Assembly (NCBI RefSeq): GCF_009914755.1
Contig: NC_060941.1
Length of the DNA: 64,000 nt
Strand: one strand, 5' to 3'
Origin: the human T2T-CHM13v2.0 reference genome, Homo sapiens
In this document: positions 1 to 64,000 of the stretch, one piece after another
Position numbering within the stretch: the first letter of the stretch is position 1
Layout: each line of letters begins with the position of its first letter
Translations under genes and position numbers: made by a program
Notes under the pieces: generated by a model
What the model saw: only the letters and a program-made list of their open reading frames with translations
The model's database searches: none
Told to the model about the DNA's origin: nothing

Positions 1-2393
1 GGGCCCTGGGCAGCACAGAGCCACTTGGGGAAAGAATAACTGGCACTTAGAGACGCAACTTGGGGTTTGGAAGGCTCTGCAAGCTGCTTCACTGTAAGCC
101 CACACAGCCTCTGGAGTCCCCATGTTTCATGTACTAGGCCTGGAGGCCAGACTGAGGGTGCCGGCTGACTGAGGCAACCAATGCAAACAATCAGCTTCTT
201 CTCTGTCTCCCTGCCCTCTCCTGACCAGCTTCACAGGGATTCAGACCCCCATCTCAGTTGGCATCCCCCACTGCCCATCACCACTGCTTCCCTGCACTGT
301 CACTCCTCCCATGGGCTCATCTGCTAGTGCCAGGGAACGTTAGCCCAGCTGACTTCTTCGGGGATCGGGGAAGGCTGAACGCAAATCTGTACAACTGTGG
401 GCACCCAGACACCCATCGACAGAGGGAGCAGGAGAAGACCCCAGTGGTTGCTGCCAGAACTGTGTGAGCTGCTGAGAGATTCCCCGGTAGATTGACCCTA
501 CTTGCACATCACTCCTTCAATGAACAAATCAAATGAATCCTAAATGCTCAGGTATCTACCATCCTGGACTAGTTGAGTCTCCTCAGCCTTGGCCCATGGA
601 CCAACACAGGAATGCCCATGTTCTCCACGTGCTCCTGAGAAATAATTTCCTGCACCACTGAAGTGGATGCCCCCACCCTGCCGCACATCTCAGCCCTGTC
701 CTCCACCCATTTCCGCTGGTGGCACTACTAGCTCCGGCCTCCTGCTCAGTTTGGGGCTCTATCTGTCTTCTGTGCTCCATTACCTTCCCCCATGGCCTCT
801 AGGGGCTGGGGAGGGGAGAGTTGGAGGGGGGCTGCTTAAGAGATTTTTGGAATCAGTGCCTGCGCATCACCCGCTGCCATGAGTTATTTCAGCGCTGATG
901 TTTGTCTCGAGCTGATTATTCCAGCCCGAGAACAGGTGGAGCAGCCTGCGGTGGTTTATTCGTCAGCCAAGGCCATCTGTTCCCAACAAGCTGAGATTTG
1001 TAGCTGATTTCTGCTGGGGAGCAAGGAGTAGGGGTGGGGAGGGAGAGGGAGATCACACCCACACCCCAGGGGACTTGCTCCTCCCAGACCTGCCAGGATG
1101 CCTCAACCCCTGGGCTTCCCTTTTACTAGGGATCCCACATTTTCCAATTTCTCAGAGAAACTCACTGGTCACTCAAGTCAGCAACAATACTTCCCTAAGG
1201 GGCTACACCTTCTTAGATGGAACCATGTATTAGAAGCACAAATCTACCAGCCAGGCACAAAGTCTGGCCACTGAGCCATGTCCCCACCTTGCAGATCTTA
1301 AAAAAAAAAAAAAAAAAAAGTATATCACTATGACACAAATGTCCTAAATGACCTTCTCAACTCTTGGCTCCTCCTCATCCCAACCCCACTGCCAGTCCCT
1401 TTAACAAAAACAGCCTCACCTAAACCGATCACCTGCAGGGCTCTCAGCTGCATGGGAGGGCTTGATCTAGATGCTCTTGTCTCATCTGCGCTGCTCGCCT
1501 CCCCTAAATACCCTGTTCATGTTCCACCCTCCAATCTGTTCCTCTTCCAGCTTCCCTCTCAGCCATGCCGAGAGAAGCCTGCTGCTTTAAGAATGGCTTT
1601 CCCTGAGCAAGGGATCTAAGCAGTTTCTAAGCAGCTTTGCCACACGGTTTACCCCCTCCCGCCCACCCGCCTGCTATGATTTCTGTATATGAAATGTTGG
1701 GAAAGAAGTGATTCTTATAATCATGCTAATATGACAATTTGGGGCCTTCTTTGGTGTTGCTACACACATCTGTACTGACTTTTAAAAATTGTATGAAAAC
1801 TTGGTATTGAAAGCACAGCCACTTCATCTATAACCCCACATCCCCAGGTAAAACTACTTATAGTTTTCAGAGGTCCCTTCTAATATTTATTTATTGATCT
1901 GTGTTTTCCCTTCTACTTTTGTCATGTCTATATGTAACCTTAGGAACCCATTAACAGAGCTGTAAGACTGCCTCACTTTCTAGTTGGTTCTCTAGGCTTA
2001 TTTTGTCGGTTCCTGGGAGCAGAAGCTCCTTTCTACTATTAAAACCTGCCCAGTGGCTGAGTATGTTTCCACCAGAAACAGTAGCTCCCACAGATGTTCT
2101 CCGGAACCCACAAAGGCAGGCCATGAGACCTGTGCTTCCAGGGCAGAACCTTCCAGGGAGTGCACTCACTAGGGTCACTCTTCCTTGGACAGTAGTCCCC
2201 CAGCAGTCCTCAAGCAAGGGTGCCAACCTGCAGTTGATGCCAGGCCCCAGGGTTAAGATGAGCCATGAGACCTCTTTCATCACATACAATTTTATATTTG
2301 CCTGGCTGCCTGTCACTCACCGGTCTTTCAAAGTGCTAATGTTTCCGAAGCTATTGGCTATATCTTCCCCATGCAGAGATTTTTTTAAACTCC

Positions 2394-2940
2394 TTTTTTT
2401 CTTTTTGAGACAGAGTCTCACCCGTCGCCCAGGCTGGAGTGCAATGGCATGATCTCGTCTCACTGCAAACTCCACCTTCAAGTGATTCTCCTGCCTCAGC
2501 CTCCCGAGTAGCTGGGATTACATGTTCCCGCCAACACGCCCAGCTAATTTTTTTTTTTTTTTTTGAGACGGAGTCTTGCTCTGTCGCCCAGGCTGGAGTG
2601 CAGTGGCTCGGATCTCTGCTCACTGCAAGCTCCGCCTCCTGGGTTCATGCCATTCTCCTGCCTCAGCCTCCCGAGTAGCTGGGACTACAGGCACCCGCCA
2701 CCATGCCCGGCTAATTTTTTGTATTTTTTTAGTAGAGATGGGGTTTCATCGTGTTAGCCAGGATGGTCTTGATCTCCTGACCTCGTGATCCACCCGCCTC
2801 AGCCTCCCAAAGTGCTGGGATTACAGGCGTGAGCCACCGTGCCCGGCCTAATTTTTGTATTTTTAGTAGAGAGGGGGTTTCACCATCTTGGCCAGGCTGG
2901 TCTCGAACTCCTGACTCCAGGTGATCCACCCACCTCAGCC
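2394..2940 (-). mobile_element. Older, 5'-truncated AluS-type element split by a nested AluY-type element (2549-2848)
   Basis: Right arm 2394-2544, full Alu 2549-2848, then left arm 2849-2940; flanking aactcctttttttt duplication. Confidence 0.9.
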
Positions 2941-3825
2941 TTAACTCCTTTTTTTTTTAAATTTCCATTTTCAAATTCCCTAGTGTCCTCTCTTTCCCAA
3001 ATCCATTTGCTGCTTTTCCTAATCTAGTCAGATCATAGATGTGGCACAAAACATATAAAAATTTCTTAAAATGTGGAAACTCTTTGACTCTTAAGCCACT
3101 TCAAATATAATTTGGCTGGATAGTGTCAAAACGTAATATCCTTTTTGAATTTTCTTTTCTTCTAAAACTGTCATAGCTGACTTTTGATATCTACAGCAAA
3201 TTCTATCTGCACATATAAGTATTCCACTGGGGGATTTATGTGACTGACTTCAGTCGCAAAGCACACACTCTTTTTGGAATCTCCCTTATGTTTATGACCC
3301 ATCTCTGGGGCTCACGCTACAGAAGACTCAATTTCTCTGTACAATTCCTTCTAAACACATCCAGTATCCTTGTTAACTCCAAAATGGCTACTGCTCTGGA
3401 AATCTTTCCTCCCAGATCAAATAGCAGGGAATGGTCTGGATTGTTGTTGTACTGTAATGAAATTAGACTGAAGTGAATATAGCTTAAAATATGCATTCTG
3501 AGCGATGTGGAACTGTTATTCATATTGCTGGCACAGTGGGAGTGAAGTGAAAATGTGATAATATATGGGGGATGCTCTGAAAATTGTGAAGCGCGACGCA
3601 AATGTGAAGTAGATATTTTCCCCCCAAATTGCCAAGAAGCGTTTCCTTTCTGAGGCCAGGACTTGGCGAATGCCAGGCACACGCGATTTGAGATGAGGAC
3701 CATGGTAGTGATTCTTTGCTTTCTTGCCTCTCACTGCATCCTCTGCCAAGGCCAGAATAGTTAGGAGACGCCTGGCCAGCTGCTGGAAGCAAGTTGAGGA
3801 CTCTGCTTAGAAAGATGACATCACC

Positions 3826-3950
3826 CCTCAGCCTCAGTTTTCTTTCCAGGATGACGTCTTCACAGAGTTGTGATGGAGGTGAAATGAGATTTTGTAGGGC
3901 AAAGTGCTTAAGCGCTGGGGTCATCATAGTAAGTGCTCAACAAATGGGAA
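3826..3950 (+). mobile_element. MIR fragment
   Basis: ctcagcctcagtttt...aagtgctt...catagtaagtgctcaacaaatg. Confidence 0.65.
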
Positions 3951-3963
3951 CTGTTGTTGGTCC

Positions 3964-4436
<473 letters not shown>

Positions 4437-4510
4437 TAATCATTAAAAGGGCAACACAGATGGGCTGCCCATCGGCGGCTTGAAAACCCATTTCTTTTAA
4501 GGGGAGTGGC

Positions 4511-4610
4511 TTCTGGGAAGTGCGTAAAGAACCTCCAGGCAGGGGCGGGACCAGAGGGCCACGTGCGCCAATGAAAAGTGGATATGCAAATATATATATG
4601 AATATGCTAA
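4511..4610 (+). promoter_or_regulatory. Promoter/enhancer-like motif cluster (STAT, GC box, E-box, CCAAT, octamer, TATA-like)
   Basis: TTCTGGGAA 4511-4519, GGGGCGGG 4542-4549, CACGTG 4560-4565, CCAAT 4568-4572, ATGCAAAT 4584-4591, TATATATA 4591-4598. Confidence 0.5.
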
Positions 4611-4904
4611 CGAGCTCTCGGTTTCCCAGTGAATGGTAGGGCACAAGCCTGGACTGGCAGAGCGGGCTAGGGAAGAAGAGGAAATGAGAGGACCTCGAGG
4701 TTCAACCGAGTGTCTGAATGGAAACTAACTCCCGACAGACCATGCACAACGTTTCTTCCACAGCACCCGGATCTCGAAGCCCCACTGGGCATCAACTGTC
4801 AGTCCCTCACTAGGGGGGATGAAGGGGGAGGGCGTGGGAGATTCTTTTGGCTGTGGTAAGGAGCTCTGAATTTAGAAGCCAGAAGGTTCTTGCCAGCAAT
4901 ACTA

Positions 4905-4985
4905 CCTTGTTTCACAGATGGGGAAACTGAGGCCTGACAGGTTAAGCCCCTTCTCCAAGGTCGCAGTGCTAGACGCAGAAGAACT
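4905..4985 (-). mobile_element. MIR core fragment
   Basis: acagatggggaaactgaggc...ccaaggtcgcag. Confidence 0.65.
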
Positions 4986-5863
4986 CAGTTTGGCAGGTTT
5001 TGTCTATTTTTGCTTTGTTTTCATTACTGCACGGGGGCACCACTCTGGAGGTGAAAAGGCAGCAGCCTGAAAGGCGGCAGAGCTTGGTACATTACCGAAC
5101 GTGTCGGACTGCCCACCAGGCTGGAGGTTTTAGAAAATATGTCCTAGGAGAAGATGGAAGGAGTCAGGGTGGCCGCCAGTAGAAGCAGGCAAGGACAAAT
5201 TATCATAGACTTGTCTGGAATGTGTTGCTATATAAAAGGTGACGAAGTGTTCCAGCTTCCCAGAGAACCGGTGCAGTGGAAATGAACGGGGAACAGAAGG
5301 GATTAGGGTTAGATTTAAGGCAGTACTTTCTCCCAGGGATGATAATGGGGCCCTTCATTCAGTGACCAAGGCAGGCTAGGGACTCATCCCCCTCCCACTT
5401 CCGAGGCCTTTGGGAATCCATTTCCCTCCAGTCCCACACGGCCAGCTTGGAGGTCAGGAATGAATTAGAAGACTTTGAAAAGTCCCCACTATTCAGGTAG
5501 GCGATCCTTTCCCTGGATGGGCCTCCTGGGCTCTTTGCTGAGGGTAAGGACAGCAGCCGCTCTGGCTCCAGGGCCCTGGGGAAGAAACAGCAGTCATGGC
5601 ATCTCTTGCAACACGCTCCCTGCCAAATTGATTCAAATTGGCTTGGATATGAACATATGATTAAAGGAGCGGCGCAATTCATTTATCAGGAGAGATTAAA
5701 GAGCGGCATCTGCGCAGCCTAGCTGGGGGACAATTAAGGAGCAAATCGCTAAGTGTCTTTGCCACCAGGCAAGTGGGTGGAGGATGGGGCAAGGACAACT
5801 GGGATAATCTGCCAAGGAGACACAAAGACAAAAGAAGACCATTTAGGGGTCACTGCCTGCCAC

Positions 5864-5869
5864 TTTATT
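5864..5869 (-). terminator. Distal polyadenylation signal AATAAA
   Basis: tttatt on + strand, followed on the minus strand by a GU/U-rich tract (tcttcttttgtctttgtgt, ~5820-5838). Confidence 0.65.
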
Positions 5870-6429
5870 TTCTGGGCACAGACTGGGCACCATGGGGAGT
5901 CCCACAGGGGCACTGGTTCCCGCCCATGCTTATTCAGGAGTCAGAGCAATCCCGGGGATCTGCAGTTATAGAGGAGGATCTAGCAGGCTGGCTTTGAGCC
6001 TGGCAAAGGGCCAGATTTGCCTTCTGCAACATCTTAGGGACCAGAGGTACCATGAGTGTACAGGTAAGGTCAACAGCAGAGCCTTCAAGGTACACCCAAA
6101 ATAAAGATGGGCTTTGGTGGCCCTAAAGGCTCCTGGACTCCTCTGGGGCCAAGGGAATTGTCTCCTTCTCAACTGAAACTTGGAGAAGCACTGGTCATGT
6201 GACAATGCACAGCCAGCCTGTGGCATGTTCTACCAGCACCTCTCTTTCCCTGCCCCAGGACCTTTACTTAAACTCTTCTTCTTCTCAATATGCCTTTCCC
6301 AGCAACTGTACCTGTGGAAGTGCTATTTTCAAGCCCTGGTCAAAATAGCAGCTCCTTTTAGAGGCTTTCCCAATCCTCCCCGCCAAAGAGAGCATCTCCC
6401 TCCATAGTATGTCCAAAGCAACCTCTTCA

Positions 6430-6690
6430 TCCTTGTTAGGTCTTATGTAATTATTTCCACATGGGTCTGCTCCAGCCCTCGTCCGCAAAACCCTGGAGGA
6501 TGGATACTATGATGTGTTCCTCTCTACCCACTCTAAGCTTATGCATACTAGCAGGTGCAGCATGTATTTTGTGTCTACCTTCCTCCACTTTATGAAGGAA
6601 GGGACCTTATCCATCACCAGCACCCAGAATGGGGCCTAGGCACAGCAGGCAGTCATGAAATATTTCTCAACTGTTAAGCAAATGAATATG
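6430..6690 (+). mobile_element. L2 3'-end fragments
   Basis: ccagcacccagaatggggcctaggcacagcaggc...aaatattt...aatgaat. Confidence 0.5.
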
Positions 6691-6961
6691 TTTTCTGACT
6701 TGAACAAAGCTTTTTACCCCAGGCCGGGTTATTGGAGGTTGATGTTGGAGTTTCCAGTTAACCAGAGGCTTGACTCAGTATGAGTGAACAGATTTGGGAA
6801 TTCATCTAAAGGTGGCAGGGAGTTTGTCACACTAGTCCCTAGTAGAAACAGAAAATGTACCACGCTATGTGAAAACAGGAATAAAAGATGAGAGTGACAG
6901 AACTGAACATAAGCTAGCAGCCTTTTTTTTTTTTTTTTTTTTTGTAAAAAAAAGTAACTTA

Positions 6962-7250
6962 GGCCAGGCACAGTGGCTCATGCCTATAATCCTAGCACTT
7001 TGGGAGGCGAGGCAGGCAGATCACTTGAGGTCAGAAGTTCGAGACCAGCCTGCTCAACATGGCGAAACCCCGTCTCTATTAAAAATACAAAAATTAGCCA
7101 GGCGTGGTGGTACACGTCTGTTAAGTCCCAGCTACTCGGAGGGTTTAGGCAGGAGAATCGCTTGAACCTCGGGAGGTAGAGGTTGCAGTGAGTTGAGATC
7201 ATGCCACTGCATTCCAGCTTGGGCGACATAGCAAGACTCTGTCTCCAAAA
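6962..7250 (+). mobile_element. AluS
   Basis: ggccaggcacagtggctc... dimer; aagtaactt target-site duplication. Confidence 0.95.
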
Positions 7251-7482
7251 GACAAGTAACTTCCCTTTTACTATTGTTTCTATCCTCTTCTCTGTTCTAT
7301 CGTGGGGCAATGGAGGGGGCAGTCTCTGTTCGAGACAGATCCACTTCACACTCTGTCCCATTCATTTTGGGGGAGACTTTTCTCCCTTCTTCCCTTTTGG
7401 ACTCTTTCTGGATGGCTGACATTATCAGAGCCTCGGCACTTGGGCTGTTTGCTATTTTTTCCCACCCATCTGTCCAAACTAC

Positions 7483-7488
7483 TTTATT
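7483..7488 (-). terminator. Possible intermediate AATAAA
   Basis: tttatt on + strand. Confidence 0.3.
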
Positions 7489-7789
7489 CATTCAGGGATT
7501 ATAACTGGCCACACTACAGAATGAGAAGGTAGAAGGTAGAAGAGGAGGAGGGGTGTCATTTGTTTCTTGCCTTTCTGCATGAGCTGCCTCTTAGCTGTCA
7601 ATGAAGGAACAAAGCATGGAGTAGGGCATGAAGACAGGGACCGAGCAGGGCAGAGACAGCACTCCCAACCTATTCACATTGCCCTGTGGGCCCGAGCTAG
7701 TTCTGCCAAGTTTTGATCAAAAAGTCACCTTTGAAATGGCTAAAATTAAGCTTTTAAAAAATGTTCTAATGAGAAGGGCTTGAATCCAA

Positions 7790-7873
7790 AAAGAAAGAGA
7801 ATGAAAGAAAGAAAGAGAGAGAGAGAGGGAGAGAGGGAGGGACGGAAGGAGGAAGAGAAGAGAAGAGAAGAGA
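7790..7873. repeat. GA-rich simple repeat
   Basis: gaaa/ga/gagaa units. Confidence 0.85.
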
Positions 7874-8254
7874 ATCTCTGTAATTGGTGAGATTTAACAA
7901 TCAGAGGGACCTCAACATTCCCTTGTGGAGGCTAGGGAGGATGAGGCTTGGAGTCTCTGCCACCCTTGCTAACCTGAATCACAGTCCCTAGGCTCTTCAC
8001 ATAAAAGGTGGGGCTTGTGTCTTCCTTGGCCAATCCCCTCATTCCACTACCTCTGCCTGCCCCAAAATGAGCTGCCTAGGCTCTTTAAGTGGCACTGGTC
8101 TGACACTTTGGGGAGCAGGCCAGAGACCAGGGTGATGCCCTCACGGTCCCCATCAGAATCCTGCCTCTGCCCACCACCCCCAGGACCAATCCAGACTTTG
8201 CCTGAGCCTGAAGGAACAGGCAGGAAAACTGGCGCAGCCAGGAGGAAAAGGGCC

Positions 8255-8260
8255 TTTATT
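8255..8260 (-). terminator. Proximal polyadenylation signal AATAAA (MYO18A/TIAF1)
   Basis: tttatt on + strand, ~1.2 kb after the MYO18A stop. Confidence 0.8.
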
Positions 8261-8569
8261 TCCATACATCGGGTAAACAGGGGAGAGCACAGCCCAGTGA
8301 GTACAAACCAATTGCAGGAGAGAAGGGGGGCGGCAGATGGGAGCAGCACCAGGCACTGCACTTGGGCTCCCAAGTCTGGTGGAGTTCTCAGGGATAACCT
8401 TTTTAGGGTGGGGGCTGGGACCTCCAGACCACATGGTGTTGTGTCTGGGATAAGTGTGTGGGGGCAGGGAGGTTGGAAGAATGACACGGGCTCAGGACAC
8501 AGAGTGAGGACTCATGTCTAATGAGCACCGGCCAAAACTTCCATCTTCAGTTTTTCTGATCACAAGTCC

Positions 8570-8917
8570 TCAACCCCAAGCCTTCCCTCTCAAGTTGAGT
8601 TTATGGTCCAGACCACCTGGACAGAGCAGGAGGGAGGCAGTGCTTGGATCAGCCCTGAACTGCTGTAGTTGGAATGGGTTTACCTTAAATAGGTCATTGC
8701 ACATAACACGCTGAGACAAAGAGGGTGGGGTGGGGGCTGGAGGTGCGGATGGTCCACACACACACTTGTCTGCGTAGGCTTGCTCAACCCAGCCCAGCAG
8801 CACCGGAGAGCCCCTCCGCACCTCATTCTTAAGAACCTGGACCCGGCTCTCCTCACCAGCGTCTCCAGCTGCACAGAGAAAGGACTGCTCTCTGAAGGGT
8901 GAAGATGGAGATGACAT
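8570..8917 (-). CDS. TIAF1: TIAF1 (TGFB1-induced anti-apoptotic factor 1), 115-aa intronless ORF inside the MYO18A 3' UTR
   Basis: MSSPSSPFREQSFLCAAGDAGEESRVQVLKNEVRRG...RGKAWG recognised; ATG 8915-8917, TGA 8570-8572. Confidence 0.85.
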   Translation of the reverse strand: MSSPSSPFREQSFLCAAGDAGEESRVQVLKNEVRRGSPVLLGWVEQAYADKCVCGPSAPPAPTPPSLSQRVMCNDLFKVNPFQLQQFRADPSTASLLLCPGGLDHKLNLRGKAWG

Positions 8918-9487
8918 TCCCGAGTCGTTCTTGGGAGCCCCAGCTACCACTACAGCCCCCTCCCACTCTCAGGGATGCAGCTGTGATGGAGAGGTTGGGT
9001 ATTTAAATTAAAAAGTAGAAAGACAGCAGGCACCAAGAAGAGAGAGCCCCCACCCCACACGAGAGGGAAGGCACTGCTTCTCCTCCCCCAATCCTCCCCA
9101 TGGACCCAGCAACCTAGAGTGTCCCAGTAGGCAACCTGTCCACCGTCCCTGAGCAGGGAGCTGAGAGGGAGGTCAACGTGCTGGCTCCATGCAGTGCCAG
9201 GCCACCTGCCGCTGCCCACGGTGACACAGGGTAGAAGCCAAGAGTCTGGCATTTTGAGACAGAGGAGCAAAAAGTTCTCTTCAGAAACTCCTCTTTCCCC
9301 CACCTCTTCCACGTGGAGACATCAGACACCCATAGCCTGGAAAGTGCCCCTGACAGAAGAAGGTCAGGGTGTTTCCCATGCAGATCAGCAGTCGGGTGGG
9401 GGAGACCGGTGCCCCACCACTTCCTGGGAGAGGTGCCCAGGCAGCCACAGGCCCTGGGGTGAGAGGGCTGCCAACCACTCCCCTGGG

Positions 9488-9632
9488 CTATGCGTTAGTC
9501 TCCGTCAGCTTGGCCTCTGTGTCGCTGTCACTCAGATAACTGTGGGAGTATCGCGGTCTGGAGGTGTTGTCGAGAGGGTCGTGCTCATCATCTGACCGAT
9601 CAGGGGCAAGGGACTTCCAGTAGCTGGTGGGG
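9488..9632 (-). CDS. MYO18A: MYO18A last exon, coding part [47 protein letters not shown]
   Basis: ctgcag acceptor at 9633-9634; TAG at 9488-9490; recognised C-terminus. Confidence 0.95.
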
Positions 9633-9854
9633 CTGCAGGGACCGAGGAATAAGGTTAGGGACAAATGACACTCCTACCATTAAGCACGCACGCCTTTGGT
9701 TCTGGAGGCCCACAAAGCTGCGTCAGAGCACTCCCCAAAAGCCAAACATTGTTAAGTAAAAACCTTCCTTGGCTTACTTAGAAGATACTCAAAATGCTAA
9801 GAGGAAGGAGACTCTGGAAGCTTTTAAAGCTCCGAGGAAAGGGATGCTGAGAGC

Positions 9855-10025
9855 AGTGAGTCTCGGACTCAAGCGTGCATAAGAATCTGATGCAGGTTCC
9901 TGGGCCCTTCCTCTTAGAAACCTTGAATCGCTGGCTTTTGGGTACAACCCAGTAATTCTGCATTTTCAGTCCTTCCCCAGAAGGCTCTGAAGCAGGCAGT
10001 CCGTGAACCACATTGGCTTGGAGAC
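9855..10025. mobile_element. MER5-like hAT DNA transposon fossil
   Basis: gcataagaatc...tgcaggttcctgggccc...ctgcattttca...tccccag...accacatt resembles MER5. Confidence 0.5.
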
Positions 10026-10829
10026 TGGAGGTCTGGTGAGTACAACTTGTCTAGGGTAGGGGCTCTCTTAGGCGAGTGATTCCTAAAAAGATTCCTTCTG
10101 AGGAGGAGGCGCTTTCCCTGTCAAATACTCCCAGATCTGAACCCTTTCCCCTAATGATGGCTCCCTGAGGCCTGTGAGAATTTTCAGCTTTGACCATGCC
10201 ATCATCTACTAACAAGAAATGGAGGCTCAGGAAGGAGAGGCTGGGAAGACCTGTTTTAGGATGGCCCAAGGGGAAAAGCCCCTTTCTTGGTACAATAACA
10301 TAACTCAGAGTCTTCATCAGGCCTCTGGCTCTGGAGGCCTCCAGCTATCCCAGATGTGAAGAGGCCTCTTCCCCCTGATGGAGCAGGATCACAGCACTGA
10401 ACAGGGAAGAGGGGACCTCATCTCACAGCTCCATTCACCTTCTCTTTTCTTTCTCCCAAAGCCTTGGGGCCACCTTTCCCGTACTCCTCCTGCCTCCACT
10501 GCCTCCGTCAGTTCAAGTGCACTCTCGTTTCAACACCATTGGAGAAAACACAGCCCAGTGTGGCTCCTCTCCTACTGATGCCCCACACTCGGCGTGGTCC
10601 CTGGAGCTGCAGCCCTGCCTCCAGATCCTAGAGTTCCAACTTGGGCAAGCAGGAGTTCCATGTTCCCTGCTGCCTATAATTCTGACTTAAGCTGAAAAGG
10701 GACCTTTGTTTACTAGCCCTTTTAAAGTTCTATCCCCAAACCAAAATAGGAGGAGTCAGCGTTCTGCGGCAAGAACCACCTTCTTAGCTTTTCCCAAGGT
10801 GGCAGTGAGAGATGCAGAGGGCAAGATTT

Positions 10830-11010
10830 GGTCACTGAGTACTCCTATGTGTAAGACACGGCCTAGGCATGTGAGATAGGCTATCTTACTCTTCACAATA
10901 ACCCTATGAAATATTACGAGGAAGCCAGTCCAAAGAGATGAAAGGATCTTCCCCAAGGCCACACAGCCAGTATGTAAACTTGAATCTGGGACTCTTAGAC
11001 CTCAAAGACT
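10830..11010 (-). mobile_element. MIR
   Basis: actgagtactcctatgtg...cttcacaataaccctatga...ccaaggccacacagccagt. Confidence 0.65.
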
Positions 11011-12744
11011 TTGGACGACTTCACCCCGCCACTCGATTGGTTGACCTGAGATTAAAAAAAAAAAAAAAAAAAAAGGACCAAACCTGAATTCTCCTGCTGG
11101 CTTGGGCAAGTGCCCAGGGGTTATGTAAAGAAAGGTCGGTCTCTATCCCTGGGGGAAAGGAAGAGGCTGATAGAATACATGTTCAATTATGCAAAATGGT
11201 TCAGGAATGGGGCAGTCTGGTTAATAGTTATCGTATTTCTCATGAATGAATTACCATTTTTAAAGGAATCAGGATAGCACAAAACACATTTAACACAAAC
11301 TAGACTGAACATAAATGAGTCTTACTTTGATAGGCCAAAGGCACTTAGGGACTCTGGGGGGGTTTCTAGGACAAAATTATAAAGCTCACTGATGACTATG
11401 CAATATAGAAAAAAATTGGGGTTATTTTAGCTTTGGGGTTGTTTGAATTCTAAATTAGTGGGAGCCTGGTTTGGTTCTCATTCTTTACATAGAATTTCTG
11501 GGCACTCAGGGCTAGGATCTGCCGTTAGGCTAAGGAGTGCCTGGCTTTGTGGAAAGACAGTGGGGTTACTTTGTGAGCAGAGCGGGGCGAGGCAGATGCC
11601 AGGGCTGGAATCCAGATGCAAATGAGGTGCTGCTGGCGAGCTCCAAGGCACTGTAAATTGCTGAATCAGGGCCCCTCTGGTCCTTTCCATTGCCTCACCT
11701 CTTTTTAAGGTGGGGGCTCCAGTCCCCAAGCCCACATTCCTGTACCTGCTAGGCAGACACCTGGATAAATGACAGCCGTGTTTCCATACTGTTTCATCAA
11801 GACGCTGGGCAGTGGCAGGAGCTGCCGGGGAGGTGGTAAACTCCATGTCTCTCTCTGCCTTGGGCTGCGGACCCACGAGATTGCCCTTGCCCGTAGCTTG
11901 GGTGATCTTTAGCCATTCTTAGTGGCTTCCACTGCTCCAGCCATCAGGGAGTCAACAGCAGGCCGCTGCCCTCCTCTCCAGGGCAAGAGTCAGAGCTGGC
12001 AATTTGAACATTTTAACCAAATTGTTTAAAAAAGCCTTCCTCCTCACAAGCCAGCGTCTCCTGCTCAGCACTGTCACAAACAATTTGGTACATAAGCTAA
12101 TTCCTGCCAGGCAAGCCCAGGGCGGCAGCTCCCCTCCCCTTGACTTTGCTATGGAAGCTGCGTTCCTGTTGCAAATTCTTGCTGGTCCTCATCACCAGAT
12201 GGGAAGCTAAGTGACTGCTCCATCCCATGCCCCCACCCCAAAGCCAGTTGATGCTGAGCACCACTGAGGTCCTCCCTCCCCTGGCCTTCTCCCTCTGGCT
12301 CCGTGTTGGTTGGCTAGGTTCTGGCTTGATGGCCACTCTACCAACAGTGAATCCAATCCTCCTTGGAGCGGGTGGTATATATGGCGTCAGGACTACTCCA
12401 GCTTTCCTGGTGGAAAAGAGGAACTGCGCTGGTGGCTGGTGGAAGAAACAGGCTTTTGGTCTTTTTGTTATTGCTGGTTGTGGGGTCAAGGGTGATGGTG
12501 GGCTGAGGGCATTGGGGTCTGAAATCTGCCAGTTGCCAGTCAGTGTGGGATGGCCCAGCTTTAGGCCCATGTCCATCTGGGGGTAGAGGCGCAGTGTGCA
12601 ACAAGGCCTGGCCCTCTTTGCTTTCCAAACCCCTCTCCCAGGTCCATCAGCTGACTTCCTGCCCTAGGGGTGTGGGGCACTTAGCAGGGCTGCTAAGAGG
12701 AAGGCTGAGATGCCTGATCAAATATTGACTCATATATATATATA

Positions 12745-13033
12745 TTTTTTGAGATGGAGTCTCGCTCTGTAGCCCAGGCTGGAGTGCAGTGGTGCGATCT
12801 CGGTTCATTGCAACCTCCGAGCCTCCCGGGTTCAAGCGATTCTCCTGCCTCTGCCTCCCAAGTAGCTGGGACTATAGGCATGCGCCACCACGCCCAGCTA
12901 ATTTTTGTATTTTTAGTAGAGACGGGGTTTCACCATCTTGGCCAGGCTGGTCTCAACTCCTAACCTCAGGTGATCTGTCTGCCTCAGCCTCCCAAAGTGC
13001 TGGGATTACAGGTGTGAATAACCATGCTCGGCT
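12745..13033 (-). mobile_element. AluS with (TA)n-derived tail
   Basis: Reverse Alu dimer. Confidence 0.95.
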
Positions 13034-14019
13034 GACTCTTGTCTTACTATGGAGCCAACACTGGTTCCTTGGTACAACAGAGATGCTTCCTGTTCCTCCC
13101 AGAGCACCCAGTAACCATCTGCTGCATGGGGGAAGTGACAGAGCAGGGCTGAGCCATTCCACTTGCTCCATTCCTTAAAAGGTCTTACATCAGTCCGTTT
13201 GGTATAATCCATTCAAAGTCAGCCTAGGTGTCCAGCCGCTCCACAGCACAAGCATGCGACAGGTGTGTTAGTTCATGCATCTGGGAGACAAATGTCTGTG
13301 CCCCAGGGGCTGCACTCGGGGGACATACCTCCTGGGAAGCAGCAAGCTTGCCCTGGGAGGGCAGCATGCCAAAAACAGCTTCACATAAGCAGGGTGATCT
13401 AAAATGTCACCACGCACCAGAGAAACTGGCAACAATGGGATTCCAATGAGTCAGGCTCTGCCCTTCTTCCATGGTGGGGGTGTGGGCATAAAGGGCCTAA
13501 CTGCTAGATCTCCCTCCCCACAGGGAGAAGAGCTGGGGGAGGCAGGAGAGCCAGGGGGAGGCTGTCACTCAGCAGTTGCTAATTTCTATTCATTAGAACT
13601 TTACAAGATGAGTAGAACCAAGGTGACGCCCATGTGTGGGCCTTTGGTGGGAGGGCTGGGGAGGGAGTCAGGCATCTCCTGGGTCTGCTGTAGGGTGTGG
13701 CGCTGTGTGGGCTGTAGCCCTGGGAGCCTTGTACTCCTAGGCTTGAGATCTATGCCAGAGAGGAAGGTAGCTTTGTGGGGGCAGGGTAGGGGAGGGAGAG
13801 CTAAGCAAAAGGCCCAATAATAGCTTAGGGCCACTGATGTGCACCAACCACAGCTGGGGTATAGCTTGGGACCTTTCCTGGCCCCAGCCTGTTGGGGCCA
13901 TGAATGAAAGCTCCTGAATGGGTGCTGCTGGGCACACACAGTAAACATGTTGCCCATGTGCTCTGCACTGGCTGCCTGGAGGAGTGGGTAAGGGCAAGAG
14001 TGCTGGAGTTGGGCAGACC

Positions 14020-14215
14020 CCATTCAGACCCTGGCAACAACCCTTCCCAGCTGTGCGTGACCACATGGCAAGTGACTTAACCTCTCCAAGCCTCAGCTTC
14101 ATCTTCTATGAAACAGAGCTAATCAGACTTTGTTACGGAGTTACTGTGAGGGATAAGTGACTAAAGTGTGGAAGGTATGAAGGACAGTCCCTGGTTCAGG
14201 GTCAGGACTTGTAAG
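14020..14215 (+). mobile_element. MIR
   Basis: gtgaccacatggcaagtgacttaacctctccaagcctcagcttcatctt. Confidence 0.7.
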
Positions 14216-14448
14216 TGGGAGCTATGACATCACCAGCGAGTTCAGCTGACAGGGCTCAGGGCTCAGGATGACTGACCAGCTTGGGTGGCCCCTGCTCATC
14301 AAGGCAGCCAGGAGGCTCTCCGAGGCCAGGCATGCCCGAGAGGAGTGCGGGTGGGCCCTAAGGTGGCGGCCTGAGGGGCAGGGAGGACGTTAGTTCACAC
14401 CGGGTGGGACACACCATGCTGAACCCAGGCCAGGTGCCACCTACTGCA

Positions 14449-15718
14449 CTAGTCGCTCTCGGGCCGGTACAGGTACCGCATCATCAGGCTGTCCACCTCT
14501 TTCTTGCGCTTCTTTTCCTCCTTCCTCGACGGCCGGTGCGTCTGCCCAGTTTCTTCACTTTCTGCAGCTGGGCCCTTCTTCACACTGGAGCAGCTGTGGC
14601 TGGAGACGGTCGAGCCGCTGGATGACGACGAGGAGGACTCAGACTCCGTCTCCGTTCTCTTTCTTCTCGACTTGGACTTCTTGCTCTTCCGAGAGCGCCC
14701 CTTCTTCCGCCTCTTGTGCTCTGAGGAAGCTTCGGAGCCGGAGCTGGAGCTGGAGCTGGAGCTGCTCCTTCCGCTCCTTCGCCGGCTCCGGCTCTTCCGG
14801 CCGCTGCGGGACCGGGACACATCAGCAGCAGAGGCGGAGCGGCGGATGCTGGCAGCTCGCTCCGGGGGGTCCAGTTGGGCGCTCCGGGCACTTTGGATGC
14901 TCTTCCTGTCATCCTCCTCGGAGTCGGGCTCCAGGCTGCTCCGCTGGAATGGAACAGGCTTGTAGCTCAAGACCTCGTTGACGGCAGCCTCCAGGTCTGG
15001 GTCCAGGTAGGAGTGACGGCTGACGGAGCGGACGCTGGAGCTGGGAGGCTCATCCACTGCCGAGGCAGAGCTGCGTGGCCGGGGTGGCACCGACAGACTG
15101 CGGGCCAGCGACGGGTGGCTGTACTGCGAGCAGGCCTCGCTCAGGGCCATACTGGCTCCATCATCCCACTCCTCTAGGCAGCTCCGGCCCAGGGACAGGC
15201 GAGAATCAGGGCTCTCCCGGCCTAGGCCAGAGGCCCGGCTCAGGGAAGGGCTGAGTGTCCTGGAGAGGCTGTCGAGCCGGGAGGTGCTGCGGCGGGAACC
15301 GGGCGAGCCCGACAGCGAGAAACTCAGGGAAGAGCCAGCCCTGTCTTCGCCAGAGCCCCGCCGCGTGGCCGAGGAGGCCCGGCTGACCGGTGCAGAGACG
15401 GTGGAGGCCGGGCTGAAGTCGGAGCCCCACCGCTTCTGCGGCCCCCGGCCAGCGCGCCCCCCGGTCCCCGAGCGGACGGAGCCGCACTCCTCCGGCTCCT
15501 CGGACTTCCTGCCTGGGCATGGCTCCTCCCTGGGGCCCACATGGGCCTTCCTAGGGGGCCTCTCGGGGGAGGCCGCCCGCTCGCTCAGGGAGGTGAAGAG
15601 CGAATCCGCGTCCCCGGTGCCCCCGATGGAGTCCTTTAGGGTGAGCCGCTTCCGATAGCTCAGGGAGCTCACCACCGAGGACGGCCTCTCCTCCACCCCC
15701 GGGGCCTCCTTAGAGAGG
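14449..15718 (-). CDS. MYO18A: Alternative Ser/Arg-rich stop-containing coding exon of MYO18A (gamma-type C-terminus, ~422 aa)
   Basis: Part of 477-aa ORF 14449-15882; CpG-rich and codon-biased; caacag acceptor at 15719-15720 is phase 2, matching exon 17034; long pyrimidine tract upstream; exact acceptor inferred. Confidence 0.85.
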
Positions 15719-17033
15719 CTGTTGAGGGCCGTTCCGAGGGAGGATGCGAGAACCAGACGTGGATGAGGGCAGCAGGGAGAGAGGGAGGTTGAGAGAGAGA
15801 GAGGAACAAGTATTAAACTCAGAGAATAAAGACACAGGGGGAGGGAGGCGAAAGGAGGAGAAAACGGCAGCAGCCCTGGCAAAGTGGTGGTGAGAGCATC
15901 GGAGGAAATGAAGCAAAATAATTTGCGTCAGTGAAAATAGCTTCATGGAGAATGTCATGTAAATTAGACTATTGTTCTATTTCATCACTTTTCCCCCTCT
16001 AAACGTTTAGTTCAATTTATTTCATTGTCAACTACCTGGAGCCTCGTGCCATGCCGTGGTGAACCACGGCAGTGGGGCGGGGAAGCCGGCATTATCTGCA
16101 ATAACAAAATGTTGTTTGGCCGAATAAATTAAACCAATTAGAGGGGGCTGCTGGGTGCTTCTGGTGAGGGGCCAGGCTTGGGGAAGGGGCCTTGGGGGAG
16201 CTGGAGAAGGGAGGGAGAGATGTTACTTTTTCTACCCAGTCTACCTGCTGTCTCTGGGAGAGGATGAGGAAGGGTGTGTCCTGGAGGATCAGGATGGGCT
16301 TGATCAGGGGGTTGGGATTCTATGTTGTGGGGGCAGCAGGGATATGGCTTTGTGGGGGGTGAGGGGGGAGCGAGGGCTCTTCTTTCTCCCTGCTGCCACA
16401 CTGGCCAGTAGGAAAGAGATGGGCAAGGGGAAGCTCTGGATTCCAGGGGTAGCTGTCTGTATGATCAGAGGACTATGACTGGCTAGAAAACAGGGGAGTA
16501 CATTCCCCCAGTGGATGGGTATTAGGAGGAAAGAAGTGGGGGCAGTGAAGAGATTAGAGGAAGGAGAGAATGGGCAGAAAAAGACAGAAATGTGCCTGTA
16601 ACTGGGTCAAGAATCAGTGGAACTGGTGCCTCTTCTGCTGCTATTCACGGTAAGACGTCAGAGATCCAGAGCTGGCCAGGGCTGTGGGATTAAGAGTCCC
16701 CTGTGCCCCATCCCAGTTTTGATTCCAAGGGTCTGAACTATCAGGAAGCTTGATCAACATTTGTTGAATGAATAAGTGGAGGTGACATTTAACTTACATC
16801 AAACCAAAGCCTGGAGCCTAATGGGAAAACATTCCCTGGAAAAAATAAGGGCGACGCAGCCCTGGCTAAGAAGAAACTTCCTGTGCCCATGCACATGCCA
16901 GAAGCATGCCCGGGCCGCAGTCACAAATGCCAGACAAGAGACACAGGCCTGCCCTCATGGGATCCAGGCGCTACTTGTCCATTCCTTGTGGCACAAGGTG
17001 GCTTTTCCTCCCAGCTCAAGGCCATATGCTCAC

Positions 17034-17156
17034 CTGGAACTCTTTAAGCTGCCATCATCAGAAGCTGCCTTGGAAGGTCCCTTGTTTTTTGACAACCAGG
17101 ACTTGACCCCGTCAACACGGTCCTCCAGCTCCGAGTCCACATCAGAGTCTCCCTCA
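17034..17156 (-). CDS. MYO18A: MYO18A penultimate exon [40 protein letters not shown]
   Basis: AG/GT borders; 123 nt, phase 2/2. Confidence 0.95.
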
Positions 17157-18232
17157 CTGTAGGGATGAGGAGCAGAAAGGTAGACAAGGCATAGGCACCT
17201 GCTGCCCACGAGGGGAGCAGATGGGGGTGCAGGGGGTGTCTTGGGCAGGGGGGATGTGGGCAGCATGCACGTCGGTGAGTCGGGAGGGCGGGAATGAGAG
17301 AGGTTAGACAGAGCACACCATTCACAAGGAGCCTGTCCCCACTCAGCAGCCACACTGTGTGACAACCACCAAGAAGACCCTCAGGAGCATGGAGGCAGCT
17401 CCCAAGCCAGTTATCTGTGACAGGCCACTGACCAATCAAGGGAGAATGACTTAAAGACCATCCACTCATCAATTTCAGCTAAATGGCTCTGAGCTAAAAA
17501 GAGGAGCCCTGGGTTCTTCAGTGACTCCTTGAGGCCTACTCTGCTGTTTCTTGTCTGCCATTCCTCAGATTGTGGCTATAGCTGCTGTCAATTTCCATGC
17601 CTTTGTTACAAGAGCTGGGCTGCCAGCCACAGAGCAGAAGAGAAGGGCTTCGTAGGATTTGGAGTTAGCTTGAACCTGAAGGTCTCCTTAGTGGATGGCA
17701 ACACCAACCTGGGCTCTAGGTTAAGGAGGCCCAGGCCACATCCCAGATCCACCCTGTGGCTTCTCTGGCTCTTAAGAAACAGAGAAAGGAAAAGGGGCGG
17801 GGGGCGGGGGGCATCAGCATTTCCAGAGGGACTAGCAACAGTTTCAGTATCTAAATTGTCCCTGGAGACCCAGCTGGGCTCAGAAAGTCCCACACCAGAG
17901 CCCTGTCGCTCAAGGTCTCCTCTTCCGTCCTCAGGTAGCCCCCAGCCCTTGCTCACAGTGCTTCATCGGGCAGAGCTGACCTTAGCACTTGAAAGAAAGC
18001 CCAAAGGAGTCCAATTCTGAGGCTGGAGTCATGGCCACCCCCTCATGAAGCAGCTGGGCTTGGAGATAGCTTCTGAGTAAGATTGCTTCTAAAATTCTGC
18101 AGAATGTCTGCTCACCAAGTTGCCCTGCTATGGATAGGCTAGGGTTTCTCCTCGATATAAATTTCCTTTCCTCTGTGTCAAGAGGAATGGCTCCATTCCT
18201 GAATTATGTTCTTAAATAAACAGCCACACAGG

Positions 18233-18239
18233 CATGTGT

Positions 18240-18280
<41 letters not shown>
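18233..18280. repeat. (TG)n(CG)n(CA)n microsatellite
   Basis: Direct reading. Confidence 0.9.
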
Positions 18281-18281
<1 letters not shown>

Positions 18282-20323
18282 AACCAGCAGATTGTTCTGG
18301 GGACCATGCGAGAGCCCAACTCATAGAGAGGGGAATAAAGAGGCATGTTTTATGGGCTTCCATCAAATACAGAATTATAACAAAGACGAGGCTGGCTGAT
18401 GCCCCGGGTAAACAGGAGTTTAGCAGACAACCTCGAAACTGCTAATGCAAGCCCTGTGCCCGTCCGAGCCTGGCAGATTTACTGTGGTGCATGGGCCCCA
18501 TGGAACACCAATACCACCTGATTTATACACCTGTGCAAAAAACCTCCCTCTCTAGCTTCAGAGCCTGTAATTTATCACCACCGTTCATAACCATATTGAT
18601 TGCCTTTAGAAAGGAGGTGCTGTATGCATCGCAAAATCTATGTCTACATGTTAAAAGCGTTTCCATATAAATCTCCCTTAATACCGTGCTGTTTACTGCT
18701 TTCATTAAGGTTATGGCAATAACAACTGTATCTCTAAGTAAATCGAAACATTATTTCTCTGCCTGCCTTACTGCGCTGGGCTCAATAACTTGGAGCTGGG
18801 GCCCAGAGCTGCTGAGGAAGGAGCCACACCACCTCTCTGCCATCACCCGGAACCTGGTTAGAGCTGCACGTCCCCATGCGTCTATGTGAGCACACACCAG
18901 TGTGTGTGAGTGTGTGTGCATGCGTGGTGTACCTGTGTGTGTGCATGCCTGGCAGTGGTTTAGAATATGATCTTAAATGCGCATTTTATCAGCCCTTGAA
19001 GCTCTTGCCACACAAGGATGGCAGGGTTGAAACACACAGGGGACAGACAGTTGTGGGCCCAGAATATGAATTTTCCTCCTTACATACAGAACAGTGGATG
19101 GGTTGCAAAGCTGGCCTGCCTGCCCTCGCCTTCCCTTTAGTTGCAAGCATCTAGAAGATGTTCTTTTCCTTAAATAATCAGGCCCGTAAACAAACTCCAG
19201 GGGCAGGCAGGCTCAGAGGGCAGTTGAAATTTTAAATGGTTGGAATTAAACCTCACGTCAAATACAATTTATGTCCGGGCTCATGTGCTATTAGTTAACG
19301 GGGAGCCGAATCACGGGGGAACAAACAAACGGAGACAGAACGGCGGGGGATATTAATTGTGTGTGACAACCAGGCTCCAGCGGCCCTCTATCACTGTTAC
19401 ACACTATTACATTTATCATTAGCTCTCACTGAGTCCTGTGCGCTGCCACCAGCCCATCCTGGCCAGGGGAGGGGGTCCATCAGGCGAGAGAGAGTGGGGG
19501 AAGAAACCCAATGCCATGCTAAAAAAAAAAGACCTCTAAAAAACAACCCTGTCGAACTTGATGGAGGATCAGCCCGCTCTGCCTGAAGGCCTGCGCATCT
19601 GCATCCGCTGTCCAGCTCCCACCCAGAAAGCGGGAAAAGAGAGGGCTGGATTTCCTGGGCTTCCTGCCACCTGACAGTACCAGCACAAGCGCCCGCTGGG
19701 GCCTCCCTCTGCCCACGGTACCGCAGGGAGTAAAGTAAACACATCTGGCTGTGTTCCCTTCCCCCGCCACGGCAAGCAGCCCATGATTAGCTGCCTGAAT
19801 GCTTTCTCCAAACAAGAAACTGGGAGATGCCCCTCACCTTCTACCCTTGTCTGCCAAGAGAAGGTAGTGGACCTTTAAAGATGAAACACGCCCGCTTCTT
19901 TCAGGCAGCTCAGGCTCCCAAGGAGCCCAAGGATGTGGACAGATCCAGCCCAAACAGACTTTTCCCCCCAGAGAAATAGGCCAGGGAGGTGGCCACACTT
20001 GGTTTTTGAGGGAGGAATGTGCTGGAGCTCAGGAAGGTAAACTTCTCAAATAGGCTGCGCTTTCCTTTCGGCAGGAGCCCCCCCATCCTGCCCACCAAGG
20101 GTGCACGGGCCAGCCCCAGCCTTCTGGGGAGCACACCTCATTGCCCGCTCCCTGCCTCCCCCGAGGATAGAGTCAGCATGTTAGCGTTAGAGACCAGTGA
20201 GGCGGGAGTGTGGGGAGGCTGTATCCACATGCTGCGTGCAGCGGCCCCAGGGTGGGAGCCAGTGTTAGGGGTGGTTAGACACCCGCGAGGACAGGCAGAG
20301 AGCACATGCGCTCCAGTCCTCAC

Positions 20324-20368
20324 AGTTTATTCTTTCTTTTCTGATACTTTGTCACCATGTCCTGCAAA
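20324..20368 (-). CDS. MYO18A: MYO18A 45-nt cassette exon (S)LQDMVTKYQKRKNKL
   Basis: tatttccag|...AAACT|gtgagg; phase 2/2, skippable in frame. Confidence 0.9.
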
Positions 20369-21157
20369 CTGGAAATAGAAGGAAAATGGTGGGCAAGGGG
20401 TCCAGAGGAAACAGATGAAATCAATCGGCAACCCAAGGTGGACCCCTTAGCTGAAGACCTCTCTTCCCTCAGCAAGAGCCAGCTCTGGCTGGTTGAGACC
20501 AGGTAGTGGGATGCGTGATGGCACTGTCCTCAAAATCTGATGCGGGCTGCCCCTGGCACCTCTCCCCTGCCCCAAAGCAGCAGGGTCCCTGCGCTGCCCC
20601 AGACCTGCCTGCAGGATGGGCCCCAGCCCTAAGGTGGGAAGGGGGCAGATCTAGGGTCCACCTAGGGCAGCCCTGGGAGCTTCTCCATGGCCTGGTGCTA
20701 CCCCGCACTGCTGGCCTTCCTTCCTCGTGACTGTCTCCTCAGCCTAAGACTACAAATCTCTTTCTCTCCAAACCATTCCCCGGGTGGGTTTTATGAGAAA
20801 ATCTCTGGCATAGTAACAAGGCACCACAGCCTTTAAATCTCTGCTCTCCCCAGAGTGGGGCAGGTGCCATCGGAAATGCAGCTAAACGGGAGAATAACTC
20901 ATCTTGAGCGGGCAGAGCTGGAGGGCCTGGTCGTGGAGAGGGGAGACTGGCTGGGTGGCCTCCATCAGGGTGCACCTGTCTCACCGTCTGCCCCTGCAGG
21001 ACAGGCTGTGCTGGGATCTGGCAGTAAAGGGAGGGTGGGTTGGCGGCTTGCTCATGGGGAGGCAGAGGTTGCAACTGTTCTACCTGGTCGTCTGGTTCCA
21101 GAGGTGGTCAAGAGGGCCTCCGTGCTAGCTGCAGATGCCCCAGAGGCCACTTCTCAC

Positions 21158-21297
21158 CTGTTGATGAGGTCCTCATTCTCATCACTCTCCATCTCATCCT
21201 CAATGGCAGCCTGCAGGTCCCCGATGCGCTTGAATGCCAACTTTAGGTCAGCCTGCAGGCTCTGGTTAGCAGCCTCCAGGCTTTCTAGATCCATCTC
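21158..21297 (-). CDS. MYO18A: MYO18A exon [46 protein letters not shown]
   Basis: AG/GT borders; 140 nt, phase 0/2. Confidence 0.95.
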
Positions 21298-21655
21298 CTA
21301 GGAGGAAGGGGGCAGCCCAGTTTGCAGGAGGGCTAGCTTCTCCCCTAGATGGCCAGAAGAAGCCTGCTTCAAGTACTTTCCGGTCATGGGGGTGCTACCT
21401 GAGGGCTGACACAGGCTGCCAGAGCCTTTTCCGCTCTGTTGCTGCTGGGCTGTGGGGTCCAAGCCTCATCTGAGGGAGTCTCCAGTGCCGCTAGCTTCCT
21501 GGCCTGCCCTCTTGATATGCTCCTCCTCCCTCCCATTCTCTGACTCATGTGCAGTTTCTTTGCACCCTATCCTCAACCAGGCCAGAGTGAGGCATACACT
21601 CAGCAGCTAGTCAAGGGGCTGCCATGTGGGCCCCGTGGGGGACAGGGGGCATTAC

Positions 21656-21841
21656 CAGTTCGTGCTTCTTGCGGCTCGCCTCGGCCTCCTTCCTGGCAAG
21701 CTCGCCCATCTCCTCCTTGGTGTCCCGGAGCTGCCTCTGTAGCCGCTTGTTCTGTTCCTTCTCCCGGTTCTCGGCTGCAATGCGCTGATCCCGCTCCTCA
21801 GTCAGCTTCTCCATGTTTTCCTTGAGACGGCTAGCCAGGCT
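21656..21841 (-). CDS. MYO18A: MYO18A coiled-coil exon [13 protein letters not shown]...KKHEL
   Basis: AG/GT borders; 186 nt. Confidence 0.95.
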
Positions 21842-21934
21842 CTGGATAGGTAGGTGGGGAAGAAAGACACAGCAGGCAGGCCCATCAGCCAGGCAGAGGG
21901 AGGGTGTGGCAGAGCTCTGGGTGAGGAGGCCTGG

Positions 21935-22110
21935 GGTCGAGCTCTGGCTCCACCGTTCATTGGCTACCTGGGCAAGCAACCCCGAAGCTTCCCTTGCTTT
22001 TCTGTAAAATGTGGGGAGAATAACACCTAACCCCCAGGGGTCTTCTGAGGATGAATAAGGTAATGAATGTGAATGCACTCTGAAAGATGAAAGGTGCTAT
22101 TATCATTATT
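21935..22110 (+). mobile_element. MIR
   Basis: ctgggcaagc...tctgtaaaatgtgggg...taacacct...tattatcattatt. Confidence 0.6.
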
Positions 22111-22772
22111 ACTACACCAAGACTGAGGGAGTGTTCTGGGTACAGCCTGGTGGGCCTGTCGGTATTGACACTGCATGTAGAGTCCTCTCAGGTCAGCAGG
22201 GCTTCCCGCAGGGACTCTGAACCCAGAAGCCCCAAAAGCTAGATCCTGTGCTCAGAGGTAAATGGCTTTGCTGGAGTTCTGAATTAGGAGAGACTAAACA
22301 ATCATCAGATTCCAAGCAGAGAGCATCTCTCTAAGCCTAATGAATCTCCTGCCAGGCAGTGGGATGCTGAGCAAAAAATGACCTGGAGAGAGGGGCTGAA
22401 TGTGAGGGAAGAACCCCGCATCTGCTTGTAATCCTGGTTCTACCTCGGACTGGTCCCCCAGCCTCTATATCCCTAAAATAAAAGAGCCAGGCTGCAGGAT
22501 TGGGCCGTTTGTGTTTAACATCCTATGAGTCTAAACCACAAAACTCTCTGAGCGGAAGGGAACCTGAGGGGTAGAGGTGCGGGAAGGGACTAGGCCCAAG
22601 AGAAAAGGAGACAAGTCCTGTGGGCCTGTCCTGTGTCCACCAGACCAATGGCCTCTTCTGTCCCTTGATAGCTTTGTGACCTTAGGCAACCCACTTAACC
22701 CTTCCTGTATGTAAAATGGGGATCAAAATATTATCAGCCAGCCTGGGGTTGGGGTGGGCAGAAAATAAATTC

Positions 22773-23073
22773 TTTTTTTTTTTTTTTTTTTTTGAGACGG
22801 AGTGTCGCTGTCGCCCAGGCTGGAGTGCAGTGGCGCGATCTCCGCTCACTGCAGGCTCCGCCCCCCGGGGTTCACGCCATTCTCCTGCCTCAGCCTCCGG
22901 AGTAGCTGGGACTACAGGCGCCCGCCACCACGCCCGGCTAATGTTTTGTATTTTTAGTAGAGACAGGGTTTCACCGTGTTAGCCAGGATGGTCTCGATCT
23001 CCTGACCTCGTGATCCGCCCACCTTGGCCTCCAAAAGTGCTGGGATTACAGGCATGAGCCACCGCGCCCGGCC
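22773..23073 (-). mobile_element. AluY
   Basis: CpG-rich reverse Alu; TSD gaaaataa(a/g)ttctt. Confidence 0.95.
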
Positions 23074-23475
23074 GAAAATAAGTTCTTAAGTTTCCCCTAA
23101 CTCTCTCCAGCTCTCCTGAGAACTGTGACCCCGCCTTGGAAGGGTCAGTTGTGCTCTCTTCCTGTGTCCAGGTTATTAATGCCATCTAGATGCCCACCTG
23201 TTTCTATCCCTACCTAAATGCCTGCTCCATGGACTGTGAGCTGATGGAGGAGGTGACAGGGCTGCCCCTCACCAACCACACTCATCAACACAGGGCCCAG
23301 GGAGAACCGACGGTGTGGAGACAAAGGCTTATAAACTCAAGGAGAACTTAAAAATAAGGTGAGAGGGATGTAAACCCAGGAGATAATCCTTTCTGCCTCT
23401 CTCTTGCTATCTGCTCTGCCAGAGATGGAAGGGGCTGGCCAATACTGGCTTTGGGAGACCGAAAGAAAAAGGATT

Positions 23476-23780
23476 GGTCCAGCATGGTGGCTCATGCCTG
23501 TAATCCCAACACTTTGGGAAGCTGAGGCAGGCGGATTGCTTGAGCCCAGAAGTTCAAGACCAGTCTGAGCAACAAGGCAAAACCCTGTCTCTGCAAAAAA
23601 TACAAAAATTAGCCAGGCATGGTGGCACATGCCTGTGGTCCCAGCTACACAGGAGGCTGAGGCAGGAGGATGGGAGGATTGCTTGAGCCCAGGAGGTCAA
23701 GGCTACAGTGAGCCATGATTGCGTCACTGCACTACAGCCTGGGCAACAGAGCGAGACCCTATCTCAAAAAAAAAAAAAAA
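23476..23780 (+). mobile_element. AluJ
   Basis: ggattgcttgagccca diagnostic in both arms; A-tail. Confidence 0.9.
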
Positions 23781-23886
23781 GGGGAAGAAGAGAGAATGAA
23801 CCTTATAATAAAGGGAGAGGAGAATGGGATGGGAAGAGGGTAAGAAAGAGAAATAAGATTGGAGAGAGGAAAAAATATAAAATATT

Positions 23887-24190
<304 letters not shown>

Positions 24191-24681
24191 TCATAATCAA
24201 GAAAAAGGGAGAGAGAAAAAAAAAAGCAGAGACAGGAGGGCAGAAGAAGTGAGGAAGAAAGGGAATGAAGCAGGGAAGGGGAGAGGAGCAGAGCGAGGGC
24301 AGATGAGAGAACAGATTCCAGCCTGCGCAGAAGTGGCACCATCCGCTGCATATTTATGACCCTGCCAGAGAACCGGTTGAGGGGAACAGGCGGGGGGAGC
24401 TCGTGGTGGAGGAAAATATGAAGACGAAGAGCTAAGCTGCTCTGGTCCCTTGGCAGAAAGCAAGCACGGAAACAGAATGTAAAGCAGGCGGGCTCCACGG
24501 TAGCCAGAGAGCAGGCCAGGCAGGGCGGGAGAGAAGCACCTGCCCGTCAGCTGGCCTGGCAGTGAGGCACAGGCCTCTGAGGACTGTCCGGGGGCCTGTC
24601 CAGCCCTGCTGAGCATGCGCGGCTCCAGCGCTGGGGCAGCTCTGCCCTGTTTGGTGTGGCCCGGGAGAAGTGTGAACCCAC

Positions 24682-24819
24682 CTCCAGCCGTTTCACTTGC
24701 GTCCTTTCAAACTCCAGGCGTGTCTCCAGCTCCCGTATCTTAGCTTCCTGCCTGCTCACCAGGGACTTGTCCACCATGGACTGCTCCAGGAACTCCACCT
24801 GGCTCTGGAGGGCTTGTAG
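24682..24819 (-). CDS. MYO18A: MYO18A coiled-coil exon [18 protein letters not shown]...VKRLE
   Basis: AG/GT borders; 138 nt. Confidence 0.95.
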
Positions 24820-25252
24820 CTAGAGGTGGGGGACAGGAAGAGAAGAAAGAACTGAGCCCAGAAAGGGAGGAGACTGCGTCTGGGGCAGGCAATATCACCA
24901 CAGTGACCAGAAGGCAAGGGGAGGGAGGGATGCACCTGGGAGGAAAGAGAATGGAGCCCTGGGCCAGAGGCCTCCCCCATCTGCCCCAGTGCTTGGCACA
25001 GAGATTGCCCTTCAGAGAGAAAGGAGAAAGCTAAGGATCGGAGAGGGAATACAGATGGGAAATGAGGCAGGGGAAGCCCAAATGTCTGTTATGGTGACAT
25101 GGCTCCAAGCCTAGCTCTTGCTCCTCATTTACGCTGCTCTGTGGATTACTGATGGCAGAGAAAAGCGCCTTCTAAACTGTGAACTTGGGGGTTCCTCCCA
25201 CACCTAGTGACCCTGGCACTCTCTCTCTCCTGAGGGAGCCCCTGGTCCTCAC

Positions 25253-25336
25253 CTTCTCCTGCAGCTCCTGCTTCTCTTTGTTGGCTTCTTCTAGCTGAGC
25301 TTGGAGATCATTTATCTGAGCCAGGTCCCGGGAAGC
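25253..25336 (-). CDS. MYO18A: MYO18A coiled-coil exon [28 protein letters not shown]
   Basis: AG/GT borders; 84 nt. Confidence 0.95.
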
Positions 25337-25530
25337 CTGGGAAAGGAATGAGAGCATCAGAAGCAGGATCCCCCATAAGCATTCAACCAGCCCAGCCCAG
25401 CTGGAACACCAGGGGACCGAGGTTCCCACTCCATCACCTCCCAAAACAAGCGGTTGTGCGGGGGACCCATGAGGAGGACCACAAGGATGGTGACGGTGCA
25501 GAGTGTGACGGGCACTCCTGGCAGGGGTAC

Positions 25531-25647
25531 CTGAGCCACGGCAGCCTTGTGCTTCTTCATCAATTCGTTCATGTCTTCCTGATCTTCCTCCAGCCGGTTC
25601 TGGATCTCATTCTTCTCACGCTGAAGGCGGCTCAGCTGCTCCTCCAG
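25531..25647 (-). CDS. MYO18A: MYO18A coiled-coil exon [16 protein letters not shown]...AAVAQ
   Basis: AG/GT borders; 117 nt. Confidence 0.95.
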
Positions 25648-27063
25648 CTGGAGAGAGGCAAAGACAGATCAGAGGGCCTCAGGCCCAGTGTGCCTGTGGG
25701 CTCCAGCTGCCTCCAATGGCAGGGGCATTGTAGAGAAGATGATAATGGGCTGAGCCTGCCTGCTGGGGTGGGTCCCAGGACTAGTGATGCTCAAGGAGCT
25801 GCCTGTCCTGCTCTGGACCAGGGAGATGAGGGAAAGGGCTGTGTGCAGTACAGGCAGACCCTGGGCCTCTGAGCTGAATGACAGCTGCTTCCTGGCAGCT
25901 CCTTTGAGGCTAATGAGAAGGCAGAAAAGGTCTGCCCAGAACAAATGACCCATCATCCTGGCACTATCAGTCCAGGCCCTGGCCTGCGTGCACTCTGCCC
26001 CCTTCAGGCCCCAGGGAAGGACCCCTCAAGTCTGCGAAGGTCTCCTGGCTTAGACTCTCATTTTCCCTGGGACTGCCCACTCCCTGGGCATCCAGCCCCG
26101 ACAGCCAGTCCCCTCCTTGGGGGAGGGGAAGAGAGATCCAACAGCAGCTTCAGGAAATGAATGAATCTATTAGCCTGTAATTCCAAACCAAAATGACTGT
26201 GTTGGCTCCTTCTCTGCCCCATCCATCTTGTTACTGGGCTGTGGGGAGCTGGGGAAGCCTCCGCCAAGAAATTTATTAACTCAGATTTAAATAAAATGGT
26301 AATTTTATAACAACCTTTTTTAACACAATTAAGGAATTTGAATTACTCACCTGAGAACTGCTGAGGAGCACAAATGTCATGGGGATAAATCAAGCCCGTG
26401 AGATTGGCATCTCTCAGCAGCTAGGTGACTAGCTCAGGGGCCATGAAGCCACCAGCCCAGCCCAGCCTCCTCCCCTGCCCCATTCCCTGCCCAAGGGGCC
26501 TGCCCACTGGGGTGGGTCCCAGGACCAGTGATGCTCAAGGAGCTGCCTGTACTGGCCGCATCCCAGTAATGAATTCTCTGCCGATGGATGGGCCGTGGGA
26601 GAGGTGGGAAATTAAAAGGGAGGCATTAAATAAGAGCTCTAATTAGCTGCCGCTTGGGCTTGTCAGTGGGCTGGGCAGGGGGAAGGGGAAGGAAGCCAAG
26701 CCATCCTGTCCTCTTATCTGTGCTTCTGCTAATCTCTAGGCACCTGTTTACATCCCTCAGCCACATTAGCTGCCTTTATTTATGGTGTTGGGGCCTGCGG
26801 CCAAGCTCCCGTAGGCAGGTGGTTAAACAGGGAGATGGGCCCTTGCTGGCTCCCTCTTCTGCCCGCTCCTCCCCGAGGCCTCTGCTCAGTGTGGAGAGAC
26901 GCAGAGGAGGGGAGGCCCGCTCTTCCTGCAGCAAGTCCTGGCGTGAAAGGACCTGTCACAAGTCCTGACGTGGAGGGACCTGTCTAGGGTGAAGGGAGCC
27001 ACAGAGGCAGCTCTATTCTGCCTCAGCCCCCCGAGCTCTGCCCCGGGCACCTTGGCCCCTCAC

Positions 27064-27177
27064 CGCTGTCTTGGCTTTGGCGATGTCATCAATCTGCAGG
27101 TGCAGGTCTTCGATCTCCACCTCCATTGCTTTCCGTGCTTTCACGGCTGCCGCACAGGTGAACTCTGACTCCTCCAG
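27064..27177 (-). CDS. MYO18A: MYO18A coiled-coil exon [16 protein letters not shown]...AKTA
   Basis: AG/GT borders; 114 nt. Confidence 0.95.
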
Positions 27178-27575
27178 CTGGACACAGACCACCCCCGCCC
27201 CAGGGAGAGATGTCAGCCATTCCTTGGGGGCAGGAGGGCTGTACAGGAAAGAGGGAGCTCGGATGCCCTCCTTCTCCTCCTCCATTCACTTCAGACCCCA
27301 GGGCCATGGCTGTGTGGTGGTGCACGCGTGGGGATCTCCTCCCGTGACATGGCTGGTGGGCACCAGGCCCCATCCACACCATCCCAGGCTGGGCGGTGAG
27401 ACAGTAAGGCACACGCAGAGCCTGGGGAGTCTAGCTGCTACACGTGGCTCTCCCCTCTTTCCTGTCACTTTCCTTCCCAAGGACTCAAGAACCACTGAGA
27501 GGAGCGAGAGAGAGAAAGAGAATGGAAAGGTAAGCTCTGTTGTGCCTGGATCAGCCGTGTGCTCTCTGTGGATAC

Positions 27576-27722
27576 CTGGTTCTTGAGCTGGGCAATCTCT
27601 CGCTTGCTGGGAGCACTGTTCTTCAGGTGGTCCAGCATGAGCTGGGCATCTGCCAGCAGGGCCTTGGTGCGCTTCAGGTCCTTCCGCAGCCGCTTCTCTG
27701 ACTCAAAGTCCCGCCGGTTCAC
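27576..27722 (-). CDS. MYO18A: MYO18A coiled-coil exon [17 protein letters not shown]...LKNQ
   Basis: AG/GT borders; 147 nt. Confidence 0.95.
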
Positions 27723-28043
27723 CTGGGTGGGCACCAGCAGTTGGGGTTCTGGGCTCTGCACAGGGCTTCCTCCTATCTTCCCCAAGCTCCCTCCTCACCA
27801 CGTCCTCATTATCAGTGTCCCCATAAGGATGCTGGAAGAGCCAGGGTCATGCCAACCAGCGATAAAGGGCTGGGTGTGCCAATGTATGGTGATGCCCCCA
27901 TCCCACAAGGGATGACGATGGGCTCTTTGCAGCACCCCCACCCCCGACAGCTCTGTTCGTGGCTCCCCATCCCTAGGATCCCCACTCCTCAGGCCGCATG
28001 GGCAGGGAGCCGGCCAGGCTTGGTGGGTGGAGCATCCCCTGAC

Positions 28044-28148
28044 CTGGTCGCTGAGGGTGGCGAGCTTGCCCTCCAGCTCCCGCTTCTCTCGCAGAACCTT
28101 CTGCTTGTCCTCATACTCTTCCTCTAGCTGCACCTCCATCTGTTTTAA
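28044..28148 (-). CDS. MYO18A: MYO18A coiled-coil exon [15 protein letters not shown]...LSDQ
   Basis: AG/GT borders; 105 nt. Confidence 0.95.
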
Positions 28149-28700
28149 CTGGAGTACCATGGGGACAGAGACCCGTCCGTCCCTTTAGTGCCTGGTGCGA
28201 AGCAGGCCCCTTCCATTCTGGGTTCCCCACTCCAGGAAAACAGTGGGGCAGGCCTGAGCACAATGATGTTGGTGGAGGGGTCAGAACCTAAATTCCAGGT
28301 TTCTAGGGTTTCAAAGCAGCCTGGGAGGGTGAGGAGGGATGGCAGGCCACATGCGGTGGCTAGCCAAGACAGAGTAGGAGAGACCTTGCCGCATGGTGGA
28401 GACCTGCCCGGCCAGGCTGGCTGACTGCAGGCAGCACCAGTGCAGCGCAGCACAGCAGGGGCACAGGGGGCTGCCCCTGGCACAGAAAGCAGGGAGCGAT
28501 AGTTCCTCAGGGGCCCAAGCTTCTCTACAGACTCTGAGCCAATACATCCTGCCAATGCTAGGATCCCGAGAGGCGCTTCCTGGCCCAGAATGACAATGGA
28601 AGACGATGTGGCTGAGGTAGGGAGGTGGAAAGCCCCTTACTTTAAAGCGGTGATGGGAACAGGTGTTTACGCTGGACAGGTAAGTACTCAGATACCTTAC

Positions 28701-28811
28701 CTTCTTCTGACACGACTGCCGGGCCTCCTCCACCTCCTCATCCCGACTCTCCATCTCCTTAGAATGGGTCTGTCTCATCCGCTCCATCTCCATCTCCAGA
28801 CGCAGCTTGGC
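28701..28811 (-). CDS. MYO18A: MYO18A coiled-coil exon [14 protein letters not shown]...SCQKK
   Basis: AG/GT borders; 111 nt. Confidence 0.95.
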
Positions 28812-29370
28812 CTGGAGGTGGTTGGAGTAGGGTCTGGGTTCCCTCCCCAGCTGTGGCCACCCCCTTCCCACCTGTGCATGGCTCTCCCTAGGCTCAGGGG
28901 CCGAGAACGTCCACCAGCCAGTTCCCTTTGCTGGCACCTTGCTCCCGTGGCAGCAGCTTCTCCAGAGCAGCTGAACTCCCTTACTAGAGGTCTGGCATAG
29001 GCCCACAGAGAGGCAGCTGGGGTGGGGACAGTCCTGCAGCTTCTCCGTCTGCCTGCAGGCTCTAGCTCCCTGAACTGACTTGGTGGCTGGGTAGCAGGCT
29101 GGGTGGGCCTGTGGCCCTCAGCTGCCATGCATCCTGAGCCCCTCCCTACTAGAGCTCCATCAGATTTGTTTTTGTGGAAAGTTCCACGAGCGTGTCTTCA
29201 CACTGTGGCTGGCACAGATCAGGTGCTCACTCCACATTTTGTGAGTAGGTGAGTGAGTGAATACGCGAATGAATGGAGGCAGGATCCTCTGGCCCATGCC
29301 TGAGGCTGGCTGTGGGGATGGTGGCGGCCTCGCTGCACCTCACCTCTCCCTTGGCCAAGCCCTCCTGTAC

Positions 29371-29571
29371 CTGTTCCAGCATCTGGATGGTCCCTGCCTG
29401 CTCATCCAGCTCTTCTTCCTGATCCTTGACTTTGGCCTCCAGGTCCCGGAGCTGTTTCTTGACCTTGGCCAGAGAAGCCTCATCCTTGGACTCTTGGGAA
29501 GAAATGTCCTGGAGCTCTGCCTCTAGAGACACAACCTTCTGGGTGAACCCTGCAATGTCCATGTCTTTTTC
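29371..29571 (-). CDS. MYO18A: MYO18A coiled-coil exon [12 protein letters not shown]...TIQMLEQ
   Basis: AG/GT borders; 201 nt. Confidence 0.95.
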
Positions 29572-29656
29572 CTGGAGCAAAAGAGATGAGGCTGGTGCAG
29601 GGCTGACCCCAGGTTGTGAGGGGGACAGGGCACAGATGGTGGGTGGCCCTACCCAC

Positions 29657-29780
29657 CTCTAGTTGCTGCTTCAGGCTGAAAGCCTCAGCGAGGAGCATGT
29701 CCTTCTCCCGCTGCAGCTTCTCCCGCTGCAGCTTCTCCCGCTGGGCCTCCTCATGCGCCTGCGAGAGCTCACTGTCAAAC
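29657..29780 (-). CDS. MYO18A: MYO18A coiled-coil exon [26 protein letters not shown]...
   Basis: AG/GT borders; 124 nt, phase 2/0. Confidence 0.95.
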
Positions 29781-31481
29781 CTGCGAGGGAGTGTGGCGGC
29801 TCCATCAGATGGGGAAGAGCCAGGGTCCCCCACACAGACACTGTCAGGAGGTGGTGCCATGGACAGGACTCAAGCAGGGGTGGGGGGACCCATGCAGCCC
29901 TAACGTGGGGCCAGTTGTAAGGTAGCGGTGACATTTAGAGGTGGCAGGTCAGGCCACTGAGGCCCTATTGAGCAACTGGGTTGGGATAGGGAGCACTCAG
30001 GTGAGCCCTTTCACCAAGTAGGCCTAAGAGGGACCCACAGACTGCTTAACAGGCCCCCTCAGGAGTTAAGTCTCTACATTTTCCATTTCAACACATCAAA
30101 GAATGAGGGACCCAGGTGAGGGTGGGGTGGGAAAAGGATAGAGATGAGCACCCTGCTTCCACTAACTCACTTTCCACAGTTTGGTTCGACAACTGTAAGG
30201 GCAATAGCTAGCTCCTTGCCCCTGCCTCTGGGCACCAGCCTTTGGCCAGGACCACGCACCCCAGCAGTGCCGGCAGGACACCACCCGGACACCCCATACT
30301 GGGTTCAGAGCTGGCATTCCCACTGTGCCCAGCTGGCCACATGCCTCAATGGGCACACAGGGGGCCTCGTTCTTCACTCCTCCACTTGCCAGCCTTCCAT
30401 TTCCCACTAAATATGGAGCAAATTGCTCAAATTCCTCTTAACACCTTCCCTGAATAGCTAATCAGGTTCCTGTGGAAGCTGAATGCTCCCCTTACCCCAA
30501 CTCCACATCAAAAAAAGTAAGAAAACTCCGGGCAGCTGAAACCTAATAAGTTGCCCAGCGGGGAGCAGGGCAGCACAGTAACTAGGCCGAGCTGGCAATG
30601 TCATCGGGTGCTCAGAAGGGGGGTCGAGCTAAGGGTGCCAGCCTTTGGGTAAAGGGGTAGGGTGGGGGCAGAGATGAGAATGAGGGAAGTGGTGGTCATG
30701 GTGTCAGGTGGGAGGAATAGAAAACCTTCCTATTTTCCCCAGCTGGGGAGATGGTGGTTGGTCCAGGAGGCCGGGGGTAACCCAGGGTCACTGGAAAGGT
30801 TCTGTTCTGCCATCCTCACTCCCAGTGTTGTGGGTGTGGGGATACCCCTTCACAAAGGCAACCAGTGCCTCTGCTGAGAAGCCCTTCCCCTGCAGAGGAG
30901 AAATGGGCACTGTTCCCGCTCCCCAGGGCGCCCTGCTGTTCCTAGGGTGTGTGGGTTCCTCAGTACTGCTAATGAAGACGTCCCATCCTCATTCCCAGCC
31001 CCGGAAATTAATTTAGACTGGATTTTCTCCTGTGAGGGCCACCCCCCTCCTTTGTATCATTACCATAATGAGATGGAAGTGGCACGGTAGTTTAACGACA
31101 TTAGTCAGGAGAGTGTGTTTGTGTAGCTGAGGCAAGTGAGGGAGAGGCAGAGCTGGGGGCTGAGGGCAGGGACATAGAGGTTCCTGCACAGGCCCTGGTT
31201 GATGCACTTCCTGATGGGGCCTGGCACGGGATGACAGGCACATGATGCAGGGAGCACCTCTGAAAGCAGAGGCCTGGGCAGGCCTTCAGTGGGGACACAG
31301 CCTGAGTCCACCCTGGAGGTCAGGAGGGGGCCCCTTCACGTTCCAAGATGAGTGACCAGGCAAGCAAGGCCCCTGGACAAATTCAGGTCCTTCCTTCTTT
31401 CCTCCCTGGAGGGCGAGGAGGCAGTCCTGTCTGTGGCTGCTCCAGAAGGTTCTCTGGGCCCAGGGCAGGGGGCCCACCCAC

Positions 31482-31636
31482 CTCCTCTGCTTCTTCTCCA
31501 GTTCGTGGTTGCGGACCTGCTGGCCCTCCAGGTGCAGCTTGGTGTCTTGCAGCTCAGCCGTCAGTCGCTGGCACTTCTTCTTGAGCTGCTGCAGAGCCCG
31601 CTGACTCTCCTCACTATCTGCCTGCAGGTCCCCGAG
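31482..31636 (-). CDS. MYO18A: MYO18A coiled-coil exon [21 protein letters not shown]...LEKKQR
   Basis: AG/GT borders; 155 nt, phase 0/2. Confidence 0.95.
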
Positions 31637-31943
31637 CTAGGGGCCAAGATGGGGTGCATATACAGAGAGACCCAGAAGCATAGGTGGAGAAGGTGAGGAG
31701 AGGGAAGTGGGTGAGTGAGGGGAAGACCCAGGGATGCAGGAGGAAGTCGGGTCTCCCAGGGAACTGAAGAAGCTCTAATGATAGCTTGCTCCTGATTGCC
31801 CCTGCACCAAGAAGCTAACATGCCAGCCTCCCCGATCCATTCCAGCCAGGCCTGCCTGCCCCCAGAGTTCACTGGACCGACACAAGGCACCAGTCCTCTC
31901 CTGGCCCTCCCAGGCACAGGCCTCAGCTCCTCCCCAGCCTCAC

Positions 31944-32071
31944 CCGCCGTTCCAGCTGCCTCTTGTTCTGCTGCTCCACCTCCAGCTTGTCCTCAAACTC
32001 CTGCTGGAGCCGTTTCTTGGTGAAGTCCACCTCCCGCACAGCCCGCTCATACTTCAGCCGCCACTCGCCAC
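31944..32071 (-). CDS. MYO18A: MYO18A coiled-coil exon [21 protein letters not shown]...
   Basis: AG/GT borders; 128 nt, phase 1/0. Confidence 0.95.
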
Positions 32072-32508
32072 CTGTGGGGTTGAGGCAGACAAGGGAGGAT
32101 GGAGGTGCTGAGAGTCCCCAGAAGGGGCAGAGGGGAAGGAGGATGGGGCAGGGGGAGCAGCAGGTGGAGTCAGCCAGGGCTCAGAAAGCTCTCTGCAATG
32201 ATGGCTTCCTCCCAAGGCAGAAGGAGCCACTAGCCAGGAGAAGACCAGAGCATGAGATGTGGCTACATGTGCTGTGCCCCCCAAAGGACTGCTGGGACCA
32301 CGGCCCTCAGTCTTTGTCATGATCATGGTTGTTTCAGCTCTACCTAACAATCCCCTGCATTTATTGGCACCTCTGCCTTCTCATCTGTTTCTTTCAGTTT
32401 AGCCCCATGGAGGGGAGACAGGCCTGGACAAGGGGCATGACTACCCAGGGGTGGGCATCAGGGCTCGCATTGCGGGCCACTGCCGAGCTCCTTGGGCCTC
32501 AGGCCCAC

Positions 32509-32620
32509 CTGCATCATCATCATCCACTTCCCCGTTGATCTCCGCTGCCCGGATGAGACGGGCCTCCATCACCTCCATTTCCATAACCTCCATCTGCTTC
32601 TTCAGTGCATCGTACTGGGT
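32509..32620 (-). CDS. MYO18A: MYO18A coiled-coil exon [22 protein letters not shown]...DDDDA
   Basis: AG/GT borders; 112 nt, phase 0/1. Confidence 0.95.
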
Positions 32621-32825
32621 CTGCAGAAGACAGGGTTTCAGGGTGTGCCATTCCATCCCCTCATACCCACTCCCCGAACCACACAGACCATGATCACATG
32701 CTTACCAAGGGCAGACAGGGATGCTGGGCTAGGGGTGAAGATGCCAACTGTCTTTGGGGGGAGCCAATGGGCACTAGGGTATGGCAGTCACCAGCCTGCT
32801 GTTCTCACCCAGGCCCTGCCCTCAC

Positions 32826-32945
32826 CTGCAGTTCCTTCATCTCCTTCTCAGCCCGGAGCCTCTCTGCTGTCTCCGCGTCCAGCAGCTGGGAGGCGGACTC
32901 TCCTGTGTTACGCTCATCTGTCAGCTCCGATGTCAGCTCTGAGAT
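32826..32945 (-). CDS. MYO18A: MYO18A coiled-coil exon [17 protein letters not shown]...KELQ
   Basis: AG/GT borders; 120 nt. Confidence 0.95.
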
Positions 32946-33076
32946 CTGGGGTTGGGGGTAGGGAGTCACCACCAGTTGAAGTGCCTGCCTCACTCAGCCA
33001 GAACACCTGGGGGACCTGCAGGGGCTGGGTCTCCCTGCAGCCATGCCCAGTCGGTGTGGTGCCAGGAGTCACTCAC

Positions 33077-33166
33077 CCGGCTCTCCAGCCGGTCACTGTT
33101 GAGCCGCAGCTCGTTCCTCTCCTTCTCCGCCTTCTCGAGCTTGCTCCGCAGCTGCTGGATCTCCTC
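33077..33166 (-). CDS. MYO18A: MYO18A coiled-coil exon [30 protein letters not shown]
   Basis: AG/GT borders; 90 nt. Confidence 0.95.
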
Positions 33167-33546
33167 CTAGGGTGGACCAAAGAGGGCAAAGTGAGCCAAA
33201 GGCACTGCGAGGGATTGGGGCCCTGGGTCTGCACCCCTGTAGTGAACGAAGCTGATGAAGCTTGGGCCAGGACGCCATGGGGAAGGCATGTCCCCAATAG
33301 CAGAGCCACTGCCTCCTGGGGATCCTGTCCCTAGACGCTTCCCAATAAGCTAGGGATGCCCAAGATTTTATCGTAAGAGGCTGTCCAGGGGCTCAGCCAG
33401 CACCCCAGAGGGACATCTTCTATTTGATGAGCACATTTCAAGGATGACAGCTCTCTGGACTAAACGAAGAAGCGCCTGGAAGCCCAAGATAAACCAGCAA
33501 GGCTTCCCCCTACCCAGAGACTTGGCCCTCTCAGGCTGTCACATAC

Positions 33547-33690
33547 GTCTTTGTTCCGGATCTGCTCCTCTGACAGCTGTACTTCGATGAGGGGCCTCAC
33601 TGTGGTAAAAAGCTTCCACCAGGGCCAGTCCTTCACCCCTTTGTTCTTCTTGATGTTCTTCTGTACACAGCGAATGGCCAGGTCCTGGAT
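33547..33690 (-). CDS. MYO18A: MYO18A coding exon, [34 protein letters not shown]...
   Basis: AG/GT borders; 144 nt; myosin-II-like WPWWKLF..V.PL neck. Confidence 0.97.
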
Positions 33691-34354
33691 CTGCAGGTGG
33701 GGTGGGGGTGGTGCACAGCGGGGCTCTCAGTCACCCTGGCCAAGCTCGGCCCAGGATCCTCCCCACCACCAGCACAGGCCCCCAGGGCTGCTCCTCTGGC
33801 CCCCTGACCCCGAGTCAGATACTTCTCATGCTCCCCCTTGCCCCAGGCTCACTCCGTCCCTCAAAGGGTGGGCAGCACAGAACCCAGCCCTGGGAGCACT
33901 GCGCTGGGCACTAGCCACTCCACTGCCATTAGGAATAATTTCATCTGCTTTATTTGCTGCCTGATTATTTCCAGCACCCTGGCCTAGCTGTGCTATAAAA
34001 CCTAATCTTGCTGAAACACAAGAGGCGGCAGTGCTGGCTGTTTTATGGACTTGCTAATAAGAAAAGGAGTCACTGACACAGCTCCTTAATCTTCATGGAG
34101 CAGCCTATGATCCGGAGCCCACCTTTGCCTGGGCCCTGATTCCCCTACCCCTCATCAAAGCCCTCCAACCAGGCCCCGTCGCTGGGCACACCAGCACACT
34201 TGCTGGCACCAGGGAGCTGCCTGTTCCCCACCCTGGCCCAGGACATGGTGCCCTGGGAGGTTCCTGCCTCTTCTCCCCCTTATAGCCCCCACCCCAGGAA
34301 CTTGGCTGTGCCCATCTAGGTTGGGGAGGGGGAGGGATGTCTCTAGAGCAGCAC

Positions 34355-34483
34355 CTTTCTCTTCTTGAAGTGCTGGCGGGCCAGGTAGCCCCTGCAGGCT
34401 GCTTGGAACAGGGTTAGGTTCCTGCTGGTTTGTTCATCCCGCTGCTCCTCCAGCCGTGCCAAGGTGCCCGCCCGGAAGAACAC
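34355..34483 (-). CDS. MYO18A: MYO18A coding exon with IQ motif ([14 protein letters not shown])
   Basis: AG/GT borders; 129 nt; VFFRAG end-of-motor motif. Confidence 0.97.
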
Positions 34484-35719
34484 CTGTGAAAAAGCAGGCC
34501 AGGTGAAGGCAGGATACTGGGCCAGCCCAGCAGAGGAAAGGCAGAGAAGGTGAGGAACTGGAGAAACAAGCAGGCCAGGGAGTACAGCCCTTGGCTTGGG
34601 AAGAGCCTCAAAATCCAATTGTCCAAGAGAGGAGGGGAGGAGCAGGAAGAGGCCCTGGGAAGGTTGAGGGAGAAGGGGCTGGGGAGGTTTTGGCAGGGGA
34701 GGGGTAAGGTGTGAAATTTAACTTCAAAGAGAGATGAAAGGAGAGGGAAGGTAAAGGGAAGATACCTGGGGCAAGGAAGGAAATGGAGCAGTCATTGGTC
34801 AAACAGGGAGGGGGCGTCCTGCCACATCTGTGAGGGCTTCCTCACCCAGGACTGCCAGCAACCCTGTCAATGCCCCCTGTGCCCACAGCCCACTGCAGGG
34901 CCCAACCTGGGCTCCAGGCCCCTCTGACTCCCAATTGCTGGGATCGGGTGAGTGGATGCTGGAGGATGTCTGTGTGAGAAGCAGCGCTGGGGAGCGCAGC
35001 GTGCAGAGGAAAAGCGGGGAGAATGGGAAGGGGGGTGGTGGGAAGCTCCTGCCTTCTCCTCCCCCTCCCTGCTAGTTTCATTTCAGATGGTCTCCTCTTT
35101 CATGTGCCACCCCCCAACACACACCCAAGTTTCACCTTCTCATGAAGAAGCCAGTGAGGTGGGCGGGGGTTGGCCCAGCTGAGGGACCTGTCATACAGGT
35201 TTGGGGGCTGGAGGGCAGGCATGTGCAGAACCAGCTGGGTGCCCCCACGCCCGGCCTTTCCTTAACACTCTGTGCCGCCCTGAGATAGGGCTCGGTAAAA
35301 TTTGCCACACGCCACAAAGGGAAGTGTGTGTGAAACGGGAAGGGTCGGGTGAAAAAAATAGCTCTATCCATGAGAGTGGGCAGAGACACCTAGGTATAGG
35401 CCTACCTCCAACTGGCACAGAACACAGAAAATTCCTTTTTGTAGGGCAAAGAGAAGATGTGAACATCATGGGAAACACAGGTTACATAAATGCACTCAGC
35501 CAACAGACACAGTATCCCAAGGCCCCCTTCAGCAAAGATGCAAAGAGAGGGCCTAAACTTTCTGCTGAGAAAGCTCTGCCTCTGGCAACTCCACAGAAAC
35601 CTGGTCCCCTGAGGCTGGCCTTGGAAAAAGCCAGCTCAGTCCTTTGTGACACTTCCCTAAATCCCACCATCGAACATGGGGTTTCCCATGGGTCTTAAGT
35701 TCTACCTGAGCCTCAATTT

Positions 35720-36326
<607 letters not shown>

Positions 36327-38319
36327 CCCCAGCTGCTTAATTTCATATAATGTGCAAGCCTGAAATCCTGCTGGGGGTAAGGAATATCCAAGTCCCGCCG
36401 GAGGACAGCAAACACGCTTGGTTAGGACACATAGCCACCTGACCAGGGCAGAAGTGAGGTGCTGGAGTGGGGGGTGGATAATGGCTCAGAGACACAATGA
36501 GAAGAGAAAGAATGGTCTAGAGGCCAAAGCAGTGAGCCTCAAATCTCTCTTGAACATTTGGGGGGTTAAGGGTCCTTTTGGGTATTGGGTGAAAGCTCAG
36601 GGCCATCTCCTCCCCAGAAAACACATTCATACAAATTTTACAATGTCAGGAGGCTCTGAGCCCCCCCAGAGTCCTTATTGAAACTCTCAGGGTCCCATGG
36701 CTCAGATGAAGACCCCCCTCCTCTGAAGCAATGTGACACACAGGGAATCCTCGCCCATGAGTCAGTGTTAACCAGAGCCTAGACGACCTGAACTTTCTTT
36801 CCCAAACTAGATGTGAGCAGGCACCCAATGTTGACCCAGCTCTGCCCTTGAGTGACAGTGGGCCCTGGGGCTTGCCTGCCTCAGCCGGGCACCTGGCATG
36901 GCTCAGGATGACAGAAGGTCTGAGATGGCAGCTGGGAAGAGGATCAGCTTGTAGAGGCCCTTTCCTGCCCTTCCCAAGATAGGCCTGGGAACCCAGGCAT
37001 GGGCTGGAGGAGGTGCCATCCCCAGTGGCAGCCAGCAGCAGCTCAGCCTGCTTGAGAGGCAGGAATCCTGGCGGGAAAGACCAGGGTGAGTGGACCCAGG
37101 GAGAGACCCTGCAGCTGAAGCAAATCCTGACAGCAGATAGCCCTAGGCAGGGGCCCAGCTGGCAGCCCCAGCTTAAAAAAGCAGGAGGAGGGGAACAGAG
37201 AGAGAGAAAAGAGCTGAACCAGACACAGAGGTAGACAAAGCAGTGACACAAACCAGAAAATGACACAGAAAGTGGATGGGACACAAAGACACAGAGAACA
37301 AGGAGAGAAACAGAAAAACAGAACTAGAAACCAAGGAATAGAGACCAGCAGGGACTGCTGGGGCCAAAGGGAAAGCCAGAGACAGCAGAAGCAAAGATGG
37401 GAAGACGCAAAGACACAGAGATGGGAGCGATTGACAGAGACGAAGGGCAGGAGGAGCCAGGAAAGTGACTCAACATGCAGGGCCGAGAGGACCAAGCACA
37501 CAGGACAAGTGAGACTCAAGCCTCTGCAAGCACCTCCTTCCACCGCACACGCCCCACGGGGCCCTGCAACCGAGAGTTCCTTCCCTCTCTGCTGGCAGAC
37601 AACTGGTCCAGAACCCTCTCTGGCTCTCCACTGGCCTCCCTTCCACCCTGGCCCTGGGGCACACATGCGGGTGCCACCTGTCCAAGCTTCCCAGGCTCGG
37701 AAGAGAGGGGCATGCAGGGCTTCCTGCCTGTGGGAGGAATGCTCAGCTGACCCTTTGGTGAGGAGTGACGTGGCAGACTGGCACCCAGGGGCCAGCGTGC
37801 CTGCATTTTACGCATGGCGTTCCATTCAGATGAGGAATTTGGCCTGTGGGCAGGTGGTGGTGGCACAGCCTCACCATGTCCTACTTGCTCTCTGGAACCC
37901 AGCAGCCCCAGATAACTCTCCACAGGGGCTCTACCCAAGGCCTCCTGCCTCTTCCAGCCCACATCCTCTGGGTCCAGCCCTCCTGTCTCCCCCACTCCCC
38001 ACACCAGGACTCGGGTCAAGTTCAGGGCCACCTTCCACCCACTCTCTCCTGACATCACAGAGGTGTTCCACTGAACAAGCCAGTTATCCAGAATGAAGGA
38101 AAGCCAGGTTGCTGCATCTGAAACCTCTAGCTCCCTGGCCCCTGGCCCTGAAGGGGGCAGCCCCTGAGTGGCTGGGCGGGGTGGAGCTGGGGGCAAGACT
38201 CAGAGGGCACCAGGAGACTGGTGATGTCTGGCTGAGCAAAGAGAACAGGAGGAGTGGGCCAGCCACCTGACAGGGGCCCCTGGAGTGAGGCCCGACTGCC
38301 CTCCTGTGGGACAACTCAC

Positions 38320-38385
38320 CCGGCTCAGGCCCATGCAGCAGCTGCTCTTCTCCAGATCCAAGCACTCCAGCAGCTCCTCCACTGC
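38320..38385 (-). CDS. MYO18A: MYO18A coding exon, [22 protein letters not shown]
   Basis: AG/GT borders; 66 nt, phase 0/0. Confidence 0.95.
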
Positions 38386-38489
38386 CTGTGGAGAGAGGCC
38401 TCTGTCAGGCAGCCCGCCTGGGCCTCCCCTCACCATGCAGGGCTTTCTCCAGGCCCTTGGCCCTTCCCCTCCCTCCTCCTAGACAGTCT

Positions 38490-40900
<2,411 letters not shown>

Positions 40901-41800
40901 GATGAGGTACTGGTGTAGCCACAGGTGGGAGGCTGGAATGGAGGCTGAGGGCCTGTGAGAAGGGGGCGTGGGACGGGCATCTATGTCCACATGAGGTTGC
41001 CCAGGCCACCAGCAGGCCAAAGGATGGAGGGAAGTTCTTCCGAGCCCCCTCCATGAATTCAGGTCTTTAAGGCAGGGGTGGAGGGGCAGGGGGGCACACA
41101 CAGAGGCAGGCTGGGCACTCTGTGGGCTTTCTGCCCCATTCTGCAGCATCCTCTCCATTTAGGGAAGCCATCCTAAGGTCTGAGGTGCTTTCAGAATCAG
41201 GCTGGATGCCTGAGGCCCGAGCACAGTAAAGGAGGGGTCCTCTGCTCTGGGAGCCCTGTGACTGTCTAAGGGGCTGCCTCTGGGGCTCAAGGTGATAGCC
41301 CAGACGGGCAGGGACACCCCTTCCGCAGCCACAAGTTCACCAACCAGGGCCGGCAAATGGCCCGGCAGCCTATGTTCACCTGGCACCACGGAGGTCTCAC
41401 CATATCCACCTTCCTTCTAGGAGGAATGTTCGCCCAGCCCTGGACAGCTTCCTGCTTCAGGAACCAATCCCTGACATGGGGGCCCAGGTGCCATCGGTGG
41501 GGCTCCCAAAGCACTAATAATTCTCATGCACCCTCAGTGCGCCCAGGCCCTGCTCGCTCCTGGATGATTGTCTGGCTCACCAGCAAGCAGACACCCCCAG
41601 CTCAGGCCTCCAAGGAGGGGGTGGCTCTTCTCCAGCTCCTATGGTCTGGGCCCCAGGACACAGCTGGGTGCTTCCAAAACTGGGAGCCTGAGCAGGGCCA
41701 GATGAGCTGTCTCCAGGGAAGGGAAGGCAGATGAGTCTGGAAAGGGCAGCTGCTTGAGGGGCCTGGGCAGAGGGAGAGCGGTCTGGGGACCTGGACCTAC

Positions 41801-41910
41801 CCGCCTTTCATCCACCACGATGTAGTTACGCCCGTGTTTCTTGGTCAGGTGCGGGGCCAGGACATCAAAGCGGCGGCGGAACTCGGAAAACACCATGTGG
41901 TCAGGGTAAC
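41801..41910 (-). CDS. MYO18A: MYO18A coding exon, [37 protein letters not shown]
   Basis: AG/GT borders; 110 nt, phase 1/0; converter region. Confidence 0.96.
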
Positions 41911-42317
41911 CTAGAGAGAGCAGCCCAGAGCCAGGCCTGTCAACGCCACCTGCTCCCAGCACACCCCAGTAGCCACTGTGCCTGGGCAGTCAGTGGAGAG
42001 TCACCAAAAGGGAAGAAACTGCAGGGGGTGGGGAGCCTGTGGTTGAAGGCAGGCCTAGAAAGGAGAGGGGGTAGGCAGGGAAGAGGAAGAGAAGGCCAGG
42101 AGGACAATCAGGCCTGCTCCACAGGGGGATAGGAAGGCCCAAAAAAGGTACAGCCTCCTTCAGAGAGAAGTAAGCTCCTAGTAGTCAGTGAGATATGCAA
42201 ATGGGGGGTTGTGGGGTAGCTGACCAGCTGGGAGGAAGGCTACATCCCAATCCCCAAGATGCTTTCCAGCCCTCCAAGTCTATGCCTCAGTGATAACCCA
42301 GACAAAATAATGTCTTA

Positions 42318-42880
<563 letters not shown>

Positions 42881-43939
42881 ACACTCCTTTTCCCCCTCTG
42901 TCCACTAGAGCAGGACATGAGAAAGGCTGCCCTCCTTGCCTCACCCTGACCTTGAGTCCTAGGCCAGGTGACCAAAAAGACTTGTAGATTCTCTTTCCCT
43001 GAAGAGTGTCTGGGCTTCAGGTCAGGGGAGGTGTGACCTGACTTTTGGCTTGGAGCAAAGTGGGTCAGAGCAGTGGCTAGCAGGAAGTGACCCCAAGTCA
43101 CCCTGATCTTACCAGAGCCCAGGGTGGAGGGCCACGAACTCCACTCCCACAAAATCACAGAATTTCAAACCAGAAAGGGATCTTAAGCCAGATCCAACTC
43201 ATCTTTCAGACACAGAAACGGAGGCCTGGGAGGAGCGACTGTCTTGCTCAAGGTCACAAAGGCTGCTGCTGGGGGCAGAACTGGCTTCCAAACCTGGACT
43301 CCTGACAGCTAGCCAAGGGCATGCTCCACAGCAATGACGGGCTAGCTGGCTCTGGGAAACCCTCCAGCTGGGAGGTGAGGCTGATGCATGTGCCTGATAA
43401 TTGAAACAGGAGGTGGGGGCTGCTGAGGGGCCAAGACAAAGTGAGCTATTGATTGTATCTGAATTGCAATTAAATTGATGGGCCAGGATAGCAGGTCTGG
43501 ACGCCTGGCATCTTAATTAATCATCAGTGCTATAGTCGGTGGCTGGGGGCCGGGTGAGGGAAGGGGGGCCTGCCGCTGCTGGCCTCATCGATCTGCTTGT
43601 TTGAGTAACGCACATTGATTTTGGTTCAGAGCGGTAACAATCTGGTTTTGAAATAATAAACACCAACTCCATATCAAGACGTGGGGACAGATCGATGATT
43701 TATTTAGAGCAGGGCAGGGAGCCTGTTTCCTGGCTTGGGCTGCTAAGGAAGTTTTAGTGCCCATGGGAATGCCTGAAGGGGACCTGGCTGTGGGTGGGTG
43801 GGACCCTACCTGCTCTTCTAGTGAAGGAGAAAAACAGCAGAAACCCAGCAACTCATAACTTCTCAGGCAAAAAACAAAAAAAAAACAAAAAAAACCCACC
43901 CTACTTGAGAGACATGAGACATGACTCTACAGCCAGCCT

Positions 43940-44033
43940 GCCTGGTCAAATCCCACTCTGCCACTCAGGAGCTGTGTGACCTTGGGCAAGCTACTTAACC
44001 TCTCTGAGCCTCAGTCTCCTCATCTGGAATGAT
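43940..44033 (+). mobile_element. MIR core
   Basis: gctgtgtgaccttgggcaagctacttaacctctctgagcctcagtctcctcatctg. Confidence 0.8.
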
Positions 44034-44576
44034 ACCAGTGTGCTATCCCGGCCCCCAGCCACCGATAACAGCTTCTAAGGACTCTAAGTAACCACTAATA
44101 CTATCATCCTGTCTGTCGCCTCCTTTAGATGGGTCCATAAAAAAGGGTCTGTCTGACCTTTCTTGGGAATTTTAAGTACTTCAGAAAGATTTAGCACCTC
44201 ATTTCTCACTGGGCAGATGGCTCCGAAAGGGCACTGGGTTTGCTGCTGTGGGCAAAGCTGAACTGTCCAAACTAGGGACGTGGGAAGAAAGGGAGCTGTG
44301 GACAAATGACAAGGTGCAGGGTGGAGCTAGGAAGGGAGGGGGACAAAGAGAACTGAATATGGAAGGGAGAGGAGGAGGCGGGGACTCTGCAGGATGGAAG
44401 GAAATGGACAAAGGGGCTGTGGGCTGGGAGAGATGAGGAGAGACCAGAGCAGAAAGGATCGTGAGGAAAGACAGGAGCAGCCCCACTGCAGCCCACGGGT
44501 CGCAGGTGGGAGGTGGGGCCGGGCAGGGCCAGCTCTGGAAAAGAGAGCCCAGAGTGGAGAGGAAAGGAGGCCCCAC

Positions 44577-44820
44577 CTTGGCGGTACATGCGCATGGCAT
44601 CGAGCAGGCGGGAGCCGCGGAGCTGGGTGCGGAGCAGGGGCACGTCGAGCTGCAGGAGCCCAGCCTCGCAGTGGTCTCCCGAGGGCAGGTCCAGCTCACT
44701 GCTGCTGCTGACTCGGCGGGAGGAGGCGGAACGGGGCTCCCCAGCCCAGCCCTCAGCTACAGGCAGGAAGCAGTGCACAAAATGCAGCTTTGACTTCTTG
44801 ATGGTGTCGATGAGGGCGTC
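44577..44820 (-). CDS. MYO18A: MYO18A coding exon, [20 protein letters not shown]...[10 protein letters not shown]
   Basis: AG/GT borders; 244 nt, phase 0/1. Confidence 0.96.
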
Positions 44821-45154
44821 CTGCCGAGGGGAAGGGACTGCCCTCAGTGGGCTCTGATGGCCTGTGCTCAGAAGAGCAGGGACTGGTGCCAGCGTCTCCA
44901 CTGCTCACGGGGTAGCAGCGGCCCCAGCACCAGCCAGGACATGCTAAACCTGGACAACTCTGCCCTCGCCGGGCCTCGGTGGCCACTCACAGGTGGCAGC
45001 ACTGAAAAGAAGACCCCCACCTGCAGCCATTGAGTCACAGTGGGACGCTGAGTGGGCACCAGATGGCCTCAGTGTGCTCGGAGTCCCCAGGCCTGCCTAC
45101 CAGGGGTAAGGAAGGGTCCCCAGGCCTGCCTGCTGGGACCCGGCTGGCACTCAC

Positions 45155-45341
45155 CACCTGTAGCTTCATCTGGATGCACAGTGACTTCTTTTTGACAGCC
45201 GCCATGCCTGTGGTAAAGGTTTTCCGCATGCTGGTGGCCCGGCGCAGTGCCAGCTGCGAGCCGCCCTCCAGGCCCGCGATGGAGCCAGAGAGCACCGTGG
45301 CACTGCCTGCGCGGCCCAGAAACAGGTTGCTGATGATTTTT
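45155..45341 (-). CDS. MYO18A: MYO18A coding exon, [19 protein letters not shown]...CIQMKLQV
   Basis: AG/GT borders; 187 nt, phase 2/0. Confidence 0.95.
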
Positions 45342-46142
45342 CTGCCAGAGGTGGGAGGATAAGGGAGGAAAAGCAGTCACATCGATGGAGCGGGAAAGGC
45401 CGCTCCTCCCGCAAGGCCCCAGAACACTAAACAGTCCCATTCAGCCACGTCCAGGGGCCTGGCTACCTGAACTGCATGCCCCACACCCTACAGAGAAACA
45501 AACTGTGGAGAAATTTTCAAACAGTAAGGAGAGAAAGCCAGAGGTGGGCAGAAGCCAAGGGGTGGACAGGAATCGGACAGAGGGGATCAATCTACTCATC
45601 TACTTCCCCTCACCAGGGAGGGCAAAGGTGTGGAAGAGTTTCCAATGTGACAGGAGGGGTTAGGGTTCAACATCTTCTAACATACGATATAATTTATTTA
45701 TTATGTTTATTGTTCATTATCTGTCTCTCCCATTAGAATGTAAATTCCACAAGGGCAGGGAGTTCAGTTTTGTTTACTATTATCTGCCAAGCACCTAGAA
45801 GCCCCTGTCGCAGGGTAGGTGCCCACTAACCATCTTCTGAAGAGTAGAACGGATGACAGGGCCCGTGGGGCTGGGGGTTCTAAGGCCGCTCCTGCCTTCT
45901 TTGACTTGAGGGTGTTCTTCACATTTAAACCATAGGCTCTCCCACCATGTCTGCCTCCCACCTCTACTTCAAGAGGCCCCTCAAGCTCCTCAAGGCCAAG
46001 TGCCCTGGGCTGTTGCCTCTCAGGAATAAAGGCCATCTACTTTGCTAGTGAGGGGGCCTCTGAGACAACCCCAGGGGGAGGGAGCCCCAAAATCAAAACA
46101 GTCCTGGGTACAGAACAGGGGCGGAGGGAGTGGTGGTCTTAC

Positions 46143-46302
46143 TTCTGGGAGTCCTGCAGGAGCCGGGGGACATTCTGGGTGGCTGGGTTCTGCTTGGTGT
46201 AGTTCAGCCAGCCAGTCACATTGTACTCTACCCAGTTGGTGCCATGGCTGTGGCCCAGGAGAAAGTGGTGTGGTTTGCTGCTGTGCAGAAGGGGGCTTTG
46301 GC
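46143..46302 (-). CDS. MYO18A: MYO18A coding exon, [32 protein letters not shown]...
   Basis: AG/GT borders; 160 nt, phase 1/2. Confidence 0.95.
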
Positions 46303-46440
46303 CTGATGGTGGGAGAAGCAAGATTTAGGTCGTCAGGGTACAGGCACAAAGTGACCCCCGCCCCCTCCCAGGGAGTGCCACCTGGACCCACCTGTATGTA
46401 AGAGGAAGCAGAGGAGCTACCCTCTAGGGATGCCACCTAC

Positions 46441-46582
46441 CTTTTTTGTCACCTTCCTGGGGGCCATAATAGGAGAAAAGGCGCTCCAGGAGGGTGTCCT
46501 CACTGGCCCCTGGCACCAGAGCCTCCTCTTCCAATAGCCAGAGCAGGCCCCTCGCCTCGTCTGTGCGGGCCAGCGAGCGGAC
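46441..46582 (-). CDS. MYO18A: MYO18A coding exon, [47 protein letters not shown]
   Basis: AG/GT borders; 142 nt, phase 0/1. Confidence 0.95.
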
Positions 46583-48729
46583 CTACAGAGAAGGAAGGAA
46601 ATCCCTCCTTGTCATATGGAGCTGTGGGAAAGGGGCCAGGGTGGTGCCGGGCCCAAACACACCCTACAGAATGCTACACATGTGCACACATGCACACACG
46701 CACATGCCGCAGCTCCTGCCGCTCACTGCTGACACCTTGTGGAGGAAGCGGGCAGCCCGGGGAAAGGGGAGCCAAGAAAGTGAGCAGAGGGAAGCCCACA
46801 GCAAAAGAGGGTGCTTAGCACTCCAGTCCAAAGTCACCAAAGACTGCAGCCTTCCTGCTGGCCCGAGCCCGCGCCCCGAGGCCCTCCTCCACCCTCGTCC
46901 CCTCGGAGGTCACCAGGGACTTGGATGAACCCCACATTGCTCTCACTCCCTGGCAGTGGCATAAAGTCTGGAAGGCCCTGAGCACAAGAGTTGGCCCTAA
47001 GGAAGCTGTCAGTAAGTGACAGCTGTGAGGTTAATCCTGGTCTCTGAAAGGAGAGAACCCAGAGGGGGCTCAGATGGCTGCCAGTGGGATCACTGCAGGG
47101 TCACTCAAGGGCCAAAAGCATAAGACAGGTGACTTAACGGACGTGGCAGCCAAAACGGGTAGAGGCTGGGGCAAGCTAGAGAGCAGGTATCCCTATCCAA
47201 AGGGAAAAACCACCACTGAGCTGCAGCCAGCTGCTCTCCTGGAAGAACACTGGCCTAGCATTGATAAACCCTCTGGTTCTTCAAGAGAAGGTAGAAATAT
47301 CTAATTCTAATTTCCAATATCCCATGAAGGCCAAACAAACTAGGCCTGTGGCCACATCTGGCCTGAAGGTGCCTTTTCTGTGGAGTTCCTGCATCTTTCT
47401 TGGGCAGGAAGGATGGAACCTTCCCCACACCCTATTCTGGCCTGGCCTTCAGGGGCTGGAGGAAAAAAGAAGTGAGAAAAGGGCCATTTTTCCTCTCTTT
47501 GACCCCAGCTGCCTGCATCTCCTCCCCGCAGATGCCCAAGGGAGTTGGCGTGATTACCAGAAGGAAGCAGAATGTGGCCAAAGGCCAAGGCAACTCTAGT
47601 GGCAGGAACCGAGTAGCAGGAACGAGCAATGAAGCAATGAGATGGGAAGACAGGCTTGGCACCGAGGGCCCCTTCCCCAGGGGTGCAGCCGCCCCATGCC
47701 AAGGTCCATTAGTCAGGAGAGACCACAGAAGAGAAAGGAGAGCCAAGCTCTTCCCACATGCTGTCTGACTCCTGCTGCTCATGCTGACATCCCCCCTCTC
47801 CCGGGAACCACAACGGTTCTGAGTGAGGCCACCATAGGAGCCCAGGTGTCAGGAAAAGAAAATTCACTTCCCTGGGGAGATGCGGTGCTTGGGCACTTTA
47901 AACATCTGTCCCCGGGGGGATACTCACTCTTTCGCAGCCCCACCACTTGTGCAAGCCAAGCAGGGCCTCATGGCAGAGAAGAGGGAGGGAGAGGTAGGGA
48001 TCAAAGCAGAGCAGGGAGGTCGGCAGCCTCGCAAAAATGCCAGTTCTCCAATAAAGCACCTTATGCAATTTCCCTAATGGCGGACAATCGCCAAATGCCA
48101 AGAGTTTGCTAGGCCAGCCAGTCCCCCACCGAGTGCCAAGGTGCCCAGGACACTAGCACAAAGGGTGACAAAGCCTGCCCCCAAAGTTGAGGGGTGAGGG
48201 TTCATATCCATGACAGTCCCCCAGAGGGCGTCTGACAGCTTAGCACTGTTTCCCCTGGGAGCGGGAGGCTGGCTCCTGGCCCTGTTCTGTTAGGTTGCAC
48301 CAGTCCTCTACTTGGGGACAATGGGAGGGAATGACTATGTCCTTGGGGTCTAGGCCCTCACCAGCTGGGACTGGTCACCAGGGCTCCTAGCAGACATACT
48401 GGAGGCTCAGCCAGTCACCAGCTGGGGCCCGAGCCTCAGCTGCTGAGAAAGGAGATATGCTTTCCTGCCTGACTGGGACCCCCATGGGCTGTGGCTCCCC
48501 AGGGCACCAGGGCAGAAGAAAGTGCCACCTTCCTGGCCAAGACTGCCTGAGTGCTGAGGGGCAGAGCCCCAGCACCAGAGAGTAGTTGGTGTCTGGGCAT
48601 AGCTGCTGGACCCTCCCTCAGCCCACAGTGGCACCCCCAGCAGCAGCTCAGATGGGGAGGGCTCCACCACGGGGAGAGGGGTGGGGAACGAGAGGAAAGG
48701 CTTGCCCAAACCCTCTCTGGAGCTCCTAC

Positions 48730-48816
48730 CAGGGACTGATGGGAGGCCTGGTCCACAGCAGCCACAGAGTCATCCGTGGGGGGTTCCAAGTCGTCAAACG
48801 CCAGCTCGATGTTCTC
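48730..48816 (-). CDS. MYO18A: MYO18A coding exon, [29 protein letters not shown]
   Basis: AG/GT borders; 87 nt, phase 0/0. Confidence 0.93.
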
Positions 48817-49625
48817 CTGGGAAAGAAGGCCGAGCGGTAGTGAGCATGGGGGTCACATTGTGGGGAACAGCCTTGTGAGTAGGCTGGGAAGGGGCTCTGA
48901 GATCAGCAAGGCCAACCTCCTTCTGTGCCGTGCAGGAGCTCCCTCCATCATCCCAAATGAAACAGCTCCCAAGGAAACACACTGTATTTTTTGCACAGCT
49001 AAAATTCTCAGAACCTCTTTTTATCCGAAGCCAGAGTCACATTCTCATTACTCACATGAGTTGATTAGGCAACACAGAACAAGCCCACTCTCAATTTCAC
49101 ACAATCATCCTTGAAACACTTGAAGACAACTGCCATTTTCCTTCTGAATCCTCTCTCGCCCCAAATAAATATCCTGACAATTCACTCAACTCACTTCCAG
49201 ATGAGGCAGGATTTCCAGTTCTCGTCCCATCCGGGACACCCTTTTACAGAAGGCACTAAATCATCACCTGGCACCCTCACAGATCAGGGAAGGGAGACGG
49301 GAAGGCCAGGCCCAGACACACTTGGAGCAGGAACCACACAGTGGCAATCACCAGGCCTGGGAGGTGCCTCAAAAGAGGCCAAGGGTAGCCTCCTGGGGGC
49401 CCTCAATGCACCTGTAGGCTTCCTGGAGAGTAAACTCTCCACCAAGTAAGAACGTAGCCAAAGCCAGAGGCCACGGACAAGGGGGCAAGGAACGACTCCT
49501 GCTCCAGAGAGCGCAGGAGGACAGAAATGGAGAGTAAGGTGATGCCTTCTGCATCCACAGATGCCCTCGCTGTGGGTGCCAAGGCCAGAATCTGAGGCTA
49601 GATGAGGCCCAGGCCCCAGAGCTAC

Positions 49626-49818
49626 CTCCTTGTATCTTTCCAACTCCTGCACGAAGGTGCGCTCGTGGAAGAGCCTCTGCAGCCGGTCTTGGGTGTAGTT
49701 GTGGCACAGCTCCTCAAAGGAGGCTCCGCGGGCTGACCCACCCTGCTCAGGGTTCTGGAAGCCCGGGGTGTCGACAATCATCATGGAGCAGAGTGAGTGC
49801 TGGCTGGACTTGAGAGCC
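49626..49818 (-). CDS. MYO18A: MYO18A coding exon with switch II (DTPGFQ) and relay helix
   Basis: AG/GT borders; 193 nt; [10 protein letters not shown]...[14 protein letters not shown]. Confidence 0.97.
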
Positions 49819-50069
49819 CTGGATAGGGACAGCCTGGGTCAGAGCCTCGCTGGTTGGCCCCGGGCACCAGGAAGCCCCACCCTGCCCAAGCCAGACCTCT
49901 ATCCCTGCCCAGGACCCTGGTGGGGAGGGCATGCTGGCCTTGCTCATAGCCCATGGGACAGGGAGCCCCTGCTGGAAGAGACCGGCTCTGCCTCGGCCAA
50001 CAAGGCATGAAGGCATCTACTCCACCTCTGCCAAAGCAGGAAAAGCCCTGGGTCCTGCCTGGCACTCAC

Positions 50070-50160
50070 CTATTCACCAGGGAGACGAGAAGGGTGAAGA
50101 GCTCGCTGTAGAGGCCGGCCGCCATGCCCTCAAGGCACTCCAGTGCACTCAGTTTCGGGC
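50070..50160 (-). CDS. MYO18A: MYO18A coding exon, [29 protein letters not shown]
   Basis: AG/GT borders; 91 nt, phase 1/2. Confidence 0.95.
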
Positions 50161-50382
50161 CTGTGGGGCAGGGGGAGCAGCGCTATCTCCTTCTCCCCAG
50201 GGCTCCCCATCTGGGTAAGCCCCTGACCTGCCCAGGGCCCAGTCAGCACGGGGCCTGGGGCGGGGCCTCTGCCACTGACAGAGCATCTGTTCACTCCAGC
50301 AGTCCCCTCCCGCCCCAGGGATGGCAGCAAGCCCCAGATGAGGCCTCACACTCACAACTACCAGCCAAGGGACAAAGGGTAC

Positions 50383-50559
50383 CTGTCCCATCTCCCAGGC
50401 CACTCTCCTCGGGGCCCTGGCGGAAGGAGGTGGAGCGCTGCAGGGTGCCACCCTTGTGCTGGTGCTTGAAGATGGCTGAGGACAGCTCCTCCAGGCTGCA
50501 GCCCAGTAGGTACGCAGCCTTCTGGGCCCACTCATGGCGGGCAAACTGCTTGCGCCCAG
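50383..50559 (-). CDS. MYO18A: MYO18A coding exon, [25 protein letters not shown]...GDGT
   Basis: AG/GT borders; 177 nt, phase 1/1. Confidence 0.95.
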
Positions 50560-51162
50560 CTGTGGAGTGGAAAAAGGGATCTGGCATCCTGGGTCTTTTT
50601 CCTTAGGCCAGCTGATGACCTGATGACCAGCTGATGACTATGCATCTTCTGGAGGCAAAAGCCAGCCCTGATGACACCCGATGGGCTTCAGGCAGAACAG
50701 GGGCAGCCAGCAGTGGCCAGCATTTCCTGTGTCCCGTGGGGATGGAGAGAATGAGCAGGTCCTAAAGGAGGAGGTAACTCCACATGCTGCCACCGGAGGG
50801 CAACAAACCAGCTGCAAAAATCCCTTTTCAGATGGCTCAGCTCCGGGGATGCCCAACTAGGGGAAGGGCGGAGTCAGAGGATGAACCAGCCCACCTGGGA
50901 TGGGCACAAGAACCCCGTGTGCCTGTGGGGGACTTATCTTGAGAGATCGCTCATGCCTCCACATTCCCTGAGTACATTAGAACCCTCCCTCTTGCCCCCT
51001 GGCATCTGCCAGTGGAGACCACAAACACCCACTGATGGCCCAACAGTGGGGAGGCAAAAAAGCCACAGGGGAAAGGGAACAGCCCGCACAGACATATGTG
51101 CCTCAGCCAACATGTGTCTAATCACGGCAATTAGGGAAAGCTAACAAGAAACAAGGTTTTAC

Positions 51163-51174
51163 CTTCAGCAGCTT
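51163..51174 (-). CDS. MYO18A: MYO18A 12-nt microexon giving ...ATKEAAEAGRK...
   Basis: ccttacag|AAGCTGCTGAAG|gtaaaa; phase 1/1; frame-preserving; upstream CTAAC and pyrimidine tract. Confidence 0.9.
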
Positions 51175-51329
51175 CTGTAAGGCAAAGGACCAGCATGCAG
51201 CATGCAAAGAAAAACAGTGTGTTAGCAAACAGTCATCAATAGAGCTCGCCGCCTCGGAGGGACCGTGGGGCGGGGGTGTTGTGAGGATGAGTAGGCAAGA
51301 AAACACAACCACAGTCAGACTTGGGACAA

Positions 51330-51331
<2 letters not shown>

Positions 51332-51360
<29 letters not shown>
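51332..51360. repeat. (CA)n microsatellite
   Basis: Direct reading. Confidence 0.9.
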
Positions 51361-51458
51361 GTCTCCAGGGAGTATGTTTGTGGGTGTAATCACACTGACA
51401 CACACAGAAAGAGACCCGCAAAGACATTTGTGCACGTGTGTGTGCGCAAACACACCCT

Positions 51459-51480
51459 CCCCCCCCCCCCCCCCCCCCCC
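51459..51480. repeat. C22 homopolymer (G22 in the pre-mRNA)
   Basis: Direct reading. Confidence 0.9.
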
Positions 51481-52045
51481 GCCGGAAAACACTGGAAGCT
51501 CTGAGGCGCTAACAGACATTGTTTGAGAAGATCGCTGTGCTGACACCCGGAGCTTTCCGCTTGCAGTTGGGGCTGGGTAGGTTAGAGGAAAGCTAGGCTT
51601 GTCACCGCCTCAGAGTGAAGTAACTTCCCTCAACACACAGCCACACGCCTGCCCGCCTGTCTGTCCTCCACATTCTCGAGAAAACTTCTCTAACCTAGAG
51701 CCTGGCTCCTCCTGGGCAGGGATGCCACTTCTTGGGGTCGCTCGCACGGAGCCTCACGCCTGGGCACCCATTCCTCCATACACCCACCACCTGCCAGGAC
51801 TTTCTCACTCCAGCTGAGCAGCCTGGGGCCCTTCACATCCCAGAAGGGGCCAAAGCCAAAGCCCAAGGTGCTGTTCAGCGCCAGCATCCCCTTTCCCTAA
51901 ACTGGAGAAAAAGGGGGTGAAGAGGTGCTCGAATCGCCATCCTCCAACGTAAGTCATCTTGAAGGATGGAGCAGAGCTCCTCCAAGCCAGGCCAAGTCCC
52001 CGAGCGCAAGTGCCAAAGCTGCAGCCCATTCGTTACCACGGTGCC

Positions 52046-52064
52046 TGCTGCCCCCTAGTGGCCG
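52046..52064 (-). promoter_or_regulatory. CTCF consensus site
   Basis: Minus strand CGGCCACTAGGGGGCAGCA, close to the CTCF core CCAC/GYAGRKGGCRS. Confidence 0.7.
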
Positions 52065-52779
52065 CCACCCTGACATGCAAGAGGAAGATACGGAGCTACC
52101 CAACCAGTGGAGAAGGGAAGAGGACTGGGGAAAACTGGTCTGGGGAGGCCCCAGGTAGCAAGCCCACCCTACCCCACCCCACGGTGGGCATCCTGAGAGG
52201 TTCCAGGATTCAGATCTAAAACTGGCAGGAGAAGCAGCTACTCCTGGGACTCTAAGACACCCCACAGCCTGCAGGCTCCACTTCCACTCTCAACCTCCAG
52301 GCTTCTCCCCAGACCAGTCCTCTCTGCAGCAACAGAACAAGCCCAGCCCCTAGAAAGTCCTGGGCAAGCACCAAGACAGGGCACGGCGGCCCCTATACCC
52401 AAGGGCGGGGCCAAGGTCAGTTACCCGCTTGCTCCTCGGGGGCCTCTGTCAGGAAGGGAACAAGAAGGAGAGTTATTCCAGCGGGGCTGCCCTGCCTTAG
52501 TGCCCTTCTCATCCCTCAGCCTCTGAACCCCCAGCCCTCCATGCTTCCTCATGGTGCCCCCCAGCACAGCCAGCTAAGTCCAGGCCTCGGGTCGTCACTG
52601 CCAAAGATGCTTCCCGGGCCTTCTGCTCTGAAGTGGGGGGCTGAGAAGAGGCACAAGCAAAAGAGGGTTGTCTCAGAACGGCTAAGTCTGTGCTGGGCAA
52701 GAATAAACTGGGAGTGGGCAGGGTCCCTGTGAGGTCACCCAGGGGACAGGCCAGCCTACTGGGACCCACTGCAGGTTAC

Positions 52780-52924
52780 CTTTGGTGGCTCCCGCAGCCC
52801 CCAGGTGGTAGATGGCAGCCAGAATGAACCAGCAGGCCTTCTGTTCATCGGGGGAGATGCCCAGCACCTTCATGGCCGCCTGCAGCTTACTAAACTGCTG
52901 AGCTGCCTTCTGCTTTTCCTCAGG
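52780..52924 (-). CDS. MYO18A: MYO18A coding exon, [48 protein letters not shown]
   Basis: AG/GT borders; 145 nt, phase 0/1. Confidence 0.96.
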
Positions 52925-53111
52925 CTGTGGAGATAGATGACCTCAAAGGGCTGTCCCTCCCAGCACACCCCCATGAGGCTGGGCCCTCAGGGCAAGGCTT
53001 GGGTAGAGCCAGCAGCTGGAGCTGGGCTCCCACTATTCCCACAGGACCCATGGAGGCTTCTCCTACCCCCAAGGCCCAGGGCTGGCAACCCAGACCCCAC
53101 AGACCCCTCAC

Positions 53112-53175
53112 CTTGGCCAGTGGCACAATCCCAAACACATTGTTCTCTGCCAAGTGGTTGAGGTGGAGCTCTGTC
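53112..53175 (-). CDS. MYO18A: MYO18A coding exon, [21 protein letters not shown]
   Basis: AG/GT borders; 64 nt, phase 2/0. Confidence 0.93.
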
Positions 53176-54069
53176 CTAGGGGTACAAATAAGGCATCAGC
53201 ACGGCACTTGGTCCCCATGCCAAGGCCATTTCCGCCCAGGGTGGAGACAGACAGACTCAGCTTCCAGACTCCAAGTTTTGTCTGCCCATCATCCCATCAT
53301 CCCCAACTGGCGGGCCAGCTGTCACTGCTTTCCTAACTGGCCTGGATGCCTGGTTAGAGTACCATTCTCCTGAGGACAAGCCACCAGACATGCCCTGGTG
53401 AGAGGATGCAACCTGGCCCCCGGAAGGGAGCAGGGAACCTGCCCGAAGGGTGAGTCCCGCCAAGGCAGAGACGATGCCCTCAGTTACAAGAAGGGCTAAA
53501 GAGGACAATGGCCTGGGGATGCTGGCTCAGCCTCATCATTTATCTCTTTTTAGTGAACACACGCGGCAAATCTGAATGTCTGAAGGGAAGAGCGTGGCAG
53601 AGGCAGCCAACGTGGGGCAGGAAGGGCTAGTCTGGAGGGCACTGGAAGAGGCATGGGCTTTTGGCCCCAGTGTGGATTCAAATACCAGTTCAGCCCCCTA
53701 CCAGTCATGCGACAGTAGGCAAGTCCCCAACCACTGGTACCTCAGTGTGCTTTGCTTTCCAGAACTGGCTTCATGGGTAATGGAGATCCTAGCTAGGCCC
53801 TGGCAACACTGAAGGGCTGGCTGTTCCCCTCCAATACAGCCAGGCCCCAGTACCCAGGACCAGGGAGTTCTTGATAGGCAGGGACTATGTCTCATCCATC
53901 TCACTGTCCCTGGGGCCTAGCTCAGAGCCTAGCACATAGCAGACATGCACTGACCAAACAGTGCAGGATGCGATCAAGTGGCTTTAATTCTGGATGCAAT
54001 CAAGGTCCAGGAGCCCAGTCAGTGGGCTGGAGTTCAGAGAACCCTTGTGTACCCTCTGACCCATCTCAC

Positions 54070-54170
54070 CTGAGGGTGCCATCCCCACAGGCCAGCAGGT
54101 AGTAGAAGACGTTGAATGTGGCTTCACTGGCTGGGCGCCGAGCCACACGCAGCTTCTCCAGAAGCATTGT
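54070..54170 (-). CDS. MYO18A: MYO18A coding exon, [33 protein letters not shown]
   Basis: AG/GT borders; 101 nt, phase 0/2. Confidence 0.95.
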
Positions 54171-54288
54171 CTGTGACACAGCATGGACGTGTGGGTAAGG
54201 AGGGTAGTGCCAGATCAAGTTTCTCCCACCCCACATAAGAAGGAATCAAACACATGGTCCTCTAGGCCCTGGGGAACAAGCAGCTGCA

Positions 54289-54778
<490 letters not shown>

Positions 54779-55349
54779 TAAGCAGGTGCATCTTATTCCC
54801 AAGGTGCTCAATCAGATACCAGATCCCTCTAGGATCAAATGGGGGACAGAAACCAGAATGAGGTGGAAGAAGACAGGCCCAGCTCCCAAAGGGGCCCTGC
54901 TGCTCTGCCCAGACCCCAGGTGCCTGCCTTCTGGAAATGGGAGCTTGTGGTGAGGTATTTAGCATGGGAGGGAATCAGCCTTGGCTGGGCCTTACTTTAC
55001 TGACAAGCCAGTCCTCTGCTAGGTGAAATCGGCCCGAGAGAAGCCCCGAGCATGAATCTCAGAAAGTGGGAAGTAAGGCTGAGGCCCAGCAGTAGAGTTA
55101 GGACAACCCCAGGGTTGGGAGAGTGAAGGGAACTGGGCAGAAAGCTGGACTGGCCCCATCCAGGGCAGGAGGCCCTGAGGGCAGAATGGTGATGCCTCTG
55201 GATAGTGCAGGCCAACCCTGCCCATGCCTGGGTCAATTTTGTTAGGGTAGAATCCCAGGAAAATGAGGCATGGGAGAGAGCCTGATGTCTAGGTCATGAA
55301 ATCATGTGGCCTGTGTCCTACTACCCCGAGTCCTGGGCAGCACTCTCAC

Positions 55350-55492
55350 CTGAATGGAGGCTGAGGCCACCTGGCCAGCTTGGTCAAAGTCCAGGGAGAG
55401 GATCTGGGAGAAGCGGGTGGCATTGCCATTAATGATGGTGGGGCTGTTCCCAAAGGCTTCCAGGAGGGTGTACAGAGCCTGCCACTTCTCCA
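55350..55492 (-). CDS. MYO18A: MYO18A coding exon with switch I region [18 protein letters not shown]
   Basis: AG/GT borders; 143 nt, phase 1/0. Confidence 0.97.
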
Positions 55493-55731
55493 CTGCAGAA
55501 TACAGGCCCAAGGGGATATCAGGAAAGCCAGGGGCAGCTTATCCCCCAGCTAGGAGCTACCCCAGAGGTATGAAGGCTTGGGGCCATTCAGACCAGAACT
55601 GCCCGTGGACAGAGGGGTTTCGGGGGGATGGAAAGGCCAGGGAGAAAAAGAGCTGGCACTTAAGAGGGTGCTCTCTCCTCACTCCCCTCCCCTCACCCCA
55701 CTTTCAGTTTTCTCCCTTGTCCCTGCCTCAC

Positions 55732-55945
55732 CAGAAAACACCTTGTTCCCGCTGATGCCCGCGATGGTGGCCAGGTACTGCACCAGATGCTGGCAGCTGG
55801 TGGTCTTGCCACTGCCACTACTGCCCAGGAGGATGATTGACTGATCCTGACGGCTCATCAGCATCGCCCTGTATGCGGTCTGGGCCACTGCATAGATGTG
55901 GGGTGCCATGTCCTCCCGCCGACAACCCTTGAACATGTGCATCAC
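55732..55945 (-). CDS. MYO18A: MYO18A coding exon with P-loop GSSGSGKT
   Basis: aag acceptor, gtgagg donor; 214 nt; PHIYAVA...[14 protein letters not shown]. Confidence 0.97.
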
Positions 55946-56280
55946 CTTGGGCAGGAGAGCAAGGGAGAGAAGGGGTTGGCTCTTAGCTGATCCCATTAAG
56001 ACACCCCTCACCCCCAAGGTCCACATCTTTCTGGATTTTCCCTCCTGTAGTGCCCAGGGATTCCAAGGCCAAGGCCATGCATGGAAATGAAGACACTAAG
56101 TCCTGGACTCCATCAAAGGTTGTGGGGAGGTCCTGTCCCCCATCTCTTGAAATGACTCCTCTTCCCAAGGTCAACTGTGAGAGTGGACAGGAGCCCAGTG
56201 GGGTGCCACAGGGGAAGGGCAGAGAGCCAGGGCAGGGGGTGGGACCAGGAGTCTGCAGGGTAGCCTTGAGGGTGCTGCAC

Positions 56281-56457
56281 CTTCTCAGAGTACACAGCAG
56301 GGGCCCCACGGGGGCCAAGAACCAGCAGGCTGGGGCCAGCATACGTGTGCAGCAGGCTAGCGCCATAGCGCTGGCGCAAGGTGTGCAGGACGCTGGACTC
56401 ATTGAGGTACACCAGTGAGGCCAGATCCTCCAGACGGTCGCAGGAGGGAGCATTAGC
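56281..56457 (-). CDS. MYO18A: MYO18A coding exon, motor start [31 protein letters not shown]...
   Basis: AG/GT borders; 177 nt; myosin EDL..L.YLNE..VL..L..RY motif. Confidence 0.96.
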
Positions 56458-56584
56458 CTGTGTGGGAGGACAGGCGGGTGGGTATTAGAGCAGCAGAGCC
56501 CATCTCCGCTGCCAGAGGATGGGCCTGCCCTGCCCAGTGCACTCCTGAGCCTCCTCCCCCACACCCAGCCCCCTGCCCACCTAC

Positions 56585-56691
56585 CTTCTCAACGTCATCC
56601 TCATCCACATCCAGGATGGCCCCATCGTGGTCCAGCTTCACACGCACCTTCCCCTCAGGCAAGTTGAGCTCCTCAGATTTGAGTTGACTGG
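56585..56691 (-). CDS. MYO18A: MYO18A coding exon, [35 protein letters not shown]
   Basis: AG/GT borders; 107 nt, phase 1/0. Confidence 0.95.
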
Positions 56692-56899
56692 CTGCAGGGG
56701 AGGGACAGACAGCTGGGATGGGCCTGGGAAGCCTCTGCTACTCCACTTGGGAACTTCTCGGTCCTATCCTCCCCACCACTGCATCACCAGCCTCTCCTTG
56801 CTCACTGCTCAGCCCTCACCAGATGCAGAAGGCACATTCGCTGCCCAGCCCTGAGACCAGTGAGTCCTGACATGTGCCCCCAGACCCTCTGAGACTCAC

Positions 56900-56987
56900 C
56901 CAGTGAGAAGCCGTCCCTATGGACCAGCCACACCTTCTCCGTCTCATTCCAGGCCTCTTCTGCTGCAATCTGTTCTTCTGTTTTCGC
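56900..56987 (-). CDS. MYO18A: MYO18A coding exon (first shared exon in window), [29 protein letters not shown]
   Basis: cag acceptor, gtgagt donor; 88 nt, phase 0/1; recognised myosin-18A SH3-like region. Confidence 0.95.
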
Positions 56988-58500
56988 CTGTCAGAGAGAG
57001 AGAAGAATAAACAGGCCCTGCTATGGAAGACAGGGACAAGGACAGCCGTAGAGGGGAGACAAGTGAGGGCATGGGCTTTGAGACAAGCCACTGGGCAAGG
57101 AATGAGTTAGGTGACAGACACAGAACACAGGGACATCAGAGGTGTCTGGGAAAGAGGGTGGGGAAGCTAGGAGGCAAGGGTGGCTCTAAGGAGCCCTGAG
57201 GACAGGACACAAAGGCTAGAGACCGTACCATCAGTGAGGGTCTGGCAAGACAGGGACACAGGGATCTTGTGCCCAGGAAAGAGGAGACCCCAGGAAAGCA
57301 AATCACCAGGTTCTCCCTCAGCCACCCTCTGCTCCTCCACCCTGTCAAGCCCAGGAGATCAGTGTCCTGAGTCCAAGGCCCTAGACCCTAGCCACAGCTA
57401 CTAGGATCTTCCGTGCCCAGCTTCTCCCTTCATCCAAATGATAGGGCCTCCTTTGCCAAGCTGGGAGAGGGCATGTCCTCGGATCTCAGCGGGGAGTCGC
57501 CTGGACTTCGCAGTACAGAATGATAGGTGGGCTCAGAGCCCTGGCCTCAGCCCTGGCCCTCCCCTCCAGAGGGTGCTCTACCCGGACCGGGGGACAGTGC
57601 CCAGGTGCACACATCAGCCTCCCTGCTCCTTCTCCATGCCGCCATCAGCAAAGACCCCTGTCACACAGACCTAGTGGACACGCTAATGCCACACAAAGGC
57701 ACGAGGCAGTGCGGCCAGAGATATGGGGGTAGGGGCAGCCCTGCCCTGTCAAACACAGGGAGAGGCTTACACGTTATACAGATGGGCACAGGAGTGGTGT
57801 AAAGGGGCTAGAAGCCCCCAGAGGCCTCAGGAGGTCACCAACTCAGACATAAGCATTCATAGGTACTGACGGTGTGGGGCTGTCAAACCTGGCACCCTCT
57901 AAGAAGGACACTTGAACTGGGAAGAAACGGTGTCTGGGGGAGCTGGGGAAACAGACGAGGGACCCAGGGCCCATCGGGCTCCTCTTGTTGTGTGTGGGCG
58001 AAATGGCAGCAAGGTCATCCCGTGCCCCGGGTGGGGGATGGGCACCCCAGTGGCATGGACCCACCCTCAGGTTAGCCCGAGCCCCTACACTCTCGGAGGG
58101 CCCCAGCTGTGAGGCACAGTCAGCCTGAAACCTGAGGCCCAGGCGTGGACACTGGCTGGGTCCTGACCCCCTGGGTGAGAAATCAGGAAAAGATAAGAAA
58201 ACATAAGAAGTATGTTCTTTGTCACATTTCTTGGAGTTGAAAGTAAAGGAGACGTGGGCTCTCCTCTCAGGTTGGCTTCTGGCTTTAGACAGATCCCTCC
58301 AGTGCTGGACGGCCCTTCCCCAGATTGGAGTAGGAGGGCTGGGCTGCACCAGTGGCTCCCAGATCTCCGGGTTTCACGGACCCATGAAATAACTCTGAAT
58401 AGGAGGATCACCACGTGGCTGGCCACATTTTGGTGTGTTAAGTGAGGACATTAAAAAGGCTAGTTCTTTATATTTGAAGAACTATAACTATAAAAATCAT

Positions 58501-58825
<325 letters not shown>

Positions 58826-59385
58826 TCAAATCACATAAGACAGGGGAGACCTTTATGTTGAATAGACACCTTCTATGGGCCAGGTATTTGGGGACTGATG
58901 AATAAGGTGACATCATAGCCTGTAACTAACTCCCTTAAAGCTCATCTGAAAATGGGTTTCTCACATTGGCCAGGAGGTGGAGACAGAGAATGTCTCACGT
59001 TCAGGCATGGGCTGGGAAGAGGGCAGAGATTCTGCCTTTCCAGCTTTCTCTCTCCAGAGTGAGCAGAGTTGAAACACCTAGAACTCAACCAGGCCCCCCT
59101 TGGGCTCCAGTGGCTGAGAACCACATGCCACATGGGCCCAACTTGAAGGGCGACACTCGGTCTAGATGCTCCCCAGGGGCCTGACACAGAGCTGCACCAT
59201 CTCAAGCTCCCGGCACTACCTCCCGCTGGGGTCCTCCCAGACACAGGGTGGGAGCCTGGAGGGGAAAGAGGCCTTACACTCCAGCAGGAGGCCCGAGCAC
59301 AGACGCCAGCCCAGGTGCAGGCCAGTGGGGCTAGGTGGTCACTGGAGGGAGCGGAGGGCTCCTGAGTGGGGGGAGAGCACCCTAC

Positions 59386-59421
59386 CTGGCTGTGGGCATG
59401 AGAGGCGGCCTCAGAGTCCAG
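59386..59421 (-). CDS. MYO18A: 36-nt alternative exon LDSEAASHAHSQ
   Basis: Long pyrimidine tract, ggtag|CTG...CAG|gtaggg; phase 0/0; resembles a 12-aa insert I recall before AKTEEQ in rodent Myo18a. Confidence 0.75.
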
Positions 59422-60625
59422 CTACCGACAGCAAGCAAAGGAGAGAGAGAGAAGAAGGGTGAAGATAAGCAGACCACTGGCACGCCCCCTTCAGCAAGTG
59501 CTCCTGAGTCAAGTGGGCCGGCACTCTCTAGTTGTCCAAGGCTCGGGGTGAAGGTGGGGGAGCTTGGTGCCAGGACCTGGGACCTGGCCTGAGCAGGTGA
59601 ACTGCACCCAGTCAAGGAGAGGCCAGGAAGGTGAAGAGACACTAGTGACCATCAGGCCTCTCAGAGGAGATGCTCCTCTAAGTCATTCCCGGTGGCCCGG
59701 GCAGGAGTCTGCCACTCTGCCTCTGGCCGCAGTCTCTCCTGGGCTGGCCATCCGGTCTATTCTGAATCAGGCTCCCTCTTCTGTGTGTCTACCAGGTCAG
59801 GCCACCTCACCACACCCAAGGCCTGGGCCCCCTGCCAGCCTCTTGCCTTATCTCCAGAGCATTTCTCAGCCTAGCTCCCCTGTGGCCACCAGCACAGAGC
59901 TGTTCCTTGCCTTCTAACACAGCCCAAGGGTGCCACTCCCTAGGCCAAGGGCTGTGTTCAGAGCTGTCGCCCTGCACCTCTCATAGAACACAGCTCCCAG
60001 CAGCTTGCAGTCTAGAATCTCTTCCTCAACCCCGACGTACCCTATAGCACTCCCACCTCTGCCAGCCAGGCACACCGACCCCATCTAGATCCAACCTGGG
60101 GACCACTTGACAGCTGCCCAAGAGCAAAGGCACTGTGGGCAAACCCTGTGGCCAGCCGTGACCTCTCTGGTTACTTAAAGCCCTGAAAAGCCTTTCTGGG
60201 GAGGAAGGCAAGTCAACCAGGACTTGGATGTTACCTGTTAGAAATCGGCAAGGAGTTATCAGGCCCCACCTGGGTCTAGAGAGCCAGGTCACCAAAAATA
60301 GCGACAGCAACCTTCCTTACCACCCGCCAGGCCCTGACACCAACACATGTCCTCGAGGCAGGACAATGTGGCCAGAGAAAGGGACTGGGCCCTGAGCGAG
60401 GAGGGGTGCCCTCCCACATGCACAGGACTTTGGGCTCTCTGGAGGAACCACTCTCCCCAGAGCACTTCTCTCATTTCTTTAAGAGAGAGCCCAACATGAG
60501 GGCCCACAGGCCGCCATGGAGCCATCTTCATGGTCAGCGCGCCTACAGACACACACAGGGTCCTGCCGCCAGCCTCAGGAAGAGGGCGGCCAGGGACTGG
60601 GACCCACACACAAGAGTGGCATTAC

Positions 60626-60700
60626 AGAAGCTGTGAAGATCCTCTCCAGCCGCTGGTGGGCCTCTTCCACGGGGGTCAGCTGGACCTTGGCAGCTCCTGC
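60626..60700 (-). CDS. MYO18A: Candidate 75-nt alternative exon AGAAKVQLTPVEEAHQRLERIFTAS
   Basis: tttaacctttag|GCA...TCT|gtaatg; phase 0/0, no stop; ACTAAT just upstream. Confidence 0.65.
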
Positions 60701-61844
60701 CTAAAGGTTAAACCACTATTAGTCCCAGCCCAGAAATGGAGAGGCCACAGCATGCGGAGCTCCCAGCCCAGGAAGCCACTGGGACCCACTAGGGAAGGGG
60801 AGCAGCGCCAGGGAGCAAGCCGCGCGGCAATCTGAGTTTTTAAACCATCAGATTAGAAAAAAAAGAACAAGTGCCTGGGAGTTCTGGGGTTATTTCTTCC
60901 CACCTGCCTATCTTGAGCACCAAATGGCCCTATTATCCCACTTGCCCTCTGGACCCTTCCCCAGGCCCAGGTGACAGGTGGCTAAACTCCAGGTCAGGGC
61001 ATGTCTCAGCTCCCAACTCCTCCCTTGTGAGAGGAGGAGGGACGGGGAGGAGGGAGGGGAGGGCAGCCGCCCGGGAACAGGACCACGACACTCCCCACCT
61101 GCTTATGGGTTCTCCAGAGCGACCAACAGTTCTGCCCATACCCTGCCCAAAATGCCCATGCCAGCTCCTCCCTGTGAGCAGGAACAGGCACTTCCCTGAT
61201 TCACAGAGTGGGCCAGGTGGGTGGGGGAAGCGGCGGCTGGCTTTTCTCTAAGTGCTGCAATGCCCAGGAAGAATGGGGAGCAACAAGGCTCCCCAGGTCC
61301 CAGGAGGTAACAGTCAGGGAGGGCCTCAAGGCCTCTCAGGCTATTCCCCCATACCCTCCAGACCCCTCTCCTTCCAGCCAGAAGGAGCCTGCATGAGCAC
61401 AGGGAAGTAGTGGCAAAACTTGATGCTCCTCTCCCACACCCTGGGAGGCCTCAGCAGGGTCCAAAAAAGGGAAGCTTGAAGAGAACTGTCCCCAACTCAG
61501 AGGCCAGCCAAGAAGGCAACACTTTCCAAGGGAAAGAGGCTGGACTGACCCTCCCTCCTGCTTCTCAGCCTCCTGCCCCACCCAGAGAACACTTTCTGGG
61601 AAGATAGGGTTGCCCCTATATCCCAAGGGGCCCACTGTACCCATCTGCCATCCAAGCACAGGGCTCCTCAAGAGTCCTGCTGCCAGATGGTCATGCTGGC
61701 CAGGCCTAAAGAAGGCAGTGATGGCAGTGAGGGCATCAATAACAACTGTTATTAGCACCACTATCAACGCTACCATTTATGGAGCACCCACCATGCCAGG
61801 GACCGGCTTGGAGCATTATCTGTATCATTTCTAATCTTCTGGTT

Positions 61845-62118
61845 ACTTAAAACCCTTATTAACCCTTATTTGCAATTCCAAAATCCCAAAAGCCCCCCCA
61901 AACAAAATATTTTTCTTAACTATTTTGGCGGCAAAACCTGGCAGTTTATCCTCTATGCCCCTGTAGTGTGAATATTCATAGATTTTGCTTTGGAAATATT
62001 AATGTTTGTTACACGTTGTTGCTCATTATGTATACTGTATGGCACTAAAATACAAAGATTACTAATTTCCAAAATACTGCCACACCCAGGGTATCAGAGA
62101 AGAAATTTTGGACCTGTA
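61845..62118. mobile_element. AT-rich Tigger/TcMar-like DNA transposon fossil, apparently inserted in a MIR
   Basis: Starts near cccttattt..aattccaaaatcc, ends ...ggacctg|ta; MIR-like sequence on both sides (61770-61840, 62118-62200). Confidence 0.45.
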
Positions 62119-62571
62119 TTATCCCCACTCAACAGAGGAAGTCTGAGATGGGACTTTGCTGAGGTCCCAGGGGATGAGTGGCTGGGAATGCAAGCCCAGA
62201 TCCCTGACTTGAGAAAACAGTCTTTCCTCCTGGAACTGATCTGCTGAGACTCTGATCCTCGGGTTTGGGTCTCAGGCCTCAAGCTGGCGCCATGTAGCTG
62301 GGGACCAGGCCCTGACTCCCTATGGCAAGGCCAACATGCTGCTTAGCAGTTTCCATCCCAGCCGCCAGGCCAGAGCCCAGGCAACTGCAGGGTCCGCATT
62401 GGGTTAGGGAAAGCCATGCAGCCCCTGCCGGCCATCAGCACACGACCCTGGGCCCAGCCTCTCGGTCATGCGGGGTTCGCTGAGGTCGCTTGGGGAAGCC
62501 GGCTGTGAGGGTGCCTGGCCCTTGAGCTAGGGTGGTGAGGGGCAGGAGCGGTTAGTGACACACTCTTGTAC

Positions 62572-63264
62572 CTCCTGCTTCACACCAGGGACTGGTGACT
62601 TGGACTGCTGCTCTCCAGTGAGGTCTGACTTCGGGCCGGTGGAGCCTGGGGTCACCAGCTCTTCCGGTGGGGCTGGGGAGCGCTGCTTCTTTGGGGCTTC
62701 AGGCTTGGCTGGGGATCCTGCTTTCTCAGGGGAGTCTGCCCAGTCTGGGGAGCCTGGCTCCTGGCTGGAGGGCTTCTCCCCCTTCCCAGAAGACTGCTTG
62801 CCGCGGGCCTTGTGCTCCTTGCCCCTGCCCCGAGACATCAGGCTCCGCAGGCCCAGGGAGAGCTCATCCTTGGCTGCCTCCTTCTTCACTGCAGGCTTAG
62901 GCGGAGCAGGGGGAGGTGGGGGAGGGGGTGGCGGCTTGGGACTAGAAGCTGCCTTTTCTCCCCTCTTGCTTCGAGTCGGGTGCTCGGGGGACTTGACTCC
63001 TCTGCCTGGGGTCTCCTTGGCATTCCCAAGCTCCTCGCTGGGCAGCACCTTACTCACCACCTTCCTCACTGCATTTGCCACCCGCTTCCGGGACAGGCCC
63101 TGGGCCTCTTCGCTTAGGCCTTCTGCTGTGGCAGCTCCCGGGCCGTTCATGGCGAGTGTGGGTGCAGGGCTCCTGGCTCTCTGGGAAGTCTCTGGGGGTA
63201 TCGGGCTGGTGGGAGGCTGAGGACTCCTAGATGGGCCACTGCCTTCCTTTGAGCTGCCCTCTAG
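62572..63264 (-). CDS. MYO18A: Alternative Pro-rich coding exon of MYO18A (gamma-type N-terminal extension, 231 aa)
   Basis: Open frame LEGSSKEG...KPPPPPPPPPAPPKP...VKQE; tgtag acceptor and GAG|gtacaa donor, phase 0/0, compatible with exon 56987; boundaries inferred. Confidence 0.8.
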
Positions 63265-63773
63265 CTACAGTCATACAAATACAGGTAGACATTAGCATCA
63301 CCCCTGCAGCCCTGCCCATCCCATGCAGAGGGAATAAGAAGGTGTGACCTCACGCCCTGGAACAGATCTCCCATTCATCTACCAAGCAACACATGGCTCC
63401 ACGAGGCTACCCAGGAAGCCCACTTTCCATCTTACAGATAGGACAATTGCAGCTAAGAGTCTGGCTTCTTTCCCACAAAGCACAATCAGCACAATCAGGT
63501 ACTACTGTCACCTGCTGTCTATCCCCAGACTTAGCATGGACCTGTGAGATGCCGGCACAGAGCGCCGAGAGGCCTATGAGGTGCTCTGGGGTTACTGGCT
63601 TTGTGTCAGGGCAGCAACCAAGTCCCATTCTAGGTGAGCCCACTGCCTCGCAGCCCAGACACAGCAGAGATGGAGCATGGACACAGCAGAGATGGAGCAT
63701 GGAGAGGTCAAACAGCCGAGTCCCACCTCCATTCCTACCACCAATCCCAGGCCTAACTCCAGGGCGTCCTGAC

Positions 63774-63797
63774 CTTTGTAGTCCTTGGTCCTTCCAT
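63774..63797 (-). CDS. MYO18A: Candidate start-codon segment MEGPRTTK (exon 63774-63837)
   Basis: ttttttccttcag acceptor at 63838-63839; gtgATGg strong Kozak context; AAG|gtcagg donor in phase 0 with exon 63264. Confidence 0.4.
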
Positions 63798-64000
63798 CAC
63801 CTGTTTTCCGGGCAGTCAGACCAAGAGCCTACCCATCCTGAAGGAAAAAATGATCAGGGAGCTCTTCCTGGCCCCAAGACATGCCAGGCCTCCTCCTCAC
63901 AGCGTCCCTCGTCTGCGGCCACTGTCTGCCCTTCATCTATGTTCTCAAGCACTGACGAGCCCAGCACGGGCCAGGAAGCTTCCACTTCAGCCTGCTTTCT

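What the first reader, a model, noticed from the sequence alone, without database searches (positions are those of the whole stretch)
14449..15718. Hidden 1.27-kb Ser/Arg-rich exon that swaps the MYO18A C-terminus
Seen: an uninterrupted CpG-rich frame of 423 codons (incl. stop) in the last intron. It is entered in phase 2 from exon 17034 (TCC AG|C CTC TCT AAG) and replaces the 47-aa TETNA tail with ~422 aa. The extension has many RxxS sites, an RS/poly-Ser/Lys block (RSRSGRKSRSRRRSGRSSSSSSSSS...KRRKKGRSRKSKKSKSRRKR) and two ordered-looking islands (LDPDLEAAVNEVLSYKPVPF; VDSLMMRYLYRPESD). Known: a striated-muscle isoform, Myo18A-gamma, with a Ser-rich C-terminal extension and Pro-rich N-terminus has been described mainly in mouse. 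Inference: this is its human exon; the RS block may be an SR-kinase (e.g. SRPK3) substrate or NLS/condensate module, and the terminal motif resembles the MYO18B C-terminus as I recall it (DVASIMKKYL).
Basis: partly seen in the sequence, partly recalled or inferred. Interest (0 to 1): 0.8.

Follow-up and report, generated by a model that had tools for sequence, protein, structure and literature searches.

The report
Unannotated human MYO18A-gamma tail exon
This stretch is the human copy of a fish-to-mammal conserved alternative last coding exon of the myosin gene MYO18A. It gives the muscle-type protein a long serine-rich tail, and the human RefSeq table supplied for this window does not list it.

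Summary
On the minus strand an AG at 15720-15719 opens an exon at 15718. It continues the frame of exon 17034-17156 (TCC AG|C) for 422 codons to a TAG at 14451-14449. It replaces the 47-residue alpha/beta tail.

Length alone is weak evidence: 27 of 2000 composition-matched simulations reach 423 open codons. Conservation decides it. The tail is 419/423 identical to chimpanzee, 81% to donkey, 47-54% to squamates and about 42% to teleosts. It always sits at the C-terminus of proteins named unconventional myosin-XVIIIa. Other mammals start 15 nt upstream, where human has CGG instead of CAG.

It matches the published description of the mouse Myo18A-gamma (heart and skeletal muscle) C-terminal extension. 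The gamma N-terminal exons are also intact in the window and missing from the table. A profile of the tail detects the last coding exon of the paralogue MYO18B (25 bits; best of 2000 shuffles 7.5).

Not shown: human transcripts, the exon's 3' end, any function of the Arg/Ser block. RxxS and RS counts match composition. Ordinary biology and an annotation gap.

The parts
14449..15718 (-). Alternative C-terminal coding exon of MYO18A (gamma-type tail): 1 base completing Ser, 422 codons, TAG at 14451-14449. The 3' end of the exon is not determined. T2T-CHM13 chr17:30022449-30023718.
   Evidence: orthology; genome self-hit.
15719..15720 (-). AG of the 3' splice site used in the anthropoid primate models (junction KSS|SLSKEA).
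   Evidence: All 69 anthropoid models among the 203 fetched proteins carry this junction. It is the first AG downstream of a 99-nt AG-free stretch.
15733..15736 (-). Position of the ancestral mammalian acceptor. Human reads CGG (15736-15734) before 15733, where models of non-anthropoid mammals imply CAG|A (junction KSS|RTALN...). Loss of this AG moves the exon start 15 nt downstream, in frame.
   Evidence: (site printed). The base in other species is inferred from their proteins; their DNA was not seen.
15721..15880 (-). Pyrimidine-rich, CU-repeat tract upstream of the exon: five CTCTCT motifs in the last 160 nt and a branch-point-like CTCAT with its A 46 nt before 15718.
17034..17156 (-). Annotated upstream coding exon, ending TCC AG|gt. 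It is the shared donor for both alternative tails.
   Evidence: hub table.
9488..9632 (-). Coding part of the annotated last exon: the 47-residue alpha/beta tail ending TETNA. It becomes untranslated when the gamma exon is included.
   Evidence: Binding of betaPIX and of the GIPC3 PDZ domain to this C-terminus: passages of PMC11112018.
14890..15027 (-). One of the two best conserved islands, residues 232-277 (numbering: Ser of the split codon = 1), ...HSYLDPDLEAAVNEVLSYKPVPF... The core [YW]LDPxLExA[IV] is present in 24 of 24 aligned tails.
15085..15102 (-). RSLSVP, residues 207-212. RSxSxP is present in 24 of 24 aligned tails. It fits the 14-3-3 mode I consensus as I recall it; binding was not tested.
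14656..14817 (-). Arg/Ser run (302-318), poly-Ser (319-327) and Lys/Arg cluster (336-355). The poly-Ser is a (GGAGCT)5.2 hexamer repeat at 14734-14764, and its length differs among primates.
14452..14529 (-). C-terminal island, residues 398-423: ...KKRKKEVDSLMMRYLYRPESD. It is the best conserved island outside mammals (0.77 identity), and its ending is present in 24 of 24 tails. It belongs to the stretch (residues 364-417 of the 422-residue translation) that aligns with the end of MYO18B.
14414..14441 (-). Candidate 5' splice sites just after the stop: TAG|gtggca (last exon base 14441, score 4.8) and ATG|gtgtgt (14415, score 6.0). The annotated donors have a leave-one-out median of 8.8. Neither is verified.
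62572..63264 (-). Large gamma-type N-terminal extension exon: 231 codons, Pro-rich, 228/231 identical to chimpanzee isoform X5 residues 34-264. Not in the RefSeq table. Overlaps the RefSeq 'enhancer' 62197-62732.
   Evidence: hub table.
60623..60700 (-). Small gamma-type N-terminal exon: 26 codons, chimpanzee residues 265-290, 25/26 identical. Not in the RefSeq table.

Best explanation
Window 14449-15718 (minus strand) is the human orthologue of the alternative last coding exon that gives MYO18A its long serine-rich 'gamma' tail. When the exon is spliced in after exon 17034-17156, translation runs 422 codons and stops at the exon's own TAG. The 47-residue alpha/beta tail is then replaced and its sequence becomes 3' UTR. 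That short tail is reported to bind betaPIX and the PDZ domain of GIPC3.

The new tail has no known domain. It is low in complexity but carries seven islands conserved from teleosts to man. These include SSLSYRKR, RSxSxP, YLDPDLEAAINEVLSYKPV, a Lys/Arg cluster, SGSTVSxxSxSSVKKGP and the terminal VDSLMM(R/K)YLYRPESD.

Shown: the open frame, the phase, conservation and orthology, the junction used in anthropoid models, the intact gamma N-terminal exons, and the profile match to the MYO18B last exon with the same intron phase.

Inferred: that human heart and skeletal muscle include the exon. Also inferred: that in anthropoids loss of the older AG (human CGG at 15736-15734) moved the acceptor to the next AG, 15 nt downstream and in frame.

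Proposed and untested: the tail acts as a phospho-regulated non-helical tailpiece or docking region behind the coiled coil. On that view it governs co-assembly of Myo18A-gamma with sarcomeric thick filaments, as is presumed for MYO18B.
For: Frame, acceptor and phase.

Homologues: 23 proteins of 740-2110 aa at E <= 1e-3, named unconventional myosin-XVIIIa in horse relatives, bats and rodents (74-83% identity), squamates (47-54%) and teleosts (about 42%). Searches with the donkey and macaque tails gave 1025 and 1083 hits, of which 120 each were listed. Of the 203 proteins fetched, 186 end in the tail motif.

Primates: human against chimpanzee 419/423, gorilla 417/423, macaque 407/423, marmoset 384/426. 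Junction KSS|SLSKEA occurs in 69 models, all anthropoid. KSS|R... or KSS|SR... occurs in 115 tail-bearing models of other vertebrates.

Codon-position GC of 0.564/0.642/0.825. Conserved islands and motif counts of 24 of 24. Gamma N-terminal exons at 62572-63264 and 60623-60700.

MYO18B: tail profile 25.0 bits, E 1.7e-6 among 3065 frames of 120 kb; best of 2000 shuffles 7.5 bits. The last 80 residues score 28.2 against 11.0. hhalign E 2.6e-4 over 57 columns at both C-termini. The acceptor cacag|G has the same phase, with 410 codons. Coiled-coil exons lie collinear upstream.

Literature, passages only. [quoted passage not shown] It is found in striated muscle and localises to the A-band, and a 10.5-kb transcript is seen in heart and skeletal muscle (PMC11112018; PMC7900500; bioRxiv 10.1101/2021.04.14.439860).
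Against: No human RNA or peptide evidence was available. None of the 120 rows listed is named Homo sapiens, although clusters are named by one member only. The RefSeq table has no exon here.

The 15718 acceptor scores below 3, against a median of 8.9 for this gene's acceptors.

The models in other species are computer predictions that may borrow from each other. Of 186 tail-bearing models, 134 pair the tail with the alpha-type PDZ N-terminus and only 22 with the gamma type. The models therefore do not show that the tail is gamma-specific.

There is no AATAAA or ATTAAA between the stop and the annotated last exon, and the nearby donors are only moderate, so the 3' end of the exon is open.

On the human branch, 6 amino-acid changes fall in 678 gamma-specific codons, against 1 on the chimpanzee branch. 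This is weakly compatible with relaxed constraint, or with private variants of this one haploid genome.

Pairwise BLASTP of the human tail against the MYO18B frame is not significant (E 0.95).
Confidence: 0.85

Rival explanations
1. The exon is real and used, but it is not tied to the gamma N-terminus or to striated muscle. It would be a general alternative tail that also combines with the PDZ-bearing alpha N-terminus.
For: 134 of 186 tail-bearing models fetched start with the alpha-type MFNLMKK..., 22 with the gamma-type MAFSS..., and 30 otherwise.
Against: Such models are combinatorial predictions. The passages read say gamma carries both alternative ends and is restricted to heart and skeletal muscle. 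Nothing here tests linkage of the two ends.
Confidence: 0.2
2. The exon is a relic in humans. The ancestral acceptor is gone, the exon is no longer spliced in, and the frame is open only because too little time has passed.
For: Human has CGG where other mammals imply CAG. The replacement acceptor is weak. There is no human RefSeq model. Human-derived against chimpanzee-derived changes in gamma-specific codons are 6 to 1.
Against: The shifted junction is shared by Old World monkeys, apes and New World monkeys, so the change is old. The frame nevertheless stayed open with only in-frame length changes, at 384/426 identity to marmoset. The 6:1 split is not significant (one-sided binomial 0.06, my arithmetic). 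The gamma N-terminal exons are intact too.
Confidence: 0.06
3. It is a chance open frame in a GC- and CpG-rich intronic island, or a non-conserved cryptic exon of the kind unmasked by TDP-43 loss in MYO18A.
For: 27 of 2000 composition-matched simulations give a frame this long. A MYO18A cryptic-exon peptide is listed as a TDP-43 biomarker (PMC13343711 passages; its position is not given there).
Against: Conservation to teleosts at the protein level with the same C-terminal end. Codon-position GC gradient. No Rfam family and no Pfam match for the plus-strand frames.
Confidence: 0.01

Closest known systems
Mouse Myo18A-gamma C-terminal extension (Horsthemke et al. 2019, J Biol Chem 294:7202; known to me only through passages of PMC11112018, PMC7900500 and bioRxiv 10.1101/2021.04.14.439860)
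   Same: An alternative, serine-rich C-terminal extension of MYO18A that goes with a Pro-rich alternative N-terminus in heart and skeletal muscle. The size fits: mouse gamma has 2,409 aa, and chimpanzee isoform X5, which carries this tail, has 2,381 aa.
   Different: The human copy is absent from the RefSeq table given for the window. PMC7900500 lists only alpha and beta lengths for human. Anthropoids enter the exon 15 nt further downstream and lack the residues RTALN. I compared rodent models (hamster, kangaroo rat), not a sequence named as mouse, and could not read the original paper.
Last coding exon of the paralogue MYO18B (human chr22, T2T 26488706-26489939, plus strand)
   Same: One large exon behind the coiled coil. 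It is entered with one base completing a codon and has 410 against 422 codons. It is Ser-rich (14.6% against 25.5%). It has the same order of SSSSGS(T/I)VS(x)(K/H)S..S(V/I)K..P followed about 35 residues later by V(D/A)S(L/I)M(M/K)(R/K)YL at the very end. Both genes also share the first-exon peptide MA(F/I)SSR(F/L)A(F/L)WEQK and its unusual AAG|GAAAGT donor.
   Different: Only the last 60 or so residues are detectably alike: profile 25 bits, hhalign probability 42% with E 2.6e-4, pairwise BLASTP E 0.95. The middle islands (YLDPDLEAAINEVL and others) are not found in MYO18B. As I recall, and not tested here, the exon is constitutive in MYO18B but alternative in MYO18A. The review PMC11112018 states that the C-termini show low identity and singles out only the N-terminal 19 residues.
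Non-helical tailpieces of class II myosins
   Same: An analogy of function only: a segment without a recognised domain placed directly after the coiled-coil rod of a filament-associated myosin and rich in possible phosphorylation sites.
   Different: No sequence relation was sought or found. This tail is about ten times longer. Nothing here tests filament assembly.
RS domains of SR proteins (SRPK substrates)
   Same: A local run SRSRSGRKSRSRRRSGRS followed by poly-Ser. It is conserved as an Arg/Lys/Ser-rich stretch in mammals.
   Different: RS dipeptides over the tail equal the shuffled expectation (15 against 14.0). In reptiles and fish the stretch is Lys/Ser-rich rather than RS-repeating. 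There is no RNA-recognition motif and no Pfam hit.

Membership tests
MYO18A gamma-type C-terminal tail exon (orthologue) | Lies on the gene strand between the last common coding exon and the alpha/beta terminal exon, and continues the reading frame | tested here: met
   AG|C junction, 422 codons, own stop.
MYO18A gamma-type C-terminal tail exon (orthologue) | Sequence orthology to the C-terminal tails of myosin-XVIIIa isoforms in other vertebrates | tested here: met
   99% to chimpanzee, 81% to donkey, 47-54% to squamates, about 42% to teleosts. The C-terminal ending motif ([LV][MV]M[RK]YLYRP[ED]SD) is present in 24 of 24 aligned tails.
MYO18A gamma-type C-terminal tail exon (orthologue) | The same gene also encodes the gamma-type Pro-rich N-terminal extension | tested here: met
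   exons at 62572-63264 and 60623-60700, and two more just outside the window. All are open and 96-99% identical to chimpanzee isoform X5.
MYO18A gamma-type C-terminal tail exon (orthologue) | Identity with the published mouse Myo18A-gamma sequence | not tested
   The paper is not held. No hit named Mus was among the rows listed. Rodent models from hamster and kangaroo rat carry the tail.
MYO18A gamma-type C-terminal tail exon (orthologue) | Inclusion in human heart and skeletal-muscle mRNA and protein | not testable with these tools
   No transcript or proteome data are on hand. Five tail peptides are absent from the searchable full texts; supplements are not covered by that search.
Paralogue of the MYO18B terminal coding exon | Significant sequence similarity beyond composition | tested here: met
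   HMMER 25.0 bits against a maximum of 7.5 in 2000 shuffles. The last 80 residues score 28.2 against 11.0. hhalign E 2.6e-4 but probability only 42%. Pairwise BLASTP is not significant. The similarity is confined to about 60 C-terminal residues.
Paralogue of the MYO18B terminal coding exon | Same exon position and intron phase | tested here: met
   cacag|G ATA AAC..., one base completing a codon, as in MYO18A. 410 against 422 codons. It lies downstream of collinear coiled-coil exons.
RS domain (SR-protein type) | RS/SR dipeptide repeats in excess of composition | tested here: not met
   RS 15 against 14.0 +/- 3.1 and SR 14 against 14.0 in 2000 shuffles. There is a local run only.
Classical basic nuclear localisation signal | Cluster of Lys/Arg, K-(K/R)-x-(K/R) | tested here: inconclusive
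   [KR][KR]x[KR] occurs 9 times against 2.7 +/- 1.5, and 1 of 2000 shuffles reaches 9. Basic character is kept in all 24 aligned tails. Nuclear import is not testable here.
14-3-3 mode I site (RSxpSxP, consensus recalled) | R-S-x-S-x-P in a conserved position | tested here: met
   RSLSVP at residues 207-212. RSxSxP is present in 24 of 24 tails. One occurrence is not unusual by composition (488 of 2000 shuffles have at least one). Phosphorylation and binding were not tested.

The most novel reading that the evidence does not exclude
The gamma form is not an add-on but the ancestral design of vertebrate class-18 myosins, kept in both paralogues. That design has three parts: a first coding exon MAxSSRxAxWEQK with a conserved non-canonical GA 5' splice site, a Pro-rich N-extension, and one large Ser-rich terminal exon ending in a (L/I)M(M/K)(R/K)YL motif. 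The terminal motif, with the preceding SGS(T/I)VS..S..S(V/I)K..P, would then be the shared module that ties Myo18A-gamma and MYO18B to sarcomeric thick filaments or a common partner. In practice, about 2 kb of human MYO18A coding sequence would be invisible to RefSeq-based variant interpretation. The gene's cardiac form is essential in mouse.
Probability: 0.5. Interest if true: 0.55.

Novelty: new member of a known kind. Interest (0 to 1): 0.4.

Why it matters
Myo18a deletion, global or restricted to cardiac myocytes, is embryonic lethal in mouse, and gamma is the isoform found in heart (PMC11112018 passages). If the human gene makes the same isoform, three coding stretches are treated as intron by pipelines that follow the RefSeq table given here. 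They are 1,270 nt of tail, 771 nt of N-terminal sequence inside this window, and two small first exons just outside it. Variants there would be missed or mislabelled in cardiomyopathy and myopathy patients.

The exon swap also removes the C-terminus reported to bind betaPIX and a PDZ domain, so the two tails should wire the motor into different complexes.

The match to the end of MYO18B gives a concrete short motif to mutate when asking how both class-18 myosins reach the A-band.

Tried and rejected
1. The alpha/beta tail shares HSYL with the central island of the gamma tail. Against the tail profile it scores 1.4 bits, rank 951 of 4876 scored sequences (the real one plus shuffles). No relation.
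2. RxxS and RS enrichment: not above composition.
3. The first 60 kb searched on chr22 gave only a Lys-run from an Alu poly(A) tail. The true MYO18B frame lay further downstream.
4. A genome-wide pattern for IMKKYL gave 206 matches and a truncated list that never reached chr22. It was useless.
5. P0217 and P0218 are long, divergent proteins with the whole tail, 52% and 43% identical to chimpanzee gamma over the BLASTP-aligned stretches. I tested them as possible MYO18B orthologues. In three coiled-coil exons they match MYO18A as well as or better than human MYO18B (for example 36-40 of 61 against 18-21 of 61), so they are MYO18A-type. Their taxa are unknown.
6. The whole-tail search of the human genome found only the exon itself.
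7. No Pfam family for the tail or for four plus-strand frames, no Rfam family, and no solved structure at E below 0.7.
8. A reference spanning introns, given to reach longer database proteins, was rejected for its 56 stops. The macaque protein was used instead.
9. Two genome searches with a 2498-residue query failed on the server. A 1222-residue query worked.
Nothing rests on them.
11. The GA at the gamma first-exon donor first looked like a human lesion. MYO18B has the same GA, so it is old.
12. Literature. A search for 'GA-AG' with 'MYO18B' gave 0 papers and the tail peptides gave 0 papers. A search for MYO18A, long-read, skeletal muscle and isoform gave 3 papers. I opened one of them (PMC13343711), and its MYO18A passages do not concern this exon. 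A search for the mouse accession K3W4L0, recalled from memory, gave 1 paper, which I did not open.
Full report
OBSERVATION. On the minus strand the stop-to-stop frame runs 14449..15927, 492 codons. An AG at 15720-15719 precedes CCTCTCTAAG.... Exon 17034-17156 ends ...AGT TCC AG|gtgagc. Joining it to 15718 gives AG|C = Ser and then LSKEAPGVEE... for 422 codons up to the TAG at 14451-14449 (protein P0001). The annotated last exon is entered the same way (cctgcag|C) and encodes 47 residues ending TETNA.

The exon is GC- and CpG-rich: GC 0.676 and CpG o/e 0.71, against 0.28 and 0.22 in the flanking intron. GC rises from 0.564 at codon position 1 to 0.825 at position 3. Length alone is modest evidence. 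Of 2000 first-order Markov sequences with the composition of the open-frame region 14449-15927, 27 reach 423 open codons in some frame.

IS IT CODING? Conservation settles it. P0001 finds proteins named unconventional myosin-XVIIIa, with the match at their C-terminal end. Hits are horse relatives, bats and rodents at 74-83% identity, lizards and a snake at 47-54%, and teleosts at about 42% (23 hits among proteins of 740-2110 aa). Searches with the donkey and macaque tails in the size range of full-length proteins gave 1025 and 1083 hits, of which 120 each were listed. The listed hits include lemurs, New and Old World monkeys, gibbons, gorilla, bonobo and chimpanzee. Of the 203 proteins fetched, 186 end in ...M(M/V)(R/K)YLYRP(E/D)(S/N)D.

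The human tail is identical to chimpanzee at 419 of 423 positions, to gorilla at 417/423, to macaque at 407/423 and to marmoset at 384/426. All length changes are in frame. An exhaustive HMMER search of 1.84 billion cluster representatives gave only 25 hits at E <= 1e-3. All five that I inspected as full sequences, and the further fragments aligned in A1, are tails of this kind or pieces of one. There is no Pfam family, no Rfam family, no Pfam match for four plus-strand frames and no solved structure.

THE JUNCTION. Non-anthropoid mammals read ...GSLKSS|RTALN(T/S)L.KEGKG.EERP. The human frame upstream of 15718 still reads ...GTALNS. The bases before 15733 are CGG, where CAG|A would give the ancestral junction.

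The stretch from 101 nt to 2 nt upstream of 15718 has no AG. It is pyrimidine-rich with five CTCTCT motifs, and a CTCAT branch-point-like site sits 46 nt upstream. My reading is that the older AG was lost on the anthropoid stem and the next AG, 15 nt downstream and in frame, took over, at the cost of five residues. This is an inference, because I saw only the proteins of the other species and not their DNA. The new acceptor is weak on a matrix built from this gene's own 40 acceptors: below 3, against a leave-one-out median of 8.9.

WHAT IT IS. Passages in two reviews and a preprint describe mouse Myo18A-gamma. [quoted passage not shown] It is found in heart and skeletal muscle and localises to the A-band, and a 10.5-kb transcript is seen in those tissues (PMC11112018; PMC7900500; bioRxiv 10.1101/2021.04.14.439860). 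The original paper is not held.

Chimpanzee isoform X5 (2,381 aa) starts MAFSSRFAFWEQK... and ends in this tail. Its N-terminal extension maps to the window at 62572-63264 (231 codons, 228 identical) and 60623-60700 (25 of 26). Neither exon is in the RefSeq table. The two first coding exons lie just outside the window. The human gene thus holds every gamma-specific coding part intact.

PMC7900500 gives human lengths only for alpha and beta. None of the 120 rows listed is named Homo sapiens, although clusters are named after one member. I could not check GENCODE.

ANATOMY OF THE TAIL. Composition is 25.5% Ser and 13% Arg. In an alignment of 24 tails (16 mammals, 3 squamates, 2 teleosts and 3 unnamed divergent proteins), identity to human averages 0.86 in mammals and 0.46 outside them. 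Seven islands stand out (numbering with the split-codon Ser as 1):
- 9-42 (RPxSVxSSLSYRKR..LKDSIGG)
- 139-150 (RRSTSRLD)
- 201-220 (RSLSVPP)
- 232-277 (HRSYLDPDLEAAINEVLSYKPV)
- 287-304 (IRRSASA)
- 359-389 (SGSTVSxxSxSSVKKGP)
- 398-423 (KKRKKxVDSLMM(R/K)YLYRPESD)
.

Six motif patterns are present in 24 of 24 tails, and RRSxS in 22 of 24. RxxS (18 against 13.9 +/- 3.0) and RS (15 against 14.0) are what the composition gives. Only basic clustering is non-random, at 9 against 2.7. The poly-Ser is a (GGAGCT)5.2 repeat, and its length varies among primates.

MYO18B. The human assembly is searchable. MYO18B coiled-coil exons lie on chr22, plus strand. A profile of the 24 tails was run over all plus-strand frames of 120 kb downstream of chr22:26414001. 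It hit one 435-residue open frame at E 1.7e-6 (25.0 bits; the next hits are Lys-runs from Alu tails). Shuffles of that frame reach at most 7.5 bits (2000 shuffles). Its last 80 residues score 28.2 against 11.0.

hhalign with an independent 17-sequence alignment gives E 2.6e-4, probability 42%, over 57 columns ending at both C-termini. The aligned part reads SSSSGSIVSFKSADSIKSRPG...DDDVASIMKKYLQK in MYO18B, against SSSSGSTVSSHSCSSVKKGPA...KKEVDSLMMRYLYRPESD in MYO18A.

The frame is entered at cacag|G ATA AAC, one base completing a codon as in MYO18A, and holds 410 codons. Three coiled-coil exons lie collinear upstream. Pairwise BLASTP is not significant (E 0.95), and the middle islands are not found. 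I conclude that the two terminal exons are paralogous, at about 80% confidence. The recognisable similarity is confined to the last 60 or so residues. The 2024 review says the C-termini show low identity and highlights only the N-terminal 19 residues. I cannot tell whether the 2019 paper noted the C-terminal match.

HOW IT LIKELY WORKS. Shown: including the exon ends translation at its own stop and replaces the alpha/beta tail. According to review passages, that short tail binds betaPIX and the PDZ domain of GIPC3, so the swap should remove those contacts.

Inferred: inclusion in striated muscle, by analogy with mouse. The CU-rich upstream tract and two GCATG within 114 nt after the stop (window density 1.5 per kb) are the kind of elements that, as I recall, PTB and RBFOX proteins use on muscle-regulated exons. 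This is a lead only.

Open: the 3' end. There is no AATAAA or ATTAAA between the stop and the annotated last exon. Moderate donors lie 8 and 34 nt after the stop (scores 4.8 and 6.0, against a median of 8.8). Splicing from either to 9632 would leave the stop close enough to the last junction to escape nonsense-mediated decay. Read-through to the distal poly(A) site is the alternative.

Proposed: the tail is a phospho-regulated, mostly domain-free tailpiece behind the rod, and its conserved islands are docking motifs. Candidates are RSxSxP as a 14-3-3-type site, the basic cluster as a nuclear-import or acidic-partner site, and the terminal motif as a module shared with MYO18B. None of this was tested.

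RIVALS. A relic exon in humans is unlikely. The shifted junction is shared by New and Old World anthropoids while the frame stayed open and 90-99% identical. The 6-to-1 excess of human-derived over chimpanzee-derived changes in 678 gamma-specific codons is not significant (against 2, 1 and 1 ambiguous in 1634 common codons). It may also reflect private variants of one haploid genome. A chance frame or a non-conserved cryptic exon is excluded by conservation. Whether the tail is strictly coupled to the gamma N-terminus is open: 134 of 186 models pair it with the alpha N-terminus, but these are predictions.

VERDICT. The exon is real, conserved and coding. It is the human member of a known isoform-specific exon, and the human RefSeq table supplied does not list it. 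This is ordinary biology. It has practical weight for annotation and variant interpretation. Two modest additions came out of the work: the paralogy with the MYO18B terminal exon, and the anthropoid acceptor shift.

Noticed in passing
L017:4497-4536 (minus; about window coordinate 68498-68536, outside the window) and L024:1493-1540 (chr22, plus): The gamma-type first coding exon of MYO18A (MAFSSRFAFWEQK) is followed by GA, not GT: AAG|GAAAGTTGG. The first coding exon of MYO18B (MAISSRLALWEQK) has the same AAG|GAAAGTGAC. A non-canonical GA 5' splice site with an otherwise perfect consensus is thus shared by both class-18 myosin genes and is presumably as old as their duplication. It may hinder automatic annotation of the gamma start. 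A search for 'GA-AG' with 'MYO18B' gave 0 papers. I recall, not from a call, a report of efficient GA donors in FGFR genes.
   Followed up: partly
window 62572-63264 and 60623-60700 (minus): Two gamma-type N-terminal extension exons (231 and 26 codons, Pro-rich, with a run of eleven Pro) are intact, 228/231 and 25/26 identical to chimpanzee isoform X5. They are absent from the RefSeq exon table. The larger one overlaps the RefSeq 'enhancer' 62197-62732.
   Followed up: partly
window 15409-15411, 14980-14982, 14770-14772, 14590-14592 (tail); 62890-62892, 62788-62790 (N-extension): Six amino-acid changes are derived in this human genome relative to chimpanzee, mangabey and marmoset: R>P, I>V, R>G and R>C in the tail, and E>A and P>S in the N-extension. 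One change in 678 gamma-specific codons is derived in chimpanzee. The I>V falls in the EAAINEVL core, where 21 of the 23 other aligned tails have Ile at that position followed by Asn; snake and gecko differ only in the residue after the Ile. I could not tell whether the changes are fixed or private to CHM13.
   Followed up: partly
window 14734-14764: The poly-Ser run is a (GGAGCT)5.2 hexamer repeat. Macaque and gibbon tails are two residues shorter than human, macaque within this run, and bonobo is two Ser longer.
   Followed up: no
P0217 (2585 aa) and P0218 (2498 aa): Two unnamed, divergent full-length proteins (52% and 43% identical to chimpanzee gamma over the BLASTP-aligned stretches) carry the complete tail with all islands. 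P0218 also starts MAFSSRFAFWQQK and has a P-loop GPSGAGKT, which is neither the Ser form nor the Arg form that the review gives for Myo18A and Myo18B. Their coiled coils match MYO18A as well as or better than human MYO18B. Their taxa are unknown; they could date the origin of the tail.
   Followed up: partly
L012:5937-5939 and downstream (chr22): The MYO18B tail frame also stops at TAG. The first AATAAA or ATTAAA lies 1364 nt further on. The 3' end of that exon was not examined further.
   Followed up: no

What the first reader, a model, noticed from the sequence alone, without database searches (positions are those of the whole stretch)
59386..63837. A chain of phase-0 intronic exons builds a PDZ-less, polyproline N-terminus
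Seen: four segments with canonical splice sites whose phase-0 junctions join in frame to AKTEEQ (56987). They are MEGPRTTK (63774-63797), 231 aa Pro/Ser/Lys-rich with P9 (62572-63264), AGAAKVQLTPVEEAHQRLERIFTAS (60626-60700) and LDSEAASHAHSQ (59386-59421), 276 aa in all. The three short ones are invisible in the ORF track. Helical-looking islands (LSRKRVANAVRKVVSKVLP, DELSLGLRSLMSRGR, EEAHQRLERIF) are candidate binding motifs. Inference: this is the alternative N-terminus paired with the Ser-rich tail, so one gene can exchange both ends around an unchanged motor and rod.
Basis: partly seen in the sequence, partly recalled or inferred. Interest (0 to 1): 0.75.

Follow-up and report, generated by a model that had tools for sequence, protein, structure and literature searches.

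The report
Human MYO18A gamma-isoform N-terminal exons

Summary
All four segments are at the stated coordinates, with AG/GT borders and phase-0 joins. Three are real coding exons: the 231-codon Pro-rich exon (63264-62572), the 25-codon exon (60700-60626) and the 12-codon exon (59421-59386). They match Myo18A models from mammals, birds and reptiles. A chimpanzee model maps onto them at 96-99% identity. Together they form the PDZ-less, polyproline N-terminal extension of Myo18A-gamma. That isoform was described in mouse heart in 2019, paired with a Ser-rich tail. The tail exon is also open in this window.

The proposed start, MEGPRTTK, is not supported. None of the 109 stored sequences carrying the conserved basic-helix motif starts that way. 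By sequence alone it is one of 118 equivalent ATG...GT candidates. Forty-eight of the 109 start MAFSSRFAFWEQK|VKEEDK...EEGA. Those two exons lie 2.1 and 4.5 kb beyond the window end.

In this assembly the first of them has a GA where the donor GT should be, so the human start is unresolved.

The kind is already known. The donor anomaly is the only new lead.

The parts
62572..63264 (-). Pro/Ser/Lys-rich exon of the gamma N-terminal extension. 231 codons, phase 0 at both ends. Holds the P9 run (62908-62934), the basic helix RKRVANAVRKVVSKV (63046-63090) and the helix KDELSLGLRSLMS (62833-62871). An in-frame internal ATG (MNGPG) lies at 63150.
   Evidence: sequence. (orthologues at 70-90% identity in mammals, about 45% in reptiles and birds). 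(chimpanzee model P0059 residues 34-264, 98.7%). (conservation peaks). (AF2 helices at residues 59-73 and 132-144). Splice sites are weak: acceptor 1.9, donor 4.4 on a PWM built from 40 and 39 annotated sites.
60626..60700 (-). Optional 25-codon cassette exon AGAAKVQLTPVEEAHQRLERIFTAS, phase 0.
   Evidence: Present in chimpanzee P0059 and in 66 of 100 models (49 + 17). EEAHxRLERIF is also conserved in a turtle model, P0019. Very weak splice sites: donor -2.8, acceptor -2.2. GTGTG occurs four times and TGCATG once within 250 nt downstream.
59386..59421 (-). Optional 12-codon cassette exon LDSEAASHAHSQ, phase 0. Not specific to gamma.
   Evidence: Listed in the hub's RefSeq table as an exon of other transcripts. 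Present in 68 of 100 models (49 + 19). Donor 10.7, acceptor 6.4.
56900..56987 (-). First exon common to all isoforms ([13 protein letters not shown]...). Acceptor for every N-terminal variant.
   Evidence: Hub RefSeq table..
63774..63837 (-). Bounded by the acceptor cattttttccttcag| at 63837 and the donor AAG|GTCAGG, which makes a 64-nt candidate internal exon. Status unproven.
   Evidence: PWM donor 7.8, acceptor 7.9, each in the top 4% of GT or AG sites in the intron. 0 of 109 stored sequences start this way. One beaver model, P0016, begins TTK|LEGSSK. Read after ..EEGA, the exon gives D-G-stop (read).
63838..64000 (-). Window end, placeholder for two parts that lie OUTSIDE the window and cannot be given as window coordinates. 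(a) The second gamma coding exon VKEEDKTLPKPGSPGKEEGA at chr17:30074083-30074142 (window-equivalent 66083-66142), phase 0 at both ends. (b) The first gamma coding exon MAFSSRFAFWEQK at chr17:30076498-30076536 (window-equivalent 68498-68536), with start context GCCATGG and a donor that reads AAG|GAAAGT, GA instead of GT. The stretch 63838-64000 itself is intron as far as seen.
   Evidence: Exon (a): acceptor 10.4, donor GCT|GTAAGT. Exon (b): the only match to residues 1-14 that the whole-genome search reported (E 5.9). tblastn found no match to residues 1-33 of orthologues anywhere in the window.
14449..15718 (-). Ser-rich C-terminal exon of the gamma isoform. About 423 codons, open to the stop (...RYLYRPESD*).
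   Evidence: P0059 residues 1959-2381, 99%.. Not among the exons in the hub's RefSeq table.

Best explanation
Exons 63264-62572, 60700-60626 and 59421-59386 are the human orthologues of the N-terminal extension of Myo18A-gamma. This is the striated-muscle isoform of myosin 18A.

Inferred from the exon layout and orthologue models: gamma transcripts begin inside the long intron downstream of the KE/PDZ exons. They pass through two short coding exons that lie beyond the window end, then splice into the Pro-rich exon. They include or skip the 75-nt and 36-nt cassettes and join the common exon at 56987. Every junction is phase 0 and every cassette length is a multiple of three, so any combination keeps the frame.

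The extension is predicted to be mostly disordered. It carries a polyproline run and short conserved helices. By analogy with the mouse work, these are the likely docking elements that place the protein in the sarcomeric A-band. At the other end of the gene the same isoform uses a Ser-rich terminal exon (14449-15718).

Shown here: the sequence, the conservation and the predicted helices. Taken from the literature: muscle expression and A-band localisation, in mouse and rat cells. Unresolved: which start codon is used in human.
For: - Borders and frames.
- Orthologues of the exon translation: 19 hits at E<=0.001 among 8000 scored candidates; 17 hits in 1.84 billion representatives; 180 hits among 5442 candidates when an elephant gamma N-terminus was the query.
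- Chimpanzee model P0059 (2381 aa) maps exon by exon onto the window. It includes 63264-62572 (98.7%), 60700-60626 and the Ser-rich exon (99%).
- Among 100 models with the Pro-rich exon and KTEEQ: both cassettes in 49, the 25-codon exon only in 17, the 12-codon exon only in 19, neither in 15. The Ser-rich tail is present in 72.
- Conservation peaks over 52 distinct N-termini fall on residues 1-20, the basic helix, the polyproline run, DELS.GLRSLMSRGR and EEAHQRLERIF.
- AF2 gives mean pLDDT 55, with helices only at residues 59-73 and 132-144. No Pfam family matches 3 of 3 proteins scanned.
Against: - No human transcript or peptide was seen here. Apart from the 36-nt exon, none of these exons is in the hub's RefSeq table.
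- The orthologue support comes from predicted models (Gnomon, Ensembl and similar). Many are isoforms of the same species, so they are not independent and are not experimental.
- The donor of the conserved first coding exon reads GA in this assembly. The canonical gamma start may therefore not be spliced in this genome.
- Splice sites of the Pro-rich and 25-codon exons are weak.
- Human-chimpanzee identity is too high to show ongoing constraint in human.
- The primary paper (Horsthemke 2019, PMC6509511) is not held. Its exon map, and any human data in it or its supplements, were not seen.
Confidence: 0.85

Rival explanations
1. Human transcripts start translation at MEGPRTTK (63797) in a 5' exon ending at 63774, which splices to 63264 and gives a 276-residue extension. 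This could be a human or primate replacement for the canonical start.
For: - Good start context (GTGATGG).
- Donor 7.8 and an upstream acceptor 7.9, each in the top 4% of sites in the intron.
- One beaver model, P0016, begins TTK|LEGSSK, which matches the last three codons.
- The canonical first-exon donor is GA in this assembly, so another start may be needed.
Against: - 0 of 109 stored sequences with the basic-helix motif start this way. 48 start MAFSS, 27 have the alpha start, 19 start at the internal MNG.
- There are 118 equivalent chance candidates, and this one ranks 7th.
- As a 64-nt internal exon it would break the MAFSS frame (D-G-stop).
- A 98-aa database protein, P0025, is identical to the human exon over 77 residues and starts at MNGPG, not upstream.
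Confidence: 0.15
2. In human the extension is made but begins at the internal Met, MNGPGAAT (63150), or at some other upstream exon. It would then lack the Myo18B-like 19 residues, because the first coding exon cannot be spliced.
For: - The donor reads AAG|GAAAGT. With T at +2 the same site would score 11.0, against a median of 8.5 and a maximum of 12.2 for 39 annotated donors.
- 19 of 109 models start at the homologous MNG.
- P0025 starts there and is 100% identical to the human exon over 77 residues.
- Other species' models show varied first exons joined to VKEEDK or LEGSSK.
Against: - The GA may be a variant private to the CHM13 genome.
- The chimpanzee, mangabey, marmoset and mouse-lemur models all carry MAFSS.
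- The 13 codons of the human exon are intact.
- MNG-start models may simply be 5'-incomplete predictions.
Confidence: 0.3
3. The Pro-rich exon is, at least partly, a cassette used in transcripts from the alpha promoter. The resulting protein carries KE/PDZ and the polyproline segment together.
For: In one search, 26 of 100 models combine the MFNL.. alpha start with the Pro-rich exon (27 of 109). Dog, turtle, alligator and hamster models are among them.
Against: These are combinatorial predictions. The mouse protein is described as lacking KE and PDZ. A single-cell splicing study attributes gamma to an internal start site (PMC11285346).
Confidence: 0.15
4. In human the stretch is not translated. 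It would be an intronic relic or only a regulatory element, retained because too little time has passed for it to decay.
For: The hub lists a RefSeq enhancer at 62197-62732 that overlaps the exon's 3' end. No RefSeq transcript uses the exon. The canonical start has a GA donor.
Against: All six gamma-specific coding pieces read open, with no stop: 39, 60, 693, 75, 36 and about 1270 nt. The splice dinucleotides of all but one junction are intact.
Confidence: 0.07

Closest known systems
Mouse Myo18A-gamma (Horsthemke et al. 2019, J Biol Chem; seen only as cited and described in PMC11112018, PMC7900500 and bioRxiv 10.1101/2021.04.14.439860)
   Same: No KE-rich or PDZ part. A polyproline (PPII) stretch in a long N-terminal extension. 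A Ser-rich C-terminal extension. The same motor and rod. The first 19 residues resemble Myo18B, and MAFSSRFAFWEQKVKEEDK is exactly 19 residues long. The head is said to start at residue 281 in mouse. The human chain from MAFSS would have 301 residues before AKTEEQ with both cassettes, or 264 with neither (arithmetic).
   Different: This is the human locus. No RefSeq transcript uses these exons. The donor of the first coding exon is GA in this assembly. No expression or localisation data for human were seen.
Myo18A-alpha (MysPDZ)
   Same: Same gene, and the same acceptor at 56987. The N-terminal extension is thought to govern localisation.
   Different: Alpha uses the upstream KE-rich and PDZ exons, which lie outside the window. 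Pfam finds no PDZ or any other family in the gamma exon.
Myo18B N-terminal extension
   Same: A long, low-complexity N-terminal extension in a sarcomeric class-18 myosin. The review states that the first 19 residues are highly similar.
   Different: Not tested here. The whole-genome search with the 33-residue gamma start found only the two MYO18A exons. The review reports low identity for the rest of the extension.

Membership tests
Myo18A-gamma N-terminal extension | Lacks the KE-rich sequence and the PDZ domain | tested here: met
   No Pfam family in 3 of 3 proteins scanned. The exons lie downstream of the alpha-specific exons. MAFSS-start models have no PDZ annotation.
Myo18A-gamma N-terminal extension | Contains a polyproline (PPII) stretch | tested here: met
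   Nine consecutive prolines at residues 111-119 of the exon translation. The run is conserved. pLDDT for that 10-residue block is 78.
Myo18A-gamma N-terminal extension | Orthology of the exon chain joined in frame to the common AKTEEQ exon | tested here: met
   Chimpanzee model P0059 maps at 96-99% onto 63264-62572, 60700-60626 and 56987. 100 models carry the chain in four cassette combinations.
Myo18A-gamma N-terminal extension | Extreme N-terminus of 19 residues shared with Myo18B (MAFSSRFAFWEQKVKEEDK) | tested here: inconclusive
   Both coding exons exist in the human genome outside the window. The first has a GA donor. The likeness to Myo18B was taken from the review and not tested.
Myo18A-gamma N-terminal extension | Paired with the Ser-rich C-terminal extension | tested here: met
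   The exon at 14449-15718 is open and 99% identical to the chimpanzee model's tail. 37 of 47 MAFSS-start models end in this tail. This shows coding capacity and model pairing, not pairing on a human mRNA.
Myo18A-gamma N-terminal extension | Expression restricted to heart and skeletal muscle; A-band localisation | not testable with these tools
   Known only from mouse and rat-cell work described.

The most novel reading that the evidence does not exclude
In humans, not only in CHM13, the near-perfect donor of the conserved first gamma coding exon has changed from GT to GA. Human Myo18A-gamma would then be unable to carry the Myo18B-like 13+20-residue head found from birds to chimpanzee. That would be a human-lineage change at the tip of a sarcomeric protein that is essential in mouse heart.
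Probability: 0.3. Interest if true: 0.6.

Novelty: already known. Interest (0 to 1): 0.3.

Why it matters
Deleting Myo18a in mouse is lethal to the embryo, with disorganised cardiac sarcomeres, and gamma is the isoform detected in heart. The human RefSeq table given for this window lacks the gamma-specific exons apart from the 36-nt cassette. Variants in about 2.1 kb of human coding sequence would therefore be read as intronic when cardiomyopathy or myopathy patients are screened. That sequence comprises the Pro-rich exon, the 25-codon exon, the two start exons and the Ser-rich exon. The exon map given here, and the question of which start human muscle uses, are practical annotation points. 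They are not a new biological principle.

Tried and rejected
- The primary JBC 2019 paper could not be read by DOI or PMC id.
- Literature searches for a human gamma isoform found no description of a human gamma transcript in the passages I read: 'Myo18Agamma' gave 9 papers; the phrase 'Myo18A gamma' gave 0; MYO18A + long-read + heart gave 1; four peptide strings gave 0. PMC7900500 gives human sizes for alpha and beta only.
- tblastn of orthologue N-termini against the window found nothing for residues 1-33, so the start is not in the window.
- I looked for database models that start with MEGPRTTK by searching with the beaver model's first 80 residues. Of 102 hits, only three share its odd internal splice, and none shows MEGPRTTK.
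- Pfam found nothing.
- The fold search was not run, because the model is mostly below pLDDT 60.
- No complex prediction was sent, because no specific partner is claimed.
- I considered a homologous alternative first exon at 68352-68266 (29 codons, donor 10.6, phase 0) against the cattle model's MPHHLGK... start. The likeness is too thin to claim.
- Scans for splicing-factor motifs give only leads. The motif identities (RBFOX UGCAUG, GU-rich for RBM24) are recalled, not taken from a call.
Full report
**Observation**

All features below were read on the minus strand.
- The ATG at 63797 opens eight codons (MEGPRTTK) that end at 63774 before a GT.
- 63264-62572 is bounded by AG and GT and translates without a stop into 231 residues rich in Pro, Ser and Lys, with a run of nine prolines.
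- 60700-60626 (25 codons) and 59421-59386 (12 codons) are likewise bounded by AG and GT.
- 56987 opens with AKTEEQ after an AG.

Open frames are cheap in this G+C-rich stretch. The opposite strand of the large exon also carries a 229-codon stop-free frame. The case therefore has to rest on comparison with other species, not on ORF length.

**Are the exons real?**

The translation of the large exon (P0001) found Myo18A proteins.
- 19 hits at E<=0.001 among 8000 scored candidates of 406-2000 residues.
- 17 hits among 1.84 billion cluster representatives.
- With an elephant gamma-type N-terminus as query, 180 hits among 5442 candidates of 1096-3488 residues.

Identity to the human exon is 70-90% in mammals and about 45% in turtles, alligator and birds.

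A chimpanzee model (P0059, isoform X5, 2381 residues) maps exon by exon onto the window:
- residues 34-264 on 63264-62572 (98.7%);
- residues 265-290 on 60700-60626;
- residue 290 onward on 56987;
- the last 423 residues on 15720-14452 (99%).

The 25-codon and 12-codon exons recur in other species, with whole-codon length differences. A fox model has 26 residues for the first, and a turtle model reads EEAHRRLERIF and LEPVASPSAQSQ.

Among 100 stored models that contain the basic-helix motif and KTEEQ:
- 49 have both small exons;
- 17 have only the 25-codon exon;
- 19 have only the 12-codon exon;
- 15 have neither.

That classification is by regular expression and is approximate. Two models with a retained intron and one divergent turtle model fell into the '25-codon only' class.

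These are predicted models, often several per species, so they show conservation of coding capacity rather than independent experiments.

**What it is**

The literature passages I could read describe mouse Myo18A-gamma as follows:
- a heart and skeletal-muscle isoform larger than alpha;
- an N-terminal extension that lacks the KE-rich sequence and the PDZ domain and contains a polyproline helix;
- a Ser-rich C-terminus;
- localisation of the GFP-tagged protein to the sarcomeric A-band;
- first 19 residues resembling Myo18B.

Sources are PMC11112018 (passages and section 6), PMC7900500 (passages), bioRxiv 10.1101/2021.04.14.439860 (passages) and PMC11285346 (passages).

The primary paper (Horsthemke 2019) is not held.

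The Ser-rich exon is intact in this window, about 423 codons to ...RYLYRPESD-stop. In one search, 72 of 100 models with the Pro-rich exon end in that tail, including 37 of the 47 that start with MAFSS.

**The start**

None of the 109 stored sequences with the basic-helix motif begins with MEGPRTTK.
- 48 begin MAFSS.
- 27 carry the alpha start (MFNL...).
- 19 begin at the internal Met (MNG...).
- 15 begin otherwise; one of these is the query itself.

The MAFSS models read MAFSSRFAFWEQK|VKEEDKTLPKPG.PGKEEGA|LEGSSK..., and the first 19 residues fit the review's statement. tblastn of these N-termini against the window matches only from residue 34 onward.

A search of the window's own genome placed the missing residues in two exons beyond the window end:
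- VKEEDKTLPKPGSPGKEEGA at chr17:30074083-30074142 (window-equivalent 66083-66142);
- MAFSSRFAFWEQK at chr17:30076498-30076536 (68498-68536).

There are 118 stop-free ATG...|GT phase-0 candidates in the 6.8 kb upstream of 63264, and MEGPRTTK ranks 7th by donor score.

It is not excluded, for three reasons.
- It has an acceptor at 63837 and a donor at 63774. Each scores in the top 4% of AG or GT sites in the intron.
- One beaver model starts TTK|LEGSSK.
- As a 64-nt exon it would close the MAFSS frame (D-G-stop) and offer its own ATG.

**An anomaly outside the window**

The donor of the MAFSS exon reads AAG|GAAAGT in this assembly. With T at +2 the site would score 11.0 on a matrix built from the gene's 39 annotated donors (median 8.5, maximum 12.2). 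It therefore looks like a consensus donor with a single change.

The next GT, four bases on, would shift the frame into a stop (read).

Chimpanzee, mangabey, marmoset and mouse-lemur models all carry MAFSS. I could not read their DNA, and I cannot tell whether the GA is private to CHM13 or general in humans.

A 98-residue database protein (P0025) is identical to the human exon over its first 77 residues and starts at the internal MNGPG. The hub's RefSeq table has no gamma transcript. Both facts fit either reading.

**How it probably works**

The cassettes are symmetrical: 693, 75 and 36 nt, all phase 0. Any combination therefore keeps the frame.

The Pro-rich and 25-codon exons have weak splice sites (acceptor 1.9 and donor 4.4; acceptor -2.2 and donor -2.8; the medians for annotated sites are 9.4 and 8.5). 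This is typical of regulated exons.

Each of these two exons has a TGCATG within 250 nt downstream (0.1 expected). The 25-codon exon also has four overlapping GTGTG within 75 nt (0.5 expected per 250 nt). I recall these as RBFOX and GU-rich (RBM24-type) enhancer motifs. This is a lead, not a result.

Conservation over 52 distinct N-termini peaks at:
- residues 1-20;
- AQGLSRKRVANAVRKVVS.VLP;
- the polyproline run;
- KDELS.GLRSLMSRGRGK;
- EEAHQRLERIF.

AlphaFold2, run on the exon with a 13-sequence alignment, gives a mostly disordered chain (mean pLDDT 55). It has two helices, at residues 59-73 and 132-144. The 10-residue block covering most of the proline run has mean pLDDT 78.

The third island, in the 25-codon exon, was not folded. 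That they are docking motifs for sarcomeric partners is inference.

**Verdict**

The finding is real in three of its four parts. It corresponds to a published isoform and to many database models, so the kind is already known.

Its value is for human annotation, since the hub's RefSeq table lists none of the gamma-specific exons. It also carries one open question, the GA donor, which lies outside the window and needs population and RNA data.

Noticed in passing
Outside the window: chr17:30076496-30076497 (window-equivalent 68496-68497), L007 about 1502-1503: The donor of the conserved first gamma coding exon (MAFSSRFAFWEQK) reads GA instead of GT. The rest of the site is consensus (AAG|G.AAGT).
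   Followed up: partly
window 14449-15718 (-): The Ser-rich C-terminal exon of the gamma isoform is open for about 423 codons to its stop and is 99% identical to the chimpanzee model. It is not among the exons in the hub's RefSeq table.
   Followed up: partly
window 63080-63082 (-): An internal donor, CGG|GTGGCA, lies inside the Pro-rich exon. Three Ensembl-type models (lynx, beaver, chinchilla) use it and jump straight to the exon starting at 55945 (VMHMFKGC), skipping the SH3-like region.
   Followed up: partly
window 62420 and 60422; 60554-60611 (-): A TGCATG lies 150-205 nt downstream of both the Pro-rich exon and the 25-codon exon. GU-rich repeats lie just downstream of the 25-codon exon. 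These are possible muscle splicing enhancers.
   Followed up: partly
window 63150-62920 (-): A 98-residue database protein (P0025) is 100% identical to the human exon from the internal Met MNGPG up to the proline run. Its last 21 residues are found nowhere in the window.
   Followed up: partly
Outside the window: window-equivalent 68266-68352 (-): A 29-codon ATG-initiated open segment ends in a strong phase-0 donor (score 10.6), between the two gamma start exons. It would join VKEEDK in frame. Only a faint likeness to the alternative first exon of cattle models.
   Followed up: partly
L007 about 1830-2540 (upstream of the MAFSS exon): Two Alu-like repeats lie within 1 kb upstream of the gamma start exon. 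Identified by eye only.
   Followed up: no
Orthologue models (P0017, P0018, P0020, P0007, dog P0090 and others): Many predicted isoforms combine the alpha KE/PDZ N-terminus with the Pro-rich exon, and some also carry the Ser-rich tail (up to 2740 residues). Whether such molecules exist is untested.
   Followed up: no
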